Part shown: positions 1-3,729 of the stretch, piece by piece
Position numbering within the stretch: the stretch's first letter is position 1
Layout of the letters: the number at the start of each line of letters is the position of its first letter
Source of the DNA: a virus
Lineage: Duplodnaviria; Heunggongvirae; Uroviricota; Caudoviricetes
Reading direction: 5' to 3' (one strand)
Virus record (IMG/VR): IMGVR_UViG_2563366840_000013
Length of the DNA: 3,729 nt
Program-made: the position numbers and the translations under genes
The notes under the pieces: generated by a model
The model's input: the letters and a program-made list of their open reading frames with translations, nothing else
Databases searched by the model: none
Told to the model about the DNA's origin: nothing

Positions 1-201
1 GAAAACGCCCTTCGCAGCATTGCCCGTCAGGCTAATTCTGAAATCAAAAAAGCCAGACAGCAGTTTCCGGATAAAAACGTCGATGACATTTGCCGTAGCG
101 TACTGAAGAAGCACCGCGAAACGGTAACGCTGATGGGATTCACACCGACTCATTTAAGCCTGGCAATCGGCATGTTAAACGGCGTCTTTAAGGAACGATG
201 A
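1..201 (+). CDS. 3' end of an upstream CDS (partial, 66 codons, product not recognised)
   Basis: Frame 1 is open from the window edge to TGA at 199-201 (translation ...RETVTLMGFTPTHLSLAIGMLNGVFKER). Followed by a hairpin plus T-run. GC-typical composition. Confidence 0.5.
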   Translation, partial: ENALRSIARQANSEIKKARQQFPDKNVDDICRSVLKKHRETVTLMGFTPTHLSLAIGMLNGVFKER

Positions 202-221
202 ACATGAAAAGCAAAATTATC

Positions 222-247
222 AGGGAGCTACAGGCTCCTTTTTTATT
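222..247 (+). terminator. Intrinsic (rho-independent) terminator after the upstream CDS
   Basis: Stem GGAGC (224-228) pairs with GCTCC (234-238), loop TACAG, followed by TTTTTTATT. Lies about 20 nt after the TGA at 199-201. Confidence 0.6.
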
Positions 248-274
248 GCTCGCATTTACCCCCAAGCGTATTAA
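246..274 (+). promoter_or_regulatory. Candidate sigma70 promoter for the TraR-like operon
   Basis: TTGCTC (246-251) as -35, 17-nt spacer, TATTAA (269-274) as -10, about 25 nt upstream of the ATG at 300. Motif match only; not verified. Confidence 0.3.
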
Positions 275-299
275 CCAACAATTCAGGGATTAATGGAAG

Positions 300-521
300 A
301 TGGCAGACATCATTGATTCAGCATCAGAAATTGAAGAATTACAGCGCAACACAGCAATAAAAATGCGCCGCCTGAACCACCAGGCTGTATCTGCCACTCA
401 TTGTTGTGAGTGTGGCGATCCCATAGATGAGCTAAGACGCCTGGCCGTTCAGGGTTGTCGGACTTGTGCAAGTTGCCAGGAAGATCTGGAGCTTATCAGT
501 AAACAGAGAGGTTCGAAGTGA
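300..521 (+). CDS. TraR/DksA-family C4-type zinc-finger protein (73 aa)
   Basis: ORF of 73 aa with the C-terminal four-Cys motif CxxC...CxxC (HCCECGDPIDELRRLAVQGCRTCASCQ) typical of TraR/DksA-type RNAP secondary-channel regulators. Possible SD AGGGA at 285-289. Stop TGA at 519-521 overlaps the next start. Confidence 0.75.
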   Translation: MADIIDSASEIEELQRNTAIKMRRLNHQAVSATHCCECGDPIDELRRLAVQGCRTCASCQEDLELISKQRGSK

Positions 522-769
522 GCGTAATTCACTCTCAGGCACTGCGTGAAGCGGCAGAGCAGGCAATGCCTGACAACTGGGGATTTGACGCGGACCTTTT
601 CCATGAGCTGGTAACACCATCGATTGTGCTGACACTGCTGGATGAACGGGAAAGAAACCAGCAATACATCAAACGCCGCGACCAGGAGAACGAGGATATT
701 GCGCTAACGGTGGGGAAACTGCGTGTTGAGCTGGAGACAGCAAAAATCAAAACTCAACGAGCAGCGTGA
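518..769 (+). CDS. Hypothetical protein (83 aa), translationally coupled to the TraR-like gene
   Basis: GTG start at 518-520 overlaps the upstream stop (GTGA); SD GAGAGG at 506-511 with 6-nt spacing. Acidic, helical-looking translation, product not recognised. Frame stays open for 52 codons beyond the TGA at 767-769. Confidence 0.55.
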   Translation: MSVIHSQALREAAEQAMPDNWGFDADLFHELVTPSIVLTLLDERERNQQYIKRRDQENEDIALTVGKLRVELETAKIKTQRAA

Positions 770-931
770 GTAGAAGGTGTTATCTCGGATGGAAGTAAGC
801 GTATTGCTGAACTGGAGGCCTGGGTTGAATACACAAGAGCTGCATACGTAAGAGCAAAAGACAAGGGAGATTTGATCAGAGTTATTACCCGCCAACCAAC
901 GGGATTTTACGCTTACGTACCATGTAATTAG
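770..931 (+). other. In-frame open continuation of the 518-769 ORF past its TGA (52 codons to TAG 929-931), no credible own start
   Basis: Codons 770-928 are in the same frame as 518-769 and stop-free (VEGVISDGSKRIAELEAWVEYTRAAYVRAKDKGDLIRVITRQPTGFYAYVPCN). The only in-frame start-like codon is TTG at 872. Could be a gene remnant or a readthrough extension. Confidence 0.3.
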
Positions 932-1067
932 GAATCCTTGAAGTGGCAGCCTAACTGCGGATACACTGAAATGGCGATTTGGTAACATGTTTCGCACAAG
1001 GCTGTTACTACACTTAGAGATAATCAGCCATGATTAAACGCTTTGTAAAAAGTAAAAGGAAATTACA

Positions 1068-1682
1068 ATGAAAAAATCAATACTAATTTTAGGGCTTACG
1101 TTAATTGTCTCATCTCAAATACCATCGGCAATGGCAAAAAATGAATCAAAACTATGGGTTGTTGTTGATCGAACGGAAAGACATACCTGCCCTTCAAGTA
1201 AATGTGGAGTGGCTGGGAAACTATTTTTCAGGGAAGGCGTAGATTTTCTAGAAAAAAAAGGTGAATGGGTTCGTATAACTGAGCCATATTCAGCCTCATG
1301 TGTTGGAGGGGAAAGCGAATATATTAAAGAAGGTAATAAATCCTGCACAAGAAAAAATGGAATCGTTAATGGCAAGTTTTCAGAATGGGTTAAACTTAGT
1401 GATCTTAGCAGTGAAAGGCCATCAGATCCTGCTGAAAATGCGAGCGGAGATGATACTTTAATCAAAGGATCTGATGACTACCGTATATACAAAAAAGAGT
1501 TTTCTTCGGCAGCTAGGAAGTTAATAAATGAAGGGGTCTGCACGGAAAGCGATTTTAAGGAAATCGGAGGGTGGATGGCATCAAGCAATAAGGGTGAAAA
1601 CATCTATTTCACATATTGCGGAGGAATGACGTTGTCGAACAGAATATATCTAGACGTTAAAAGTGGAAAGACTTTTAGATAA
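1068..1682 (+). CDS. Secreted (signal-peptide) cysteine-rich protein with SH3b-like segment, AT-rich cargo gene (204 aa)
   Basis: N-terminus MKKSILILGLTLIVSSQIPSAMA has a basic n-region, hydrophobic core and AxA cleavage motif, with no lipobox. Mature part has 6 Cys. Segment RHTCPSSKCGVAGKLFFREGVDFLEKKGEWVRI resembles bacterial SH3 domains. SD AAGGA at 1056-1060, 7 nt before the ATG. Hand-counted GC of 60-nt lines is about 28-40 percent. Terminator downstream. Confidence 0.8.
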   Translation: MKKSILILGLTLIVSSQIPSAMAKNESKLWVVVDRTERHTCPSSKCGVAGKLFFREGVDFLEKKGEWVRITEPYSASCVGGESEYIKEGNKSCTRKNGIVNGKFSEWVKLSDLSSERPSDPAENASGDDTLIKGSDDYRIYKKEFSSAARKLINEGVCTESDFKEIGGWMASSNKGENIYFTYCGGMTLSNRIYLDVKSGKTFR

Positions 1683-1751
1683 TATGATATTACCAATGAC
1701 AGCATTAATTTAATGCCTCCATAGAATTATCTCCAGGAAGTAAGTATAAGA

Positions 1752-1790
1752 AAAGCCCGCACAATGAGCTGCTGCGGGCTTTGTGTTATT
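1752..1790 (+). terminator. Intrinsic terminator downstream of the secreted-protein gene
   Basis: GCCCGCA (1755-1761) pairs with TGCGGGC (1773-1779), extendable with flanking A/T pairs, 11-nt loop, followed by TTTGTGTTATT. Confidence 0.55.
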
Positions 1791-1975
1791 CGCCATATTT
1801 TATGAAGCAAATACGACACTATAGATAATTAAGCGTTACTGGTTGTCGATTCCTCACTCATTCCTGCTGATGGCTGTCTTCTTGTATGTGCCATTGAAGG
1901 GTAATATCGCGTAAAAAGATACCGGAAGTATCCGCGCCGCCATGATTGTCTTTCTCCTGATGCAGGAAAAGCAGA

Positions 1976-2095
1976 ATGACTAGATCAGCAGCAGAGCGCA
2001 AAGCCGATCAGAGAGCCAAGCAAGCATCATCCGGTATGCGTAAGCTGGAGCTTGTACTTGATGCTCAGGAAATTGAAATGCTGGAGCGTAACTGA
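1976..2095 (+). CDS. Small basic protein (39 aa), possibly the N-terminal part of a TGA-interrupted gene
   Basis: ATG at 1976 preceded by AGGAAAA (1964-1970); in-frame stop immediately upstream at 1958-1960. Translation MTRSAAERKADQRAKQASSGMRKLELVLDAQEIEMLERN. Ends at TGA 2093-2095, after which the same frame stays open to 2314. Confidence 0.45.
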   Translation: MTRSAAERKADQRAKQASSGMRKLELVLDAQEIEMLERN

Positions 2096-2314
2096 GCCAC
2101 GCGCCGCTTCAGGCGTGCGCCTTACGAGTTTGGTGAGTACATAGCATTACTGAGCCGCCAGGATGATGCACGTGTGCGCTGGCGTATAAAATCGATTAGC
2201 AGAAAACGTTGCCGTAAGTGCGGCGAGAGAGTTCCTGTTAATTCATGCCCGTGTAATGGTGACTCACAATACTGGGTGACCAAAGGCTGGCACGAAACAA
2301 AATTAATGATATAA
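2096..2314 (+). other. In-frame continuation after TGA encoding a zinc-ribbon-like segment (72 codons to TAA 2312-2314)
   Basis: Same frame as 1976-2095. Translation ATRRFRRAPYEFGEYIALLSRQDDARVRWRIKSISRKRCRKCGERVPVNSCPCNGDSQYWVTKGWHETKLMI has a CxxC-x9-CxC motif. No ATG in frame; a possible GTG start at 2174 with AGGA at 2160-2163. Confidence 0.35.
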
Positions 2315-2342
2315 ATCTCTGTGACATGTCACGGAGGCGGCA

Positions 2343-2771
2343 ATGAAATTAGACCAGCAATATCTAAAAGATCTACTTATCGCATTCGAAAAAACTCGTG
2401 GCCCTGACACGATGCTTAGTGAACTAGAGGATAATGGCTTTAATAGATATGACCAAGATTTTATTTTCCATATGCGATTATTATGTGACTACGAATTAAT
2501 AGTCAGGGTTGATGGAAAACCTGGGTTCGGTCATATAATGTCCAAAGCGTTAGGGGAAGGTGTTGGATATAGTTGGATCGAAGTACCACTGAGGTTGACA
2601 GCAAGAGGGCATGATTTTATTGCTGACTTACGTCAAAAGGATGTCTGGCAAGCTATAAAAACAAACTTTAAGGATGAGGGAATTAGTACACTTATGAGTG
2701 TTTCAAAATCACTAGCAAAAGGCTTTGCAAAGAAAAAGATAAAAGATATTACAGGAATAGATATTGAATAA
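2343..2771 (+). CDS. DUF2513-like small protein, AT-rich cargo gene (142 aa)
   Basis: Strong SD GGAGG at 2333-2337, 5 nt before the ATG. N-terminus MKLDQQYLKDLLIAFEK and the segment GHDFIADLRQKDVWQAIKTNFKDEGISTLMSVSKSLAKG resemble my recollection of the phage-associated DUF2513 family. Hand-counted GC about 32-40 percent. Terminator downstream. Confidence 0.75.
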   Translation: MKLDQQYLKDLLIAFEKTRGPDTMLSELEDNGFNRYDQDFIFHMRLLCDYELIVRVDGKPGFGHIMSKALGEGVGYSWIEVPLRLTARGHDFIADLRQKDVWQAIKTNFKDEGISTLMSVSKSLAKGFAKKKIKDITGIDIE

Positions 2772-2816
2772 TTCTTAGCATCAAGCAACTACTGCCTTTG
2801 GTGGAAATTATATCTG

Positions 2817-2842
2817 AACTCGCTACGGCGAGTTTTGTTTTA
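2817..2842 (+). terminator. Intrinsic terminator after the DUF2513-like gene
   Basis: AACTCGC (2817-2823) pairs with GCGAGTT (2828-2834), loop TACG, followed by TTTTGTTTTAT. Confidence 0.6.
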
Positions 2843-2854
2843 TGGAGATGATAA

Positions 2855-3022
2855 ATGCACTTCCGAGTCACAGGAGAATGGAATGGAGAGCCATTCAACA
2901 GAGTTATCGAAGCAGAGGACATCAATGACTGCTATAACCACTGGATGATATGGGCGCAGATAGCACATGCAGAAGTAACCAATATTCAAATTGAAGAACT
3001 GAAAGAACACCAAACCGCCTGA
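2855..3022 (+). CDS. Small hypothetical protein (55 aa)
   Basis: ATG at 2855 with SD GGAG at 2844-2847 (7-nt spacing); in-frame TAA immediately upstream (2852-2854). Translation MHFRVTGEWNGEPFNRVIEAEDINDCYNHWMIWAQIAHAEVTNIQIEELKEHQTA. Stop TGA 3020-3022 lies in the loop of the next terminator hairpin. Confidence 0.5.
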   Translation: MHFRVTGEWNGEPFNRVIEAEDINDCYNHWMIWAQIAHAEVTNIQIEELKEHQTA

Positions 3023-3037
3023 TGGCGGTTTTTTATT
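3012..3037 (+). terminator. Intrinsic terminator (8-bp perfect stem)
   Basis: AAACCGCC (3012-3019) pairs with GGCGGTTT (3024-3031), loop TGAT, T-run 3029-3034 then ATT. Confidence 0.7.
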
Positions 3038-3048
3038 GGAGACAAGAA

Positions 3049-3393
3049 ATGTCAGATTTGGCTATGAAGGTTTTGAAATGGCAATCGACTTGCGATGTCG
3101 GCATCAGTAGCGCAACTCTTGCCTCAATCGCATGTGGACTGAAAAAGAATATCTATGGTCATCACTTCGGCGCTCCACATGACGCAGCCGATTTCCGACG
3201 ATGCGTTGCACTTGTTGAGCAGATCCCAGAAATCAGGGATTCATTCGACAAGGTTGCAAAGCGCGTTCCGGCATTCAAAGGAATCCTCAACGAATGGGAT
3301 TCACTCGTTGCTCTGTTGAAGTCTGAAATGAAGACGTACGGGAACAAAGCACCAGAGACTTACAGAAGAATCAGCGAGCTACGCAAGGACTAA
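3049..3393 (+). CDS. Hypothetical protein (115 aa; start moved from the track's 3022 to ATG 3049)
   Basis: The track ORF 3022-3393 would begin inside the terminator hairpin. The in-frame ATG at 3049 has SD GGAG at 3038-3041 (7-nt spacing) and gives MSDLAMKVLKWQ.... GC-typical composition, product not recognised. Confidence 0.65.
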   Translation: MSDLAMKVLKWQSTCDVGISSATLASIACGLKKNIYGHHFGAPHDAADFRRCVALVEQIPEIRDSFDKVAKRVPAFKGILNEWDSLVALLKSEMKTYGNKAPETYRRISELRKD

Positions 3394-3462
3394 CCATAAA
3401 ATAACACCACCTCACACTCGATGAGGCCTGTTCATTGCTCAATGATATCCAGACCTACCATC

Positions 3463-3486
3463 GCCGCATCAATGCGGTTTTTTATT
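3463..3486 (+). terminator. Intrinsic terminator upstream of the AlpA-like gene
   Basis: CCGCA (3464-3468) pairs with TGCGG (3473-3477), loop TCAA, followed by TTTTTTATT. Shares the 14-nt string GCGGTTTTTTATTG with the terminator at 3012-3037. Confidence 0.55.
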
Positions 3487-3513
3487 GCCTGATTTGCAGG
3501 TTCGATTCCCTAT

Positions 3514-3729
3514 TTGGAGATAGCACTCATGCAACACGAACTACAGCCTGATTCACTGGTTGATTTGAAATTCATCATGGCCGATACTGGCTTCGGTAAA
3601 ACCTTCATCTATGATCGGATTAAGTCCGGAGACCTTCCAAAAGCCAAAGTTATCCACGGGCGAGCAAGATGGTTATATCGTGACCATTGTGAATTCAAAA
3701 ATAAGCTCTTAAGCCGCGCCAATGGGTAA
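3514..3729 (+). CDS. alpA: AlpA-family (phage Vis/excisionase-like) HTH transcriptional regulator (71 aa)
   Basis: Translation LVDLKFIMADTGFGKTFIYDRIKSGDLPKAKVIHGRARWLYRDHCEF fits the AlpA/Vis pattern (L..V...TG.s..tIY..i..G.fP.p.K.g.r..W...d...w). SD GGAG 9 nt before the ATG. Complete ORF ending TAA at 3727-3729. Confidence 0.75.
   Translation: MEIALMQHELQPDSLVDLKFIMADTGFGKTFIYDRIKSGDLPKAKVIHGRARWLYRDHCEFKNKLLSRANG

Follow-up and report, generated by a model that had tools for sequence, protein, structure and literature searches.

The stretch of DNA analysed here (the window; 3,729 nucleotides) is 100% identical to positions 7659-11387 of an E. coli scaffold (L064; GCA_000351905.1). All family-supported open reading frames lie on the plus strand, as the earlier note had said of the backbone genes. 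The window starts within an orf61-like gene because a 1240-N gap lies immediately upstream in the source scaffold. The genes and signals of the window are listed below.

1-201, plus strand: 3' end of an orf61-like gene (phrog_303), cut by the scaffold gap
222-249, plus strand: intrinsic-terminator-like hairpin and T run after the orf61-like gene (-10.2 kcal/mol, z -2.1)
300-521, plus strand: orf73 homologue, a TraR/DksA C4 zinc-finger protein (PF01258; DIIDSA as the DxxDxA motif; four Cys)
518-930, plus strand: ea22 pseudogene (Ead/Ea22 N-terminal fragment), with the N-terminal 83 codons at 518-769
817-2806, plus strand: segment of GC 0.409 that replaces the ea22 C-terminus and ea8.5 of phage lambda
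1068-1682, plus strand: cargo gene 1, 204-aa exported protein (phrog_8310) with a predicted signal peptide and an SH3b fold
1752-1782, plus strand: hairpin terminator after cargo gene 1 (-18.6 kcal/mol, z -2.6)
1836-1943, plus strand: umuD-like gene remnant (S24 peptidase), interrupted by stop codons
1976-2314, plus strand: phrog_536 gene of 112 codons, zinc-ribbon protein, with TGA at 2093-2095
2307-2337, plus strand: candidate cis-regulatory element of the DUF2513 gene (extended -10 candidate, palindrome, Shine-Dalgarno (SD) sequence)
2343-2771, plus strand: cargo gene 2, 142-aa DUF2513 protein (phrog_585), winged-helix fold of the MarR/PadR/TubR-like kind
2816-2845, plus strand: hairpin terminator after the DUF2513 gene (z -3.5)
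2855-3022, plus strand: homologue of lambda orf55 (phrog_676; lambda similarity and phrog match)
3012-3038, plus strand: hairpin terminator overlapping the end of orf55, whose tail GCGGTTTTTTATTG recurs at 3474-3487
3049-3393, plus strand: gene for a 114-aa protein without assigned function (phrog_1229; phrog match)
3463-3487, plus strand: hairpin terminator after the phrog_1229 gene (terminator scan and folding)
3494-3509, plus strand: 16 identical nt (TTGCAGGTTCGATTCC) shared with the tRNA-Arg argW T-arm, immediately 3' of the mosaic junction and upstream of torI
3529-3729, plus strand: torI, a KplE1/HK620-type excisionase (recombination directionality factor, RDF) and the last gene of the prophage

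The window matches phage lambda at 95-96% identity over positions 1-816 and 2807-3038, and the block formed by the orf61-like gene, orf73 and the ea22 N-terminus is 95.6% identical to its lambda counterpart. The lambda-like flanks of the replacement segment (1-816 and 2807-3729) have a GC content of 0.465, with values between 0.44 and 0.52 for single backbone genes. The orf73 homologue, which had been recognized earlier as TraR-like, matches PF01258 with 35.0 bits against a gathering score of 24.9 and phrog_54 at E 6e-26, while its TIGR02419 score of 54.3 falls under the cutoff of 59.7. Both DIIDSA and the CxxC...CxxC cysteines can be read in its translation, and a DxxDxA motif and four zinc-binding Cys are the hallmarks of the TraR/DksA family (PMC8614690). 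Compared with lambda, ea22 carries a local frameshift; its frame then meets a TGA at 767-769 and past it stays open to 930. In relatives, RefSeq labels this gene "frameshifted; incomplete".

The lambda-like genes belong to what is called the exo-xis region, which in lambda and Stx phages comprises orf60a, orf63, orf61, orf73, ea22, ea8.5, and orf55 and was described by the Wegrzyn and Donaldson groups (PMC8614690, PMC3824215). According to the literature, a conserved block opens this region, and the genes between that block and xis vary. The window shares with it the distal position in the pL operon and the close identity over orf61-orf73-ea22(N) and orf55. It differs in that ea22 is truncated, a 2-kb segment with the SH3b gene, the umuD-like remnant, phrog_536, and DUF2513 takes the place of ea8.5, phrog_1229 is an additional gene, and the excisionase is of the TorI type and not lambda Xis. 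The phrog_1229 module is missing from lambda, from phage Chlobot, and from strain TL20.

The flanks of the source scaffold provide further evidence of this placement. Upstream of the window lie lambda P, O, cII, cro, cI, N, cIII, kil, and gam, and downstream of it lie an att core and then dsdC, dsdX, dsdA, emrYK, and evgAS. With gam upstream and torI at the end, the window is oriented on the same strand as pL. The 1240-N gap takes in the orf60a/orf63/exo region and bet; in relatives, orf60a and orf63 (DUF1317 and DUF1382) are found just upstream of the equivalent position, and in the source the gap masks them. The relatives H1, H4, and Chlobot hold the same DNA between exo and xis/torI, and in Chlobot, an isolated phage, the arrangement of window positions 1-3038 is found between exo and xis-int. 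We are highly confident, on these grounds, that the window represents the promoter-distal part of a pL (early-left) operon, or exo-xis region, and that the operon belongs to a lambdoid prophage inserted at the argW tRNA-Arg/dsdC site of E. coli.

The last gene of the window identifies the integration system. Its product is identical to TorI at 66 of 66 residues (PDB 1Z4H). An att core, CTGCAGGGGACACCAT, lies 74 nt past the torI stop codon in the source scaffold and is followed by dsdC; the published core of KplE1 is the same sequence (PMC2951348). The recombination module of KplE1 (CPS-53), HK620, and Sf6 consists of TorI and IntS acting at argW (PMC2951348, PMC3509656; PDB 1Z4H), and in KplE1 the integrase lies at the opposite prophage end (PMC2951348), the layout that is also seen in the TL20 relative. 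The source prophage is represented in its scaffold without the left end (intS and argW). In the relative from strain TL20, the prophage spans argW-intS to torI, with intS adjoining argW at the far end, about 42 kb away, and a 22-bp direct repeat, with a core equal to the published one, is present at both ends. The inspection of flanks for attachment sites and repeats that had been proposed earlier yielded an att core in the source and direct repeats in TL20. K-12 KplE1 differs in being a 10-kb remnant without repressor or exo-xis region, whereas the prophage studied here has torI at the end of a lambda-type early-left operon. By its identity to TorI, its position as the last gene before attR, and its argW-dsdC locus, torI has the features of a TorI/KplE1-type RDF, and excision activity is predicted for it. 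That the element is mobile, as the earlier note had held, is supported by the prophage genes upstream and the att core and core chromosome downstream in the source scaffold.

From an AlpA-like gene, the earlier note had pointed to P4-type satellites and integrative islands and suggested that an integrase may lie just beyond the 3' end. The window does share with P4-like satellites, which carry AlpA/Vis and an integrase, a small helix-turn-helix protein of the excision class at the element end near a tRNA att site. The last ORF encodes a small winged-helix, excisionase-class protein with a weak match to HTH_17 (E 0.008, below the cutoff). Moreover, in a metagenomic relative (L061) a P4-like satellite with an integrase, an AlpA gene (PF05930), a primase, Psu, and Ogr/Delta directly follows torI and the att core. 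However, HTH_17 was the only match in that profile search of the excisionase ORF, which gave no PF05930 match at E <= 0.1, and its complete identity to TorI replaces the AlpA assignment. The genes upstream are lambda regulatory and replication genes, and the sequence past the 3' end runs into the att core and the dsd genes with no integrase. An integrase next to an AlpA/Vis gene, a primase (alpha), and Psu/Sid/Delta genes were all absent from the window and from 10 kb on either side of it in the source. The P4-like element of the metagenomic relative begins past the att core, distinct from the lambdoid prophage, and is a separate, tandemly integrated element. The satellite reading is therefore very improbable, and the flanks of the source scaffold refute it at this locus.

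The lambdoid exo-xis region found here carries both cargo genes in the replacement segment. Both genes that had been singled out as low in GC are so: 1068-1682 has 38% and 2343-2771 has 36%, against about 46% for the backbone. Cargo gene 1 (GC 0.380, GC3 0.298) encodes a 204-aa protein whose signal peptide ends in AMA|K and which has six conserved Cys and an N-terminal SH3b cell-wall-binding fold; fold similarity searches with its C-terminal alpha/beta domain returned no match. Homologues located on Pseudomonas islands or in an Aeromonas prophage directly adjoin integrases, and more distant ones are ordinary chromosomal lipoproteins. Our best guess, offered with low confidence, is that the protein may act in the periplasm on or at peptidoglycan, in the manner of a lysogenic-conversion or superinfection-exclusion factor.

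How might these genes be expressed? The window contains 11 terminator-like sites where 3.2 are expected, and the folded hairpins have z-scores of -1.4 to -3.5. Each cargo gene has its own SD sequence and terminator, which bears out part of the earlier proposal of independent expression signals; the promoter part fares less well, as a consensus scan of the window for sigma-70 promoters found none on the plus strand and candidates alone can be named. For cargo gene 1, with an SD sequence AAGGA at 1056-1060, these are weak 8/12 candidates upstream of 1068, of which only the one at 938-967 is placed to drive the gene. By analogy with phage lambda, after induction RNA polymerase modified by N would travel from pL through five intrinsic terminators into the accessory genes and lastly torI. 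The prophage would then be excised by TorI acting with IntS, whose gene lies at the other end of the element. In the lysogen, pL would be repressed and expression would come only from units with their own promoter; DUF2513 appears the better candidate for such expression and the SH3b gene the weaker one.

Other genes of the window are in decay, in line with the earlier description of the element as partly decaying: the ea22 fragment, the umuD-like remnant, which related P22-like prophages have as a whole gene of 151 aa, and the nonsense-mutated phrog_536 support this view. As noted before, two frames are interrupted by TGA, that of ea22 and that of phrog_536. In the latter, the TGA stands where intact homologues have TGT (Cys40), and this Cys is invariant across the family. 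Could this TGA be recoded, by selenocysteine insertion or programmed read-through, so that the full-length 112-aa protein is still made? If true, it would give a prophage-encoded selenoprotein or read-through protein. As in selenoproteins, the UGA aligns with a Cys that is conserved and the reading frame continues past it; the 72 codons beyond the TGA are open and conserved. The TGA haplotype is also common: 63 complete E. coli genomes carry it and 80 have TGT, and it occurs in lambda-like and P22-like prophages alike. However, the SECIS hairpin was not found: no conserved hairpin lies 3' of the UGA (z -0.3 to -1.0, no better than shuffles), the predicted fold after the UGA differs between two TGA alleles, and Rfam gave zero matches. 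Furthermore, TGT becomes TGA by one base change, divergence 3' of the TGA is so low that it reveals little about purifying selection, and the phrog_536 gene of TL20 carries a separate nonsense mutation (TGC to TGA, Cys79), which fits plain decay. Recoding is thus extremely unlikely, and phrog_536 is best viewed as a nonsense allele.

Cargo gene 2 (GC 0.361, GC3 0.287) follows directly. Its candidate regulatory element consists of TGaTATAAA at 2307-2315, a perfect palindrome, GTGACATGTCAC, at 2321-2332, and an SD sequence GGAGG at 2333-2337; the palindrome is thus placed over the ribosome-binding site. The palindrome core TGACATGTCA is retained 5' of DUF2513 in Escherichia, Enterobacter, Yersinia, and Cronobacter and has one change in Serratia, while the bases around it diverge among these genera; there is one copy of the palindrome per locus. 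The TGnTATAAA candidate is conserved in Cronobacter, and Serratia has TATAGT. The sequence conserved 5' of DUF2513 is partly a remnant of the phrog_536 3' end, and some conservation there may be inherited and not functional. A tentative model, held with low confidence and suggested by the winged-helix fold, is that the DUF2513 protein may be a dimeric DNA-binding regulator of its own palindrome.

The distribution of these genes was assessed in 5426 complete E. coli genomes. Of these, 3951 and 2358 contain the backbone flanks, and 132 and 183 contain the cargo genes. The counts support the variable slot for which a pangenome comparison had been proposed. The exact combination of torI with such a lambda-type early-left operon is absent from all 5426 genomes (best coverage 94%), and in other prophages the same interval holds ASCH and DUF4222, a reverse-strand gene, or DUF551 and Eag. 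These findings support a region that is mosaic and strain-variable.

A pattern of rare, patchy genes inside common flanks invites the view that at least one low-GC cargo gene serves anti-phage defence, superinfection exclusion, or host benefit, and that the slot is a defence or conversion hotspot. The separate SD sequences and terminators, the predicted export and peptidoglycan-binding-type fold of the 204-aa protein, the homologues of this protein next to integrases, and the position of DUF2513 near integrases in Serratia prophages are all consistent with this. On the other hand, PADLOC-DB 2.0 profiles matched neither of the two cargo proteins nor the phrog_536 protein, the sole match being an excisionase-like mad1 profile on TorI, and the literature searched makes no mention of the cargo families. 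The 204-aa gene has no clear promoter, its distant homologues are chromosomal lipoproteins, and it is dispensable, as IS1 interrupts it in some strains. The DUF2513 gene of Cronobacter sits in a group of genes that directly precedes the terminase small subunit of a phage, a position that suits phage regulation better than host defence. A defence or conversion role is unlikely, though less remote than the satellite reading or the recoded TGA.

A moron, in the concept of Hendrix and Juhala, is an extra transcription unit between genes that are adjacent in related phages, and a dedicated promoter is part of its definition. The cargo genes resemble morons in lying between genes adjacent in relatives, in their deviant GC content, and in having their own SD sequence and terminator. 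As for the promoter, the consensus scan gave no plus-strand site, and DUF2513 has a candidate only. The cargo probably came in when prophages recombined at the borders of modules, for example at gene ends or terminator tails, which would make the ea22-to-xis interval a variable accessory slot. The interval is already known to vary in its accessory genes between phages; in this prophage it carries two rare, uncharacterised low-GC genes.

These results leave the current understanding of prophage biology unchanged, and their main worth is corrective: an apparent P4-type island is the known lambdoid exo-xis accessory region with a KplE1-type excision module. They also provide three modest leads. 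The exported SH3b (phrog_8310) and DUF2513 (phrog_585) proteins represent widespread, unstudied families riding in the slot, and the DUF2513 gene with the conserved palindrome that travels with it offers a directly testable operator hypothesis. The third lead is the slot itself, which shows lambdoid phages trading short cassettes at terminator and gene-end boundaries.

The window is the exo-xis region of a lambdoid prophage, that is, the distal end of the early-left (pL) operon between exo and xis, and it represents a novel set of cassettes within a known, previously described variable region of these prophages. Every ORF with family support in the window (1-3729) lies on the + strand:

1-201, + strand: orf61-like 3' end (phrog_303)
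300-521, + strand: 73-aa TraR/DksA zinc-finger protein of the lambda Orf73 type (PF01258)
518-769, + strand: Ead/Ea22 N-terminal fragment
1068-1682, + strand: 204-aa gene (phrog_8310)
1976-2314, + strand: 112-codon gene split by TGA (phrog_536)
2343-2771, + strand: DUF2513 gene (phrog_585)
2855-3022, + strand: lambda orf55 homologue
3049-3393, + strand: 114-aa gene (phrog_1229)
3529-3729, + strand: 66-aa excisionase-class gene (torI)

In a direct comparison with phage lambda, 1-816 was 95.6% identical and 2807-3038 was 95.3% identical, and the C-terminus of ea22 together with ea8.5 of lambda is replaced by 817-2806. A search of 5426 complete E. coli genomes found part of the window in 4606 of them and at least 80% of it in only 111. 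Lambda-type exo/bet/gam genes on one side and an excisionase gene on the other flank the region in the latter genomes, as they do in Chlobot, an isolated phage.

The source locus is in accord with this placement. The window matches positions 7659-11387 of that locus (L064; GCA_000351905.1, scaffold KB732923.1) at 100% identity. Genes of lambda type (P, O, cII, cro, a cI-type repressor, N, cIII, kil, and gam) lie on its 5' side, and a run of 1240 N (L064 6419-7658) stands in the expected place of bet, exo, orf60a, and orf63, so that window position 1 is the first base past a scaffold gap. A deletion of bet and exo in the source was considered and withdrawn because the absent stretch is this run of N. 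On the 3' side, CTGCAGGGGACACCAT occurs 74 nt past the last stop codon of the window and is followed by dsdC, dsdX, dsdA, emrYK, and evgAS. The same 16-mer has been published as the core that is duplicated in the KplE1 prophage at argW (PMC2951348). With prophage genes upstream, an att core downstream, and lambda identity broken at 817-2806, the mobile and mosaic nature proposed in the earlier note is borne out; the feature is real and its boundaries are correct as drawn there.

The same note had read the region as a P4-type island with an AlpA-like regulator and had suggested that an integrase may follow shortly after the 3' end. The gene that ends the window is torI rather than an AlpA gene: it encodes a protein identical to TorI (PDB 1Z4H) at 66/66 residues, and a Pfam search returned no match to Phage_AlpA (PF05930). 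In strain TL20, the closest torI-bearing relative among complete genomes, the prophage is ~42 kb long, carries a 22-bp direct repeat at each end, and runs from tRNA-Arg (argW) and intS to torI. In other words, its integrase gene sits at the argW end. In Ecol_224, another torI-bearing relative, torI is followed by chromosomal genes rather than an integrase gene. The torI-to-chromosome layout in relatives and the TorI identity in the absence of PF05930 therefore defeat both the integrase prediction and the P4/AlpA framing, which the source flanks also rule out. A P4-like satellite does occur in a metagenomic relative (L061 11660-20388, on one contig), in tandem directly after torI and an argW-type att core. 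It encodes an integrase, a true AlpA (PF05930), a primase, two Psu proteins, and Ogr/Delta, and it is a separate, tandemly integrated element.

A 16-nt exact match to the T-arm of tRNA-Arg argW, TTGCAGGTTCGATTCC, was observed at 3494-3509, ~20 nt 5' of torI and just 3' of a mosaic junction; no such match arose in 200 shuffles. In the tRNA, this segment adjoins the att core on its 5' side. With the T-arm match upstream and the att core downstream, two adjacent pieces of the 3' half of argW thus flank torI, one on each side, and the match may be a relic of an older att junction. The search of the window for tRNA and tmRNA genes found none.

The proposal that the region is a variable hotspot is supported. 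The left flank (1-816) was present in 3951 and the right flank (2807-3038) in 2358 of the 5426 complete E. coli genomes, versus 132 for the 204-aa gene and 183 for the DUF2513 gene. The junction segment 3039-3729 (phrog_1229 and torI) was found in 286 genomes at a coverage of at least 80%. In other prophages the orf73-xis interval holds other genes: an ASCH protein with DUF4222, a 200-aa gene on the reverse strand, or DUF551 with Eag. Integration modules differ among prophages as well (ybhC, icd, argU, torS, or argW). How are the cassettes exchanged? A 14-nt direct repeat, GCGGTTTTTTATTG, at 3025-3038 and 3474-3487 forms the near-identical tails of two terminators. The module flanked by both tails (3039-3473) is missing in lambda, Chlobot, and TL20, which suggests cassette exchange at terminator boundaries. 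Terminator-like hairpins are enriched in the window (11 versus 3.2 expected), and five follow genes on the + strand (all coordinates approximate):

~222-240, + strand: terminator-like hairpin
1752-1782, + strand: terminator-like hairpin
2816-2835, + strand: terminator-like hairpin
3012-3031, + strand: terminator-like hairpin
3463-3478, + strand: terminator-like hairpin

The two cargo genes are low in GC, as the earlier note stated: 0.380 for the 204-aa gene and 0.361 for the DUF2513 gene (GC3 ~0.29 in both) versus 0.465 in the lambda-like flanks. The independent expression signals ascribed to them were found in part, namely SD sequences and terminators; a consensus scan of the window found no sigma-70 consensus promoter on the + strand.

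Several genes of the region are defective. Compared with lambda, ea22 carries a local frameshift, its frame is interrupted by a TGA (767-769), and RefSeq labels it a pseudogene in relatives. A putative remnant of a umuD-like S24 peptidase gene lies at 1836-1943; it is too short for confirmation by tblastn, and its assignment is based on the RefSeq annotation and on an intact 151-aa gene at the matching position in P22-like prophages (L061 and L065, 9356-9811). That intact ORF corresponds to window 1698-2153 and overlaps the first ~59 codons of phrog_536 in another frame. Chlobot, a viable phage, carries the ea22 fragment as well as the umuD remnant, so these defects are not proof of a dead phage.

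The TGA of phrog_536 (2093-2095) sits where the family, with at least 394 clusters uniformly of 112 aa, has an invariant Cys40. Is it a selenocysteine codon? The fold following the UGA was no better than that of shuffled sequence and differed between alleles, leaving a SECIS hairpin unsupported, and Rfam gave no supporting match (the sole match was STnc420, sub-threshold at 22 bits versus 70). The selenocysteine reading is very unlikely. Haplotypes in complete E. coli genomes comprised TGA (n=63) and TGT (n=80), and the TGA allele is common to lambda-like and P22-like prophages (also at 9751-9753 in loci L061-L066 and at 14210-14212 in L001). In TL20, an independent TGC-to-TGA change affects the invariant Cys79. 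The TGA of the window is best read as a nonsense allele spreading with a neighbouring cassette. The loss of three Cys in the phrog_536 allele of the window was withdrawn as a sign of decay, as Tyr50 matches the consensus of the family and an intact relative carries Tyr99.

The 204-aa protein, an SH3b protein, carries a signal peptide as well as six conserved Cys, and the evidence shows a predicted periplasmic, peptidoglycan-associated protein; its C-terminal domain matched nothing. Pseudomonas and Aeromonas have homologues with 60-69% identity. Those of Pseudomonas (62% identity; L006-L009, e.g., L006 6001-6615) lie directly 3' of a tyrosine integrase gene in small islands, and that of Aeromonas lies within a prophage. 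In several genera, this exported family seems to move as cargo located close to an integrase gene. A lipoprotein form with 48% identity is found among housekeeping genes. The gene was present in only 1 of 50,697 phage records, and in several E. coli strains (matches H6, H9, H61, and H65) it is split by IS1, giving a two-piece match over 1392 bp with an annotated IS1 transposase in between. Membership in a known defence system was dismissed on a negative PADLOC search, which gave no hit for this protein or for the DUF2513 protein. A role in conversion or exclusion is a guess.

Directly 5' of the DUF2513 start (2307-2337) are TGaTATAAA, a perfect 12-bp palindrome, GTGACATGTCAC (2321-2332), and the SD sequence GGAGG. 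The palindrome occurs once per locus. Its core precedes the DUF2513 orthologues of Enterobacter, Yersinia, and Cronobacter unaltered and that of Serratia with a single change, while adjoining bases vary; conservation of the core extends across five genera (also L014 5975-6000; L017 and L018 ~3975-4000; L010 ~5965-6000). One candidate function is an SD-occluding hairpin, as the palindrome RNA can pair with the DUF2513 SD in the fold (-10.8 kcal/mol, z -2.7). However, it is the sequence of the palindrome that is conserved, not its pairing, and a candidate operator to which the winged-helix DUF2513 protein would itself bind is therefore favoured. In Cronobacter phages the phrog_536-DUF2513 pair has the same 28-nt spacing, just 5' of the terminase small subunit gene, and the pair is likewise retained in Yersinia. 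In Serratia, phrog_536 is reduced to a ~30-nt 3'-end remnant. DUF2513 is therefore the persistent unit, independent of its neighbour.

Literature searches on DUF2513, PF10711, the PHROG ids, and the RefSeq accessions found no papers, and both cargo families are uncharacterised. The variability of the slot was already known before this analysis, and a phage specialist would find nothing surprising here. The DUF2513 palindrome provides a testable hypothesis.

What the first reader, a model, noticed from the sequence alone, without database searches (positions are those of the whole stretch)
1068..1682. AT-rich cargo gene for a secreted, cysteine-rich, SH3b-like protein in a regulator-rich backbone
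The gene is compositionally distinct from its neighbours (hand-counted GC about 28-40 percent against about 55 percent in adjacent backbone lines). It has its own SD and its own terminator (1752-1790). It encodes a Sec-type signal peptide followed by a roughly 180-aa mature protein with 6 cysteines and an SH3b-like segment. This is the signature of a moron or lysogenic-conversion gene: a periplasmic or surface protein that could act in superinfection exclusion, envelope modification or host interaction. I do not recognise the family.
Basis: partly seen in the sequence, partly recalled or inferred. Interest (0 to 1): 0.55.

Follow-up and report, generated by a model that had tools for sequence, protein, structure and literature searches.

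The report
Phage cargo gene for secreted SH3b protein
This is a real accessory gene in a lambda-like E. coli prophage that encodes an exported, disulfide-bonded cell-wall-binding-type protein of unknown function, and near-identical or related copies sit on several unrelated kinds of mobile DNA.

Summary

GC is 38% (GC3 30%) against 48-52% in the neighbours.

The window is the distal early-left (pL) region of a lambdoid prophage, between exo and xis. The gene lies in a roughly 2-kb variable slot (817-2806). It occurs in 133 of 5,426 complete E. coli genomes.

It is a mobile single-gene cassette. Bases 926-1684 recur at 85% identity in a P1-like phage-plasmid, with dN/dS 0.075. The 5' non-coding part is more conserved than fourfold-degenerate sites. 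Relatives are found on a 5.3-kb ColE1-type plasmid, in Pseudomonas integrase islets and in an Aeromonas prophage. No gene partner is conserved across these settings.

The C-terminal domain has two helices followed by three strands and one disulfide. No Pfam or NCBIfam model covers it, yet it defines at least 531 protein clusters, nearly all with export signals.

Function is untested. The most likely role is a periplasmic, murein-associated protective factor. The family is catalogued only as phrog_8310, "unknown function".

The parts
817..925 (+). Left junction of the variable slot. Homology to full-length ea22 genes of lambda and Stx phages ends at 816. This stretch is not shared with the P1-like copy.
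   Evidence: Local blastn of the window against phages 434, lambda and Stx2a_WGPS8. Alignment with the P1-like copy shows 46% identity over 880-925.
926..1067 (+). Conserved 5' non-coding part of the cassette. It holds a weak candidate sigma-70 promoter (TTGAAG 938-943, 18-nt spacer, TACACT 962-967) and the SD AAGGA at 1056-1060.
   Evidence: 83% identical (116 of 140 positions) to the P1-like copy, against 59% at fourfold-degenerate sites of the ORF. Both hexamers are invariant between the two copies. The promoter scan did not call a + strand promoter, so the promoter is only inferred.
1068..1136 (+). Signal peptide, residues 1-23 (MKKSILILGLTLIVSSQIPSAMA). The predicted SPase I cut follows A-M-A.
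   Evidence: Sequence features, and their conservation in 38 of 39 homologues. No cysteine is present, so there is no lipobox.
1146..1397 (+). SH3b domain, residues about 27-110. It contains a CPSxxC pair (C41, C46) and an inserted hairpin carrying C78 and C93.
1413..1679 (+). Conserved RPxDP linker plus the C-terminal domain of two helices then three strands (residues 116-204). Motifs are SDD[YF], GGW.[KA]S, YFTYCGG and N[RK]IYL. C158 and C184 are invariant.
1068..1682 (+). Complete ORF of 204 codons plus stop. Identical or near-identical to WP_000748282/WP_000748281; member of phrog_8310.
   Evidence: dN/dS is 0.075 against the P1-like copy.
1752..1793 (+). Intrinsic-terminator-like hairpin (10-bp stem, 11-nt loop) followed by a U-rich tail.
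   Evidence: RNAfold gives -18 to -19.3 kcal/mol, z -2.55. The P1-like copy has a weaker CCCGC/GCGGG hairpin plus T7 at the equivalent distance.

Best explanation
The gene is a self-contained, horizontally mobile accessory cassette: a 5' control region, the ORF and a terminator. It has been inserted into the variable slot between ea22 and xis of a lambdoid prophage.

Its product is exported by the Sec pathway and cut after Ala23. It is then stabilised by three inferred disulfides (41-46, 78-93, 158-184). It stays in the periplasm as a compact two-domain protein: an SH3b domain of the peptidoglycan-binding type, packed against a previously undescribed domain of two helices and three strands.

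The most likely mode of action is inferred, not shown. The SH3b domain docks the protein onto murein. The C-terminal domain then binds or blocks something that must cross or cut the cell wall. This would protect the carrier cell from an envelope-directed attack. Exclusion of superinfecting phages is the leading case.

I put the descriptive part (exported, selected, mobile cargo protein with an SH3b domain and a new domain) at about 0.9. I put the protective or exclusion function at about 0.3.
For: Shown by tool results:
- The ORF, SD, signal-peptide features and cysteines are present.
- The model is confident and has an SH3b fold.
- The C-terminal domain is widespread, and most listed full-length members have a signal peptide, lipobox or TM segment upstream of it.
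- The location is the lambdoid pL operon between exo and xis.
- The slot holds other cargo in 434, lambda and Stx phages.
- Only 133 of 5,426 complete E. coli genomes carry the gene.
- The cassette 926-1684 is 85% identical to one in a P1-like phage-plasmid.
- Selection is strongly purifying, dN/dS 0.075. The 5' region is more conserved than neutral sites.
- Relatives occur as the only obvious cargo of a 5.3-kb ColE1-type plasmid, directly after integrases in small Pseudomonas islets and in an Aeromonas prophage.
- No neighbour is conserved across 80 or so loci, so the protein acts alone.
- The gene has lower GC than its surroundings in most contexts.

From established knowledge: SH3b domains of lysostaphin and of phage endolysins bind peptidoglycan. 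Single periplasmic or lipoprotein cargo genes of phages, such as T4 Spackle, T5 Llp and Cor, act in superinfection exclusion.
Against: - There is no functional data of any kind.
- PADLOC has no model that matches.
- The protein has no sequence or fold similarity to any known exclusion protein or hydrolase inhibitor.
- No convincing promoter for expression in the lysogen was found.
- In the window the gene is co-oriented with pL, so it could be expressed only during lytic growth.
- Some relatives at about 50% or about 30% identity sit among housekeeping genes. The Vibrio relatives are syntenic chromosomal genes. That fits a general envelope role as well as a defence role.
- Peptidoglycan binding is assumed from the fold alone.
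Confidence: 0.4

Rival explanations
1. It is an orphan immunity protein or inhibitor directed against peptidoglycan-degrading enzymes, such as host or environmental lysozymes, T6SS amidase or muramidase effectors, or colicin M and pesticin-type bacteriocins. On this reading it is not directed against phages. SH3b positions the protein on murein and the C-terminal domain occludes the enzyme.
Confidence: 0.2
2. It is an auxiliary factor of the phage's own lytic cycle. It would be transcribed from pL under N antitermination and would bind murein to help lysis, to help virion release, or to exclude secondary infection only during lytic growth. This would parallel the stand-alone SH3 proteins proposed as lysis helpers in T1-like phages.
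For: The gene has the same orientation as the pL operon, with no strong own promoter. Terminator-like hairpins are frequent in this region (11 found against 3.2 expected), as expected for an antiterminated operon. A stand-alone SH3 gene next to the lysis cassette is reported in Drexlerviridae (PMC13164509).
Against: In the lambdoid, P1-like and Pseudomonas settings where neighbours were annotated, no lysis genes lie next to the gene. It also occurs where there is no phage at all: a ColE1 plasmid, integrase islets, IS-rich regions, and between umuD and umuC. Pfam reported no DUF7244 match. The conserved 5' region travels with the ORF between phage types.
Confidence: 0.12
3. It is a general envelope or cell-wall maintenance protein, or an adhesion or biofilm protein. 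It would give the host a niche benefit (lysogenic conversion) with no link to conflict with phages or toxins.
For: Distant relatives are chromosomal and vertically inherited in a Vibrio clade, and sit among housekeeping genes in several alphaproteobacteria. Other architectures anchor the same C-terminal domain to the membrane through a zinc-ribbon plus TM segment.
Against: Distribution is sporadic: 77 loci among 185,579 species representatives, using one peptide pattern. The gene is below local GC in most contexts. The close relatives are repeatedly captured by unrelated mobile elements.
Confidence: 0.2
4. It is decaying junk DNA in a degraded part of the prophage, with no function.
For: Its neighbours are remnants: a truncated ea22, a umuD-like fragment and a regulator with an internal stop. 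IS1 has disrupted or deleted the gene in some strains. Two of 36 IMG/VR copies are frameshifted.
Against: dN/dS is 0.075 with dS 0.75. 34 of 36 copies are intact. The model is confident and compact. The family is deep and conserved.
Confidence: 0.03

Closest known systems
phrog_8310 / NCBI 'hypothetical protein' WP_000748282 family
   Same: Full-length match, E 1.8e-136 over residues 1-204 of 204. Identical or near-identical proteins are annotated in E. coli prophages and in Escherichia phage Chlobot.
   Different: Nothing differs: this is the family itself. It carries no functional annotation, and no paper mentioning the accession was found.
Bacterial SH3b cell-wall-binding domains (Pfam SH3_3 PF08239), e.g. 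the lysostaphin SH3b domain, SH3b domains of phage endolysins and of NlpC/P60 peptidases, and B. anthracis GBAA_2967
   Different: The protein has no catalytic domain attached. It is periplasmic in a Gram-negative host. The barrel carries a CPSxxC pair and a disulfide-stapled inserted hairpin. This member scores below the Pfam gathering threshold. Ligand binding is untested.
Phage morons and lysogenic-conversion genes of lambdoid phages (bor, lom; Cor and T5 Llp lipoproteins; T4 Spackle and Imm)
   Same: It is a single small envelope-targeted protein encoded by an AT-rich insert between conserved phage genes, with its own terminator. It is present in a minority of related phages.
   Different: It has no sequence or fold relation to any of them. 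It is not a lipoprotein or membrane protein. The promoter is unproven. The same cassette also rides on non-phage elements.
Stand-alone SH3 protein (DUF7244) next to the lysis cassette of T1-like coliphages (PMC13164509)
   Same: It is a phage-encoded SH3-only type protein in a phage of Gram-negative bacteria, with a hypothesised interaction with murein.
   Different: It belongs to a different family: Pfam reported no DUF7244 match. It has an extra C-terminal domain and a signal peptide, sits far from the lysis genes and occurs on temperate elements.
Small inhibitor or binding domains of the helix-plus-sheet type (MapZ extracellular subdomain 2, cystatin, BLIP-like, PepSY)

Membership tests
phrog_8310 (phage protein family, unknown function) | Full-length profile match | tested here: met
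   E 1.8e-136, residues 1-204 against profile positions 1-204.
SH3b / Pfam SH3_3 (PF08239) | Sequence score above the Pfam gathering threshold | tested here: not met
   16.2 bits against a cut-off of 27, E 0.012, residues 40-72. Homologues do pass: 29 of 48 relatives, best E 1.6e-14, and precomputed PF08239 hits exist for several homologues.
SH3b / Pfam SH3_3 (PF08239) | SH3-like beta-barrel fold | tested here: met
SH3b / Pfam SH3_3 (PF08239) | Binding to peptidoglycan or another cell-wall polymer | not testable with these tools
   This needs a sacculus pull-down or NMR titration.
Phage moron (Hendrix-type accessory transcription unit) | Present between genes that are adjacent or differently filled in related phages | tested here: met
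   Lambda, 434 and Stx phages share 1-533 or 1-816 and 2807 onward, but not 817-2806. 434 carries two reverse-strand membrane-protein genes in the slot.
Phage moron (Hendrix-type accessory transcription unit) | Nucleotide composition distinct from neighbours | tested here: met
   38.0% GC and GC3 29.8%, against 48-52% in the neighbours.
Phage moron (Hendrix-type accessory transcription unit) | Own terminator | tested here: met
   Hairpin at 1752-1782 plus a U-rich tail, -18 to -19 kcal/mol, z -2.55. This is a prediction only.
Phage moron (Hendrix-type accessory transcription unit) | Own promoter | tested here: inconclusive
   The scan found no + strand promoter. The 142-nt 5' region is conserved above the neutral level (83% against 59%). 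It contains a candidate matching 8 of 12 consensus positions, TTGAAG-18-TACACT.
Phage moron (Hendrix-type accessory transcription unit) | Expression from the repressed prophage | not testable with these tools
   This needs RNA-seq, 5' RACE or proteomics of a lysogen.
Bacterial lipoprotein (lipobox, SPase II) | L-[AS]-[GA]-C lipobox at the end of the signal peptide | tested here: not met
   There is no cysteine before residue 41. The LPAM_1 hit is weak (E 0.067) and reflects only the hydrophobic N-terminus. About a dozen distant relatives do have a lipobox.
Known anti-phage defence or superinfection-exclusion proteins (PADLOC-DB v2; T4 Sp/Imm, Cor, Llp, SieA/B) | Sequence or structural homology to a described system | tested here: not met
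Known anti-phage defence or superinfection-exclusion proteins | Reduced plating or DNA entry of challenging phages | not testable with these tools
   Experimental.
Periplasmic lysozyme inhibitors (Ivy, MliC/PliC, PliG, PliI) | Homology to one of these families | tested here: not met
T1-like stand-alone SH3 (DUF7244) lysis-module protein | DUF7244 match and position next to the holin, endolysin and spanin genes | tested here: not met
   Pfam lists only SH3_3 and LPAM_1. The gene lies between ea22 and xis, far from the lysis genes.

The most novel reading that the evidence does not exclude
The protein may found a new class of single-gene, periplasmic, murein-anchored protective factors. These would be built on a so-far undescribed extracytoplasmic domain (SDD[YF]...GGW...YFTYCGG, one disulfide, at least 531 clusters). 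The cassette would be traded between lambdoid phages, P1-like phage-plasmids, small ColE1 plasmids and integrase islets because it blocks an envelope-crossing step of competing phages or of cell-wall-degrading toxins.
Probability: 0.25. Interest if true: 0.65.

Novelty: new member of a known kind. Interest (0 to 1): 0.42.

Why it matters
Accessory genes in the variable slots of temperate phages have been a rich source of defence and lysogenic-conversion functions. Almost all characterised examples act in the cytoplasm or are membrane proteins or lipoproteins.

This case is different. It is a soluble periplasmic protein with a cell-wall-binding module and an uncatalogued second domain. It is under strong purifying selection. 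It has been captured independently by at least five kinds of mobile element across several genera of Gammaproteobacteria.

That pattern argues for a portable benefit that needs no partner gene. The test is cheap: clone about 0.9 kb and challenge with phages, bacteriocins or lysozyme. Independently of function, the C-terminal domain deserves a family entry, because neither Pfam-A nor NCBIfam covers it.

Tried and rejected
- A PDB profile search with the C-terminal domain returned only de novo designed TIM barrels, and no individual stretch passed. I treat this as a summed repeat or low-complexity artefact.
- PADLOC, NCBIfam and PDB sequence searches were negative.
- I looked for a conserved partner gene. 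All-against-all clustering of about 1,100 flanking ORFs from 80 or so loci found none outside one Vibrio clade. A Pfam census of 150 immediate neighbours was heterogeneous.
- The Pseudomonas islet genes gave only weak KilA-N and DUF6971 hits.
- Rfam found nothing relevant.
- The 5' UTR fold is not better than shuffles, z -1.21.
- A 13-codon upstream ORF (1030-1071) overlaps the start codon as ATGA. It is not conserved in the P1-like copy, so I dismissed it.
- Upstream regions from other genera share only the SD, so no family-wide promoter motif exists.
- Repeats at the insert boundaries are short two-copy matches and are probably chance.
- My strict terminator finder detected hairpins downstream of only two of 18 homologues. 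An own terminator is therefore not a family-wide trait.

Full report
**Where the window comes from.** The 3,729-bp window is the distal part of the early-left (pL) operon of a lambdoid prophage, read in the direction of pL transcription. Bases 1-3038 are 98.8% identical to Escherichia phage Chlobot. There the segment lies between exo and xis-int. Bases 1-3497 are about 98% identical to prophages in many E. coli chromosomes, and one of those prophages also matches the last 256 bases.

The gene order in the window is as follows:
- an orf of phrog_303 (1-201)
- a TraR/DksA zinc-finger gene (300-521)
- a truncated ead/Ea22 gene (518-769)
- the target ORF (1068-1682)
- a umuD-like fragment (about 1836-1943)
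- a phrog_536 regulator broken by a stop codon (1976-2314)
- a DUF2513 gene (2343-2771)
- phrog_676 (2855-3022)
- phrog_1229 (3022-3393)
- a TorI/AlpA-type excisionase (3514-3729)

**Checking the observation.** The ORF coordinates are exact. AAGGA lies 7 nt upstream of the ATG. The N-terminus, MKKSILILGLTLIVSSQIPSAMA|KNES, has the charged, hydrophobic and A-x-A parts of a Sec/SPase I signal. In 38 of 39 homologues an equivalent charged-then-hydrophobic segment precedes the first conserved residue. About a dozen distant homologues have a lipobox instead.

The six cysteines are at residues 41, 46, 78, 93, 158 and 184. Each is conserved in at least 90% of homologues. The pairs 41/46 and 78/93 are lost together in two relatives, P0081 and P0082. 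C158 and C184 are invariant. I therefore infer three disulfides, which fits a periplasmic location.

The terminator proposed at 1752-1790 is a 10-bp GC-rich stem with an 11-nt loop and a U-rich tail. Its predicted energy is -18 to -19 kcal/mol, z -2.55. The consensus scan missed it only because of its loop-length limit.

GC content is 38.0%, with GC3 29.8%. The neighbouring genes are at 48-52%. The DUF2513 gene nearby is equally AT-rich.

**The protein.** The sequence searches gave the following:
- Pfam gave only a sub-threshold SH3_3 hit.
- NCBIfam, PADLOC and the PDB sequence search gave nothing.
- PHROGs gave a full-length match to phrog_8310, 'unknown function'.

An AlphaFold2 model built on 39 homologues is confident: pLDDT 90.4, with the linker also above 90.

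**A new domain family.** I searched 1.84 billion representative proteins with a profile of the C-terminal domain. It found 531 clusters, 402 of them below E 1e-10. Among the 150 listed, the match nearly always ends at the protein's C-terminus. It occurs in these arrangements:
- alone after a signal peptide or lipobox, in proteins of about 100 aa
- after an SH3b domain, the commonest arrangement among the 48 longer members scanned
- after a cytoplasmic zinc ribbon plus a TM segment
- in single cases, after ankyrin, IalB, HIRAN or Imm_superinfect domains

No Pfam-A or NCBIfam model covers the domain. The invariant or near-invariant positions are S135-D136-D137, C158, D162-F163, G167-G168-W169, S172, Y180-F181-T182-Y183-C184-G185-G186, N191, Y194-L195 and G200.

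**Evidence that the gene is mobile cargo.**

(i) Lambda, 434 and Stx2 phages share the window's flanks. They match 1-533 or 1-816, and 2807 onward, but not 817-2806. Phage 434 has two reverse-strand membrane-protein genes in that slot.

(ii) The gene is present in 133 of 5,426 complete E. coli genomes. Every copy whose surroundings I examined lies in this same lambdoid segment. In contrast, 4,606 genomes match some part of the window. Only one of 50,697 phage records carries it.

(iii) Bases 926-1684, meaning 142 nt of 5' sequence plus the ORF, are 85% identical to a segment of a P1-like phage-plasmid of E. fergusonii. There the gene follows hot and humD. dN/dS between the two copies is 0.075, with dS 0.75. 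The 5' non-coding part is 83% identical, against 59% at fourfold-degenerate sites. The 5' region is therefore under constraint and travels with the ORF.

(iv) More distant relatives turn up in other mobile settings:
- Copies at 60-69% identity lie directly downstream of a tyrosine integrase in small Pseudomonas islets.
- One lies in an Aeromonas prophage.
- One is in an IS-rich region.
- One lies between umuD and umuC on another element.
- One is the only obvious cargo of a 5.3-kb ColE1-type plasmid of Citrobacter braakii.

(v) The gene is below local GC in most of these contexts.

(vi) No neighbour is conserved across about 80 loci, so the protein works without a dedicated partner.

Some relatives at 30-50% identity are chromosomal. 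A Vibrio clade has a syntenic, TM-anchored version.

**Regulation.** The consensus scan finds no + strand sigma-70 promoter upstream. Within the conserved 5' block I see a weak candidate: TTGAAG at 938-943, an 18-nt spacer, then TACACT at 962-967. It matches 8 of 12 consensus positions and is invariant between the lambdoid and P1-like copies. That is a lead, not proof. The gene is co-oriented with pL, so read-through transcription under N antitermination during lytic growth is certain in principle. Expression in the lysogen is open.

**Mechanism.** Four things are shown or strongly inferred: export, disulfide stabilisation, an SH3b fold, and a compact two-domain body. The rest is inferred. I propose that SH3b docks the protein on murein and that the C-terminal domain engages a target at or in the cell wall.

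The cassette is kept by phages, phage-plasmids, a small plasmid and integrase islets alike. The benefit is therefore likely to be to the carrier cell, not to one phage's life cycle. I favour protection against an envelope-crossing attack, with superinfection exclusion first and inhibition of murein hydrolases second. My confidence in that function is only about 0.3.

The rival readings are a lytic-cycle helper, a niche-adaptive envelope protein, and junk DNA. I weigh them in the rival section of this report. Junk is excluded by the selection signature.

**Comparison with known systems.** This is a member of phrog_8310 and of the SH3b structural class. It behaves like a lambdoid moron in position, composition and terminator. 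The promoter and lysogen-expression criteria of a moron remain unmet or untestable.

It is not homologous to T4 Sp or Imm, Cor, Llp, SieA/B, or the Ivy/MliC/Pli inhibitors. It is also not homologous to the DUF7244 stand-alone SH3 proteins recently noted beside T1-like lysis cassettes (PMC13164509). No paper mentions the protein accession.

**Verdict.** The function is unresolved. This is an ordinary kind of feature, a phage accessory gene, with an uncharacterised and moderately interesting product. It is a widespread, uncatalogued extracytoplasmic domain fused to SH3b, on a cassette shared by several mobile-element types.

Noticed in passing
window 1836-1943 (+); L021 3681-4073; L015 4019-6411: The gene family recurs next to UmuD-like genes. 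A umuD/humD-like fragment lies just downstream in the window and is 73% nt identical to the humD of the P1-like element. In that element an intact humD directly precedes the homologue. On another element a homologue sits between umuD and umuC. This could be shared cargo history or a functional link.
   Followed up: partly
window about 958-1667 and about 1012; L018 2288-2985; L156 746-1443: IS1 has repeatedly hit this AT-rich cassette. In strain YSP8-1 it replaces bases 958-1667 and deletes the gene. In ATCC 8739 it sits about 55 nt upstream of the ATG, cutting the ORF off from the conserved 5' region. Further strains show IS1 within 1000-1800 (H41, H62).
   Followed up: partly
window 1976-2314 (+): A phrog_536 'transcriptional regulator' is split by an in-frame stop at 2093-2095 into a 39-aa and a 46-aa piece. 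RefSeq marks it 'internal stop' in some strains, but other strains have an intact 112-aa version (WP_001129736.1).
   Followed up: partly
window 2343-2771 (+): The DUF2513 gene is as AT-rich as the target (36% GC, GC3 29%) and lies in the same variable segment, 817-2806. It is probably a second, independent cargo gene. It matches phrog_585 (unknown function) and has no PADLOC hit.
   Followed up: partly
window 518-816 (+): The ead/Ea22 gene is truncated. Homology to full-length ea22 of Stx phages and lambda runs to base 816, but the reading frame stops at 769. This marks the left recombination joint of the variable segment.
   Followed up: yes
window 222-240, 2816-2835, 3012-3031, 3463-3478 (+): Terminator-like hairpins follow several of the small genes: 11 in the window against 3.2 expected from shuffles. 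That fits an operon read by an antiterminated polymerase. The one at 3463-3478 corresponds to the annotated terminator just before pI and xis in phage 434.
   Followed up: no
window 3039-3729: The window is mosaic at its right end. Identity to phage Chlobot stops at 3038. Beyond that it carries phrog_1229 and a TorI/AlpA-type excisionase instead of Chlobot's lambda-type xis. It matches Stx and 434-type phages over 3031-3482.
   Followed up: partly
L011 (pABWA45_1) and plasmid hits H83-H98: A fragment of this lambdoid prophage, from DUF1317 to int and including the target gene, has been captured between IS26 copies on large plasmids. The hosts are E. coli, Klebsiella, Enterobacter and Citrobacter.
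   Followed up: partly
L003 6402-12411; L007 537-6065: Small Pseudomonas islets have a conserved layout: a tyrosine integrase, the SH3b homologue, a KilA-N-like protein, then proteins of 105, 130 and 337 aa with no family assignment. This is possibly an undescribed small integrative element. In P. monsensis it is inserted beside S-type pyocin loci.
   Followed up: partly
window 1030-1071 (+): A 13-codon upstream ORF (MIKRFVKSKRKLQ*) ends in ATGA, overlapping the start codon of the target. It is shortened to 8 codons in the P1-like copy, so it is probably not functional.
   Followed up: yes
upstream of homologues in L003, L007, L017, L028, L029, L157: Most Pseudomonas, Aeromonas and Citrobacter homologues appear to start at TTG, preceded by a conserved ACAAGGAG SD. 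The P1-like copy starts at GTG, and only the E. coli lambdoid copy uses ATG.
   Followed up: no

Follow-up and report, generated by a model that had tools for sequence, protein, structure and literature searches.

The stretch of DNA analysed here (the window; 3,729 nt) contains, on its plus strand at positions 1976-2314, what is very probably an inactivated copy of a small, 112-codon phage gene in which a nonsense mutation has changed a TGT codon to TGA. The pseudogene status of this sequence is already known, as it is flagged in public annotation (RefSeq). Translation confirmed the layout described in the initial annotation: an ATG at 1976 opens a 39-aa ORF (MTRSAAERKADQRAKQASSGMRKLELVLDAQEIEMLERN) that ends at a TGA at 2093-2095, after which the same frame runs free of stops for 72 codons (ATRRFRR...CRKCGERVPVNSCPCNGDSQYW...KLMI) and closes with a TAA at 2312-2314. 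The only later Met in the frame is at codon 111, in keeping with the earlier remark that in-frame ATG codons are lacking until the very end. The probability of finding 72 stop-free codons by chance is 0.009 under the base composition of the whole window and 0.02 under the local composition, so that the low chance expectation noted earlier holds, at about 1-2%, and the open continuation goes beyond what chance would produce. The continuation also carries the Cys motif that had been reported, although its spacing was given as CxxC-x9-CxC and is in fact CxxC-x8-CxC (C79, C82, C91 and C93).

The gene belongs to the PHROG 536 family. An intact homologue matches the phrog_536 profile end to end (positions 2-114 of 115, E = 1.6e-54), and the two pieces of the window copy match positions 2-40 and 69-114 of the same profile, in that order. 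We found that in homologues the gene is one continuous ORF of 112 aa whose codon 40 specifies Cys. This bears out the leading reading of the initial annotation, namely that a gene for a protein of about 112 aa was hit by a recent nonsense mutation. Intact ORFs of this kind, with nucleotide identities of about 90%, include WP_001129693.1 (strain UTME-10), phiV10 p55 and epsilon15 p49. The family proteins compared with the window copy (Escherichia phage phiV10 p55, YP_512310.1; Salmonella phage epsilon15 p49; E. coli WP_001129693.1 and WP_001129736.1) are collinear with it over all 112 codons, at 90-96% nucleotide identity, and share its length, its Cys cluster and its basic N-terminal region, which resembles a ribbon-helix-helix (RHH) domain, but they are intact and have Cys40, whereas the window copy has TGA at codon 40 together with the substitutions G80R and C99Y. 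In place of the uninterrupted ORF of about 112 codons expected of the family, the window thus has a frame broken at codon 40, which makes the locus a pseudogene member of PHROG 536 and not a functional one. Its Cys cluster is likewise incomplete: C79, C82, C91 and C93 are present, C99 has become Tyr and the invariant G80 has become Arg.

Alignment with intact alleles shows that codon 40 differs by one base only, TGT against TGA; the ancestral codon was therefore neither of those suggested at first (TGC or TGG). The comparison with homologues that had been proposed as a check places a sense codon, for Cys, at this position in the intact relatives, and among the homologues examined we found none that ends naturally at codon 39 and none in which the downstream part is a separate gene. 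Over the 86 loci sampled for the codon count, 80 of which are IMG/VR contigs, codon 40 is TGT in 65, TGC in 2 and TGA in 19; Cys is thus encoded in 67/86. Every TGA allele among these loci falls in the lambdoid-context group; of the 80 IMG/VR contigs, 17 have TGA. Cys40 is invariant in the close family but not conserved in the wide family. For the census of complete genomes, we searched with queries of 55 nt that had the variable base at their centre, which forces every 28-nt megablast seed to include that base. Of the 5,426 complete E. coli genomes, 64 have TGA; in 28 of these the match is exact for the window type and in 29 for the ATCC 8739 type. TGT was found in at least 353 genomes, about 80 of which are of lambdoid type.

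The TGA alleles appear to have a common ancestor. Nucleotide 129 of the gene (window position 2104) is C in all eight distinct TGA alleles and T in all ten distinct lambdoid TGT alleles, and this complete linkage to a synonymous change points to a single origin of the TGA haplotypes, followed by divergence and recombination. Recurrent mutation behind the two TGA haplotypes was considered and is ruled out by the same linkage.

E. coli LZHX12 carries the identical 339 nt (100%) at locus ABDE81_RS16010, a PGAP/RefSeq pseudogene described as 'hypothetical protein; internal stop', and the same wording is attached to ECOLC_RS26175 of E. coli ATCC 8739 (96.8% identity); all three copies, including that of the window, have TGA at the same codon. 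The LZHX12 and ATCC 8739 prophages possess lambda-type xis/int genes beside ybhC, whereas the window ends in a TorI-type excisionase. This indicates that the TGA allele has passed between prophages that differ in their integration modules. When the whole window is compared with the complete E. coli genomes of the collection, no match exceeds 98.1%.

The window comes from a lambda-like E. coli prophage and represents its early-left ("ea/b") region, which is non-essential; in related records gam, bet and exo lie upstream of the window region. Features are listed in Table 1. In Uetakevirus, by contrast, the gene is the last of the early operon and lies directly upstream of the small terminase gene. 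Intact alleles also occur in the lambdoid neighbourhood of the window, as near-identical copies in phage Chlobot and in E. coli LH10-b-1 (WP_001129736.1); the surroundings shared by the Chlobot and LH10-b-1 alleles comprise TraR/DksA, the 204-aa protein, the umuD remnant, DUF2513 and xis.

Table 1. Features of the window and of the interrupted gene within it.
Feature	Position	Strand	Basis or remark
TraR/DksA gene	300-521		
Truncated ead/Ea22 gene	518-769		83-aa ORF
Gene for 204-aa secreted protein	1068-1682		In AT-rich block
UmuD/HumD remnant	1836-1943		In-frame stop
Very probable pseudogene of 112 codons, PHROG 536 family, broken at codon 40	1976-2314	+	phrog_536 match; PGAP 'internal stop'
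N-terminal remnant of 39 codons: basic N-terminal helix, ribbon strand and helix A of the predicted RHH	1976-2092	+	
Premature TGA from TGT (Cys40), T-to-A at 2095	2093-2095	+	Alignment with intact alleles
Remnant of 72 codons, probably untranslated: predicted RHH helix B and C-terminal Cys cluster CxxC-x8-CxC-x5-C	2096-2311	+	
6-bp hairpin just past the UGA (CGCGCC / GGCGUG, loop GCUUCA), not SECIS	2100-2117	+	Fold
Synonymous C in codon 43 (CGC), fully linked to TGA	2104	+	Allele comparison
Substitution G80R	2213-2215	+	Within the 72-codon remnant
Substitution C99Y	2270-2272	+	Within the 72-codon remnant
DUF2513 gene	2343-2771		Followed by two small ORFs, then a TorI-type excisionase

Several other features of the window were recorded. 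Directly upstream of the interrupted gene is the remnant of a UmuD/HumD-like S24 peptidase, whose two parts (LLVVDSSLIPADGCLLVCAIEG and YRVKRYRKYPRR) are separated by an in-frame TAA and which PGAP describes in relatives as 'DNA repair protein, incomplete'; with this decayed neighbour adjoining it, the gene sits among decaying cargo genes. The ead/Ea22-like gene is another decayed gene nearby, annotated as frameshifted and incomplete in relatives. The 204-aa protein has an N-terminal signal-like sequence and corresponds to phrog_8310; it lies in an AT-rich block (901-1950) with a GC content of 0.37-0.40, against 0.45-0.51 in the flanks, and this gene block resembles a moron-type insertion. Several of the small genes are followed by terminator-like hairpins with T-runs (222-240, 2816-2835, 3012-3031 and 3463-3478), 11 such hairpins being found where shuffled sequences led us to expect 3.2. 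One of them, at 3012-3031, overlaps the ATG at 3022 of a 123-aa ORF (3022-3393), which for this reason probably starts at ATG 3049; the resulting protein of 114 aa is a full match to phrog_1229. The sole Rfam match in the window, STnc420 at 2985-3038, falls on the same hairpin and is at chance level (E = 0.58). The TorI-type excisionase occupies the end of the window (3529-3729).

We calculated pairwise pN/pS to assess how selection acts on broken and intact alleles. For TGA alleles the ratio is 1.01 (13 non-synonymous and 3 synonymous segregating sites), for intact lambdoid alleles it is 0.33, and for alleles of Uetakevirus type it is 0.13 (26 non-synonymous and 49 synonymous). The contrast in site counts between the TGA and the Uetakevirus-type alleles (P = 0.0015, by Fisher's exact test), which rests on small counts from related and partly recombinant alleles (e.g. 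L022), is an indication, rather than a formal test, of relaxed selection, with the TGA alleles apparently evolving neutrally. Within the TGA clade, all five changes upstream of the stop are non-synonymous, and pN/pS for the codons downstream of it (41-112) is 0.57. Besides codon 40, the window allele has K3R, G80R and C99Y, all at residues that do not vary in the close family; in the type B TGA allele every other invariant residue is kept. Over their 339 nt, the eight distinct TGA alleles contain neither a frameshift nor a second stop.

Further lesions have arisen independently in the same module. In E. coli TL20 (L087, 4976-5314) and in IMG/VR locus L023, Cys79 (TGC) has been converted to TGA, and in L042-L045 the 3' end of the gene has been replaced after about codon 104. 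With independent lesions at other places in the same module, the gene is evidently dispensable in the lambdoid setting.

We propose that, in one lambda-like E. coli prophage lineage, a T-to-A change turned the TGT of Cys40 into TGA. Translation would then stop at residue 39, where RHH helix A ends, and RHH helix B and the entire metal-binding part would be lost. On the structural model, a 39-aa product without helix B and the metal site should neither fold nor dimerise, and we infer that it should have no function. That the remaining 72 codons are still open would be explained if the mutation were recent compared with the time that neutral evolution takes to introduce new stops and indels.

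Leaky readthrough of the UGA by near-cognate tRNA-Trp or tRNA-Cys, an option raised in the initial annotation, would yield a little functional full-length protein and leave the gene down-tuned rather than dead. We regard this as very unlikely. It would agree with the intact downstream frame in all eight distinct TGA alleles, with the retention of all other invariant residues in the type B allele and with a pN/pS for codons 41-112 that is not clearly 1, but the window allele has lost G80 and also C99, a probable metal ligand, and both the whole-gene pN/pS of 1.01 and the exclusively non-synonymous changes upstream of the stop argue against it, as do the unrelated inactivations in other copies of the module, where the gene is dispensable. 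Nor is the stop conserved across the family, as programmed readthrough would lead one to expect: TGA is confined to one haplotype group of one module (19/86). In the window, G follows the UGA, a context that is not known to be especially leaky in E. coli. A trace of readthrough may occur in the type B haplotype, but nothing in the sequences suggests selection for it.

TGA alleles make up about 45% of the lambdoid-context copies in complete E. coli genomes. There is only a slim chance that the allele is kept for a reason, with low-level readthrough or the 39-aa half-RHH fragment modulating the early-left operon. The synonymous T-to-C change at 2104, 9 nt past the TGA position 2095, converts a G-U pair of the downstream hairpin into a G-C pair (-14.2 against about -10.5 kcal/mol), and if the allele were kept for such modulation, this strengthening would be part of the mechanism, for example through ribosome pausing or altered termination efficiency. 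Most likely, the change is a hitch-hiker on the haplotype.

It is highly improbable that the locus now represents two small genes, encoding a 39-aa basic peptide and/or a 46-aa Cys-rich peptide that starts at GTG 2174. The 46-aa ORF pointed out in the initial annotation does exist, in the same frame, and AGGA stands 8 nt upstream of both ATG 1976 and GTG 2174; the AGGA before the GTG, however, encodes a conserved Q-D-D in every intact homologue and is thus not a new ribosome-binding site, which contradicts an independent peptide. Both ORFs have been called elsewhere, for example as a 46-aa CDS in Chlobot and as the clusters P0205 (39 aa) and P0154 (46 aa), and phrog_34005 is a family made of the N-terminal piece, a 40-position profile that spans only residues 1-40 of the PHROG 536 protein. 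The Chlobot CDS, however, is a mis-call inside an intact 112-aa ORF, and phrog_34005 and several 39-aa and 46-aa database clusters, P0205 and P0154 included, seem to have arisen from gene calling on broken alleles. Moreover, the 39-aa piece would lack RHH helix B according to the model, the changes in TGA alleles are mostly non-synonymous in both pieces, and the 46-aa ORF of the window has both G80R and C99Y. In the GenBank record of Chlobot (PP925838.1; L004, 3861-4339), the intact ORF (L004, 4001-4339) is absent from the annotation, which wrongly splits it and has instead an out-of-frame 105-aa 'UmuD-like protein' and a 46-aa 'transcriptional regulator' from an internal GTG.

Selenocysteine, with the UGA recoded in place of Cys40 and the downstream hairpin acting as a SECIS element, had been judged much less likely from the outset, and we agree: its probability is minimal. 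The arrangement resembles that of bacterial selenoprotein genes such as E. coli fdhF, as an in-frame UGA at a Cys codon invariant among close relatives is the classic Sec/Cys pattern, and the UGA is followed by a 6-bp G+C-rich hairpin whose first loop base is G and which the linked synonymous T-to-C change strengthens. In the bacterial SECIS model, the apical loop lies 16-37 nt from the UGA and the loop G is followed by G or U (PMC13188914). The window hairpin agrees with the remaining loop, stem and energy criteria, but its loop begins 10 nt past the UGA, and the loop G precedes C; a second hairpin lies 43 nt away and lacks a G at either of the first two loop positions. The folding energy is unexceptional for a sequence of this composition (-14.2 kcal/mol and z = -1.9 over 33 nt; z = -1.2 over 68 nt). 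Nor is it conserved among TGA alleles, since in the type B haplotype G140A (R47H) weakens the stem again (-8.8 kcal/mol, z = -0.4). Unlike selenoprotein genes, the TGA alleles show a pN/pS of 1.01, in line with neutral evolution and not with purifying selection, and a catalytic or redox role of residue 40 is unlikely given that Cys40 is not conserved in the wider family. An Rfam scan of the whole window in E-value mode found nothing near the TGA. Finally, a sequencing or assembly error, also considered in the initial annotation, is excluded, since the same TGA occurs, on two diverged haplotypes, in 64 complete E. coli genomes that were assembled independently and in 17 of the IMG/VR contigs examined.

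PHROG 536 comprises 532 clusters at 90% identity and 176 representatives at 50% identity. Among the 120 clusters listed of the 532, nearly all proteins are 112 aa long and come from Enterobacteriaceae and their phages; none of these clusters has a Pfam domain, and their names are limited to "hypothetical" or "phage protein". Sequence searches with the intact protein against Pfam, NCBIfam and PDB gave nothing above threshold. Weak Fer4_20 matches in 14 of 41 close members (best E = 0.018) probably reflect just the spacing of the Cys residues. A study of vB_EcoP_ZX5 that deals with a Uetakevirus 'regulatory protein' (PMC9782041) covers other ORFs and is silent on the PHROG 536 gene.

A first AF2 model built from 41 close homologues was unusable (pLDDT 59); a usable model was obtained from a deeper alignment of 60 sequences. 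The N-terminal part of the intact 112-aa protein is predicted to form an RHH DNA-binding domain with a basic arm. RHH family models match below threshold only, NF008671 in 21 of 60 members (best E = 5.6e-5) and RHH_5, RHH_1 and RepB-RCR_reg in one or two members each. The C-terminal part is predicted to hold a zinc-ribbon-like metal site of four to six cysteines: the wide family shows no variation at C79 or C82 and at least 90% conservation of C99, and together with C91 and C93, which also belong to the C-terminal cluster, this pattern fits such a site. Relative to RHH regulators (the CopG/Arc/MetJ superfamily, the 'LexA regulated protein' YbfE and plasmid RepB/CopB-type proteins), for which no family threshold is reached, the intact protein has this Cys-rich module in addition, and its DNA binding is a prediction. 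The PHROG label "transcriptional regulator" is consistent with these features, and a role in transcription regulation is plausible. The intact gene shows strong purifying selection in phages and prophages of Uetakevirus type (epsilon15- and phiV10-like; pN/pS = 0.13; L003, 3001-4053; L005, 2501-2839), and it is conceivable that it has a role there in switching on late or packaging genes.

The case in the window is one of textbook gene decay in a non-essential cargo region of a prophage and is of little significance in itself. For the intact PHROG 536 family, which lacks a Pfam domain, the analysis yields a description: a predicted RHH domain joined to a Cys-cluster domain.

Follow-up and report, generated by a model that had tools for sequence, protein, structure and literature searches.

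The gene at positions 2343–2771 of the window, the whole stretch of 3,729 nucleotides analysed here, encodes a DUF2513 protein. It is real, intact, and under purifying selection, and it is mobile cargo at a variable, xis-proximal site of the exo–xis region. We give a probability of about one half to the reading in which its product is a small winged-helix regulator or adaptor, probably a dimer, that would be made early from pL.

The window covers the exo–xis part of a lambdoid prophage's early-left (pL) operon, where the first-pass annotation had spoken of an unspecified mobile element. Positions 1–3038 are 98.8% identical to Escherichia phage Chlobot, and many E. coli prophages are about 98% identical to the window. 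In Chlobot and the E. coli prophages the window genes lie downstream of N, ral, kil, gam, bet, exo, and homologues of orf60a/63/61, and upstream of xis and int, all in one orientation. Against phage lambda, blastn aligns only window positions 1–816 and 2807–3038 (95–96% identity). The former correspond to orf61, to orf73 (DksA/TraR-like), and to the beginning of ea22; the latter (lambda 29102–29333 region, 95% identity) correspond to the terminator after ea8.5 and to orf55. Thus positions 817–2806 replace what the lambda annotation gives as the C-terminal part of ea22 and as ea8.5. This segment is a composite of two AT-rich cargo genes and two gene remnants. Beyond it lies the orf55 homologue (phrog_676; 2855–3022, + strand), a conserved backbone gene whose product is 91% identical to the lambda orf55 protein.

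Within the window ea22 is cut short at 518–816, with 83 open codons and an Ead/Ea22 Pfam match left; its lambda homology stops at 816, and the colinear copy in strain TL20 is frameshifted and partial according to PGAP. The other AT-rich cargo gene, at 1068–1682 (GC 0.38), encodes a 204-residue protein that matches phrog_8310 (E 1.8e-136) and carries an N-terminal signal-peptide-like segment of the secreted type; its SH3_3 match is weak. After orf55 come a 123-aa gene (phrog_1229; 3039–3473) and a TorI/AlpA-like excisionase gene (3514–3729). The xis-proximal end is also mosaic, since Chlobot has lambda xis in place of these two genes and strain TL20 lacks 3038–3473.

Transcription of the exo–xis genes from pL is early, and beyond a conserved orf60a–ea22 block the region has a variable gene set (PMC8614690). 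Lambda Ea8.5, a putative transcription factor, and gp05 of phage 24B, modelled as a winged helix with a C-terminal helical region (PMC8614690), occupy the same variable ea22–xis slot as the DUF2513 gene, with the same expected early expression from pL. The DUF2513 segment that replaces ea8.5 in the window is not homologous to it. Homology to 24B gp05, the other winged-helix protein of the slot, was considered and rejected; the two proteins have no sequence similarity (BLASTP E 0.46).

The DUF2513 gene itself (+ strand) is an ATG-initiated reading frame of 142 codons plus stop. The Shine–Dalgarno sequence GGAGG, read at 2333–2337 on the + strand, lies 5 nt 5′ of the ATG, and a spacer of 28 nt separates the gene from the end of the upstream reading frame at 2314. 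Its GC content, 0.361, compares with 0.483 in the lambda-like bases 1–816 and 0.496 in bases 1976–2314. The first-pass annotation had already described a strong Shine–Dalgarno sequence, a 28-nt gap, and a GC content well under that of the backbone, and was accurate on each. Compared with another E. coli allele, the gene has a dN/dS of 0.2; between genera dS is saturated and dN is 0.15–0.34. Of the 183 E. coli genomes with the gene, 168 keep the reading frame at full length, and the protein is kept end to end in 46 sequences, across genera and at identities down to 47%. Because of this retention of length, the end-to-end conservation, and a dN far below dS, the gene is regarded as working. It is intact where its upstream neighbours decay.

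The cargo status of the gene is evident from its distribution. Of 5426 complete E. coli genomes, 2358 carry the orf55 backbone segment, at 3119 places, and 183 carry the DUF2513 gene, at 188 places. Among 444 phage records with some portion of the window in common, that of Chlobot alone contains most of it. The gene lies between ea22 and xis, is co-oriented with pL, and is found in only some relatives, as exo–xis cargo would be. An identical DUF2513 protein occurs in early regions of both the lambda type (exo/bet/gam) and the P22 type (erf/abc2). Homologues at 50–77% identity are also found in other variable slots. A Citrobacter homologue lies between replication genes and dinI/rusA/Q genes, in a nin-like slot; a Cronobacter homologue is directly 5′ of the small terminase gene; and in a Klebsiella phage and a metagenomic contig the homologue falls between the lysis cassette and terminase. 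In all, DUF2513 relatives use four different variable slots of temperate phages. Since the family match is present and the position is not fixed among relatives, the earlier description of an AT-rich cargo gene at a variable site holds.

The protein is a plain member of Pfam DUF2513 (PF10711; E 7.5e-11, 42.7 bits against a curated gathering cut-off of 29.6) and of PHROG 585 (phrog_585; E 9e-35, residues 1–135 against profile positions 1–127 of 128). It belongs to the length class of about 135–142 residues, and members of these families occur, as it does, in phages and prophages. The Pfam alignment pairs residues 2–115 with profile positions 1–100 of 100, and the C-terminal 27 residues fall outside the profile. 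The resemblance to DUF2513 that had been noticed earlier is therefore genuine, but it spans the whole profile and not the C-terminal stretch to which it had been assigned. RefSeq names the identical protein "DUF2513 domain-containing protein". Homologues in Enterobacterales make up 99 clusters, and a profile search of 1.84 billion representatives gave 1471 clusters for the family, nearly all of them stand-alone proteins of about 130–145 residues.

DUF2513 and YjcQ (PF09639), a family of small winged-helix proteins from Bacillus prophage regions, are neighbouring families, since longer DUF2513 homologues also match YjcQ (P0112, E 5.5e-6; P0191, E 1.1e-3); the window protein itself has no YjcQ match at E ≤ 1. 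Both families consist of small, phage-associated proteins. The window protein likewise has no match at E ≤ 1 to the MarR, PadR, or HxlR families of Pfam. Neither single-sequence nor profile searches found a relative in the PDB, and no NCBIfam naming model was found for the protein. Its structural neighbours in BFVD are uncharacterised proteins (E ≥ 2e-3), with no characterised viral protein among them. A literature search on DUF2513 and PF10711 returned no paper.

A confident AlphaFold2 model (pLDDT 93.4, pTM 0.84; 46-sequence alignment) predicts an N-terminal winged helix-turn-helix followed by three helices. Helices are modelled at residues 5–16, 25–30, and 38–49, a four-strand wing region at 53–85, and the C-terminal helices at 87–97, 99–108, and 114–137. 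The model has the three-helix bundle and β-hairpin wing of the MarR/PadR-like winged helix-turn-helix fold, and the folds closest to it are those of MarR, PadR, HxlR, and TubR, as well as the DNA-binding domain of CggR. Tyr7, Leu12, His43 in helix 3, Arg84, Thr86, and Gly89 are nearly invariant across 98 representatives. The last three form an RLTxxG turn, which is typical of MarR/PadR-type winged helices.

The likeness to MarR, PadR, and HxlR regulators is one of fold and not of sequence family. Unlike the DNA-binding domains of those regulators, the winged-helix part of the DUF2513 protein has an acidic pI of about 5 (the family median is 4.85). No cognate operator was found. The recognition helix has few basic residues, and the C-terminal helix at 114–137 is basic and amphipathic. 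It is by its resemblance in fold that the protein might be expected to dimerize and to bind DNA.

Upstream of the DUF2513 gene lies a phrog_536 "transcriptional regulator" pseudogene of 112 codons (1976–2314, + strand), the TGA-interrupted gene of the first-pass annotation; the reading frame that ends at 2314 is its second half. Its in-frame TGA is at 2093–2095, and PGAP reports an internal stop. The 112-residue product, labelled a transcriptional regulator in PHROGs, has a C-terminal zinc-ribbon-like Cys cluster. In the window and in strain 97.3, TGT has become TGA at codon 40, which is TGT (Cys) in the intact Chlobot gene; strain TL20 carries an independent TGC-to-TGA change at codon 79, likewise a Cys codon (L003 10210–10212). 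Intact copies of phrog_536 are found in phage Chlobot, Cronobacter, and some P22-type prophages. Selenocysteine recoding of the window's TGA was rejected, as shuffles do at least as well as the hairpin that follows it, and it was rejected also for the second TGA in TL20, where there is no structure at all. With no SECIS-like structure, the TGA alleles are therefore plain pseudogenes. Such pseudogenes are possibly a sign that phrog_536 is counter-selected in its present context.

The gene phrog_536, or its 3′ remnant, stands 5′ of every close (at least 60% identical) DUF2513 gene, and the spacer there is likewise 28 nt. Apart from phrog_536 in this close subfamily, clustering of neighbours across 44 loci gave no conserved neighbour gene. 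There is no obligate pairing of the two genes, because phrog_536 is far commoner without DUF2513 than with it, and DUF2513 persists where phrog_536 is dead. Farther upstream, at 1836–1943 (+ strand), is the remnant of an S24 peptidase (UmuD/HumD-like) gene, colinear with a PGAP "DNA repair protein, partial" in TL20 and weakly matched at the DNA level by plasmid HumD genes. Related P22-type prophages have at this site a 151-residue reading frame with a Peptidase_S24 match over its first 82 residues (L052 7356–7811); it runs on into the phrog_536 reading region and is C-terminally truncated according to PGAP.

The DUF2513 gene was said earlier to have its own terminator. An intrinsic-terminator-like hairpin with a T-rich tail is indeed found 3′ of the gene (2816–2845, hairpin 2816–2835, + strand). 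Lambda homology begins at 2807, however, and the lambda counterpart of this hairpin stands after ea8.5. Lying in the part shared with lambda, it is backbone flank and not demonstrably the gene's own. The terminator scan found no convincing terminator between the upstream reading frame and the DUF2513 gene: its lone match in that stretch, at 2030–2049, is inside the reading frame and has a poor T tail. The earlier statement that no terminator separates the genes is thus borne out, and the co-transcription proposed with it is plausible. After the 204-residue cargo gene a hairpin is followed by UUUGUGUUAUU (1752–1782, + strand; fold −19.3 kcal/mol, z −2.55). This is likely a terminator, at which transcripts that are not antiterminated would end before they reach the DUF2513 gene.

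A weak promoter candidate can be read at 2287–2315 (+ strand). It consists of a −35-like CTGGCA (2287–2292), a 17-nt spacer, and an extended −10-like TGaTATAAA (2307–2315) that lacks the conserved T at −7. The promoter scan reported no + strand promoter in the window, at this candidate or elsewhere. The TGATATAAA block is kept 5′ of the Enterobacter and Citrobacter homologues, where the upstream gene has been lost. Judged by its sequence, the candidate may serve as a promoter. A predicted 8-bp hairpin at 2317–2336, formed by a palindrome described below, partly pairs the Shine–Dalgarno sequence; it is not significant against shuffles. Since the scan gave no promoter and hairpin terminators stand on both sides, little DUF2513 transcription is expected in a repressed lysogen. 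Of the features of a moron, the gene has a terminator directly 3′, one common to lambda, and a composition unlike that of its flanks (GC 0.36 vs 0.48). For a lysogen promoter of its own there is the weak candidate at 2287–2315 alone; the promoter-like element of a related subfamily is much better.

In the mechanism that we propose, the DUF2513 gene would be transcribed in the early-left pL operon after infection or induction, and N-modified RNA polymerase would read through the hairpin terminators to reach it. Expression in the repressed lysogen, if any, would come from the weak promoter just upstream. The protein, built like PadR or MarR, would tune phage or host gene expression early in development by binding either to nucleic acid or to a protein partner; it would not act as an enzyme. 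A regulator or adaptor role has been proposed for other exo–xis proteins as well. An acidic winged helix with few basic residues in its recognition helix is unusual for a sequence-specific DNA binder, and this speaks against the regulator reading.

The boundary between the phrog_536 pseudogene and the DUF2513 gene is occupied by a 14-nt motif, TGTGACATGTCACG (2320–2333), which contains a perfect 12-bp palindrome (2321–2332) and is present once in the window against an expectation of 0.01. In at least 80 loci of viral contigs the motif follows terminator hairpins or comes directly after phrog_536 stop codons, and it is found also after phrog_536 genes with other downstream cargo or with none. 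One left flank is joined to four to six different right flanks, and vice versa. There are also "empty" versions, in which a terminator comes directly after the motif. Some phages hold two copies, and phage Chlobot holds one. Further sites are at L066 3335–3348 and 5786–5799, L008 2241–2254, L189 about 5979–5990, and in L068–L147. The palindrome was considered as an auto-operator specific to DUF2513. This was rejected, as only 3 of the 80 motif-bearing viral loci have DUF2513 and 23 of the 80 have phrog_536, and the single copy in Chlobot speaks against it too; no plausible operator specific to the DUF2513 gene was found, and the palindrome travels with phrog_536. TGTGACATGTCACG could be a phrog_536 binding site, an RNA hairpin, or a recombination linker.

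A second element, GGCATTACAGCAGGCATTCACTGAGTGCCTGTGATAATG, is nearly invariant over about 40 nt 5′ of a sister DUF2513 subfamily. In it, an imperfect inverted repeat precedes TGtGATAAT, which is extended −10-like. At least 45 further cassette genes in phage contigs, small and unrelated, have the element at their head too, in some cases as a tandem with two copies within 350–960 nt. Sites are found in L011, L018, and L188 (just upstream of position 6001), and in L196–L273. The element looks like a portable promoter of a hypervariable cassette region. Together, TGTGACATGTCACG and GGCATTACAGCAGGCATTCACTGAGTGCCTGTGATAATG mark cassette boundaries in enterobacterial temperate phages. No Rfam family was found in the window or at either junction element, and a literature search on the two motifs found no paper. 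The cassettes behind the junction elements encode HNH endonucleases, DNA polymerase III theta, a Lar-like protein, small lipoproteins, and many unknowns. They are assorted small accessory genes, and Pfam and PHROG scans revealed nothing among them that looks like a known defence system.

Several observations bear on a role in conflict between phage and host. For the DUF2513 protein, 0 families of PADLOC-DB v2 matched at E ≤ 1, and identity with a known defence system was rejected on this basis; three other window proteins had no PADLOC match either. In two metagenomic proteins, P0129 and P0238 (profile E 2e-30 and 2.6e-17), a DUF2513 domain is fused N-terminally to a TIR domain of the CAP12/Pycsar type or of the TIR_2 type. 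These have a C-terminal TIR effector domain where the window protein has three short helices, and they come from short metagenomic contigs of unrelated taxa. TIR fusions are rare, with 3 among the top 150 family members, one of them weak. The set of DUF2513 fusions (P0129, P0238, P0197; L065, L317) includes also a weak fusion to DUF4062. Such architectures suggest that effector proteins can employ the DUF2513 domain as a module for sensing or for DNA binding.

Three distant homologues (26–33% identity) adjoin type I restriction-modification genes (L026 1228–6363, L027 6001–11961, and L032 3229–6372). In L026 the DUF2513 gene is fourth in a same-strand row with hsdM, a probable but unannotated hsdS, and hsdR. 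The TIR fusions and the restriction-modification loci are hints of conflict-related roles. A general association with defence islands was rejected, as the neighbours of distant homologues are mixed: type I restriction-modification genes (3 loci), phage genes, housekeeping genes, and CDI toxin genes.

The first-pass annotation had offered phage exclusion and regulation as candidate functions, and of these two guesses regulation is the better, since it fits the winged-helix fold. If the gene by itself encoded a superinfection-exclusion or defence protein, a weak promoter of its own would drive expression in the lysogen; the protein's winged helix would sense an incoming phage component, and it would act through the basic, amphipathic C-terminal helix or through a host partner. 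Such a protein would account for AT-rich cargo with a terminator 3′ and a weak extended −10-like element upstream, and for a helix at 114–137 that is basic and amphipathic. It would agree also with the DUF2513–TIR fusions (P0129 and P0238), with the three distant homologues beside type I restriction-modification genes, and with the 47–50%-identical subfamily that lies between a conserved promoter-like element and terminators, as classic morons do. Nevertheless we judge exclusion quite improbable. There is no PADLOC match at E ≤ 1, the scan gave no + strand promoter, and the candidate −10 lacks the T at −7, so that no canonical lysogen promoter was found. Moreover, every close relative is embedded in, and co-oriented with, an early operon, Pfam and PHROG scans showed no known defence gene among the alternative cassettes of equivalent slots, and there is no conserved partner gene. 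It is also unlikely, in our estimate, that the protein is an early protein-binding factor for host takeover or anti-defence, whose acidic winged helix would neutralize a host protein, or would poison the DUF2513 sensors of TIR effectors by mixed oligomerization, in either case without binding DNA. The acidic N-terminal domain, an early pL location next to ral, gam, or anti-RecBCD genes, the domain shared with the TIR fusion proteins, and one distant homologue adjoining a gene with a Pfam "Sequestin" match are all consistent with such a factor. It is opposed by the conserved MarR/PadR-like wing motif, which argues for nucleic-acid binding, by the lack of similarity to any characterised anti-defence protein, and by the rarity of the TIR fusions (3 of the top 150, one weak) and their occurrence in unrelated metagenomic taxa.

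The gene might instead be a functionless hitch-hiker, a decaying passenger in prophage junk like its neighbours. Immediately 5′ of it an S24 peptidase gene is truncated and phrog_536 is interrupted by a nonsense codon, which gives this notion some colour, as does strain 97.3, whose 100%-identical DUF2513 copy lies in a degraded prophage remnant. Yet a passenger of this kind would hardly keep a full-length reading frame in 168 of 183 E. coli genomes, end-to-end conservation to 47% identity across genera, a dN far below dS, and 1471 representative clusters in its family. The selection signal has largely refuted the idea already, and we find it scarcely credible. A broader proposal joins the junction elements to the conflict-related hints. 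It holds that the DUF2513 gene is an interchangeable cassette of an undescribed exchange scheme among enterobacterial temperate phages, with boundaries formed by TGTGACATGTCACG and, for the sister subfamily, by GGCATTACAGCAGGCATTCACTGAGTGCCTGTGATAATG, and that its stand-alone winged helix would be the sensor half of DUF2513–TIR defence proteins, acting as an exclusion or counter-defence factor. We regard this combination as very unlikely to hold in full.

Public databases already annotate the DUF2513 protein, and the exo–xis slot has been described in print as variable; the novelty of the gene and its setting is therefore low. The family nevertheless offers a clean test case, a widespread and strongly conserved phage winged-helix family in at least four variable slots. 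A phenotype in lysogenization, induction, or phage exclusion would assign a function to a large DUF, and would add a player to the exo–xis region, which influences the induction of Shiga-toxin prophages. The two junction elements may matter more, for how small accessory genes shuffle among enterobacterial phages.
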